A stretch of DNA of 36,782 nucleotides from Mariprofundaceae bacterium (lineage in GTDB: Bacteria; Pseudomonadota; Zetaproteobacteria; Mariprofundales; J009). The stretch lies in assembly GCA_015489095.1 (NCBI GenBank), contig WFMN01000095.1, positions 1-36,782 of the forward strand, read 5' to 3'. Positions within the stretch are counted from its first letter, which is position 1. The number at the start of each line of letters is the position of its first letter. The notes below the pieces were generated by a model. It searched no databases. It was given only the letters and a program-made list of their open reading frames with translations, and was not told the DNA's origin. Of the stretch, positions 1 through 36,782 are shown piece after piece. Made by a program: the position numbers and the translations under genes.

Positions 1-186
1 GCGCAGCAGCGGCAAACGACCACGACTGCCCCAGATGCGGGTAATAGACGAGGTTCCACGCCCCCCATCCGGTAAAGAAGAGCGGCGCATCGGTGTGGAC
101 GCCGCTCTTCTTTACCGGATGGGGGGCGTGGAACCTCGTCTATTACCCGCATCTGGGGCAGTCGTGGTCGTTTGCCGCTGCTGCGC
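1..186. repeat. Perfect long inverted repeat (hairpin/cruciform-capable). Arm 1-87 is the exact reverse complement of arm 100-186, with a 12-nt spacer at 88-99.
   Basis: Read directly: gcgcagcagcggcaaacgacc...gaagagcggcg / catcggtgtgga / cgccgctcttc...ggtcgtttgccgctgctgcgc. The left arm is cut by the window edge. Confidence 0.95.
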
Positions 187-229
187 TGCTTACCACCGCC
201 AACGCGGTCTATCTGGGGCTGTTTCTGCG

Positions 230-442
230 ATGGTCGAGAGGGTGACGCAATGCAACATCAGCAGGCTCGCCGGCGACAGCAAACGGCGCGCTTGGGCGGC
301 TATTCAACGCGACCACCCGGCACTGGCGGATTTTATGAAAAGTGACGAATTTGCATTATTACGCGATAACCTCGGTGTTCAGGTGATAATTTCCGTGGAT
401 TGTAATGGCAAGGTTATACCACACAAGGAAATTTCAAGCTGA
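230..442 (+). CDS. Hypothetical small protein (start uncertain)
   Basis: Same frame as track ORF 35..442. The ATG at 230 is the first one downstream of the palindrome. The stop overlaps the next start (TGATG at 440-444). The frame is open back to nt 2, so the gene could start upstream of the window. Confidence 0.3.
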   Translation: MVERVTQCNISRLAGDSKRRAWAAIQRDHPALADFMKSDEFALLRDNLGVQVIISVDCNGKVIPHKEISS

Positions 443-1329
443 TGGCTAGCAGGTTTTCCATATTTCAGGCAACGGCGTTGAGCGATACGAGGCTTACACC
501 ACGCGACATCACCGTTTTGGCGGCATTGGGCACTTATGCAGACAAGAAAGGGCTATGCTCTCCCGCTGTATCATCCATTGCCGCAACGCTTGGCGTCAGT
601 AGGCAGGCTGTTCAGCGATCCCTACGCACGCTTTGCGACTGCAGGTATATTGCAAAAAAGCGCAGAATTTCGAAAAATGGTGGAGACACATCCAATATCT
701 ACAAAATATCTCTTGACTACTCGCCACAGATGGAATTTTTACGGGACAAAAAAGAGGCCGAACCCCTGCAACCACCCGTTGCAGGGGGGGTGCAACCACC
801 CGTTGCAGGGGGTGCAACTTCTGAGGTTGCAGGGGGTGCAACTTCTGAGGTTGCACCCATTCCATTGAACGACCCATATGAACGAAAGAAGAGTGGTAGA
901 GCAGTAGCAGTAACTAGTAGTGTTACAAAAAACGCAACCGAACGCGAAAACGATATCGAATCCAGAACCGGAACGGCCAAGCTGCTCGCTGCCTACCATC
1001 ACCACTGCCCGTCTGGGAAAAAAATAAAAATACAATTTGCGGACAACCACCCAACGCTGCACACCAAGATGCTCGCTGCCGTGAAGTCCAGACCCCTTGA
1101 TGAGTGGGAGCGGGTGTTCGCCATCGCCGAGAAGAGCGACTTCCTGACCGGACGGACACCCGGTGCCGATGGCGAGATGTTCAACGGGTTGACTATCGGC
1201 TGGCTGCTCACTGATGGCGTGGCCGACAGGATCCTCGCTGGGAGGTATTCCGCGAATGACAAACAGACCAAGCGCAACCGCGTCTCCCGCGACGGGTTTG
1301 CAGATCTGGAGTACGAGGAGGTGATTTGA
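442..1329 (+). CDS. Replication initiator/organiser-like protein (N-terminal HTH, lambda O / DnaD-like role)
   Basis: 295 aa. HTH-like segment IAATLGVSRQAVQRSLRTL. Sits directly upstream of, and coupled to, a DnaC-like loader. Its coding sequence contains iteron-like repeats followed by an AT-richer stretch, as in lambda O/ori. Confidence 0.6.
   Translation: MASRFSIFQATALSDTRLTPRDITVLAALGTYADKKGLCSPAVSSIAATLGVSRQAVQRSLRTLCDCRYIAKKRRISKNGGDTSNIYKISLDYSPQMEFLRDKKEAEPLQPPVAGGVQPPVAGGATSEVAGGATSEVAPIPLNDPYERKKSGRAVAVTSSVTKNATERENDIESRTGTAKLLAAYHHHCPSGKKIKIQFADNHPTLHTKMLAAVKSRPLDEWERVFAIAEKSDFLTGRTPGADGEMFNGLTIGWLLTDGVADRILAGRYSANDKQTKRNRVSRDGFADLEYEEVI
767..855. repeat. Putative replication-origin iterons: four TGCAAC-N5/7-GTTGCA units
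   Basis: TGCAAC at 767, 791, 813 and 837. GTTGCA at 778, 802, 826 and 850. Unit spacing is 24/22/24 bp. The repeats encode PPVAGG.../ATSEVAGG repeats in the initiator. The downstream stretch ~856-965 is noticeably AT-richer. Confidence 0.6.
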
Positions 1330-2087
1330 TGCAGGCGATGAGTGGCATGGTGGATCTCCAGCGGCTGATCGAATCGCGGATTGGCGCGCCGATTGCGCTG
1401 CGCTGCGAAACCCACGGCGAATATACCGGATATGATCTGGAGCGAACTTGCCCGACATGCGCGGAGATCGAAGACGAACGCCAGCGGCAACGCGATGCCC
1501 GTAAACGAGTGGCGGCGGTGTTGGCCAAACGCTGGGCGGAAAGCGGAATGCCGGAAAAATTCTGCGGTGTGACCATGGACGATTGGGTGGTCACGATGGA
1601 GGCGCAACGCAAAGCCAAGGCGCGGGTGCAGGATTTCGTGGACGGCAGACTGAAACGGATGCTGCTGATCGGCTCCACCGGCACGGGCAAAACAATGCTG
1701 GCCGCCGCCGCCATCACCACGATGACGCAGGCCAGCGATTGCAAACCGGTTTACACCACGGGGTCGAGGTTGATCCGATCAATTCGGGACTCTTGGCGCA
1801 AAAAGGATGTGTGCGAACAGACGGTGATGGATCGCTTTATCACCGCGGATGTGTTGGTGGTAGACGAGCTTGGCGCCGGACGCTGCACCGAAGACGACAG
1901 GCTGATCATCTCGGAGGTGTTGTGTGACCGGTATTCGGCCGACCTGCCAACCCTGCTGATCAGCAACCTGCCTGCATCGCAGATCAAAACCGCTGTGCTC
2001 GACGAACGAGCGGTGGATCGCATGCGAGAAGGCGGTGCCGTAGTAGCCATGAACTGGAGGTCTCTTCGTGGACAGAAAACGGCCTAA
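1329..2087 (+). CDS. DnaC/IstB-like AAA+ helicase loader
   Basis: Walker A GSTGTGKT and Walker B VLVVDELG. N-terminal Cys pairs (CETH...CPTC). SD gaggagg lies upstream of the ATG at 1329, which overlaps the preceding stop. Confidence 0.8.
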   Translation: MQAMSGMVDLQRLIESRIGAPIALRCETHGEYTGYDLERTCPTCAEIEDERQRQRDARKRVAAVLAKRWAESGMPEKFCGVTMDDWVVTMEAQRKAKARVQDFVDGRLKRMLLIGSTGTGKTMLAAAAITTMTQASDCKPVYTTGSRLIRSIRDSWRKKDVCEQTVMDRFITADVLVVDELGAGRCTEDDRLIISEVLCDRYSADLPTLLISNLPASQIKTAVLDERAVDRMREGGAVVAMNWRSLRGQKTA

Positions 2088-2233
2088 CTCATTGCAGTCA
2101 TTACAAGATATGGTAAGTGTGTTGTGTGGGGTCGGGCGCGGTTTTTGGGATGCTCTTGTTATGTTTGCGGTTTTTCATGCGGTTTTTCGCCCATGTGGCG
2201 CTCGGCGGATGTTGGCACGATTCTTGACGTTGG

Positions 2234-2288
2234 TTCGAAGCGAGAAAAAACAGGATTCGAAGCGAGAAAGCCAACACAAAACTATAAT
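2234..2288 (+). promoter_or_regulatory. Candidate activator-dependent promoter: two phased direct repeats plus a consensus -10
   Basis: ttcgaagcgagaaa at 2234-2247 and 2256-2269 (22-bp phasing). TATAAT at 2283-2288 with no good -35. Lies in the 340-bp gap upstream of the mor-like operon. Confidence 0.35.
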
Positions 2289-2429
2289 AACAAAAGGTTT
2301 TTTCGGAACCAAACCACCCATTGGTTCTTTGCTACCCCACCCCCCATCAAAAGCTCATCCCCAAAGCCGCCAGCGCCCCTATTATGTGCCTCACAAAAAT
2401 TTGGGCGTTTTTTGTATTCGAAATCGCTC

Positions 2430-2783
2430 ATGGAGCCCCGTATGACACAGTGCACATCCATTTCCGAACTTGAGAAGCTGATCAAAATGGCTTGCGAGGC
2501 AGGGACGGACAACGAGCTGCTCGAAATCGGCCGACGGCTCGGCGCGGATGCCTTGCACACTATCCTCGATGTTCTTGGTGGACCCATCGGCATGCAGGCA
2601 TACATACCAAGCCCGAACAACTTCGCCGCCGCCATCCGCCGCACGCTGCGTGATCACGCAATCTGCACCGGTTACGACGGAAAGCCGGAGACCATCGCCG
2701 CATTTGCAATCGAGTTCGGCATCACCAAGAGCCGAGTTCGGCAGATACTTGCATCACAGCAAGGAAGAGAGGTTGACGAATGA
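2430..2783 (+). CDS. Mor-family transcriptional activator-like protein
   Basis: C-terminal pattern RDHAICTGYDGKPETIAAFAIEFGITKSRVRQIL resembles the Mu Mor/C HTH region. ATG at 2430 (alternative at 2442). The upstream part of track ORF 2124.. looks non-coding. Confidence 0.65.
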   Translation: MEPRMTQCTSISELEKLIKMACEAGTDNELLEIGRRLGADALHTILDVLGGPIGMQAYIPSPNNFAAAIRRTLRDHAICTGYDGKPETIAAFAIEFGITKSRVRQILASQQGREVDE

Positions 2784-3733
2784 GCAAGCAGTCCATCTGG
2801 AACGACAAATTAGCGGAAGAGTTCACACAGTGGTATGTGGTGATCAACGGGCGCTCTACTTCCGCCGCCAAGAAGTATGTGGTCACCGCCCGCAAGTTTT
2901 TCGATTTCATCGCCGACCGCGGCACGGATCCGGCACAGGATGAGGTTGAGGCGTGGATGCGCCACATTTACCAGCAGTGCAAAAACAAATCGAACGCCAC
3001 CCGCGCAGTCCGGCTTTCCGGCCTTCGTACCGTCTGCCGTTGGATGGTGAAAAAGGGGCATCTGAAATCCGACCCGACCCAAGGGGTTCCAACCCCGAGA
3101 TTCACCCCGTCTGCCGCGCAGAAGTTCGACACATCCGAACTCAAGGCGCTGATGAGCGCCCCCGACCCGGACAAGGCGATCGGACTGCGGGACAAGGCGA
3201 TCCTGATGCTGTTCTATGTCACCGGCATTCGGCGCGAAGAGATGTCCGACCTGACGCTTGATCGACTGCACCTGTCGGCAAACGGCGGGTTTGTGACGAT
3301 TCGCGGCAAGGGGTCAAAGCACCGCTCGGTCGGGTTCGGCAAATCGATTGTGCCGCTGTTGCAAAAGTGGCTGATCATGCGCGCCAAGTACGCCGCAGAG
3401 GGGGAGAAGCACCTGTTTATCTCCATCTATGCGCACACCAAGGGCGGCGCAGGCAGGAAACTTGGCGTCAACGCGCTGCACCATGTGATCAAGCGCGCCG
3501 CGGCCGCGATCGGCATGCAGTCCGAGTCCGCATTTTTGCACAAGTTGCGCGCCACTTACGCCACCGACCTCTACGACAACGGCTTCAATGTCGGCGAAAT
3601 CCGCACGCTGATGGGGCACAGCAGTGAGGCAACGACATGGCGCTACATCGCCATATCCGAGCGACATCTCAAGCAGACACGCATTCCTGATGATCGCGTG
3701 GCGATGCTCTCCGGGGAGGAAGAAGACGCATGA
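2780..3733 (+). CDS. XerC/XerD-like tyrosine recombinase (second recombinase of the element)
   Basis: Catalytic pattern TGIRREE, HKLRATYAT and LMGHSSEATTWRY (R...HxxR...H...Y). 317 aa. ATGA-type overlaps with both neighbouring genes. Confidence 0.85.
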   Translation: MSKQSIWNDKLAEEFTQWYVVINGRSTSAAKKYVVTARKFFDFIADRGTDPAQDEVEAWMRHIYQQCKNKSNATRAVRLSGLRTVCRWMVKKGHLKSDPTQGVPTPRFTPSAAQKFDTSELKALMSAPDPDKAIGLRDKAILMLFYVTGIRREEMSDLTLDRLHLSANGGFVTIRGKGSKHRSVGFGKSIVPLLQKWLIMRAKYAAEGEKHLFISIYAHTKGGAGRKLGVNALHHVIKRAAAAIGMQSESAFLHKLRATYATDLYDNGFNVGEIRTLMGHSSEATTWRYIAISERHLKQTRIPDDRVAMLSGEEEDA

Positions 3734-4449
3734 CAGACGAAAAGAAGAAATCCGCCAAGCGAGGCCGCCCACCGGGCAAGCCCGGCAAGCCGCTATCCCG
3801 TGTTGATGTCCAGCAGCGGCGCAATGCGGCGAAGAAGTCCACCGGACCGAAGACAGAGAAGGGGAAGGCGGTCTCCAGCCTGAATCGCTTTAAGCACGGC
3901 ATCTACGCCAAGCGGCTCAAGGCACACCTGCGCGGCAAGCCATGCTTTTCCACCTGCGAAAAGTTCAACGACTGCCTGTTTGTGCTGCAAGGCAAAACCA
4001 AGCCCGGCGGCAAGTGTCTCGATGTTGCGGACTGGGAGGTGGTGGAGGAAACCACCGAGGCAATCATCATGGCGATGGATTGCGGCGACACCACCAAGCT
4101 CAATGCCATCGCCGCAGCGAACATGAGCATGCTGATGGCGTTGGCACACCAGATGTTCCTCGATGTGCAATCACGCGGCATCAATGTGAAGGAGTATCTG
4201 GTCAACAAGGATGGCAACATCATCGGCAGCAAAACGGTGGACAACCCACACATCAACAACCTGATCCGCATCCTCGACAAGGTCGGGCTCAACCTCTCCG
4301 AGTTCCTCGCCACGCCAAAGGCGCAGCAGCAGGTGGCGACCGAAACCGAAGAGGCCGAAACCGCCGCCGCCATCACCCGCCGACTGATGGATCGCCTTGG
4401 ACCATTGTCCGGCAACAGCAAACCGATTGACGCGGAGGTGGTGAAATGA
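3730..4449 (+). CDS. Hypothetical DNA-binding protein (AT-hook-like N-terminus, Cys cluster); possibly a small terminase subunit
   Basis: N-terminus KKKSAKRGRPPGKPGKP. Cys cluster CFSTCEKFNDC...GGKC. The C-terminal LSEFLATPKAQ region is reminiscent of P27-type small terminases. The functional guess rests on position only. Confidence 0.4.
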   Translation: MTDEKKKSAKRGRPPGKPGKPLSRVDVQQRRNAAKKSTGPKTEKGKAVSSLNRFKHGIYAKRLKAHLRGKPCFSTCEKFNDCLFVLQGKTKPGGKCLDVADWEVVEETTEAIIMAMDCGDTTKLNAIAAANMSMLMALAHQMFLDVQSRGINVKEYLVNKDGNIIGSKTVDNPHINNLIRILDKVGLNLSEFLATPKAQQQVATETEEAETAAAITRRLMDRLGPLSGNSKPIDAEVVK

Positions 4450-4826
4450 GCGCATGGCAGACCGTCGTTGAGGCGATGAAGGCCAAAAGCCAGGTGATGG
4501 ATGTGCTACCGATCATGGAGGATGACATGGCGCAAAAGGTGCTGATCGCGTGGCCTCGCGTGGCCATTACCCGCACCGAGCCGACAACGCCGCTGCCAGA
4601 CAGCGACAACGCCGCATGGCGCTGGCTCTGGTCGGGCGTGGAGTACGACGCGCAAGAACTGGCCGCCACCGCAGGCATCCACATCCAGATGGTGCGCCCG
4701 AAGATCGATCAGCTCAAAGGCAACCGCCTGATTTTTCCCGATGGGACGATCTCAAGCGTTGCCGCCGATCTGCTCGCCGCAAAGACGGAAGAGAGCCTGC
4801 GCAAAATGCGCGGTGACGATGCGTAA
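4446..4826 (+). CDS. Hypothetical protein
   Basis: 126-aa ORF with an ATGA overlap to the upstream gene. No motif recognised. Confidence 0.5.
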   Translation: MSAWQTVVEAMKAKSQVMDVLPIMEDDMAQKVLIAWPRVAITRTEPTTPLPDSDNAAWRWLWSGVEYDAQELAATAGIHIQMVRPKIDQLKGNRLIFPDGTISSVAADLLAAKTEESLRKMRGDDA

Positions 4827-5067
4827 GGAGATCCTGCTGCGTACACCGCAGCGGGTGGTGGTGCGCGGGCATCTGTCAGAGCGCGAGGTGCGCCAGATCA
4901 CCGGGTGTGCTAGCGGCATTGTCCGCCACCTCTACTGGCGCCACGCCTTCACGCAATACCGCCAACCCCTGCTGTTTGAGGTGCCACGCAGCCGCTATGT
5001 TGAGGCGCGTGGCAAGGGGCGCGGCGCGTTTCCGGTTACAGTGCTGGATGTGCGGGGGCGCGAATGA
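4819..5067 (+). CDS. Hypothetical small basic protein
   Basis: The ATG at 4819 overlaps the end of the previous gene. 82 aa. The track ORF 4741.. is probably too long at its 5-prime end. Confidence 0.4.
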   Translation: MRKEILLRTPQRVVVRGHLSEREVRQITGCASGIVRHLYWRHAFTQYRQPLLFEVPRSRYVEARGKGRGAFPVTVLDVRGRE

Positions 5068-5136
5068 GCCAAGGCCAAGCTAAGTCTGGCAGGAGGACGG
5101 CTCAAAATTGAGCCGACCTCATGGATGATTTGGGGC

Positions 5137-5164
5137 TTGACTTGTTGAGGCCATCGTGTAGGGT
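5137..5164 (+). promoter_or_regulatory. Candidate sigma70-type promoter upstream of the antirepressor gene
   Basis: TTGACT (5137-5142), 16-nt spacer, TAGGGT (5159-5164). Confidence 0.35.
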
Positions 5165-5226
5165 GCATTCCGCTGGCGGCAAACCGTCAGCCGGGTTTTG
5201 CAGCCCGTCTTCAACAGGTGGTTCAC

Positions 5227-5255
5227 GCCACCGCATTTTTGTAGGTGGCTTTTTT
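5227..5255 (+). terminator. Intrinsic-terminator-like hairpin with a competing upstream pairing
   Basis: gccacc (5227-5232) / ggtggc (5244-5249) followed by tttttt (5250-5255). The upstream ggtgg (about 5217-5221) can pair with the same ccacc. Confidence 0.4.
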
Positions 5256-5398
5256 GTGCGTGCTCCACGGTTGGTGGGGTTGGTGCAGGAGGCGAAAGCC
5301 TGCCGTGTTTCCCTGTTGAAGCGGTCTGCAAACCTGCATCAACTCCGCCTTTTTTCGTTTTGCAGCGGAACTGGTGGTTTTACAACAGGAGCGTTGTC

Positions 5399-6196
5399 AT
5401 GAACGCAAACACTCTCTCCACCCTACAATTTGAAAACACCTCCATCGAAGTGGTTGACCGCAACGGTCGCCGATGGCTGCCGGCGGCCTCGATTGCAGCG
5501 GCTATTGGATACAAGAGGCAAGACGCAGTTGCTAAAATCTATCGTCGCAATGCCGACGAATTCACATCAGAGATGACGCAAGTCATTGATGTTCCCGTGA
5601 ACCCCAATTTGGCGTCCTCGGAAAAACTCAAAAACAGCATCCGCATCTTCTCCCCACGCGGGGCACATCTCATCGCCATGTTCGCCCGTACCGACAAGGC
5701 CAAGAAGTTCCGCAAGTGGGTGCTCGATGTGCTGGACACCACTGCGGCGCAGGCCACTACACCCAGCGCCCCATCCGCCGAACTCACCTACGAGGAGGTG
5801 ATGGATCGGGCGCTGGCGATGTCCCAGGCGCGCATGAAGGCGCTGCGCGAAGAGCGGGAGGCGCTCACGACACAGGTCGAGCAGCTTGCGCCCAAAGCAG
5901 AAGCACTCAACACCATTGCCAACACCAGCGGCAACCTGTGCATCACCGATGCCGCCAAGGTGTTGCAAACCAAGCCGAAAGCACTGTTTGAATGGCTACA
6001 CGAACACAAGTGGATATACCGCAGGGTTGGCAGCGGCTGGCTGGCGTTTCAGTGCCGCATCGATCAGGGGGTGATGCAGCACAAGGTAGTCACCACCTAT
6101 GCCGCGGGCGTGGCAAAGATCCGCGAGCAGGCGCTGATTACCCCCAAAGGGCTGACCAAACTGGCGGAGGCCTTCGCACTCAAGGTGGAAAAATGA
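5399..6196 (+). CDS. Phage antirepressor (BRO-N domain plus KilA-C/AntB-type C-terminal domain)
   Basis: N-terminus FENTSIEVVDRNGRRWLPAASIAAAIGY...IFSPRGAHLIAMFARTDKAKKFRKWVLDVL is BRO-N-like. C-terminus ITDAAKVLQTKPKALFEWLHEHKWIYRR is KilA-C-like. ATG at 5399 follows the SD aggag. Confidence 0.8.
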   Translation: MNANTLSTLQFENTSIEVVDRNGRRWLPAASIAAAIGYKRQDAVAKIYRRNADEFTSEMTQVIDVPVNPNLASSEKLKNSIRIFSPRGAHLIAMFARTDKAKKFRKWVLDVLDTTAAQATTPSAPSAELTYEEVMDRALAMSQARMKALREEREALTTQVEQLAPKAEALNTIANTSGNLCITDAAKVLQTKPKALFEWLHEHKWIYRRVGSGWLAFQCRIDQGVMQHKVVTTYAAGVAKIREQALITPKGLTKLAEAFALKVEK

Positions 6197-6414
6197 ACAC
6201 CCAGCCAGCACTCCCACCACGCGAACCACTCATTTTGGCATTGAATGACGATGATCTGCTGGTGATCGCCAGCGAAGCGGTCAGCCAATTCACCTCGATG
6301 ATGCACAACCACCCCGAAATGGCGGGCGACCGCCCAGGCGAATACGCCAGCGTGCTGGAGCCGCTGCGTCTGCTACTCGAAGCCGCAGCCAACCGCAGCG
6401 CGGATCGGATATGA
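6193..6414 (+). CDS. Hypothetical protein
   Basis: 73-aa ORF whose ATG overlaps the ant stop (ATGA). Confidence 0.45.
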   Translation: MNTQPALPPREPLILALNDDDLLVIASEAVSQFTSMMHNHPEMAGDRPGEYASVLEPLRLLLEAAANRSADRI

Positions 6415-6421
6415 GCCGATT

Positions 6422-8254
6422 TTGACCGACATCATCATCCCCGAGCCCATCCTGCTCGATGAACTGGCCAAGCGCGGTTGGGGATTCGAGCAGATGGCCA
6501 ACGGCTGCTGTCTCGATGCGCATGGCGAGCCGATCACGCTGGACGAGTTCCAGCTTTACCTAACCACCCAGCGACCCAGCCTGTTTGCCGCCGCATACCT
6601 CACCGAGCCGGATACCGGTGAACCATACAGCTTTTGGGACTACCAGTTGCCGAGCGTGGACTACACCCACGGTGATGTGGTGCATGAGGATGGGGCGGAG
6701 GTCGGCAAAACCCGTGAAATCGCAGCGCTGCTCTGCTGGTCTGCGTTTACCGGCCACGGCGGGCGGCTGCGCAAGCCTGTCCATCTGGTCGCTGCGCCGC
6801 TCACCTCGCACCTTGGCGAGATTTCCCGCGCCATCGAGGAACAGATCGACCTGAACAAGGATCTGCAGGCCATCACCAAGCTGACCAAGGGCAAACGCTG
6901 GATGCGCTACGAGAACAACCACCTGCTGATGGAGTTCAACACCAATGTCTGGATCTTCTTCCGCCCGGCAGGCTCCGACGGCAATGCCTTCCGTGGCGTG
7001 CATGCCAACGGCTTCTGCATGTTTGACGAGGCGACCAAAATCAAAAACGCCATCATCTTTTCCGAGTTTCATCGCGCCATGAAGCCGGAGGCCACCAGCC
7101 GCATCTATTCGGTGCCGGATGGCGATCGATCCTGCGAGTTTTTCGCCATGTGCCAGCGCGCCATGGCTTTCGACGAGTTTCAACGGCGCTATCCGGACGG
7201 CTACACGGGCAACGGCAGGCCACCTGCTGTGCGATTCAACTGGCCGAAAACCAAGATGCCCGATCCCTTCTGGAACGAGGATCGCCGCAAATACTTCGTC
7301 CAGCTCTACGGCGGCTCCGATTCTGCCGGCTATGTGCGCAATGTGCTCGGCGGCTGGGGCGATGCGGAATCCTCCGTTTTCCCGTGGGCAACCTTCGGAC
7401 CGTGTGTGGTGGATGTGCCGGAGTACCGCAGACTCAAGGTGATGGTGGACGCCAAGGATGGTCGGGTCACGCTGGAGCTGACCCGGTTCGATGCGGTGGT
7501 GGAGGGCAACCGCGTATCCGGCCGCGAGGTGGTGATCTGGGAGCGGTTCGAGCCGCTATCCAACTGGGAGCGGCAGGACGATTGCCGCGATTCCATCGAG
7601 CGGATCGTCTTCGGCGCGTTTGCCGATATGCCGCGTGGCGACAACTACGCCGGCGCCGACTTGGGGCAGACCCGCGACCCGACCGAGATCATGGTCAAGA
7701 TCAAACGCGGTGACACCCTGCGCATGCATAGCCGCATCCAGATCAAGGGGTGCGAATATCGCCACCAGTGCGAGTTCATCCGCGCCATCGACCTGCTGCT
7801 CGACCCCGATGCGGAGCGGGCAGCATGGGGAGCCGACCCCGGCAACGCCGGCACGGTGGTGATCGGCATGCTGGCCAATGAAGATCGCTATCAGGATCGC
7901 AACTTCGCCATGCGGCTCTCCGGCTACGCCTTCGGTGGCGGCTACGATGCCGTTGATCTGCACGGCGATGTCATCACCGACGAGAAGAGCGGCAAGCCGA
8001 TCCGGCAGAACGGCAAGGAGCTCTCCACCGATCTGCTGGTGATGGCGATGCAGAAGCGCCGCTTGCAATATCCGGTTGATCCGGAGCTGTCGCTCTACTA
8101 CCCCAGCCACACCTACAAGCAGGGACCACGCTACCGCACCTTTGCCACGGTTGACGACCATGTGATCGATGCCGACCGGCAACTGATGCTCAATGTAGTG
8201 CTGAACGATTACGGCCAGCACGACGCCTTCGCCTGCGGAGCCAACAAGAGGTAA
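6422..8254 (+). CDS. Terminase large subunit
   Basis: Walker A-like GAEVGKT and Walker B-like CMFDEAT. 610 aa, immediately upstream of the portal gene. TTG start at 6422 is uncertain (alternative ATG at 6494). Confidence 0.8.
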   Translation: MTDIIIPEPILLDELAKRGWGFEQMANGCCLDAHGEPITLDEFQLYLTTQRPSLFAAAYLTEPDTGEPYSFWDYQLPSVDYTHGDVVHEDGAEVGKTREIAALLCWSAFTGHGGRLRKPVHLVAAPLTSHLGEISRAIEEQIDLNKDLQAITKLTKGKRWMRYENNHLLMEFNTNVWIFFRPAGSDGNAFRGVHANGFCMFDEATKIKNAIIFSEFHRAMKPEATSRIYSVPDGDRSCEFFAMCQRAMAFDEFQRRYPDGYTGNGRPPAVRFNWPKTKMPDPFWNEDRRKYFVQLYGGSDSAGYVRNVLGGWGDAESSVFPWATFGPCVVDVPEYRRLKVMVDAKDGRVTLELTRFDAVVEGNRVSGREVVIWERFEPLSNWERQDDCRDSIERIVFGAFADMPRGDNYAGADLGQTRDPTEIMVKIKRGDTLRMHSRIQIKGCEYRHQCEFIRAIDLLLDPDAERAAWGADPGNAGTVVIGMLANEDRYQDRNFAMRLSGYAFGGGYDAVDLHGDVITDEKSGKPIRQNGKELSTDLLVMAMQKRRLQYPVDPELSLYYPSHTYKQGPRYRTFATVDDHVIDADRQLMLNVVLNDYGQHDAFACGANKR

Positions 8255-8356
8255 AACCAGACGCAAGCGTTTTTGTAAACACTTGCGCGCGGCGGATGTA
8301 GCCATCGCCACCATGATGGCAAAACCACGCATATCATTGGCAAAGGCGGCGCTCCG

Positions 8357-10564
8357 GTGAGGCTGTTCGGGCTGGAGATTCGCCGCGCGTCACCGCAGGC
8401 CAGAGCCAAGATCGGTGATGTTACCGCCCACCCCGCCAACGGGCAGGGGGTGTGGACACCATACTTTTCCGGCTACATGGCGCGGGTGGTGTCGCCGGCG
8501 CTGTTTGAGGTGTTGCGCGAATCGGTGCCGGTGCTCGATGCCGCCATCGATCGGCTGGTAACGCTCGACGGCGTGCCGGAGATCGAGGGCGACAATCAGG
8601 CGCTGGTCGATGAGATCAGGGAGTGGGCGGAAACCGTGCGCTGCGGTGATACCGAATACGGCCTCGCCGCCTTCGTGCGTAACTGGCGCAACGAGATCCA
8701 CGAGCAGGGGTTCGGCCTTGGCGAGTGGGTATATTCCGCCGATGGCCGCGATATCGTCCGCCTCAATGTGGCCGATTCCAAGGCGATCCACTTCGGCCGC
8801 AAAAAGGATGGCTCGCTCGGCACCTACTTTTCGCCCTATCACCGCCCGCGCTACATCAAGGATGTGGCCACCGACGGCGTCAATCAGATCCTCTCCGGCC
8901 GTGCCGCTGCCAACCTCTCCGCCACCGTGCTCACCGGGCAGGGCTTCCGCGAGCTGGATATGGCCAACAAGCGCATCATGGCCTACCGCTCGGAAAACGG
9001 CGGCGACCCTTACGGCGTGTCGCTGATGCGCTCGATGGAGTTTGTCAGCAAAACACTGCTCACCATCGAAAACGGCATCCTCAACTCGTGGGAGCGGTTC
9101 GGCGACCCCTCGTTCCATGTCCACTACAAGGCGGCCTCGCGCATCTCCGGCGACGAGTTGGAATCGCGGCGGAAAACCATCGCCGCCAACTTCGCCGCCG
9201 CCATCACCGGCAAGCGGGCAGGGCAGACCGCCGATTTCGTTACCGCAGTGGACAAAGATTCGGACATGAGCATCAGCATCATCGGCCACGATGGGCAGGT
9301 GCTGGATCTGGAAATGCCCGCCCGCCATGTGCTGGAGCAGATCGTCGCCAAAACCGGACTGCCGCCATGGATGCTCGGCCTGATCTGGGGCACCTCCGAG
9401 CGGCTGGCCAAGTTTCAGTCGGAGCTGCTCAAGCAGGAGTCCGACACCCGCACCTCATTCGAGCGTCCCCATGTGGAGGCGGTGATCGCCGCCATGCTCC
9501 GCGCCCGGGGTCGCACATGGAAAGCGGGTGACTGGAAGGTGAAATACGACAAGCCGAACCTCTCCGACGAGGTTGCCAAGGCGCAGGCCAAATTCATGAA
9601 CGCGCAAGCCGATGCCGTCACCGCCAACGCCGGACTGGCCGACGGCCAGAGCGTGACCATCACCACCGGTGATGACCGTGGCATCGACAACGCGCCGAGC
9701 AATGTGGTGACCATCCGGCCGAGTGCCAAGCAGAGATCGCACCGTCATCTCACACCCCACGCATTGGAGACCCGCCCCGTACCCAACCCTGCGCTGGATC
9801 GGGTGGAGCAGGATGCAGTGGATGGGCTGAACAGGCTGTGGAACCAGACCGCAGACCATCTGGTCGCCGCACTCGGATTGCCAACCGACGCCCCCAAAGC
9901 GGGTATGACCAGCGAAGGGTTCAGCTTTACCGAAGCGGACAAGGCAATCATTGCCGCCTCGTTGGCCGATTTCGCTGCCGAAGCGTTTGCCAACGAGGGC
10001 GGCATTGTCGGCCCGATGGAATTGGCTTTGTTGGGCGCATGGGCGCAAGGGGTGATCGATGCGCAACTGGCATCCTCGTTGGACGCACCAGCGGGTGACC
10101 CCATCGACTACGAGGCTGTGCGCCAATTGCGTGGCGTTGCCCAAGGCACCTTCCAGACCAATCTCGACGACAAGTTTGCACCCAAACTGTGGCGCCTGCT
10201 CGAAGCAGGAACCAAGGCTGGTGACAACCCCATCGACATCGCCCGCAATCTGCGCGCCGAGTTCGGCGGTTTCCGCTGGAAATGGGAGCAGATCGCCCGC
10301 AGCGAGGTGGCGATCGCCCACGACCGCGCCCGGAAATCAGAGTGGCAGGCCGAGGTGGACGCAGGGCTGATCGAGGACAAGTTCGACTGGATCCCCGCCC
10401 CCGACGCCTGCCCGATCTGCATGGCGATGGTGAGCGGATTCAACGGCCACAAAGCGCCCTACACGCTGGAGACCCTGCCGCGTCTTGTGCTCGACACCCA
10501 CCCATCGGATCGCTGCGCGATCGCACCGCATGTCGGAACAACAACCCAAGGAGCAACACCATGA
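8357..10564 (+). CDS. Portal protein fused to a Mu-F / SPP1 gp7-like head morphogenesis domain
   Basis: 735 aa, following terL. The C-terminal ~120 aa (WEQIARSEVAIAHDRARKSEW...DWIPAPDACPICMAMV) match the Mu-F-type pattern with a Cys pair. GTG start. Confidence 0.7.
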   Translation: MRLFGLEIRRASPQARAKIGDVTAHPANGQGVWTPYFSGYMARVVSPALFEVLRESVPVLDAAIDRLVTLDGVPEIEGDNQALVDEIREWAETVRCGDTEYGLAAFVRNWRNEIHEQGFGLGEWVYSADGRDIVRLNVADSKAIHFGRKKDGSLGTYFSPYHRPRYIKDVATDGVNQILSGRAAANLSATVLTGQGFRELDMANKRIMAYRSENGGDPYGVSLMRSMEFVSKTLLTIENGILNSWERFGDPSFHVHYKAASRISGDELESRRKTIAANFAAAITGKRAGQTADFVTAVDKDSDMSISIIGHDGQVLDLEMPARHVLEQIVAKTGLPPWMLGLIWGTSERLAKFQSELLKQESDTRTSFERPHVEAVIAAMLRARGRTWKAGDWKVKYDKPNLSDEVAKAQAKFMNAQADAVTANAGLADGQSVTITTGDDRGIDNAPSNVVTIRPSAKQRSHRHLTPHALETRPVPNPALDRVEQDAVDGLNRLWNQTADHLVAALGLPTDAPKAGMTSEGFSFTEADKAIIAASLADFAAEAFANEGGIVGPMELALLGAWAQGVIDAQLASSLDAPAGDPIDYEAVRQLRGVAQGTFQTNLDDKFAPKLWRLLEAGTKAGDNPIDIARNLRAEFGGFRWKWEQIARSEVAIAHDRARKSEWQAEVDAGLIEDKFDWIPAPDACPICMAMVSGFNGHKAPYTLETLPRLVLDTHPSDRCAIAPHVGTTTQGATP

Positions 10565-10902
10565 CAGAAACCACAACCCCAAACGATGACGAGCTGCTGG
10601 CTATCCTGGACGGCACCGTTAAGGAGGTCGCAGCGCAACTGCCCGATCGTACCGACGACGAGCTTGCCATGCTGAAGTTTGCTGAAGAGGCAGGAAACAC
10701 CCGCAAAGGGGTGATCGAAGCGATCGATGCCGAGATGCAGAAACGCACAGCCGAGCAGCTTGCCGCGCTGGAGTCCGCCCAGCCATCGCGATCAGTCGAT
10801 GAGATTCAGGCGGATATCGACGCGCTGGAATCGCAAGCGATCGACATCCACGCCGCCGAACGGCTGCACGCGCTGCGCGCCGAACTGGCCGAGCAGGAAT
10901 AA
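10561..10902 (+). CDS. Hypothetical acidic coiled-coil protein (head module)
   Basis: The ATG at 10561 overlaps the portal stop. 113 aa, rich in E/D/A/L. Confidence 0.5.
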   Translation: MTETTTPNDDELLAILDGTVKEVAAQLPDRTDDELAMLKFAEEAGNTRKGVIEAIDAEMQKRTAEQLAALESAQPSRSVDEIQADIDALESQAIDIHAAERLHALRAELAEQE

Positions 10903-10904
10903 CC

Positions 10905-11969
10905 ATGCGCAACTGGTACGAGATCAAGGCGCTGGCGTCCGGTACCGCCGAGATCGTCATCTATGACGAGATTGGCTACTGGGGCAAGTCGGCGGCGGAT
11001 TTCATTGCCGAACTCAACGCCATCAAGGATGTGACGCAGATCGATCTGCGCATTAACTCCCCCGGTGGTGAGGTGTTTGACGGCCACGCCATCTACAACC
11101 TGCTGCGCGGCCACCCCGCCCATGTTACCGCCTACATCGACGGCATCGCCGCCTCGATTGCCAGCATCATCATGCTGGCTGCCGATGAGATCATTATGCC
11201 ATCGAATGCGCTGGTGATGATCCACGATCCGGTAGTGGCTGCCCACGGCGATGCCGAGGCGCTGCGCAAGGCGGCCGATGTGCTGGAGAAGCTGCGCGGA
11301 ATCCTGCTTGCCGCCTATGTGGCACGCACCGGTGCCGCCGAGGCCGATGTGTCGGCATGGATGGCGGAGGAGACATGGTTTACCGCAGAAGAGGCGCTGG
11401 CCGCAGGGCTGGCCGACACGGTGACCGAATCGGTCAAGGCCGCTGCCGTTTTCGACCCGCGAAAATTTCGCAACGCCCCGCGCGCTGCATTACAGAATCT
11501 GTTGGCTCCGGCCTCCAGTGTACCCAAGAAAAAACAAGGAGAAAATGCAATGACGATTGAACAACTCAAAGCGCAATTGCAGGCCGCCGGAGATCAACAA
11601 GCGGCTCTGCAAACGAAGTTTGATGCGCAAGCCGCCGAACTGGAAACGGTACGCGCATCATTGGCGGAAGCAACGGCTACTATCGAGGCCAATGCCGACA
11701 TGGTAGCCGCGGGCAAGGCATACAAGGCCAAGCTAGTGGCCGATGTTATCCAGGCACGCCGCACGCTGAAGATGATCGGCGACACCCCGGAAGCCACTAC
11801 CGAGGCCGAGGCGTTTATCGCCAGCTGGCCGCTGGCACAGATCGAGGCCGAAGCCAAAAACCTCGCCGCACTCGCCGCCAACCCCAGCGCCAGCGCGCTG
11901 AATGGAAACACTATAACCACAGATGAACCCGGTGCCACCACCTCGTTCCGCAACACCAAGGAGGACTAA
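10905..11969 (+). CDS. ClpP/S49-type prohead protease with a C-terminal scaffold region
   Basis: INSPGGEVFDG, GIAASIASIIM (Ser nucleophile context) and VMIHDP (His). The C-terminal 140 aa are Ala/Glu/Gln-rich and coiled-coil-like. Confidence 0.85.
   Translation: MRNWYEIKALASGTAEIVIYDEIGYWGKSAADFIAELNAIKDVTQIDLRINSPGGEVFDGHAIYNLLRGHPAHVTAYIDGIAASIASIIMLAADEIIMPSNALVMIHDPVVAAHGDAEALRKAADVLEKLRGILLAAYVARTGAAEADVSAWMAEETWFTAEEALAAGLADTVTESVKAAAVFDPRKFRNAPRAALQNLLAPASSVPKKKQGENAMTIEQLKAQLQAAGDQQAALQTKFDAQAAELETVRASLAEATATIEANADMVAAGKAYKAKLVADVIQARRTLKMIGDTPEATTEAEAFIASWPLAQIEAEAKNLAALAANPSASALNGNTITTDEPGATTSFRNTKED
11550..11969 (+). CDS. Putative nested in-frame scaffold protein (lambda C/Nu3-like arrangement)
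   Basis: An internal SD aaggag (11536-11541) sits 8 nt before the in-frame ATG at 11550, exactly at the protease/coiled-coil boundary. Confidence 0.4.
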   Translation: MTIEQLKAQLQAAGDQQAALQTKFDAQAAELETVRASLAEATATIEANADMVAAGKAYKAKLVADVIQARRTLKMIGDTPEATTEAEAFIASWPLAQIEAEAKNLAALAANPSASALNGNTITTDEPGATTSFRNTKED

Positions 11970-11972
11970 CCC

Positions 11973-12314
11973 ATGAGCCTGATCACATCCGGGGTCGATT
12001 ACGACTCCATCAAACTGGCACACACCGCCGCCGTCACCGAAGGGGAGGACATCCTCGCCAATGGGCGCGTGCTGGTGGCGCTCTCTGCCGCCGCGGCCAA
12101 TGCCGTCAACATCTACGCCATCGAGGCACAGCTCGAGGCGCCCAAGGCTCCCGGCGTAGCGGTGGCCGCTGGCGCCACCCTCTACTGGGACAACACCGCC
12201 AAAAACTACACCACCACCGTCGGCACCAACACCAAGGCGGGCTACGCCACCGAGGCGGCGGCAGCCGCGGATACGGTGGTGCAGATGAAACTCACCAACG
12301 ACGCGAATCTGTAA
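11973..12314 (+). CDS. DUF2190-type head decoration/cement-like protein
   Basis: 113 aa between the protease and the capsid gene. Pattern GATLYWDNT...KAGYATEAA is typical of that family. SD aggagg. Confidence 0.6.
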   Translation: MSLITSGVDYDSIKLAHTAAVTEGEDILANGRVLVALSAAAANAVNIYAIEAQLEAPKAPGVAVAAGATLYWDNTAKNYTTTVGTNTKAGYATEAAAAADTVVQMKLTNDANL

Positions 12315-12326
12315 GGAGATCACACC

Positions 12327-13334
12327 ATGAAAATCCATAACGCACAACTTCCCGCCACCGGGATCGACTGGGCAAAAGCCAAAGCCGCCGGTGCACTGGG
12401 GGCAACCCACTCACCAGCCGCCCGCGCCGTATTGCTGCGCGACATCAGCGCCTACATGCTGGAGCAGATCCGCCCCAAGAATGTGGCCGCAGCCCCCGAC
12501 ACCAACCTCGCCGGGCAGAACCAGCGTGAGCTGATCAGTGTATCCGGTGGCGACACCACCGCGCTCGACTTCAGCTATCGCGCCCTGTTCCGCGAGATCG
12601 ATATGCGCAACGCCTCGACAGGCACTTACGAGATGATCGATGCCACCGTTGGCATCACCTTCCGTGAGATCCTGCCCGGCGAGCGGATGAAAACCGGCAA
12701 CATCAGTTCCACCAACCAGTTTATCAAGGCGCTGGAGTACGGGGCGGGTCTCGGTATTCTCGACATCTGGTTGGAGGACAACGAGTTGTTCCGCATCGAG
12801 GACGCGGTGCAGGTCGCGGTCAAGAAGTGGGCGCGGTTTGTTGCCGATGCGCACTACACCCTGCTGGCAGCGGTGGGCACAGGGCAGAATATCGCCTTTG
12901 ATACCACCATCGAGCAGACCATCGACAACGCAGCCAACCAGATCGGAAACCAGCTTGGCGACAAGTTCGGCCTCTCTGATCGCCCGGCGGTCTATGTGTT
13001 GACGGCAGCACCGCACGCGCAGAAGGTGAGCAAAGCGCTGGCCGCGCGCTTTGACAACCCCAACAACAACAACGGCCAGATCCAGGCCAATGTGCAGGGG
13101 CTGTTGACCACCAACAACAGCAAGTTCCCCTCCACCTACAATTTCGGCGCGGGGGCGATCCCCTATGCCGAGGTCATACTGGCGGGCGAGCAGATGGTCA
13201 CGCTGCGCAAACGCGACCTCGGTGTGGAAGAGGCGCGCGAAGCCGCTATCCGTGGCACGGATATGTACTGGTCTGGACGCTTCAACGCCGCCATCGGCGA
13301 AGCGCGTCAGGTCGTGCGGATTCCGTTGCAATAA
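12327..13334 (+). CDS. Major capsid protein
   Basis: 335 aa, at the lambda-E-equivalent position after the protease/scaffold/decoration genes. Strong SD aaggag. Followed by a strong hairpin. Confidence 0.8.
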   Translation: MKIHNAQLPATGIDWAKAKAAGALGATHSPAARAVLLRDISAYMLEQIRPKNVAAAPDTNLAGQNQRELISVSGGDTTALDFSYRALFREIDMRNASTGTYEMIDATVGITFREILPGERMKTGNISSTNQFIKALEYGAGLGILDIWLEDNELFRIEDAVQVAVKKWARFVADAHYTLLAAVGTGQNIAFDTTIEQTIDNAANQIGNQLGDKFGLSDRPAVYVLTAAPHAQKVSKALAARFDNPNNNNGQIQANVQGLLTTNNSKFPSTYNFGAGAIPYAEVILAGEQMVTLRKRDLGVEEAREAAIRGTDMYWSGRFNAAIGEARQVVRIPLQ

Positions 13335-13345
13335 GCGGAGTACAG

Positions 13346-13379
13346 TCAGGGGGCAAGGGCTTTAATCCTTGCCCCCTGA
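13346..13379 (+). terminator. 13-bp perfect stem-loop after the capsid gene (attenuator or mRNA stabiliser; no U-tract)
   Basis: tcagggggcaagg (13346-13358) / loop gctttaat / ccttgccccctga (13367-13379). Confidence 0.5.
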
Positions 13380-13388
13380 TCGCCTGTT

Positions 13389-13850
13389 ATGAGCAAAAAC
13401 ACACCGCAAGAACTGCGCGACGAGGGGTTCGCCCCGGAGCAATTCGGCAAGGATGCGTCAACATGGGACGGCTTTGCCCAGCCGATACTGGACGAAGCCA
13501 ACCAGACGGTGCAGGAGCGCACCGGCACGCAGTACGGCAGCACCGATGCCAATATCGCCAACCACATCAAGCGCGCCGAGCGCTTTTTCGCGGTGGCGGA
13601 GCTGTGGGATATCCGCGCCTCCCGTGTCGATGCGGAATCCTCCGTTGGGCAGGATCACAATCCGGCGGAATCGCGCCACTTTGCCCGCAATGCGGAAAGA
13701 GCATTAAGCAAGGCGAACTACGAGCTGTCGCTGATTCCATCAGCAGCGGCGGCCGCGTCCGCTCCAGCATTCGGCGTGGAAACCTCCACCCATTTCGGCA
13801 ATCCGGCATCAAGCAGGAACAGCCTCGCCGGGCTGGGAGGCGTGCTGTAG
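13389..13850 (+). CDS. Head-tail connector / head completion protein (hypothetical)
   Basis: 153 aa, first gene after the capsid gene. Assigned by position only. Confidence 0.45.
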   Translation: MSKNTPQELRDEGFAPEQFGKDASTWDGFAQPILDEANQTVQERTGTQYGSTDANIANHIKRAERFFAVAELWDIRASRVDAESSVGQDHNPAESRHFARNAERALSKANYELSLIPSAAAAASAPAFGVETSTHFGNPASSRNSLAGLGGVL

Positions 13851-14278
13851 TGGATATCAACATCACCACCAATATCGAGCAGTTTATTCGCCGGCTTGAC
13901 GCGAAAACCGACCGCCTGCCCGCCGCAATCGATAAGGGGCTGTCACGCTGGGCGGTGTTGGCGCACGCCGCGGCGCTGAAAAACCTGTCGGGATCCAATA
14001 GTGATCCGGCCGGATCTTTTCCTGTGCCGGTTCGCACCGGCAACCTGCGCCGAAAAGAGGGGTATGTGTTGCCCGGCACCAGCAAGAACGGATTTACGGC
14101 GAAGAGTGGGCAGGCATTGGTGTTTAACGATGCCAAGTACGCCAGCAACATCCATGAAGGGATGGGTCGGCATTCCCGTTTCGGTAAACGCCAATTTGCG
14201 CTGGATGCTGTCGAGGAGACGCGCGAGGAAGGGGTTAGTGCTGTTTCGCTCGCCATCCGTGAGGCGCTGATGGCATGA
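13850..14278 (+). CDS. HK97 gp10-like head-tail joining protein
   Basis: The GTG at 13850 overlaps the preceding stop. The motif region FPVPVRTGNLRR...NDAKYASNIHEG resembles the gp10 family. Confidence 0.5.
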   Translation: MDINITTNIEQFIRRLDAKTDRLPAAIDKGLSRWAVLAHAAALKNLSGSNSDPAGSFPVPVRTGNLRRKEGYVLPGTSKNGFTAKSGQALVFNDAKYASNIHEGMGRHSRFGKRQFALDAVEETREEGVSAVSLAIREALMA

Positions 14279-14724
14279 GTACGCAATACGACATCATGAC
14301 AGACATCGAGCGCGCCATCACCAGCGATGCCAACCTGTCAGCATGGGCAACTACCACCTTTGGCCGCGCTGTCACCGTCAAGCTGGGTAACCGCCCGCTG
14401 AAAACCCTGCGTCCAGAGGACTACCCCGTGGCGGTAGTGGTGTTTGAGCCAGATACCATCGAGGAGCAGCTCACAGGTGGAACCAACAAAGTCACCGAAG
14501 TTTATCACATCGAAATGGGTGTGTTCTCTGACAACCCCACGCTGGCGATTCAGCACATGGCGGAATTTGAGCGACTGTTGTCTTTGGCTGTTTTATTCGA
14601 CCGCACCCGTGCAGGTATGGCATATCACACCGCTGCAATCGATCGCATTGGCGATGGCGATGTGAACCATCCGTACCATTTCATGGGCGTAAAATTCAAG
14701 GTAAACCGTTTCGGTCCCTATTAA
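14275..14724 (+). CDS. Tail completion/terminator-like protein (hypothetical)
   Basis: 149 aa with an ATGA overlap, positioned between the connector genes and the tail tube gene. Confidence 0.45.
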   Translation: MSTQYDIMTDIERAITSDANLSAWATTTFGRAVTVKLGNRPLKTLRPEDYPVAVVVFEPDTIEEQLTGGTNKVTEVYHIEMGVFSDNPTLAIQHMAEFERLLSLAVLFDRTRAGMAYHTAAIDRIGDGDVNHPYHFMGVKFKVNRFGPY

Positions 14725-14737
14725 CGAGGAGCACATC

Positions 14738-14836
14738 ATGGCAGCAAAACCCAAACCCAACAACAACGACAACCGCGTGCCGGCGCTTGCGCCGCGTAAG
14801 CCTGCGAAACCATCCAAAGAGGAGAAACAGTCATGA
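14738..14836 (+). CDS. Possible 32-aa basic micro-ORF
   Basis: SD gaggag lies 6 nt before the ATG at 14738. The stop overlaps the tail tube ATG (ATGA). Low-complexity sequence MAAKPKPNNNDNR... Confidence 0.25.
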   Translation: MAAKPKPNNNDNRVPALAPRKPAKPSKEEKQS

Positions 14837-15759
14837 CCGTATCTGCACTGAACAAAGCCCTACTGGGCAAGATTGAAACCACCCCCGGCACCGATGCCGC
14901 TCCTGCAGCGGGAACGGATGCCATCCGCATTATCAGCGCCACACCCAATCTGGATGTGTCGCCGCTGGAATACGATGCGGTCAAGCAGACCTTCGGCAAA
15001 CGGGTCGGGCCACTCGATGAGCGCGCGATGTCGCTGGATGTCGAGTTTTACATCCGTTCTGGTGGCGCGCTAGGCACCGTGCCTGATTTCGCGCCGATTG
15101 CGCATGCCGCCGCACATACGGTCGCCTCGGTCGCCAATACCAGCGTATCCATCGACCCGGTTACGGCGATTGGCTCCGCGCGCCACACCGCCAGCTTTTA
15201 CTACTACGAGGACGGGCTGCAATACAAGTATATCGGGGCTGTCTGCTCTGCGTTCTCCATCGACTTCCCGCTCGACGGCGAGATTCGCGCCAAGGCGACT
15301 ATCACCGCGCCATTCTTGGCGCCGACTGCAGTGGCGCTGCCCACGGGTTTGACTTACCAGTCCAGCGATCCCATCCATCCGCGTCCCGCCGATGTGATCA
15401 CCGATGCTGGCACGGCTATCCGTGTGGGGTCGTTTTCGTTCGACTCTGGTATCGCCGGGTCGGTTCGCCGCCTGATCGGCGGTGCCGAGGCCAATGTCAC
15501 CGCGCGTGACCGCAGCAAGATCACCATCAGCAAGGATTCGCTCGGTACCGTGGCAGATATTACCCGCCTGACCGGGGTTACAGCCGGATCGTTTTCGGCG
15601 GTGATGGGCAGCGCAGGCAACCGTCTGACGCTATCCAGCGCCAAGGCGTACTACGGCAATCTCAAATCAGAGACCCAAGATGTGCTGATGATGCGCACCA
15701 TCGACCTGCTGCTCGACGAGACCAACGGCGATGATGCTTACCACATCCTGATCGACTGA
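14833..15759 (+). CDS. Major tail (tube) protein
   Basis: 308 aa, immediately upstream of the G/GT chaperone pair and the tape measure gene. Confidence 0.7.
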   Translation: MTVSALNKALLGKIETTPGTDAAPAAGTDAIRIISATPNLDVSPLEYDAVKQTFGKRVGPLDERAMSLDVEFYIRSGGALGTVPDFAPIAHAAAHTVASVANTSVSIDPVTAIGSARHTASFYYYEDGLQYKYIGAVCSAFSIDFPLDGEIRAKATITAPFLAPTAVALPTGLTYQSSDPIHPRPADVITDAGTAIRVGSFSFDSGIAGSVRRLIGGAEANVTARDRSKITISKDSLGTVADITRLTGVTAGSFSAVMGSAGNRLTLSSAKAYYGNLKSETQDVLMMRTIDLLLDETNGDDAYHILID

Positions 15760-15760
15760 T

Positions 15761-16138
15761 ATGGCACTGAAACTTTTAACCAGAAAAGACGCGCCGCTGA
15801 AAGATGAGACGATGGGTATAGAGGTGCGCCTTGGTCGCTTGTTGCCAGAGCATATCGCGGAGGTGCAGGGGCTGTTGCAGACGGCGGAGACGCGTACGGT
15901 CGCGGCGGTCAAGGTGGGCATGTTTGCCCTGCGCAAGATTGTCTCGGAGATCAGCGTGCGCGGCGAGAAATACGACCCATTGGCATTGGGCTACACGCTT
16001 GATACGCGTGACGCGGACAATGCGGTCTTTTTGACCGGCCTCTCATCGATGATTATCGAGGAGTTGCTGGTCACCGATGAAGCAAAAAAAAAGCACAGCG
16101 CGCAGCCATCGCCTACTGGGGAAGTAAGCGGTGCTTGA
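15761..16138 (+). CDS. Tail assembly chaperone (lambda G-like)
   Basis: 125 aa upstream of the tape measure gene. Contains the slippery heptamer near its 3-prime end. Confidence 0.75.
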   Translation: MALKLLTRKDAPLKDETMGIEVRLGRLLPEHIAEVQGLLQTAETRTVAAVKVGMFALRKIVSEISVRGEKYDPLALGYTLDTRDADNAVFLTGLSSMIIEELLVTDEAKKKHSAQPSPTGEVSGA

Positions 16139-16395
16139 ATTGCCCAAACTCGGAGCGAGGCGCGCCGCATGCCGATCGCTGCCAGTCGTCGCAGCCGGTC
16201 GAGTGGATTGCGGGGGTAGAGTCTAATGCCTGCCCGGTCATCGACATGCTCGAACTCTGGCCGGCCTTTCGCGCCTACCAACTGCTCGAGCATCATCACA
16301 CATGGCCACAGGCGGGCGGATGGGAAGATCAGTCGCCACTGTTTGTGGATCTGGTTGAGATCATAGACGCATGCCGTCCCATTCCAGCAAGCTAA
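15761..16395 (+). CDS. Tail assembly chaperone -1 frameshift fusion product (lambda GT-like)
   Basis: The -1 frame is open from 16081 to the stop at 16393-16395 and reads protein-like (ELWPAFRAYQLL...GGWEDQSPLFVDLV). The shift would occur at 16087-16093. Confidence 0.65.
16087..16093 (+). other. Programmed -1 ribosomal frameshift slippery heptamer A AAA AAG
   Basis: The zero frame reads gca aaa aaa aag. A run of nine A at 16084-16092. This is the canonical X XXY YYZ site in the conserved G/GT position. Confidence 0.7.
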
Positions 16396-18548
16396 AAATC
16401 CTCATCATGGGCGATGCAAAAAACGCCCAGGATGCATTTAATCAAGCGCGTTCGGCGGCGGAGGTAACCTCGCAGGCGATGGTGACATCGTTTGCGGCTG
16501 CCTCCGCAGCGTTCGGGCTTGTTGGCGGTGCTGCGCTTAAAACCAGCGCCGAGTTTGAGAAGTTCCGCACGCAACTGGACACCATCGAAGGATCAAGCAG
16601 TCGTGCTGCCGCTTCGATGGATTGGATCACCAAGTTCACCAAAAACACACCGTTTGAGCTGAAGCAGGTCACCGATGCCTTTGTGCAGATGAAGGCGTTT
16701 GGGCTTGACCCGATCGCCAACGATTCACTGCGTGTGCTTGGCGATACATCTGCCGCTATGGGGCGCACGCTGGATCAGGGAGTGCAGGCGCTGGCCGATG
16801 CTGTTACTGGTGAGTTTGAGAGGTTGAAAGAGTTTGGCATCAAGGCGCGCACGGTGGGCAATCAGGTGCAGTTCTCCTATCAGCAGAATGGGCAGGCGAT
16901 GGTGGCCACCGCCGACAAGACCAGCCAAGATATGATACAGGCTACGCTTCTTGGTATTTTCAACGATAAGTATGCAGGCGGCATGGATAAGCTGTCGCAG
17001 ACTTGGGGCGGCATGACCTCCAACATGTCGGACAGTTGGACGATCTTTCAGAAACAGATTGGCGACGCGGGGGCATTTGACGCAGCGAAGGGTTCGCTGG
17101 CGATCATCATGGATGAGATGAACAAAAACGACACCGCAGTGCGGCAGTTGGCGCAGGATATTTCGGGCGGCCTGATCACCGGGATGGAAGTGGCTACTAC
17201 TGGTGCCGCCCTGTTTGCCAAGGGGTTTATTGCACTTGGGACGGTAGCAGATGGTGTTGCTGTGGTGTTGGATGGCGTGGCGCTTACCGCAGTGCAGGGG
17301 TTTGATAAAATGCTGTCGGGGCTGATGCAGTTCTACGGAGCGCTGGCCAATCTACCTGGCAGTTTGGGTGAGCCATACGCCCAAGCGAGAAAAGATATTG
17401 TCGCTTTTCGCCACGATCTGGCAGGCACGACATCGGCTATTGCCGCGACCGGTTCCGGTGCGCTGGACAAGCTAGGGCAGAGCGTTGGAGATGCAGCCCT
17501 AGAGTTTGACAATATTGATCAAAAAGCGGTGAAGTTTTTCACCGTGATGGAAAAAGCGCGCAATGCAGGTGCTGCCTCCTCATTATCTCCCACCGCACCA
17601 CAGGCTCCAACAGCCACATCCACGGCAACCAATACCCAAAGCCCGGAGGTCACCAAGGCTCTCTCCGATGCGCAGAAGATCATCGACATCCACTCCGCCA
17701 AGTGGCAGAAGATCCAGACGATGGGTCAGGCGGCGTTCGGCTCCGAACAGGAGTTGATGCTTGCCAAGGCGCAGGCGGAGGATGCGCAACTGGTTGCCGA
17801 GCAGCAGCGCATCGAGGCCGCTGCCCAGCAGCAGGGCGCGGGCATGGAGCAGATACAGGCGCTACGCGATTACTACGACCAGTTGCGCATTGATCGTGCG
17901 CAGCAGACGGCAGATCAATTGGCGCAGATTGATGCGGAAACAGCAGCAGCCCAGCAGCGGGTGGAGAAGCAGGCAGCATCGGCACGGTTGGATTTGGCGT
18001 CCAATGCGATGGGTGCGCTGTCGGGGATGCTGGCTAATGGTGGCAAGAAGGCGTTCGAGGCATCCAAGGCGCTATCGATTGCACAAACGGTCATCTCCAC
18101 CTATTCCGCTGCGCAAAAGGCGTATGAGTCGCAAATGGCGATACCAACACCGGATGCTCCGGCACGGGCTGCAGTGGCGGCAGGTGTTGCTATTGCCCAA
18201 GGTGTGGCGCGCGCGGCGGCTATCGCTTCAACCAGTTATGGATCGCGCAGCGTCAGCAGCCGTGCCGGCGGCGCAACCACCCCCGGGGGAATAGCCAGCC
18301 AGCGCGGATTTTCCGGGAGCCGTCAGCCCACCACCTTCAATCCGGGATATGTGCAGTCGCCCAATGCTTACCGCAACACCGGCCAGCCCACTATTCAGGT
18401 TGTGCAGCATATCAACGCCCCGGGGGCGACAGCAGGCACCGCCCAGCAAATTCAGCAGGCGGCCGCGCTTGGTGCACAGCAGGCGGTGGCGCATGTTGCC
18501 AACGACTTTCAGACCAATGGCCCATTGCGGCAATCGCTGGCAGTTTAA
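16371..18548 (+). CDS. Tape measure protein
   Basis: 725 aa, Ala/Gln-rich and helical, located after G/GT. Start uncertain (ATG at 16371 or 16407). Confidence 0.85.
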   Translation: MPSHSSKLKILIMGDAKNAQDAFNQARSAAEVTSQAMVTSFAAASAAFGLVGGAALKTSAEFEKFRTQLDTIEGSSSRAAASMDWITKFTKNTPFELKQVTDAFVQMKAFGLDPIANDSLRVLGDTSAAMGRTLDQGVQALADAVTGEFERLKEFGIKARTVGNQVQFSYQQNGQAMVATADKTSQDMIQATLLGIFNDKYAGGMDKLSQTWGGMTSNMSDSWTIFQKQIGDAGAFDAAKGSLAIIMDEMNKNDTAVRQLAQDISGGLITGMEVATTGAALFAKGFIALGTVADGVAVVLDGVALTAVQGFDKMLSGLMQFYGALANLPGSLGEPYAQARKDIVAFRHDLAGTTSAIAATGSGALDKLGQSVGDAALEFDNIDQKAVKFFTVMEKARNAGAASSLSPTAPQAPTATSTATNTQSPEVTKALSDAQKIIDIHSAKWQKIQTMGQAAFGSEQELMLAKAQAEDAQLVAEQQRIEAAAQQQGAGMEQIQALRDYYDQLRIDRAQQTADQLAQIDAETAAAQQRVEKQAASARLDLASNAMGALSGMLANGGKKAFEASKALSIAQTVISTYSAAQKAYESQMAIPTPDAPARAAVAAGVAIAQGVARAAAIASTSYGSRSVSSRAGGATTPGGIASQRGFSGSRQPTTFNPGYVQSPNAYRNTGQPTIQVVQHINAPGATAGTAQQIQQAAALGAQQAVAHVANDFQTNGPLRQSLAV

Positions 18549-19151
18549 GTGGCTGTCTTGGCATTCCCCAACATTTTGCCAACATCGGCGGATTGGCGGT
18601 TGCGCCCCAACACCGCATCGTTCACTTCGCCGTTTAACCGCACGGTGCAGACCTTCGAGCGTCCGGGGGCACGATGGGAGGTGGCGCTTAATTTCGCCAA
18701 CCTGACAGCTGCTGATGGGCGAACGATGGCAGCATTCCTCACGGCATTGCGTGGAGAGGCGGGAAGGTTCACACTGCACGACCATACACAGCCCACCATT
18801 CGAGGTGCAGCGGCCACAGATTCCCCCGTGGTTTCTGGCGCAGGGCAAACGGGGAGTACATTGGTGGTCGCCAACCTGACCGCCAATGTTATCGGCGCAT
18901 TTTTGGCCGGGGACATGATCGGTGTAGGCACGCAGCTCTGTATGGTGACGGCGGATGCCAACAGCGATAATGCGGGTATCGCCACGCTTTCCATCGAAGC
19001 ACCGTTGCGGACATCGCCAGCTGATCTATCCGCCATCACCGTTACCAAGCCAACGGCAACCTTCAAGCTGAAAGACGACAACCAAGCGGCATGGCGTGTG
19101 CAGCCGGTGCTGTACAGTTTGGCGCTGACCTGCGAAGAGGTGTTTGTGTGA
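18549..19151 (+). CDS. Minor/distal tail protein (lambda M-equivalent position)
   Basis: 200 aa with a GTG start directly after the tape measure stop. Confidence 0.55.
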   Translation: MAVLAFPNILPTSADWRLRPNTASFTSPFNRTVQTFERPGARWEVALNFANLTAADGRTMAAFLTALRGEAGRFTLHDHTQPTIRGAAATDSPVVSGAGQTGSTLVVANLTANVIGAFLAGDMIGVGTQLCMVTADANSDNAGIATLSIEAPLRTSPADLSAITVTKPTATFKLKDDNQAAWRVQPVLYSLALTCEEVFV

Positions 19152-19702
19152 GAAACCTCGCAGCGTTAATGAACACCGCTACCAAGGCGGACAATGTGAC
19201 CTTTGGCTGGGCAGTGGAGTTGGATTTTGCCGACGGCTTTGTACGGCTCAACACCACGCCATCCGAGCAGACTATCGAGGGAAACCTCTACACAGGCGTT
19301 GGTGACCTAGGCACGGTGTCGCCGATCAACGAAAGCAGCAACCTCAAAGTGACAGGGGTAAACCTCACGCTATCTGGTGCCAGTTCCGCACTGGTGACAG
19401 AGGCGTTGAGCAGCAATTATGCCGGGCGTAGCTGCCGTATCTTCCTCATCTTGTTCGATACCAACTACGCCATCATCGGTACGCCATATCCGGTAGGGAC
19501 ATGGCGCATGGACACCATGAGCCTCAACATGGGGTCGCAGTCGTCCATTACGCTGACGGCCAACTCCATCCTTGCGGATTGGGATAGACCCCGCGTGCGT
19601 TACTACACCGACCAAGATCACCAAGGTCGGCATCCCGGGGACAAGTTCTTCGAGTTCCTTGCCCCCAATGTGGAGCGCATTATCAACTGGGGCATCGCAT
19701 GA
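19148..19702 (+). CDS. Minor tail protein (lambda L-equivalent; DUF2163/BR0599-like)
   Basis: GTGA overlap at 19148 (alternative ATG at 19169). The pattern FGWAVELDFADGFVRLNT...GNLYTGVGDLG resembles GTA g13-type tail proteins. Confidence 0.55.
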   Translation: MRNLAALMNTATKADNVTFGWAVELDFADGFVRLNTTPSEQTIEGNLYTGVGDLGTVSPINESSNLKVTGVNLTLSGASSALVTEALSSNYAGRSCRIFLILFDTNYAIIGTPYPVGTWRMDTMSLNMGSQSSITLTANSILADWDRPRVRYYTDQDHQGRHPGDKFFEFLAPNVERIINWGIA

Positions 19703-20106
19703 TCGAGGATTGGCCAGAGCGCATGAACGCGGTGATCGAGGAAGCACGGGATAAGCCGTTTGCGTGGGGTGAGCACGACTGCTGTCTGTTCGCAGCCGAT
19801 GTTGTACAGGCCATCACCGGAAAGGATTATGCCAAGGAGTACCGTGGCAAGTACAAGACCATGCGTGGTGCGTACAAGCTGCTCAAGAAGAAGCCGTTGG
19901 CCAAGGTGCTGGATAGTAGGTTTAAGCGCACGCCATTCCCCAACCGTGGCGATGTGGTGCTGATTCCTGGCAGCATGGTGGGTTCAGTGCAGGACGCGTT
20001 GGGCATTTGCATTGGCGTCAAGGTGGCATTGGTAAGTGAGGGCGGTGGCTTGGACTTCATGCCGTATGGCGGGGATATGAAAGCATGGAGCGTGCGTAAT
20101 GGGTAA
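19699..20106 (+). CDS. NlpC/P60-like tail tip peptidase (lambda K / GTA g14-like)
   Basis: Catalytic-Cys context WGEHDCCLFAADVV. 135 aa, positioned before the J-like gene. Confidence 0.6.
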   Translation: MIEDWPERMNAVIEEARDKPFAWGEHDCCLFAADVVQAITGKDYAKEYRGKYKTMRGAYKLLKKKPLAKVLDSRFKRTPFPNRGDVVLIPGSMVGSVQDALGICIGVKVALVSEGGGLDFMPYGGDMKAWSVRNG

Positions 20107-23100
20107 AGCCGCCCAATACATCATCGGCGGCGTAGAGGTTGTTGCTGGTGTTGCTGTCATTGCATTCACCGGCAACATTGCAGCAGGTGCGGCACTGATC
20201 GGGTCGGGCGTAGCAACCATTGCCGGAGCTGCCCTTGCACCCAAGCCGGAAGGGGTAACCCCCGCCGACCCCCAGCAGCAATCGCATGTGTTCAAAGGCA
20301 CCACAGTCCCGCAAAAGATCATCTATGGTGCGATGCGTGTATCTGGTCCACTGTATGAGATCGCGGCTAATGGCAATCTGACCCCCATGCAGATACAGGC
20401 CAAGCCGACTACCAATCTTGTGGCAGTCACTGCGCCATCGCACACCAACGATATGCTGCATGTCATCATCCCGCTTGCCGGGCATGAGGTGGAGTCCATC
20501 GGCAATGTGATTATCAACAACGAGTTGGTCAGTCCCGGTACAGGTGGAACCTTGACCGCAGATGAACAGGCGCAAGTTGCCAAGTACGCCCCCTATGTGC
20601 GGGTGAAGCGGCACCTTGGCGGAGCCGGACAGGTGGCCGACCCTGACTTGGTGGCGGAAGTGCCGGAGTGGACATCCGCCCATATCGGTACAGGCATTGC
20701 TTACATTTATCTGCGCCTCAAATACAACCGTTCGCTGTACCCGCAAGGGCTGCGCAACATCCAAGCAGATGTGTTGGGCAAGAAGGTGTATGACCCCCGT
20801 ACTGGCAATACGGCATGGAGTGATAATTGGGCGTTGTGTATGCGGGATTACATGACCTCCGACTACGGCTTGGCGATGACCACTGCAGAGGTGGATGACA
20901 ACTATATTATCACAGCCGCCAACATCTCGGACGAGATTGTAGCCACTGCCAACGGCGGCTCGCAGAAACGCTACACCTGCAACGGTACGCTCGACCTATC
21001 CAAGAACCCAACCACGCTGCTCAAGAGCATGCTGACCGCAGGCATGGGGCATTTGATCCCCTCCGTGGAAGGCAAGGCGCGGCTGATTGCGGGGGCGTAT
21101 GTCACGCCGACATTGAGCATAGGCGAGAACGACCTGCGCGGGGATGTTTCCTACAAGCCAGCCGTGGGTGCCAAGAGCAAGGTGAACACCATTGTCGGGC
21201 AGTACAAAGGACCGGACTCAAGCTGGGTGCAGGTGTCGTTCCCGCAGGTAGGTGTGCAGGCGTATGTGACCGCTGATGGTGGGGTGATCAAGCGCGAGAT
21301 CAAGCTGCCGTTTTGTACCGACCACGAGCGGTGCCAGCGCATGGCGAAGCTGCAGCTGGAGTGGGAGCGCATGGGTGGGATTCTTCACCTGCCGTGTAAG
21401 ATCACCATGCTGGAAGCGGTGACGATGGACAATGTGATGGTCACGCTGCCGGAACTTGGCTTTGTGAACAAAGTGTTCCGCGTGATTGATTGGCGATTGA
21501 ACAGCGACCTTGGTGTTGATTTAACACTGAAAGAAGACGCCGCGTCGATCTACGCATGGTCAACGGCAGATGCCACACCATTTACACCTACCCCTGTGGC
21601 GTTGCCTACATTGCCGACAGGCACCTACCTGCCCGTGATTCCGGGGCGGGTGAACGGGCTGGAGATTTCCGGGCAGGGGAACAACACCGATTATTCAGGG
21701 CGCGATGTTCACTTTGTTTGGCGGCATGTGACGCAATCGGATTACCAAGCCTTGGGCAGTGAGATATTCGGCGCTGGCTCTGGTGGGTTGGATGCTTGGT
21801 TTGCTGGCTATGAGATTGAGATTTCTGTGGCTGGCACAGTCATCCGCCGTGAGATCGTGCAGGACAACTCCTACATCTACTCCTTTGAGAAGAACCGTGT
21901 TGACGCTGGTGGGCCACATCGTGCGTTTGTTATTGCGGTACGGATATTGGGCAAGCAGAACCAGCGGTCGCAGCCAACTGTGCTGTCTGTGAATAATCCA
22001 GTGCCACAGGTTCCAAGCCCAATCAATATCACCCCGCTGCTGCGTGGGCTGATGATCTCGTTCGACCCGCCAACCGATTCGGACTATGCCGGGGTGCTGG
22101 TGTATGCCTCCACTGCCAGCGGCTTCACGCCGGACGCCTCAACACTGGTGTATGATGGCCCCGGCAACCATTTTCGTATCGACAATTTGCAATCGAACAC
22201 AGCCTACTATGTGGTTGTAGCACCTTACGATGTGTTTGGTAAGACAGGGCTGAACATGTCGGGCGAGATTTCCACCACAACTGTGCGCATTACCAGTGCG
22301 GACATTACACCGGGGTCTGTCGATAACATCGCCCTCGACCCAGCCTTGCAGGTTGATCAGATACCCATCATCCAACAGAACATCAGCAGCCTGCAAGGTT
22401 CGGTGGGTAGCAACTCCGCCAGTATAAGCAACGAAGCGACACTGCGTGCCAATGGTGATTCGGCCAATGCTCAGGCAATCAGTACGGTATCATCCACAGT
22501 GGACGGGCACACAACGACGATCAGCCAGCATACGACATCAATTAACGGAATTGAGGGGCAGTACGCTGTACGCATTGATGCAAATGGGCATGTCACCGGG
22601 TTTGGGTTAATAAGCCAAGGAGCCAATGGCGCACCTAGCACATTCACCATCTTGGCGGACAAGTTCCAGCTGGTTGATCCCAACAATCCCAATGCGACAA
22701 CAGCGCCGTTTTCTGTTGATGCGAATGGAAACGCTTATTTTCATGGTGACATCAGTGCGGCCAATGGCACATTCCGTGGTGCACTGTTGTCCCCCGGTGT
22801 TGTGTCGTTTTACGACAATGTGGCTGGGTTCTACCTTGATACTACGGGGGCTTTTCGGTTAGGCAATGTAAACTCCGGGCAGTATTTGTCATACCTCGCT
22901 GGTGAGCTAACCATCGGTGGCAATGTGAACATCACTGGCACAGCCGTTATTGGCACTTTGCAGCTTGCCAACAATGCGGTGAGTTACACCCATCGTACAA
23001 CGGGTGGTGCATCATCGCTCACTATACCTGCGTTAACGGTCAATAGTTCGTTGCTCATTTCCGCGAAGGGGTACACCCATTCAGCGGCGGCTATCAATAC

Positions 23101-23281
23101 CGCATTGTATGCCAACGGCGTGGCGATTGATACCAATTACAGCCATACTGGTGGAGCCTCGCAGGATGTCGCCACCGCCCTGACAACCGCTTACAATAAG
23201 CCTGCTAACACGGCTGTTACCCTCTCTGTTGGTGGATTCTCTGGCAGTGTGTCAATAGCGGTGCTGGAGGTGATGAAGTGA
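20099..23281 (+). CDS. Host specificity / central tail fibre protein (lambda J-like with an I-like hydrophobic N-terminus)
   Basis: 1060 aa. FN3-like segment (SFDPPTDSDYAGVLVY...NTAYYVVVAPYDVFG). J-type C-terminal pattern AVRIDANGHVTGFGL...FTILADKFQLV. Confidence 0.85.
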   Translation: MGKAAQYIIGGVEVVAGVAVIAFTGNIAAGAALIGSGVATIAGAALAPKPEGVTPADPQQQSHVFKGTTVPQKIIYGAMRVSGPLYEIAANGNLTPMQIQAKPTTNLVAVTAPSHTNDMLHVIIPLAGHEVESIGNVIINNELVSPGTGGTLTADEQAQVAKYAPYVRVKRHLGGAGQVADPDLVAEVPEWTSAHIGTGIAYIYLRLKYNRSLYPQGLRNIQADVLGKKVYDPRTGNTAWSDNWALCMRDYMTSDYGLAMTTAEVDDNYIITAANISDEIVATANGGSQKRYTCNGTLDLSKNPTTLLKSMLTAGMGHLIPSVEGKARLIAGAYVTPTLSIGENDLRGDVSYKPAVGAKSKVNTIVGQYKGPDSSWVQVSFPQVGVQAYVTADGGVIKREIKLPFCTDHERCQRMAKLQLEWERMGGILHLPCKITMLEAVTMDNVMVTLPELGFVNKVFRVIDWRLNSDLGVDLTLKEDAASIYAWSTADATPFTPTPVALPTLPTGTYLPVIPGRVNGLEISGQGNNTDYSGRDVHFVWRHVTQSDYQALGSEIFGAGSGGLDAWFAGYEIEISVAGTVIRREIVQDNSYIYSFEKNRVDAGGPHRAFVIAVRILGKQNQRSQPTVLSVNNPVPQVPSPINITPLLRGLMISFDPPTDSDYAGVLVYASTASGFTPDASTLVYDGPGNHFRIDNLQSNTAYYVVVAPYDVFGKTGLNMSGEISTTTVRITSADITPGSVDNIALDPALQVDQIPIIQQNISSLQGSVGSNSASISNEATLRANGDSANAQAISTVSSTVDGHTTTISQHTTSINGIEGQYAVRIDANGHVTGFGLISQGANGAPSTFTILADKFQLVDPNNPNATTAPFSVDANGNAYFHGDISAANGTFRGALLSPGVVSFYDNVAGFYLDTTGAFRLGNVNSGQYLSYLAGELTIGGNVNITGTAVIGTLQLANNAVSYTHRTTGGASSLTIPALTVNSSLLISAKGYTHSAAAINTALYANGVAIDTNYSHTGGASQDVATALTTAYNKPANTAVTLSVGGFSGSVSIAVLEVMK

Positions 23282-23667
23282 ACCTGTTTATCAAAACAGA
23301 CAAGTCAGGAAATATACTGGATCAACTGGTGTCGCAACACACAAAGATCAAGGGGTATATCAAGCTGCCACTCTCCGAGGAGCATAATTTGGGCAAGGGG
23401 TGCAGATACAACGGCAAGACCATTGATCCACCACCCCCGCCATCAGCGCAGGAACTCTGGAGTGCTGTGCGACTGGAAGTAACCAGACGGCTACAGGCGT
23501 CCGATTCTGTGCTTGCAACGCTGTTGCTGCCTGATTCGTACCCTACCCTCACTGCCAGTCAGAAAGCGGCCAAGGTTTCGGCGTGGAAGGTATATCGCCA
23601 GCAGCTACGAGACATCACCATGCAAAAAGACCCGGCCAACATCGTGTGGCCTACGCAGCCCAAATAG
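23278..23667 (+). CDS. Tail fibre assembly chaperone-like protein
   Basis: The C-terminus WKVYRQQLRDITMQKDPANIVWPTQP matches the Tfa-type pattern. GTGA overlap. This is where the AT-richer DNA starts. Confidence 0.55.
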   Translation: MNLFIKTDKSGNILDQLVSQHTKIKGYIKLPLSEEHNLGKGCRYNGKTIDPPPPPSAQELWSAVRLEVTRRLQASDSVLATLLLPDSYPTLTASQKAAKVSAWKVYRQQLRDITMQKDPANIVWPTQPK

Positions 23668-23679
23668 GGAGGGAGTGAA

Positions 23680-24678
23680 ATGAGTCAGTACAACACAGGA
23701 TCGGTCGATGTAACCAACGGCTCTGCGGTTGTTACAGGCACCTCCACACTGTTTCTATCCAGTGTCGCAGCTGGTGATGTATTCAGCCTGCTCAATAGTG
23801 GGATTTCCTACGACATCGCCTCGGTGGATTCCGACACGCAGATCACGCTGTCTGCTAATTACGCTGGCACCACTGCCACTGCGCAGGCATACACGGTCAC
23901 CAGAGACTTCACCCCGATTCTTGGCCTGCCATATCCGGTCGTTGGTGATGTGGATACTGCAGGAGTGGTGAAGGCGGCGCTGCTGAAACTGGATAGCGGC
24001 ATCACCGTGACCAGCTTCAATCACCGAGGCGATTGGGTGAGTGGCACCACCTATTCTGTGGATGACGCAGTACAGAGTGGCGGGCGGTATTTCCTGTCCA
24101 AAGTGTCGAACAACACGGGTCACACGCCTCCCGCCACGGGAACGGGGGATGCTTGGTGGAGTTTGGTGGCAGACCGAGGCGCTACAGGCGCGACCGGACC
24201 GCAAGGCGTACAAGGTATTCAAGGCGTGCAGGGGATTCAGGGTTTCTCCGTCCTTAATGGTACGGTTGACCCCACATCTGCGGACGGGGTGGATGGTGAT
24301 TTCTGGATCAACACAACATCGAACAACATATTCGGACCGAAGGCCGCTGGCGCGTGGGGAGCAGGCACATCACTGATTGGACCACAAGGCATCCAAGGTA
24401 TTCAGGGCAACACGGGACCAACCGGACCACAAGGGCAATCTGTTGATCATGTGTCCCGTACCGCTGGCACCGGCGCGGCGGGGACAACAGACACCTACAC
24501 CGTATGGGGTGACGCTGGCGAGACTATTAACCTCGGCACTTTTCGAGTGGTCAATGGAGCCAATGGCACAGGGGTAGGTGACATGCTTATTGCCACCTAT
24601 GACCCCAACGCACACAACACAGACATCTTCGCCTACGCCGCATCGCAATCTGCGGCCATGGCAATCGCTCTAGGTTAG
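23680..24678 (+). CDS. Tail fibre protein with collagen-like Gly-X-Y repeats
   Basis: GATGATGPQGVQGIQGVQGIQG and GPQGIQGIQGNTGPTGPQGQ. The upstream WVSGTTYSVDDAVQSGGRYFLSK...GDAWW resembles a CBM5/12-type sugar-binding module. Confidence 0.75.
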   Translation: MSQYNTGSVDVTNGSAVVTGTSTLFLSSVAAGDVFSLLNSGISYDIASVDSDTQITLSANYAGTTATAQAYTVTRDFTPILGLPYPVVGDVDTAGVVKAALLKLDSGITVTSFNHRGDWVSGTTYSVDDAVQSGGRYFLSKVSNNTGHTPPATGTGDAWWSLVADRGATGATGPQGVQGIQGVQGIQGFSVLNGTVDPTSADGVDGDFWINTTSNNIFGPKAAGAWGAGTSLIGPQGIQGIQGNTGPTGPQGQSVDHVSRTAGTGAAGTTDTYTVWGDAGETINLGTFRVVNGANGTGVGDMLIATYDPNAHNTDIFAYAASQSAAMAIALG

Positions 24679-24687
24679 GAGGCCATT

Positions 24688-25008
24688 ATGGCATTTGGAC
24701 GAGTATTTACAGCGGGGATTGGCACAACACCGACCGTGGTTAGTGCAACGGTGCCTGCGGCCAAAACACATACGGTACACGGGCTATCTATCGCCAACAC
24801 AGCGGCGACTGCGGTTGCTGCCACCGTGACGGTGACAGACGGCACCACGACAGCGACTGTCATCAAGGGCGTGAATATCCCACCCAACGACGCGCTCGGT
24901 GTGATGGGCATGGAAGTGAAACACAATCTACTGACGGGGGATAGCATCAGTGTAAGCAGTGATACCGCTGCTTCGCTTGATGTGACATACTCGTATCTGG
25001 AGCAATAA
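24688..25008 (+). CDS. Hypothetical Thr/Ala/Val-rich beta-type protein (fibre cassette)
   Basis: 106 aa, SD aggagg. Confidence 0.5.
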   Translation: MAFGRVFTAGIGTTPTVVSATVPAAKTHTVHGLSIANTAATAVAATVTVTDGTTTATVIKGVNIPPNDALGVMGMEVKHNLLTGDSISVSSDTAASLDVTYSYLEQ

Positions 25009-25009
25009 A

Positions 25010-25489
25010 ATGGGTTTACTATCAGGGACACAAGGGGCTGTGACCCCAGCAGCAATTGGCCTAGGTAATGTCGATAACACATCAGACCTCAATAAGCCGA
25101 TTTCCACCGCTACTCAAACAGCGCTTGATCTCAAGGCACCACTTGCATCCCCGCACCTGACGGGCGCACCAGTGGACAGCACGATCACAGCACTTACTTC
25201 AGCCACTACGATTACGCCTGATTTCAGCCTGTCGAATAACTTTACTTTGACGCTCGCTCATAACGCTACTCTAGCAAACCCCACTGGGTTGGTTGCTGGG
25301 CAGCAGGGGAGCATTGTTATCACACAGGACGCAACAGGTAGTCGGACTATGGGTTTTGGCACAAGTTGGAAGTTTGTTGGCGGTACTGCTCCTACGCTAT
25401 CTACAGCAGCGGGAGCGGTTGATCGGCTTGATTATCTTGTGGTGAGTACTACAGAGATTCATGCTGTTGTTTCATTGGATGTGAAATAA
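25010..25489 (+). CDS. Tail fibre-repeat protein
   Basis: GLGNVDNTSDLNKPISTATQTALDLKA is the classical phage tail-fibre N-terminal repeat motif. Confidence 0.65.
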   Translation: MGLLSGTQGAVTPAAIGLGNVDNTSDLNKPISTATQTALDLKAPLASPHLTGAPVDSTITALTSATTITPDFSLSNNFTLTLAHNATLANPTGLVAGQQGSIVITQDATGSRTMGFGTSWKFVGGTAPTLSTAAGAVDRLDYLVVSTTEIHAVVSLDVK

Positions 25490-26397
25490 TGTTTAACCAT
25501 GTAATGCAAGGTGCGAGTGCCGCAGGTGGCGCTCAGCTTTATCCAAATATTACAGCATCCGTAACACCAACCATCGACGGTAACTACCATGTTTATCAGT
25601 TCAACTCTTCTGGTACTTTCACTGTCAATGCCTTGGGCACTGACCCTGTATATGGTGCTGTTTGTGATTATCTTATTGTGGCTGGTGGCGGCGGAGGTGG
25701 CAACGCTGGTGCTGCAGGAGGAGGCGGTGGTGCTGGCGGTTTTCTTACAGCTACAGGTGCTAGCTTATCTGTAGGGTCTCATTCTGTAGTTGTGGGTGCT
25801 GGTGGTAGTGCACCAACAGTGTACGCTAATGGGGGTAATGGAGCAGATAGTAGTGTATTCGGTGTTACAGCTGTTGGTGGTGGCGGTGGTGGTGGTGTGC
25901 TTAGTACCACTACCAGTATAGTCGCACCTACAGGTGGTTCAGGCGGTGGTGGTTCTAATCGTGCTTTGGGTGGTTCAGGAACAGCGGGACAAGGTAATGC
26001 TGGCGGTGATGGTAATGCAAATCCTGCCTATCTAGCCGGAGGAGGCGGTGGTGCTGGTACTATTGGTGCCAATGCTGGCGCTCACGGCACAGCGAGTGGT
26101 GCCGGTGGTGCTGGATTGTCTTCGTCTATTACTGGTGTTGCTGTAACATACGCTGGTGGCGGCGGAGGTGGCGGTGATGATTACGCCGGGCGAGGTGCTG
26201 GCGGCGCTGGAGGCACTGGTGGTGGCGGTAATGGCTACAGCTCTAATGGCATTGGAGTTAATAATCCTGCTGGCGCAGGCGGAGCTAATCTCGGCGGTGG
26301 TGGCGGAGGCAGTGGTTGGAGTAATGCTACGAATACCTTTGTATCAGGAGCTAACGGTGGCTCCGGTGTAGTAATTATTCGAGTGAGGTTCCAGTAA
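25489..26397 (+). CDS. Glycine-rich domain protein (fibre cassette)
   Basis: YQFNSSGTFTV...DYLIVAGGGGGGNAGAAGGGGGAGG, then many GGxG tracts. ATGA-type coupling. Confidence 0.6.
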   Translation: MFNHVMQGASAAGGAQLYPNITASVTPTIDGNYHVYQFNSSGTFTVNALGTDPVYGAVCDYLIVAGGGGGGNAGAAGGGGGAGGFLTATGASLSVGSHSVVVGAGGSAPTVYANGGNGADSSVFGVTAVGGGGGGGVLSTTTSIVAPTGGSGGGGSNRALGGSGTAGQGNAGGDGNANPAYLAGGGGGAGTIGANAGAHGTASGAGGAGLSSSITGVAVTYAGGGGGGGDDYAGRGAGGAGGTGGGGNGYSSNGIGVNNPAGAGGANLGGGGGGSGWSNATNTFVSGANGGSGVVIIRVRFQ

Positions 26398-26729
26398 TGG
26401 CGCACTTCGCAGAGATTGATTCAAACAATAAAGTCATTCGGATATTGGTAGTCGCCGATAGTGTCGCTCCAGTAGGCCAAGCGTATCTAGCTGACCATAT
26501 GGGCTTAGGTGGTACATGGGTCCAAACTTCATACAACAACAATTTCCGTAAGCAATTTGCTGGAGTTGGTTACACCTACGATCCTGTAGCCGATGTGTTC
26601 ATTGCTCCGCAGCCTTATCCCTCGTGGACACTTGATGCCAACCATGATTGGCAACCTCCTACCCCGATGCCTACCGATGGCAAAATGTATCGCTGGGATG
26701 AAACAACTCTAACTTGGAAGGTGATATAA
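26397..26729 (+). CDS. Conserved phage hypothetical protein
   Basis: 110 aa. The pattern GGTWVQTSYNNNFRKQFAGVGYTYDP...YRWDE recurs in many phages. Confidence 0.5.
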   Translation: MAHFAEIDSNNKVIRILVVADSVAPVGQAYLADHMGLGGTWVQTSYNNNFRKQFAGVGYTYDPVADVFIAPQPYPSWTLDANHDWQPPTPMPTDGKMYRWDETTLTWKVI

Positions 26730-27205
26730 TGTATATCGACACCAATAAACGAAAGATTGACATAAGCCGCCCTTACACCGCCCCCGACGGTACTCGGTGG
26801 CCAAACCTTCGCAATCCAGACCTGCGCAAGAAGTACGGAATAAAGGAAATCCCTGATCCTAAGGTTGAGGATAGTCGATACTATGACATTGGCTATCTAG
26901 ATGTACCACCTTATGTGGTGAATACGCCTAAGCATTTCTATGACAAGCATACTACGGATGCTGATGGTAATGAGGTAGTCATTAAAGGCCTTAAAAGCCA
27001 GATCATCGACCGCAACACCCAAGCGATGAAAGATGCGCTTAAAGCTACCGATGCTGATGTTCTCCATGCGCTCGAACTTGGTGTACCGGTCGATCCGAAG
27101 ATTGCCAAGGAGCGTAAAGCTATTCGTGACAAGTACGGCTTAAAGCTGAAAGCCTTGCGCTCCGCCCGTAGCCATAAAGATGTTGAACTCGCTGATAAGG
27201 ATTAA
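26729..27205 (+). CDS. Hypothetical protein (possible fibre chaperone)
   Basis: The ATG at 26729 overlaps the previous stop (TAATG). 158 aa. Confidence 0.45.
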   Translation: MYIDTNKRKIDISRPYTAPDGTRWPNLRNPDLRKKYGIKEIPDPKVEDSRYYDIGYLDVPPYVVNTPKHFYDKHTTDADGNEVVIKGLKSQIIDRNTQAMKDALKATDADVLHALELGVPVDPKIAKERKAIRDKYGLKLKALRSARSHKDVELADKD

Positions 27206-27207
27206 GT

Positions 27208-27738
27208 ATGAAAGCCTTGAAGACTCTACTTATGATGGGCTTGGGCATCATCATACTACCTTTCATCCTCTGGCGCACTCCGAAAGATGTTAGTCGTCTT
27301 GCGTATCTTGATCGCTATTTTGGCAACAGCACTACTGGCATTAGGGGTGACTACAAGTGGTACCCCAAATGGGCAACAGCACAAGGCGGATTCATTGCCA
27401 AATATCCCCGCTACTACTGGCTTGCTATCCGTAATCCCGCATTCAATTATCGTTACGAAGTAATAGGCGCACACGGCACGCTACTCAAGATTGAACGCAA
27501 AGGTCGTCCTCATCAACTAGGTTCGTATCGCGTTAAGGCTTTGGTGCAACAGAGCGATGGTAAGCTAGCTGAAGTACGCTTTACTTACGGTGTTTATAAA
27601 TACCCATTCATTGATCGCTACTTCCGCTACGCCTTTGGGCATAAGCTCTGGGAGCGTGAAGCAGTGGGCGACAAAGTTGACTTAATCTACGGTATGTCCG
27701 TATTACCATTTATCGAAAAGGATACCGCTGGTGTCTGA
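27208..27738 (+). CDS. Hypothetical membrane-anchored protein
   Basis: N-terminal TM segment LLMMGLGIIILPFILW, followed by a Tyr/Trp/Arg-rich domain. No family recognised. Confidence 0.5.
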   Translation: MKALKTLLMMGLGIIILPFILWRTPKDVSRLAYLDRYFGNSTTGIRGDYKWYPKWATAQGGFIAKYPRYYWLAIRNPAFNYRYEVIGAHGTLLKIERKGRPHQLGSYRVKALVQQSDGKLAEVRFTYGVYKYPFIDRYFRYAFGHKLWEREAVGDKVDLIYGMSVLPFIEKDTAGV

Positions 27739-27749
27739 AGGAACTGGAA

Positions 27750-28049
27750 ATGAATCACACGCCCGATGACTGCCCATATACGACGAACGAAAAGGAGATG
27801 GGGGCAGTTCAAGCCGATGTTGCCACGCTCAAGAATGATACGCAGAATCTGTACAAGTTCCTCCGTGAGCACATGGATGCAGAAATCGCACGATTCGATG
27901 AGATGAACCGGCAGCTGGTCGAATCGTTTAAGGAGCGCGATAAACAGATCACCGAATTGCGCATGCTCATGGCAAAGATGCTGGGCGGTGGCATGGCGCT
28001 GATGATCGCCAGTGATTGGATCATGCGCAGCGGGGTGCTCTTCCCGTGA
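27750..28049 (+). CDS. Coiled-coil protein with a C-terminal TM segment (lysis-associated; holin, antiholin or spanin-like)
   Basis: TM segment MLGGGMALMIASDWIM at the C-terminus. The stop overlaps the endolysin GTG (GTGA). Confidence 0.4.
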   Translation: MNHTPDDCPYTTNEKEMGAVQADVATLKNDTQNLYKFLREHMDAEIARFDEMNRQLVESFKERDKQITELRMLMAKMLGGGMALMIASDWIMRSGVLFP

Positions 28050-28546
28050 TCACCTGCCTGCGCGATCAACTGCTGCGCGACGAAGGCTTGCGCCTGCGCC
28101 CTTACCTCGATACCGAGGGCAAGGTCACGATCGGTGTTGGCCGCTGCATCGATACCAATCCGTTTACCGTCGATGAGATCGCCGCCATCTGCGGCGCGCC
28201 GCTGTCGCACGATGCCGCCGTGGAGTGGATCGAGACGCGCGGTATTACACGCGATCACGCGCTGATGCTGCTCGATCGGGATATTGCAACAACCGAGCGC
28301 GCGCTGCTCGATGCGCAGCCGTGGATGGGCACTGATCTGGATGAGATTCGCCGCGCGGCGATGATCAACATGGCCTTTAATCTCGGCGTTGCTGGGGTTG
28401 GCCGTTTCCGCCGCATGCTGCTGGCGCTGCGTGGCGGGATGTGGTCGGCTGCCGCCAGTGAGATGCTGGACTCACGCTGGGCGCGGCAAGTCGGCGCGCG
28501 GGCGGAGCGGCTGGCGCGGCAGGTGGAAACAGGCGAGTGGGTGTGA
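28046..28546 (+). CDS. Endolysin, T4-lysozyme-like (GH24)
   Basis: RDEGLRLRPYLDTEGKVTIGVG reproduces the T4L E-x8-D-x5-T catalytic spacing. No N-terminal TM or SAR segment. Confidence 0.9.
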   Translation: MITCLRDQLLRDEGLRLRPYLDTEGKVTIGVGRCIDTNPFTVDEIAAICGAPLSHDAAVEWIETRGITRDHALMLLDRDIATTERALLDAQPWMGTDLDEIRRAAMINMAFNLGVAGVGRFRRMLLALRGGMWSAAASEMLDSRWARQVGARAERLARQVETGEWV

Positions 28547-28656
28547 TGCAGGGCGAGGTGATCTTTGATGGTGTCGGCGGCGCGATCATCGGTGGCATGT
28601 TGCTCGGTGAGGCTGTTGCGCTCTATTTTGTAGTGCCGTGGGCGCAGATTTTTTGA
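28546..28656 (+). CDS. Possible 36-aa membrane micro-protein (lysis cassette)
   Basis: MQGEVIFDGVGGAIIGGMLLGEAVALYFVVPWAQIF. Its ATG overlaps the endolysin stop (TGATG). Confidence 0.35.
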   Translation: MQGEVIFDGVGGAIIGGMLLGEAVALYFVVPWAQIF

Positions 28657-28754
28657 TGGCGGTAAATCTGATCATCGCGGTGCTGGTTGCACTGCTGCTC
28701 ATCGCGGCGTGGGCGGAGTGGATAATGCTGGACGATCAACAGGAGGATGAGTGA
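28656..28754 (+). CDS. Possible 32-aa single-TM micro-protein (lysis cassette)
   Basis: MAVNLIIAVLVALLLIAAWAEWIMLDDQQEDE. TGATG overlaps at both ends. Confidence 0.4.
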   Translation: MAVNLIIAVLVALLLIAAWAEWIMLDDQQEDE

Positions 28755-29323
28755 TGGATATTTGGGGCATTATCAAATCGGTGGGGGGCGCGGTGGTGCG
28801 CAATGCAGTGCCGGGCGGTGGGCTGATTGTCGATGCGGTCAACGCGCTGCTGCCAGATGATGCCAAGTTGCCGGCCGACGCAACTGGCCACGACATCAAG
28901 CAGGCGGTGAAATCACTGCCGCCGGAGCAACGCGCGGCGATCGAGCAAAAGCGGTTTGATGTAGAGATCGCGCAGATCCAGCAGGAAAATAGCACCGTGC
29001 GCGCGATGCTTGAAGCAGACACAAAGACGCCGCACACGACCCGCCCCTACATCGCGAAGGGGTCGTTTTTGGTGGTGGCGTGGGTGACGGTCACTGTGAT
29101 TGCGCTGTGGAGCTATGCAATAGCCACCGGCGATGAGGGCATGGTTTCGACAGTGATGGATGGATGGCAGTTTGTGCTGGCTGTGATCGGGCCATTGGTA
29201 ACCCTGCTTTGGGCGTATTTCGGCGTGCTCAAACACGAGCACCGCAACCGCCTCACCGCCGCCGTAGGCCATCCGCCCGCCGGCGGCTTGGGCAGCATCG
29301 TCTCCGCCCTACTCAAGCGCTAA
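28754..29323 (+). CDS. 3-TM holin-like protein (GTA-type holin family-like)
   Basis: Soluble N-terminal region, then TM-like segments GSFLVVAWVTVTVIALW and WQFVLAVIGPLVTLLWAYFGV. Adjacent to the endolysin. Confidence 0.5.
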   Translation: MDIWGIIKSVGGAVVRNAVPGGGLIVDAVNALLPDDAKLPADATGHDIKQAVKSLPPEQRAAIEQKRFDVEIAQIQQENSTVRAMLEADTKTPHTTRPYIAKGSFLVVAWVTVTVIALWSYAIATGDEGMVSTVMDGWQFVLAVIGPLVTLLWAYFGVLKHEHRNRLTAAVGHPPAGGLGSIVSALLKR

Positions 29324-29352
29324 CCGCCCGCACCACCACCACCCCCGCGCCA

Positions 29353-29388
29353 GTCATGCCGGACTCGATCCGGCATCCATCCTCCCGC
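29353..29388. repeat. 36-bp REP-like palindromic element, copy A
   Basis: gtcATGCCGGActcgaTCCGGCATccatcctcccgc. It matches the reverse complement of 35865-35900 at 35 of 36 positions. Lies just after the last lysis gene, so it may also act as a transcription stop. Confidence 0.85.
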
Positions 29389-29431
29389 CTCTCCCACACT
29401 GTATCAAAATGCCACAGCGTAAAATTTCCGC

Positions 29432-29460
29432 TTGACAACTAGCGCAGAAAGCGCTAGAGT
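29432..29460 (+). promoter_or_regulatory. Near-consensus sigma70 promoter with an embedded palindromic operator
   Basis: TTGACA (29432-29437), 17-nt spacer, TAGAGT (29455-29460). The palindrome ctagcgc-agaaa-gcgctag (29439-29457) covers the spacer and part of the -10. Confidence 0.6.
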
Positions 29461-29529
29461 ACGCACATGGCCGGAGGGTAACCGGTCAAAATCAAGGCGG
29501 CACCGGCCAACGGGGTGCAGGAGAGAAGA

Positions 29530-29871
29530 ATGAAACTGTCTGTATCTAACATAATTGAGCTGCAAGGGCTTGACCATCATGCTGCCATCGCTTTTTCCGC
29601 GGCGCTAGGTGAGCGCATGAAAGATCCCGACACAACACTGACATCCGAGGACTATCGGGCTGTCATGATCGAAATCGAACACATGATGGCCAAGGCTCTT
29701 TCGGAAAAAGACACCACCCCGCCTTTTGGCTGGGAAAGCAATTGGAAAAAAAGGTGTGACGCTCTGGCCAAGGTGCGAGAAGATGTCCACAGCCTCTTCC
29801 TCCACCTAAGCGCATGGGGAGTGGCTGATATCCCTCCCGAGGTGCAGGACTCAATGGTCGCGCCTCAATGA
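29530..29871 (+). CDS. Hypothetical protein (first gene of the accessory operon)
   Basis: SD aggagagaag before the ATG at 29530. 113 aa. No motif recognised. Confidence 0.55.
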   Translation: MKLSVSNIIELQGLDHHAAIAFSAALGERMKDPDTTLTSEDYRAVMIEIEHMMAKALSEKDTTPPFGWESNWKKRCDALAKVREDVHSLFLHLSAWGVADIPPEVQDSMVAPQ

Positions 29872-30281
29872 AGGCGTCGTTGTCAATTGAGGTGTTTGGA
29901 GACGCTGAAAACCAGCGTCTCCGCCTCTTTGAAAGTATTGCTGACCAAGTGACGCCCGGCATCGGCCGGGCGATCACCGGCGGCTATCGCCGCAAGCGGC
30001 CGTGGGTGGCGGAGATCATCGGCGTGAGCCAGAGGTATGGGTTCGAGAGAAGCTTCCTCGACCCAAAAAAAGATTATTCTCGCTCGAACGCCATCGGCAG
30101 TCGCGGCGTGCGTCTTTTTTTTATTTTGGAGTCTGGGCGCCTATATGAAATAAACGAGCAGACATCATGGCGGCGTTGGCTGCGTTGGTATGCAGTCGTG
30201 TCTGACTCCGGTGATATTGTCCATGTAAGCAAAGAGGAGGCGCATCAATGGCTAAGAGACCGCTTGGTATCGATGTCCTGA
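29868..30281 (+). CDS. Hypothetical protein (second gene of the accessory operon)
   Basis: 137 aa, ATGA overlap. No motif recognised. Confidence 0.55.
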   Translation: MKASLSIEVFGDAENQRLRLFESIADQVTPGIGRAITGGYRRKRPWVAEIIGVSQRYGFERSFLDPKKDYSRSNAIGSRGVRLFFILESGRLYEINEQTSWRRWLRWYAVVSDSGDIVHVSKEEAHQWLRDRLVSMS

Positions 30282-31456
30282 CAGCGGCCAGGCAGCGGAT
30301 AGCGAGGGTGTTCGATGACTTTCCTCGCATCTATGTGTCGTTCAGTGGCGGCAAAGATTCCTCAGTCATGACCCATCTGGTCATGGAGGAGGCACGACGG
30401 CGCGGGCGCAAAGTCGGCTTGCTGCTGGTAGATCTGGAGGCGCAATATAAGATAACTATGCAGTTCGCTGAATCCATATATGAGATGTATGCAGACTGCA
30501 TCGAGCCATACTGGATTGCGCTCCCTATTCATCTTCGCAACGCGGTCTCGCAGTTCGAGCCGCAATGGGTCTGCTGGGATCCGAATGCGAAGGATCGATG
30601 GGTGCGCAAGCCTCCGAGAATCGCCATCACGGACGAATCGCTCTTCCCATTCTTCCGTCGCGGAATGGAATTTGAGGAGTTCGTGCCGCAATTCGGCCAT
30701 TGGTACGCTCAGGGGAAGCTCTGTGCATGCTTCGTTGGAATCCGCGCCGATGAATCACTCAATCGCTATCGCACGGTATGCGGACGCAAGGCTATGTTTG
30801 AGGGGATCAAGTGGACGACATGGTGCGGTGAGACATTATATAACGCTTATCCTATCTATGACTGGCGCACAGAGGATATCTGGCGCTACCTCGGCAAATA
30901 TGACAAGCCGTATAACAAGCTCTACGACCTGATGCACAAGGCTGGCCTAAGCATTCATCAGGCGCGAATCTGTCAGCCCTATGGCGATGACCAGCGCAAG
31001 GGGCTTTGGCTGTATCACATCATCGAGCCGGAGACCTGGGGGAAGGTGGTGGCTAGGGTAAACGGTGCCAACCAAGGCGCATTGTATGCGCAAGAGACCG
31101 GAAATGTCCTTGGACGGATCAAGATAACACTTCCGCCAGGACACACATGGAAAAGCTATAGTCAGCTTTTGATGGCATCGATGCCAGATAAAACCCGTGA
31201 ACACTATGAGAACAAGATCGCCGTGTTTCTCAAATGGTGGGCAGATCGTGGCTATGCAAATGGAATTCCCGACGAAGCCCCCCCAAAAGATGAAGCTGCA
31301 AAAAAGGCGCCGTCGTGGCGTCGGATCGCAAAATCCCTGCTCAGAAACGATTACTGGTGCAAGGGGTTGTCGTTCACTCAGACGAAAAGCGACGCCTACG
31401 AGAAATATCTAAAAGTAATGAAAAAAAGGAGGGCGGAATGGCAGATCAGGATTTGA
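30248..31456 (+). CDS. IbrA-like PP-loop ATP-pyrophosphatase (PAPS reductase / DndC superfamily with a DUF3440-like C-terminal domain)
   Basis: PP-loop motif SFSGGKDS near the N-terminus. 402 aa with a C-terminal Trp/Lys-rich extension. SD aggagg. Paired with a ParB-like gene. Confidence 0.75.
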   Translation: MAKRPLGIDVLTAARQRIARVFDDFPRIYVSFSGGKDSSVMTHLVMEEARRRGRKVGLLLVDLEAQYKITMQFAESIYEMYADCIEPYWIALPIHLRNAVSQFEPQWVCWDPNAKDRWVRKPPRIAITDESLFPFFRRGMEFEEFVPQFGHWYAQGKLCACFVGIRADESLNRYRTVCGRKAMFEGIKWTTWCGETLYNAYPIYDWRTEDIWRYLGKYDKPYNKLYDLMHKAGLSIHQARICQPYGDDQRKGLWLYHIIEPETWGKVVARVNGANQGALYAQETGNVLGRIKITLPPGHTWKSYSQLLMASMPDKTREHYENKIAVFLKWWADRGYANGIPDEAPPKDEAAKKAPSWRRIAKSLLRNDYWCKGLSFTQTKSDAYEKYLKVMKKRRAEWQIRI

Positions 31457-32076
31457 TTGAACAGGCGGCGACGCTATTTGAGCAGATCGAGACCTTCGAC
31501 AACATCGACGAACGCATGGATGCGATAAACGAAATCAGGAAGGAATTGCACAAACACAGCCCGATGCGACACGAACCGGTTGATTGCGTGCTATGGGTGC
31601 AATCGGATGATGTGTGCGCAAACGACTATAACCCAAATGTGGTGGCACCGCCGGAGATGGAACTTTTACAGCATAGCATCAGGAGCGACGGCTACACCAT
31701 GCCCATTGTTGCCCATCATCTTAGTGATAGATATGAGGTGGTTGATGGTTTCCACAGACAGCGTGTTGGTAAAGAGTGCGAAGATATCCGTGATCGCATC
31801 CATGGCAGGCTTCCGGTTTCGGTAATAAAGACAGAGAGAGCCGACCGTAATGACCGCATTGCCGCAACAATCAGGCACAACAGGGCGCGCGGCAAACACC
31901 TTGTGGATGCAATGGGCGAGATTGTGAGGGATCTTGCTCGGCGCAATTGGTCTGACAACAGGATCGCCAAGGAGCTAGGGATGGAGGCCGACGAGGTTTT
32001 GCGGCTCAAGCAGATAACAGGTCTAGCAGACTTGTTCGCTGATCAGGACTTTTCCGAAGCATGGGAGGTGGAATGA
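31438..32076 (+). CDS. IbrB-like ParB/sulfiredoxin-fold (ParB N-terminal nuclease-like) protein
   Basis: YEVVDGFHRQRV and TIRHNRARGKH motifs. SD aaaggaggg before the ATG at 31438. 19-nt overlap with the upstream gene. Confidence 0.7.
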   Translation: MADQDLIEQAATLFEQIETFDNIDERMDAINEIRKELHKHSPMRHEPVDCVLWVQSDDVCANDYNPNVVAPPEMELLQHSIRSDGYTMPIVAHHLSDRYEVVDGFHRQRVGKECEDIRDRIHGRLPVSVIKTERADRNDRIAATIRHNRARGKHLVDAMGEIVRDLARRNWSDNRIAKELGMEADEVLRLKQITGLADLFADQDFSEAWEVE

Positions 32077-32396
32077 ATATTATCCACACCGCCCGCACAG
32101 CACTCGGCCTTACGCAGGCCGAGTTCGGAGCGTGGCTAGCAGAGAGGATGGGGCGCGATCGCCCCATCCCGGACTACCGCATATCGGAGTGGGAGCGCGG
32201 CGTGCGCTCCCCACGACGCAATGTGCGGGAGATATGCGCGCCAATTGCTGCCGACGAGGTAGCTAGCGATGCCGTAATCGCAGTCTGCGGCACCCTGCAC
32301 CGCGCAGGCATCGATCTGCTTGATGCAGCGCTGTCGCCGGAGATGCTGGCGACAAAAAATAAGATTAAGACCTCAATCGAGGAATTGATCTCCTAA
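32073..32396 (+). CDS. XRE-family HTH protein (last gene of the accessory operon)
   Basis: ARTALGLTQAEFGAWLA...ISEWERG. ATGA overlap at 32073. The 3-prime end overlaps the int 3-prime end (convergent). Confidence 0.6.
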   Translation: MNIIHTARTALGLTQAEFGAWLAERMGRDRPIPDYRISEWERGVRSPRRNVREICAPIAADEVASDAVIAVCGTLHRAGIDLLDAALSPEMLATKNKIKTSIEELIS

Positions 32397-33631
32397 CGCC
32401 ACTCAAACATCAACCGATCCGCCGCCGCCGGCAAATCGTCGGTGCGGAGCAGATCGAGATAGTCCGCCCAGGCCTGCATCATGCGGGCGCGCAGATCCAG
32501 ATGCTGCGCCCGGGCGTAGGCGCGGGCGACCATGTCTTTTCCTGCATGCGCTAGCTGGCGCTCGATCGCCTCGGTCGGCCAGCCATGCTCGGACAGCAGC
32601 GACCGCGCCATCGCGCGGAATCCATGCGCGGTCTGGATTGTACCATCGTAGCCGATGGTGCGCAGCGTGGCGTTGTAGGTGGCGTCCGACAGCGGTTTTC
32701 CCGACCGTAGCCCGGGCATCACCAGATCACGATGGCCGCTCAACTCCTGCTGCGCGCGCAGGATCTCTACCGCCTGCCGCGATAGCGGCACGATGTGGTC
32801 GCCGCGCCCTCGGATTTTGAGGCGCGCCGCAGGGATCGTCCACCGCGCCGCGTCAAGATCCACTTCGCGCCACTCCATGTGCCGCAGCTCGCCCGGTCGC
32901 ACAAACAGCAGCGGCAGCAGGCGCATGGCGCAGACCACCGCAGGATGCCCCTCGTAGCCATGGATCGCCCGCATCAACCCGCCGATCGCGGCAGGGTCGA
33001 GCAGCGTGGCGCGGTGTGTCACCTGCTCCGGCTCCAGCGCGCCGACCAGCGAGGCAGTGGGGTCGGTATCAATCAGCCCGCTGGCAATGGCAAACCGCAT
33101 CACCCGCCCGACGATCGCCTGCACGCGATGGGCGGTGTGGTGGTGTCCGGTGTGCTCGATGCTGCGCAGCATCGCCAGCACGATGTTGGGGCGGATCTCG
33201 GTGATGAGTGTGTCGCCGATCACCGGCAAGGCGTGCGTGCGCATGCGGGAGCGGATCTCGCGCACTGTGCGCTCGGAGAGGTTGCGGCCGCGGTGGGTGA
33301 GGTAGTCGTCAAAAGCCTGGGCAAATGTCGGCACGCCATCGCGCCCGCCCTGCTCGATGGATTCCGGCGCGTGTCGAGGGTCGATTCCATTGCGGATCAA
33401 CTCACGCGCGATTGCCCGCTTGTTTCGCGCCTCCCGAAGGCTGACCTTGGGGTAAGAGCCGAACGACATCTCATGCCGCCCGCCCGCGAGGCGGTAGGAC
33501 ATGTACCAATACTTGCCGCTGTGATTGATGAGGAGGAAGAGACCGTCGCCATCGGTAAGCTTGATCTTTTTCTTGCCTGCCGGACAGACCGACTTACGGC
33601 AGCGCATCTCGGTGAGCATACCATCAGCCAC
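32393..33631 (-). CDS. int: P4-type tyrosine integrase (DUF4102-like arm-binding N-terminal domain)
   Basis: N-terminus LTDGDGLFLLINHSGKYWYMSYRLAGGRHEMSFGSYPKVSLREAR. Catalytic RPGELRHMEW, HGFRAMARS and LAHAG...ARAY. Confidence 0.9.
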   Translation of the reverse strand: MADGMLTEMRCRKSVCPAGKKKIKLTDGDGLFLLINHSGKYWYMSYRLAGGRHEMSFGSYPKVSLREARNKRAIARELIRNGIDPRHAPESIEQGGRDGVPTFAQAFDDYLTHRGRNLSERTVREIRSRMRTHALPVIGDTLITEIRPNIVLAMLRSIEHTGHHHTAHRVQAIVGRVMRFAIASGLIDTDPTASLVGALEPEQVTHRATLLDPAAIGGLMRAIHGYEGHPAVVCAMRLLPLLFVRPGELRHMEWREVDLDAARWTIPAARLKIRGRGDHIVPLSRQAVEILRAQQELSGHRDLVMPGLRSGKPLSDATYNATLRTIGYDGTIQTAHGFRAMARSLLSEHGWPTEAIERQLAHAGKDMVARAYARAQHLDLRARMMQAWADYLDLLRTDDLPAAADRLMFEWR

Positions 33632-33956
33632 GGCAACACCTCCAAATCGCAGTGGTGGGTAAAAAAATCGCGGAAGGCCGATTACCCGCCAATTTTACCC
33701 ACCACCCCCTGCGACAGTATGCGACAGCATGCAACAGATTAGCCCCCGATTTGGGCATAAATCGTTGAGTTGCATGCTGATTGCGACGATATGCAACAGC
33801 ATGCAACTCACTACTGGTGCCGATGACTGGTGCGGGAAAAATCATCATATCATGCTGATATAGTGAGGAATGTGGGCGTTTTCGTTTTCAATTTTACCCG
33901 CCAATTTTACCCACCGCCCGAGCGACACGGGATGCGAAACCGGTTCGGTTCCGGAT
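33632..33956. other. attP-like recombination/regulatory region upstream of int
   Basis: 22-bp direct repeat ttacccgccaattttacccacc at 33682-33703 and 33894-33915, built from caattttaccc(g/a)c-type units. Decamer arrays and a 14-bp inverted repeat lie in between. There is no convincing ORF. Confidence 0.55.
33711..33812. repeat. Two clusters of three tandem 10-bp units GC(G/A)AC(A/G/T)... plus an inverted 14-mer
   Basis: gcgacagtat gcgacagcat gcaacagatt (33711-33740). gcgacgatat gcaacagcat gcaactcact (33783-33812). tgagttgcatgctg (33766-33779) is the reverse complement of cagcatgcaactca (33797-33810). Confidence 0.8.
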
Positions 33957-35039
33957 TTACCCCTCCAGCAGATCACGGATGCGCGCTTTGATTCGGTCGG
34001 CGTGGGTGTAGATGTCGTCCAGCGTGTCGATCGGCACGCGCTCCTCGGATTTGTCCGGCTGGATGAAGCCGATGTATTTCTGCGCGTGGTTGAAATGTAG
34101 TCGGCAGATGCCTTTGCGGTTGCTGTCGTCGAGCAGGATGCCGAAATAGGATTTTGTGTCGCGGTCGGTGACCCTCGATACATCCACCACCTCGCGGGCG
34201 ATGGCGCGCACGATGAGGTAGCCATCCCACTCCTCTTCGGTAGTGATAATGCCGCGATCATCTGGTTGCGGGGCGACGCCGGCAGGATCCTCTGCCACCG
34301 CGGGCTGTTCCTCCTGCTCGTATGGGTCGCTGTTCAGCGCCGACTGCAGGCGGGCGTTGATTTTTTCGTGGATGAATTGCTTGCGCGCATCGCGCACGAT
34401 GTCGGCAAACTCGGCGATCACCTGCTGGGTTTTCATGCCGTCGTACACCTGCGAGAGGAAAAACTTCACAAACTCGTCGGAGGGGTTATCCAGCTCGCGC
34501 TCCAGCACCTCTTTGATGGCGCGGGTGTATTTCAGTTTTTTGGCGGTCGTCAGGATATCGTCAACCGAGAACGCCGCCTTGGTGAATCGCTTCAGCTCGT
34601 CGATCTGGTGATCCTCAAAGTTGCGGATGTCGAAAACAAAAAACGGCGCGCTGTCCATCTTGTTCGGCTGATCCAGATCGGAGTAAAATTGATATACCAG
34701 CCCGTTGGTGAGCAGGCCGAAGCGCGCATCCTCGGTGGCGTAGTAGCGATAGAGCTGCGATGTGTGCGTCTTTTTGAGGTCGTCGCCGCACCATTTCGCC
34801 TCGACCAAGATCGACACCGCGCCATCCTTTTTGATGGCGTAGTCCACCTTCTCGCCCTTTTTGGTGCCGACATCGGCGGTGTATTCCGGCTCGACCTCGG
34901 ATGGGTCGAACACATCATACCCCAAGGCAGAGATAAACGGCATGATCAGCGCCGTTTTGGTCGCCTCCTCGGTCTTGATGCTATCAAGCTGATCGGCTGC
35001 CCGCTTGGCGATGGCGTTGATCTTATCTACTAAGTCCAT
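33957..35039 (-). CDS. Stand-alone PD-(D/E)xK nuclease-fold protein (type I restriction HsdR N-terminal-like domain) with an uncharacterised C-terminal domain
   Basis: EEATKTALIMPFISALGY...KVDYAIKKDGAVSILVEAKW...QLYRYY...FGLLTNG gives the D...E-x-K core and the family pattern. SD aggagg. Starts 21 nt after the repressor stop on the same strand. Confidence 0.65.
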   Translation of the reverse strand: MDLVDKINAIAKRAADQLDSIKTEEATKTALIMPFISALGYDVFDPSEVEPEYTADVGTKKGEKVDYAIKKDGAVSILVEAKWCGDDLKKTHTSQLYRYYATEDARFGLLTNGLVYQFYSDLDQPNKMDSAPFFVFDIRNFEDHQIDELKRFTKAAFSVDDILTTAKKLKYTRAIKEVLERELDNPSDEFVKFFLSQVYDGMKTQQVIAEFADIVRDARKQFIHEKINARLQSALNSDPYEQEEQPAVAEDPAGVAPQPDDRGIITTEEEWDGYLIVRAIAREVVDVSRVTDRDTKSYFGILLDDSNRKGICRLHFNHAQKYIGFIQPDKSEERVPIDTLDDIYTHADRIKARIRDLLEG

Positions 35040-35060
35040 GGTCTCCCTCCTGTTGGTTAA

Positions 35061-35651
35061 TCAGTTCCCGTTTGCTTGTTTTTTGGCTGGTTGAGTAATC
35101 GCATCCCCCAGCGTTTGCAGTGCTTGCTGCTGTTCGGGGGTCATCTGGCGGTATTTTTGTAGCAGCGCGATCTCGGCGGGGGTGTTGGCACAATACTGTG
35201 TGCCAGCCTCGCGGATTTCGTCGTTTGGTGGCTTGGTCTGGTCTTTGATGGCCTTGCCCAACACATCGTCCATGGCCTGCCGTGCAAAGCCTGGCAGTTG
35301 GGCAATATCAGTGATGGCGCTCAAGACATGCGGGATTTTATCGACATCTTCTGGGTGTTCACTGATAAAATCCGTAACGGCTTTAATCATTGTTTCTTTC
35401 GGGTCTGGGGATTTTTCTCCTTTCCCTGAGATAAGCCACTCTGGATCAACATGCAGCGCGCGGGCGAGTGGGAGCAGGTTGGTTGCTGCTGGGTTTTTGG
35501 ATGTTCCAAGTTCCAAGCTAGATATAGTCGCCTTCGTTACGCCGGCAGCATTGGCAAGCTGCTGTTGCGTCAGCCCTGATTCTTTTCGCACCATTCTCAA
35601 GCGCTCACCAAATGTCATGGGCGGTATGCTACACTGTACCAAGGACGGCAT
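35061..35651 (-). CDS. XRE/CI-type phage repressor without an S24 peptidase domain
   Basis: HTH segment FGERLRMVRKESGLTQQQLANAAGVTKATISSLELG. The C-terminal half has no Ser/Lys autocleavage motifs. The true start is possibly the ATG at 35618. Divergent from the cro-like gene. Confidence 0.75.
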   Translation of the reverse strand: MPSLVQCSIPPMTFGERLRMVRKESGLTQQQLANAAGVTKATISSLELGTSKNPAATNLLPLARALHVDPEWLISGKGEKSPDPKETMIKAVTDFISEHPEDVDKIPHVLSAITDIAQLPGFARQAMDDVLGKAIKDQTKPPNDEIREAGTQYCANTPAEIALLQKYRQMTPEQQQALQTLGDAITQPAKKQANGN

Positions 35652-35653
35652 GC

Positions 35654-35681
35654 TTGACTTTTAAGTACAGGTGGCTATACT
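35654..35681 (+). promoter_or_regulatory. PR-like early promoter
   Basis: TTGACT (35654-35659), 16-nt spacer, TATACT (35676-35681). The ATG of the cro-like gene is only 7 nt downstream, so the mRNA would be leaderless or nearly so. Confidence 0.55.
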
Positions 35682-35688
35682 TCGTCGC

Positions 35689-35928
35689 ATGGACAAGCAA
35701 TCAGTCATAAAATTATTCGGTAACGGGGCCGCTGTGGGGCGTGCTGTTGGCTGCACGAAAGGCGCGGTTTGCAACTGGCCAGACCCGCTTCCGCCGCGCA
35801 TTGCCGACCGGGTGATCGCGGCGTTGGTGCGCGCAGGACGCGCTGATGAGGCCGAAGCGTTGGCGCGGGAGGATGGATGCCGGATCCAGTCCGGCATGAC
35901 GGAAGAAGATTTAAGGAGAGTGGCATGA
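35689..35928 (+). CDS. Cro/YdaS-like small DNA-binding protein
   Basis: IKLFGNGAAVGRAVGCTKGAVCNWPDPLPPRIADRV matches the Cro/YdaS pattern. The GTG at 35671 in the track would lie inside the promoter. Confidence 0.6.
   Translation: MDKQSVIKLFGNGAAVGRAVGCTKGAVCNWPDPLPPRIADRVIAALVRAGRADEAEALAREDGCRIQSGMTEEDLRRVA
35865..35900. repeat. 36-bp REP-like palindromic element, copy B (inverted relative to copy A)
   Basis: gcgggaggatggATGCCGGAtccagTCCGGCATgac. It lies inside the 3-prime end of the cro-like ORF. The single difference from copy A is the central base of the 5-nt spacer. Confidence 0.85.
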
Positions 35929-36068
35929 GTGAGCGAGCAAAGGATCGAACAGTCATTTGGCAAGCGCTGATGGAGATGATCAAGGCAGGGCAGATCTCGG
36001 CGCGATCGGCAGAAGAGGCGGTGGACGACCTCAAGGCTGCCCACCGCGCACTTTTTGATGAAGACTAA
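35925..36068 (+). CDS. Hypothetical 47-aa helical protein
   Basis: SD aaggagag before the ATG at 35925. ATGA overlap with the cro-like stop. Confidence 0.45.
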   Translation: MSERAKDRTVIWQALMEMIKAGQISARSAEEAVDDLKAAHRALFDED

Positions 36069-36217
36069 ACGGTCTCTTTCATTGTTTTTAATATCGTTGC
36101 GAAGGCATCGGCCACATCTTGTGGCGTGGGGTCGCCCCCTCTTTGTGATAAGTTTGCCTTGGCGTTTTGGAGCATCGCTATGACGACCTCTGTAGCCATT
36201 TCTTCTAATTGTTTCAT
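36065..36217 (-). CDS. Hypothetical 50-aa protein (not in the ORF track, below its size cutoff)
   Basis: Minus strand: ggaggtaattgaaaATG. Reads MKQLEEMATEVVIAMLQNAKANLSQRGGDPTPQDVADAFATILKTMKETV. Its 3-prime end overlaps the convergent + ORF by 4 nt. Confidence 0.45.
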   Translation of the reverse strand: MKQLEEMATEVVIAMLQNAKANLSQRGGDPTPQDVADAFATILKTMKETV

Positions 36218-36345
36218 TTTCAATTACCTCCGTGGTTGTGTTTTGTCTCCTTGTGAGATGGAGAGACACCGAACCTACCACGGGGGTTTGAGTTTTTCGC
36301 GTATGTCGGGGCTTCTTTCACGGATTCCCCCCTGACAGATGCGCG

Positions 36346-36432
36346 AAAAAGTGGAGATAGGGGGTTGCCGCCCCCTATCTCCCATCCTAACCCCATTCCA
36401 ATCATAACAACCCGAAAAGAAGGAGAGAGAAT
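36346..36432 (-). ncRNA. Candidate ~85-nt antisense RNA or leader, complementary to the 5-prime UTR/SD of ORF 36435
   Basis: Minus-strand TTGCTT (36468-36463), 18-nt spacer, TAATCT (36444-36439). A 12-bp perfect hairpin ggagataggggg/ccccctatctcc (36353-36382) is followed on the minus strand by ac-ttttt (36350-36346). Confidence 0.3.
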
Positions 36433-36434
36433 CC

Positions 36435-36731
36435 GTGAAGATTACTTATTTACCTGCTAAAAAAGCAAATCGACAGCAGGCCATGACCCTGCTGCTGGCG
36501 GCTGTGACCGATTGCCAGCGCGCGATGCGCAGCCGCAACATCAAGCGCGCCAACGCCGCATTGGCGCGGATGGACGCCGCCGCGCGGCTGGCGTTTCGGC
36601 TGGCGGAACCTGCCGGCGACCATTTTCCTGACGGCGGGAATATGGTTTGCGCTCGATCATGCTCCGAACGCTCGCGGCGTTCGGAGGCTGTGTCGCCGCA
36701 CGATGTCGCCGGCGGCGTGGGGGTGGCGTGA
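36435..36731 (+). CDS. Hypothetical early protein
   Basis: SD aaggagag lies 7 nt before the GTG at 36435. 98 aa, Ala/Arg-rich. Confidence 0.45.
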   Translation: MKITYLPAKKANRQQAMTLLLAAVTDCQRAMRSRNIKRANAALARMDAAARLAFRLAEPAGDHFPDGGNMVCARSCSERSRRSEAVSPHDVAGGVGVA

Positions 36732-36782
36732 TGACATTCCCGACGATTGAGGCAGAGGTCGCGCTGCAGGAGTTCGACCAGC
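36731..36782 (+). CDS. Partial ORF running off the window (MTFPTIEAEVALQEFDQ...)
   Basis: The ATG overlaps the previous stop (TGATG). Truncated by the window end. Confidence 0.3.
   Translation, partial: MTFPTIEAEVALQEFDQ

What the first reader, a model, noticed from the sequence alone, without database searches (positions are those of the whole stretch)
29432..32396. Five-gene accessory operon built around an IbrA-like PP-loop enzyme and an IbrB-like ParB/Srx protein: candidate uncharacterised DNA-modification, defence or regulatory system
**What the sequence shows**
- Between the lysis cassette and int (a classic moron/defence slot) sits a tightly coupled + strand operon.
- It lies behind a near-consensus promoter whose spacer holds a perfect 7-5-7 palindrome.
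- Gene order: a 113-aa unknown, a 137-aa unknown, a 402-aa protein with the PP-loop SFSGGKDS and a long C-terminal extension (IbrA / PAPS-reductase / DndC-like), a 212-aa ParB N-terminal-domain protein (DGFHR, RHNRARG; IbrB/DndB-like), and an XRE HTH protein.
- The DNA here is AT-richer than the structural genes.

**Why it matters**
- PP-loop plus ParB-like pairs are the chemical core of DNA phosphorothioation (DndC/DndB).
- A PAPS-reductase-family gene (brxP) is also part of one BREX type.
- The biochemical function of IbrAB-type pairs is essentially unknown.
- I do not recognise the two upstream small proteins, and they are coupled to the pair.

**Inference**
This is a self-regulated module that either modifies DNA (of the phage or the lysogen) or senses and blocks incoming DNA.
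Basis: partly seen in the sequence, partly recalled or inferred. Interest (0 to 1): 0.75.

Follow-up and report, generated by a model that had tools for sequence, protein, structure and literature searches.

The report
Three-gene IbrAB-type phage enzyme cassette
A temperate phage carries a horizontally acquired cassette built on the widespread but biochemically uncharacterised IbrA/IbrB enzyme pair. Its real conserved unit is three genes, not five, because a previously undescribed small protein always travels with the pair.

Summary
The sequence features are real. Five overlapping + strand genes (29530-32396) sit between the lysis cassette and int, behind a TTGACA-17-TAGAGT promoter whose spacer holds a perfect 7-5-7 palindrome.

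The 402-aa protein is a true IbrA (PAPS_reduct + DUF3440, intact PP-loop). The 212-aa protein is its IbrB partner (ParB/Srx-like).

The five genes are not one conserved system:
- The 113-aa protein is an ORFan among 5.8 billion proteins.
- The HTH protein has a single relative, in a phage without IbrAB.
- Only the 137-aa protein ("g2") is linked: IbrA and IbrB lay immediately downstream wherever the contig allowed a check.
- g2 belongs to a family of about 1,300 clusters. It has no Pfam model, and its confident predicted fold matches no solved structure.

Other IbrAB clades replace g2 with an unrelated ~120-aa domain ("X"), either free-standing or fused to IbrB. Some add a GNAT acyltransferase.

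The cassette fails the membership tests for CysH, DndC/DndB and BrxP.

Best reading (about 0.4): an ATP-dependent DNA-modifying module of non-sulfur chemistry. Nothing biochemical is shown. It is a new variant of a known, uncharacterised kind.

The parts
29432..29460 (+). Sigma-70-like promoter: TTGACA, 17 nt, TAGAGT
   Evidence: Matches 10 of 12 consensus positions. It lies 70 nt upstream of g1 in a 206-bp intergenic region. Function is not shown.
29439..29457 (.). Perfect 7-5-7 palindrome (CTAGCGC AGAAA GCGCTAG) spanning the promoter spacer and the start of the -10 hexamer; candidate operator
   Evidence: Found as a perfect inverted repeat. It is the only exact copy in the window. Such a repeat falls inside a 29-nt window in 0.3% of shuffles. 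The protein that binds it is unknown.
29530..29871 (+). g1: 113-aa acidic, all-helical ORFan; a local addition, not part of the conserved core
   Evidence: It matches only itself among 5.8 billion proteins. No Pfam, NCBIfam, PHROG or PADLOC hit. The AlphaFold2 model is helical with pLDDT 69.7 and has no significant fold match. Its GC3 of 0.57 matches the core cassette.
29868..30281 (+). g2: 137-aa basic alpha/beta protein; obligate third partner of IbrA/IbrB in this clade
   Evidence: - PHROG 26647, 'unknown function', E 1e-9; no Pfam hit above threshold.
- The family has about 1,300 clusters at 50% identity.
- AlphaFold2 model pLDDT 89.6; best TM-score against PDB 0.31. In the viral structure library it matches only proteins with no name or function.
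- IbrA and IbrB lie immediately downstream of every g2 homologue wherever the contig allows it to be checked.
- pI 9.8.
30248..31456 (+). ibrA: 402-aa PP-loop ATP-pyrophosphatase-type enzyme with a PAPS_reduct domain and a C-terminal DUF3440 domain
   Evidence: - Pfam PF01507 62.9 bits and PF11922 125.1 bits; PHROG 2302, E 1e-90.
- The SFSGGKDS PP-loop is invariant.
- 50-72% identical to homologues in many phyla.
- 48% identical to the annotated IbrA of Escherichia phage PhiR5_2.
31438..32076 (+). ibrB: 212-aa ParB/Srx-like N-terminal domain (DGFHR, RHNRARG) plus a probable C-terminal HTH region
   Evidence: - PHROG 2159, E 1e-71.
- Pfam ParB_N 23.0 bits, below the 26.3-bit threshold.
- Weak HTH-type matches at residues 142-195.
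- Motifs are conserved in 59 homologues.
- Adjacent to ibrA in 60 of 66 loci.
32073..32396 (+). g5: 107-aa probable XRE-type HTH protein; not part of the conserved module
   Evidence: - Pfam HTH_3 17.0 bits, below the 23-bit threshold.
- Its only relative (49% identity) lies in another phage with no IbrAB nearby.
- GC3 of 0.69 is intermediate between the cassette and the core phage genes.

Best explanation
This is a horizontally acquired IbrAB-type cassette. Its functional core is three proteins: g2, IbrA and IbrB.

**Proposed mechanism (all inferred)**
1. IbrB, a ParB/Srx-fold nucleotide-binding domain with a probable HTH tail, binds DNA and positions the enzyme.
2. IbrA uses its PP-loop to adenylate a group on the nucleic acid, such as a base carbonyl or a backbone phosphate. 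A nucleophile then displaces the AMP and leaves a covalent modification.
3. The chemistry is not obligatorily sulfur-based, because no cysteine is conserved across the family.
4. g2, which is basic and evolves faster than the other two, is a clade-specific adaptor or specificity subunit. Other clades fill this role with the unrelated X domain and sometimes add a GNAT acyltransferase.
5. The likely benefit is protection of phage DNA from host restriction, or altered reading of DNA.

**Local context (also inferred)**
- g1 and g5 are local additions.
- The operon has its own promoter.
- That promoter is probably repressed through the palindrome, by g5 or by IbrB.

**Shown:** the gene anatomy, family membership and linkage. 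**Inferred:** the substrate, the chemistry and the regulation.
For: **Enzyme**
- Intact, invariant PP-loop and PAPS_reduct + DUF3440 architecture.
- IbrA is 50-72% identical across many bacterial phyla and in Asgard-binned contigs. This argues for a universal substrate rather than a host-specific protein target.

**Partners**
- IbrB is adjacent in 60 of 66 loci and has strongly conserved ParB/Srx-type motifs.
- g2 is strictly linked to the pair.
- In 52 of the 66 loci a third component is present: g2 in 26, free-standing X in 16, and X fused to IbrB in 10. g2 and X never occur together and are not homologous.
- A GNAT gene sits inside or beside 7 of 66 modules. In one contig GNAT is fused to g2 directly upstream of an IbrA start.

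**Genomic context**
- The module occurs in a virulent phage (FCL-2; described as non-lysogenic in PMC4541368).
- It lies among replication genes in phage Gaia.
- It lies next to a terminase and a ParB-methyltransferase fusion in L084.

**Precedent.** ParB-like partners are known in DNA-modification systems: DndB and DpdB, as described in PMC10853773 and PMC12839542.
Against: - Nothing shows that DNA is the substrate.
- The ParB/Srx fold also includes ATP-dependent enzymes that act on proteins or small molecules (Srx and SerK, mentioned in PMC12704722).
- The founding E. coli pair is known only as a genetic activator of prophage eib genes. I recall this from Sandt et al. 2002; that paper is only cited, not held, in the library searched.
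- No donor-forming enzyme, glycosylase or base-exchange enzyme accompanies the core.
- The module's position in phage genomes is heterogeneous: after lysis genes, beside int, beside terminase, or among replication genes. Expression timing therefore cannot be read from position.
- In this window it has its own sigma-70-type promoter at the prophage end, which fits expression during lysogeny as well.
- IbrB's Pfam ParB_N score is below threshold.
Confidence: 0.4

Rival explanations
1. Regulatory module (lysogenic conversion). IbrB binds DNA through its HTH region, and IbrA supplies an ATP-dependent activity or signal. Together they switch on silent prophage or host genes, as reported genetically for E. 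coli IbrAB and the eib genes.
For: - Annotation pipelines name the pair 'co-activator of prophage gene expression'.
- The E. coli K-12 paralogues ybdNM form a tightly repressed operon under YbdO/CitR (PMC9068703).
- Here the operon has its own promoter with an operator-like palindrome at the prophage end.
- IbrB has weak HTH-type matches.
Against: - The pair occurs in a virulent phage and inside replication or packaging modules.
- IbrA is conserved at 50-72% identity across phyla, which is unlike a regulator tuned to particular promoters.
- A pure regulator does not need an invariant PP-loop enzyme, alternative third subunits and an optional GNAT.
- Gene activation could be a side effect of DNA modification.
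Confidence: 0.2
2. Prophage-encoded defence or superinfection-exclusion system. The module marks or senses DNA in the lysogen and blocks incoming phages or plasmids.
For: - It lies in the moron slot between the lysis genes and int, with its own promoter.
- It is compositionally foreign to the core phage genes.
- It has weak local similarity to DndC and BrxP models.
- A 2026 preprint lists candidate defence operons that pair a YejK-like nucleoid protein with a PAPS reductase, some also with Arc and ParBc proteins.
Against: - There is no nuclease or other effector in the core. No PADLOC family is matched beyond about 60 residues.
- No YejK-like protein is present.
- The module occurs in a virulent phage and in lytic-cycle gene blocks.
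- The neighbour census shows phage structural, packaging and lysogeny genes, not defence islands.
Confidence: 0.12
3. RNA (tRNA or rRNA) modification enzyme. IbrA acts like TilS, TtcA or ThiI on a universal RNA, with IbrB and g2 as accessory factors, to retune translation during infection.
For: - Most characterised PP-loop enzymes that act on nucleic acids modify tRNA (established knowledge). Weak TilS and TtcA matches appear.
- A universal RNA substrate would explain the cross-phylum conservation.
- GNAT enzymes also acetylate tRNA.
Against: - No RNA-binding domain such as THUMP, PUA or S4 was detected.
- The obligate partner has the ParB fold, which is typically associated with DNA.
- Matches to tRNA-enzyme models are only at the PP-loop, at 12-16 bits against cut-offs of 94-272 bits.
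Confidence: 0.12
4. Nucleotide or small-molecule enzyme. IbrA, with IbrB acting as an Srx-like phosphotransferase, converts a nucleotide or metabolite, for example to make or destroy a signal or a precursor. DNA is not touched.
For: - The ParB/Srx fold includes ATP-dependent enzymes acting on non-DNA substrates, and members bind ATP, GTP or CTP (PMC12704722).
- The PAPS-reductase superfamily acts mostly on nucleotide-linked small molecules (hits).
Against: - IbrB keeps a C-terminal HTH-like region.
- IbrA (pI 9.4) and g2 (pI 9.8) are both basic.
- No metabolic partner genes are conserved nearby.
Confidence: 0.1
5. Ordinary sulfate-assimilation auxiliary metabolic gene: a phage CysH that reduces PAPS to sulfite.
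For: - The Pfam PAPS_reduct domain is present.
- Virome surveys count such genes, including a DUF3440-bearing clade, as cysH (preprint 10.1101/2021.01.05.425418).
Against: - CysH and PAPS-reductase models score 30-39 bits against cut-offs of 154-254 bits.
- There is no ECGLH catalytic-cysteine motif in the sequence.
- No cysteine is invariant across the family.
- The PP-loop is the canonical ATP-binding SGGKDS.
- The obligate partners are ParB-like and g2 proteins, not cys genes.
Confidence: 0.02

Closest known systems
E. coli IbrA/IbrB (ECOR-9 island; annotated copies in phages such as Escherichia phage PhiR5_2)
   Same: - Same two-domain IbrA (PAPS_reduct + DUF3440) followed by an overlapping ParB-like IbrB, on a mobile or prophage element.
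- IbrA is 48% identical over 98% of its length.
   Different: - The E. coli phage copy has no third gene; antirepressor genes lie upstream, then a 240-bp gap.
- Here g2 is strictly coupled upstream.
- The only function reported for the E. coli pair is genetic activation of eib genes (recalled from Sandt et al. 2002, not readable here).
E. coli K-12 YbdN/YbdM
   Same: Described as a PAPS reductase/DUF3440 protein plus a ParB-like protein in one operon, of unknown function (PMC9068703).
   Different: - It is chromosomal, repressed by the adjacent LysR regulator YbdO/CitR, and linked to citrate-lyase genes.
- It is not phage-borne.
- I did not compare it to the window by sequence.
DndC/DndB of DNA phosphorothioation
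   Same: The same two superfamilies are paired: a PP-loop PAPS-reductase-like enzyme with a ParB-superfamily protein carrying a DGxHR-type motif. This is a useful model for a DNA-directed PP-loop enzyme with a ParB-like regulator or partner.
   Different: - TIGR03183 scores 21.4 bits against a 290.4-bit cut-off, and no DndB model matches.
- DndA, DndD and DndE are absent.
- DndC's cluster and dyad cysteines (PMC10853773) have no family-wide counterpart.
BrxP of type 4 BREX
   Same: A PAPS-reductase-family enzyme in a DNA-directed system.
   Different: - The PADLOC BrxP match covers only about 60 residues (25.6 bits).
- There are no PglZ, BrxC or other BREX genes in the operon.
- BrxP carries extra domains (DUF4007, a cysteine-rich region; PMC12839542) that are absent here.
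DpdA/DpdB 7-deazaguanine DNA modification
   Same: A ParB-like ATPase (DpdB) assists an enzyme that modifies DNA bases (PMC12839542). This is an analogue for the role proposed for IbrB.
   Different: The catalytic enzyme there is a TGT-family transglycosylase, not a PP-loop enzyme. I found no homology to DpdA or DpdC.
PANGU-like candidate operons, clusters 8 and 9 (YejK-like nucleoid protein + PAPS reductase, with or without Arc and ParBc proteins)
   Same: A PAPS reductase and a ParBc protein in one small operon of a mobile or defence context (preprint 10.64898/2026.04.06.716658).
   Different: - Those operons are defined by a YejK/NdpA-type protein of at least 300 aa. None is present here.
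- I could not check whether their PAPS reductase is of the IbrA type.

Membership tests
IbrA family (PAPS_reduct + DUF3440) | PAPS_reduct domain (PF01507) above the Pfam gathering score | tested here: met
   62.9 bits against a cut-off of 22.5
IbrA family (PAPS_reduct + DUF3440) | C-terminal DUF3440 domain (PF11922) above the gathering score | tested here: met
   125.1 bits against a cut-off of 25; PHROG 2302, E 1e-90, over residues 5-386
IbrA family (PAPS_reduct + DUF3440) | Canonical PP-loop SxSGGKDS | tested here: met
   SFSGGKDS at residues 31-38. S33, G35, K36, D37 and S38 are invariant in close and distant homologues.
IbrA family (PAPS_reduct + DUF3440) | Adjacent, co-oriented IbrB-type ParB-like gene | tested here: met
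   ibrB overlaps ibrA by 19 nt. The pair is adjacent in 60 of 66 loci.
IbrA family (PAPS_reduct + DUF3440) | Activates silent prophage (eib) gene expression | not testable with these tools
   This is a genetic phenotype reported for the E. coli pair (recalled from Sandt et al. 2002; the paper is not held).
IbrB / ParB-Srx superfamily | ParB N-terminal domain (PF02195) above the gathering score | tested here: inconclusive
   23.0 bits against a cut-off of 26.3. However, PHROG 2159 'ParB-like partition protein' scores E 1e-71, and the NPN...DGFHR...RHNRARG motifs are conserved in 59 homologues.
CysH (PAPS reductase, sulfate assimilation) | Score above the curated equivalog/subfamily cut-offs | tested here: not met
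   TIGR02057 38.7 against 254.2; NF002537 33.6 against 154; TIGR00434 30.2 against 165.1
CysH (PAPS reductase, sulfate assimilation) | C-terminal catalytic cysteine in an ECGLH-type motif (established knowledge of the family) | tested here: not met
   There is no ECG[LI]H motif in the 402-aa sequence. No cysteine is invariant across diverse IbrA proteins.
DndC / Dnd phosphorothioation | DndC equivalog score | tested here: not met
   TIGR03183 scores 21.4 against 290.4. The PADLOC DndC match is 28 bits over about 60 residues.
DndC / Dnd phosphorothioation | Partner genes DndA (or IscS), DndD and DndE in the cluster | tested here: not met
   None of the five operon proteins matches them. The conserved neighbours are g2 and IbrB only.
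DndC / Dnd phosphorothioation | Three-cysteine 4Fe-4S site plus a cysteine dyad (PMC10853773) | tested here: not met
   C109, C242 and C371 are conserved only in the close clade. They are replaced in the Streptococcus, Mycobacterium and Flavobacterium phage IbrAs.
DndB | Match to DndB/DGQHR-domain models | tested here: not met
   No such NCBIfam or PADLOC hit at E up to 0.1. Only the short DGFHR motif resembles it.
BrxP / type 4 BREX | Full-length BrxP match and BREX core genes (PglZ, BrxC and others) | tested here: not met
   The BrxP match is 25.6 bits over profile positions 245-302 of 779. No BREX model matched any of the six proteins scanned: the five operon proteins and the 360-aa HSDR_N protein.
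PANGU-like nucleoid-protein operons (clusters 8 and 9) | YejK/NdpA-type nucleoid-associated protein of at least 300 aa in the operon | tested here: not met
   No such domain was found in any operon protein or in the flanking genes scanned. The definition is given.
XRE-family HTH regulator (g5) | HTH_3 (PF01381) above the gathering score | tested here: inconclusive
   17.0 bits against a cut-off of 23. Its one relative carries a precomputed PF01381 hit, marked weak.

The most novel reading that the evidence does not exclude
IbrAB cassettes are three-component, ATP-dependent machines that install a so far undescribed, non-sulfur covalent modification on DNA. The chemistry would be of the adenylate-then-substitute type, comparable to lysidine-type amidation. 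GNAT-bearing variants would add an acyl group.

In this reading, the interchangeable third subunits decide what is attached or where. These are the g2 fold found here and the unrelated X domain found in other clades. That would make the many viral 'cysH' genes that carry DUF3440 DNA-modification genes rather than sulfur-metabolism genes.
Probability: 0.25. Interest if true: 0.85.

Novelty: new variant of a known kind. Interest (0 to 1): 0.55.

Why it matters
- **A widespread family without a function.** IbrA/IbrB is among the most widely spread and best conserved phage accessory modules: 50-72% identity from Bacillota to Asgard-binned contigs, and 131 phage records. It still has no biochemical function.
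- **A likely mis-annotation in viromics.** Virome studies routinely count such genes as sulfur-assimilation 'cysH' auxiliary genes. The membership tests here argue against that for the DUF3440 clade.
- **A better experiment.** The real unit is three components, with two alternative non-homologous third subunits and an optional GNAT. This defines the construct that should be expressed (g2 + IbrA + IbrB, not the pair alone). It may explain why the pair has resisted characterisation.
- **If it modifies DNA.** It would add a new enzymology to phage counter-restriction.

Tried and rejected
1. **Iron-sulfur or persulfide chemistry.** Three cysteines (C109, C242, C371) are invariant or nearly so in the close clade, which suggested a three-cysteine 4Fe-4S site as in DndC. 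I rejected it as a family feature, because all three are replaced in one or more distant IbrAs.
2. **Solved structures.** Neither single sequences nor profiles of IbrA and IbrB find a solved family member. Only remote PAPS reductase, CysD, FAD synthase and LarE matches appear, at the two conserved blocks.
3. **g1.**
   - No homologue.
   - The single-sequence model is only moderately confident and has no fold match.
   - No function can be assigned.
4. **Hidden homology among the coupled upstream and downstream small ORFs.** They are unrelated to each other. Because g2 starts ATG-AAR, the overlapping TGA will end any ORF in that frame, so 'coupling' in other loci may be partly an artefact.
5. 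**g2 and X as distant homologues.** hhalign gives a probability of 0.1%.
6. **Leader RNA element.** There is no Rfam match. The leader's folding energy is unremarkable, z = -1.1.
7. **Finding sister phages to compare the cargo slot.**
   - No nucleotide-level relative exists in the phage collection.
   - Viral contigs that share the last lysis protein share nothing else with the window.
   - The integrase-based loci were not analysed further.
8. **PANGU-like operons.** No YejK-like protein is present.
9. **Literature.** Nine full-text searches found no paper giving a biochemical function for IbrAB or DUF3440 proteins. Sandt et al. 2002 and Iyer et al. 2013 are not held.

Full report
**Observation.** The five + strand ORFs exist as described and are packed with overlaps.

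| Gene | Coordinates | Length |
|---|---|---|
| g1 | 29530-29871 | 113 aa |
| g2 | 29868-30281 | 137 aa |
| ibrA | 30248-31456 | 402 aa |
| ibrB | 31438-32076 | 212 aa |
| g5 | 32073-32396 | 107 aa |

- Junctions are ATGA, 34 nt, 19 nt and ATGA. ibrA, ibrB and g5 have strong Shine-Dalgarno sequences.
- The promoter TTGACA-17-TAGAGT (29432-29460) matches 10 of 12 positions. The number of promoter-like sites in the region is what shuffles give.
- The 7-5-7 palindrome at 29439-29457 is perfect and unique in the window. Its position inside the promoter is unlikely by chance: 0.3% of shuffled 29-nt windows hold such a repeat.
- g1, g2, ibrA and ibrB share a GC3 of 0.57-0.62, against 0.74-0.80 for terminase, portal and lysis genes. 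This marks a foreign cassette. g5 is intermediate at 0.69.
- The cassette lies between the lysis genes and a convergent tyrosine integrase.
- The window is a whole 36.8-kb contig. The same element occurs on two other metagenomic assemblies.

**What the proteins are.**
- *IbrA.* The 402-aa protein is a full IbrA: PAPS_reduct at 62.9 bits and DUF3440 at 125.1 bits, both above Pfam thresholds; PHROG 2302 at E 1e-90; an invariant SFSGGKDS PP-loop.
- *IbrB.* The 212-aa protein is its usual partner: PHROG 2159 at E 1e-71. Pfam ParB_N is just below threshold at 23.0 against 26.3 bits. The motifs NxYNPNxVAPPEM, DGFHR and RHNRARG are conserved in 59 homologues, and the C-terminal third gives weak HTH-type matches.
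- *g5.* A probable XRE-type HTH protein, below threshold.
- *g1 and g2.* Neither has a Pfam, NCBIfam or PADLOC match. g2 hits PHROG 26647, 'unknown function'.

**Which genes belong together.**
- A scan of one genome per species found 66 IbrA loci at 50-72% identity. They span Bacillota, Chlorobiota, Parcubacteria, Verrucomicrobiota, Actinomycetota, Bacteroidota, Pseudomonadota and Asgard-binned contigs.
- IbrB is adjacent in 60 of them. g2 is present in 26, nearly always directly upstream of and overlapping ibrA. g1 and g5 appear in none.
- g1 matches only itself among 5.8 billion proteins.
- g5 has one relative (49% identity), in a different phage context without IbrAB.
- The slots upstream of g2 and downstream of ibrB hold unrelated small genes in different loci.
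- In the other direction, every g2 homologue retrieved by searching with g2 itself is followed by ibrA, then ibrB, wherever the contig is long enough. This covers 10 viral contigs and 6 contigs that carry five different g2 homologues. One of those 6 (L083) breaks off 28 residues into IbrA, so only the IbrA start is seen there.
- The conserved unit is therefore g2-ibrA-ibrB. The 'five-gene system' is not supported.

**The g2 family.**
- An exhaustive profile search finds about 1,300 clusters at 50% identity: 933 at E up to 1e-10.
- The AlphaFold2 model is confident (pLDDT 89.6) and has an alpha/beta fold.
- It has no counterpart among solved structures (best TM-score 0.31). In the viral structure library it matches only viral proteins with no name or function.
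- The protein is basic: pI 9.8, with a family median of 8.9.
- It diverges faster (32-46% identity) than IbrA (67-72%) and IbrB (60-69%) in the same loci.
- Variants exist: a tandem duplication, forms with an extra C-terminal helical domain, and one g2::GNAT fusion placed directly before an IbrA start codon.

**Other IbrAB architectures.** This was not part of the original finding.
- Loci without g2 carry a different ~120-aa domain, here called X. Its consensus includes NRxAWxGQAA, and it has no Pfam match.
- X is free-standing next to ibrA in 16 loci and fused to the C-terminus of a long (~380 aa) IbrB in 10.
- g2 and X never occur together and are not detectably homologous (hhalign probability 0.1%).
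- The type of third component tracks IbrA similarity to the window. Median identity is 67% for g2 loci, 61% for X loci and 55% for X-fused loci.
- Of the 14 loci with neither, six have room upstream and look like true two-gene modules or carry an undetected partner. The rest are truncated or have little upstream sequence. Escherichia phage PhiR5_2 also has only two genes.
- A small GNAT acyltransferase lies in or beside 7 of 66 modules.

**Context.**
- The module is a mobile cassette of phages. Its neighbours are terminases, portals, lysins, integrases and methyltransferases.
- It sits after the lysis cassette here and in Streptococcus thermophilus phage CHPC1230. It sits beside integrases in L069 and L070, and beside a terminase and a ParB-methyltransferase fusion in L084. 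In Mycobacterium phage Gaia it lies among replication genes.
- It also occurs in Flavobacterium phage FCL-2, which its describers report as lacking integrase and not lysogenising (PMC4541368).
- A function confined to lysogeny is therefore unlikely for the family, even though this copy has its own promoter at the prophage end.

**Membership in known systems.**
- *CysH.* Scores are 30-39 bits against cut-offs of 154-254. There is no ECGLH motif, and no cysteine is conserved family-wide.
- *DndC/DndB.* 21 bits against 290; no DndB-model hit; no DndA, D or E; the cysteines required for DndC chemistry (PMC10853773) are not conserved.
- *BrxP.* A 60-residue local match and no BREX genes.
- *PANGU-like operons.* Those operons pair a PAPS reductase, and in one cluster a ParBc protein, with a nucleoid protein. 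They require a YejK-like protein, which is absent here.
- The cassette is a member of the IbrAB family only.

**Mechanism (inferred).**
- The family-wide invariants of IbrA are the ATP-binding PP-loop and acidic or aromatic residues, not cysteines. This points to adenylation of a substrate oxygen followed by substitution, rather than enzyme-persulfide sulfur transfer.
- Several features together favour a nucleic-acid substrate, most simply DNA:
  - the cross-phylum conservation;
  - an obligate ParB/Srx-like partner with an HTH-like tail;
  - the basic IbrA and g2;
  - the optional GNAT;
  - precedents of ParB-like partners in DNA-modification systems (DndB and DpdB; PMC10853773, PMC12839542).
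- From memory, Iyer et al. 2013 (Nucleic Acids Research) made a comparable computational prediction for PP-loop/ParB systems. I could not read that paper.
- I put about 0.4 on DNA modification. The rivals are a regulatory role (0.2), defence (0.12), RNA modification (0.12), a small-molecule role (0.1) and CysH-type metabolism (0.02).
- The palindrome is a plausible operator for g5 or IbrB. This is untested.

**Novelty and interest.**
- The IbrAB pair is known and widely annotated, so the core observation is not new.
- In the literature available to me, three things appear undescribed:
  - the pair is normally a three-component unit;
  - g2 is a large family without a Pfam model, and its confidently predicted fold matches no solved structure;
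  - g2 and X are alternative, non-homologous third subunits.
- This window is one clean example of the g2 variant, with a lineage-specific ORFan and an HTH gene attached.
- The function remains open. The main practical gain is a sharper experimental design, plus a caution about 'cysH' auxiliary-gene annotations for DUF3440 proteins.

Noticed in passing
window 33957-35039 (- strand): A 360-aa protein with a type I restriction-enzyme R-subunit N-terminal domain (HSDR_N, 47.9 bits) sits between the integrase/attP region and the cI-like repressor. That domain is nuclease-like, and a weak PD-(D/E)XK nuclease match (PDDEXK_3, 15.5 bits, below threshold) is also seen. It has no PADLOC match. It may be a lysogeny-expressed nuclease or defence gene.
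   Followed up: partly
window 33688-33703 and 33900-33915: The int-HSDR_N intergenic region holds two direct copies of GCCAATTTTACCCACC, a partial third copy at 33889-33899, and repeated ATGCAAC motifs. These are probably integrase arm sites or attP. No tRNA gene is present in the window.
   Followed up: no
L018, L025-L032, L034-L036, L038, L046, L060, L063 (free-standing); L040, L042-L045, L048, L050, L051, L053, L066 (fused to IbrB): An undescribed ~120-aa domain 'X' replaces g2 as the third component of IbrAB modules. Its consensus includes NRxAWxGQAA, and it has no Pfam match. It is either a separate gene or a C-terminal fusion to IbrB.
   Followed up: partly
L083 1269-1985; also L015, L025, L028, L032, L036, L041, L059: A GNAT acyltransferase recurs in IbrAB modules. 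In L083 it is fused to the g2 domain directly upstream of an IbrA start. In seven genome loci it is a separate small gene.
   Followed up: partly
L040, L043 (Thorarchaeota bins); L056 (Heimdallarchaeota bin): IbrA/IbrB modules at 50-57% identity to the window lie on contigs binned to Asgard archaea. This means either viruses or mobile elements of Asgard archaea, or binning contamination.
   Followed up: no
window 25489-26397 (+ strand): A 302-aa protein very rich in glycine runs (GGGGGG stretches; GC2 0.67, GC3 0.29) lies in the tail-fibre region.
   Followed up: no
L084 5206-6678 and L085 249-1544: A ParB_N-N6_N4 methyltransferase fusion gene lies divergently next to a g2-ibrA-ibrB module, beside the terminase. 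So two different ParB-domain genes sit within about 2 kb of each other.
   Followed up: no
L089 3811-4710 (Mycobacterium phage Gaia gene 104): In phage Gaia, the gene after the IbrA homologue is annotated 'ectoine synthase/ParB multidomain protein'. IbrB may therefore carry a further fused domain in actinophages.
   Followed up: no
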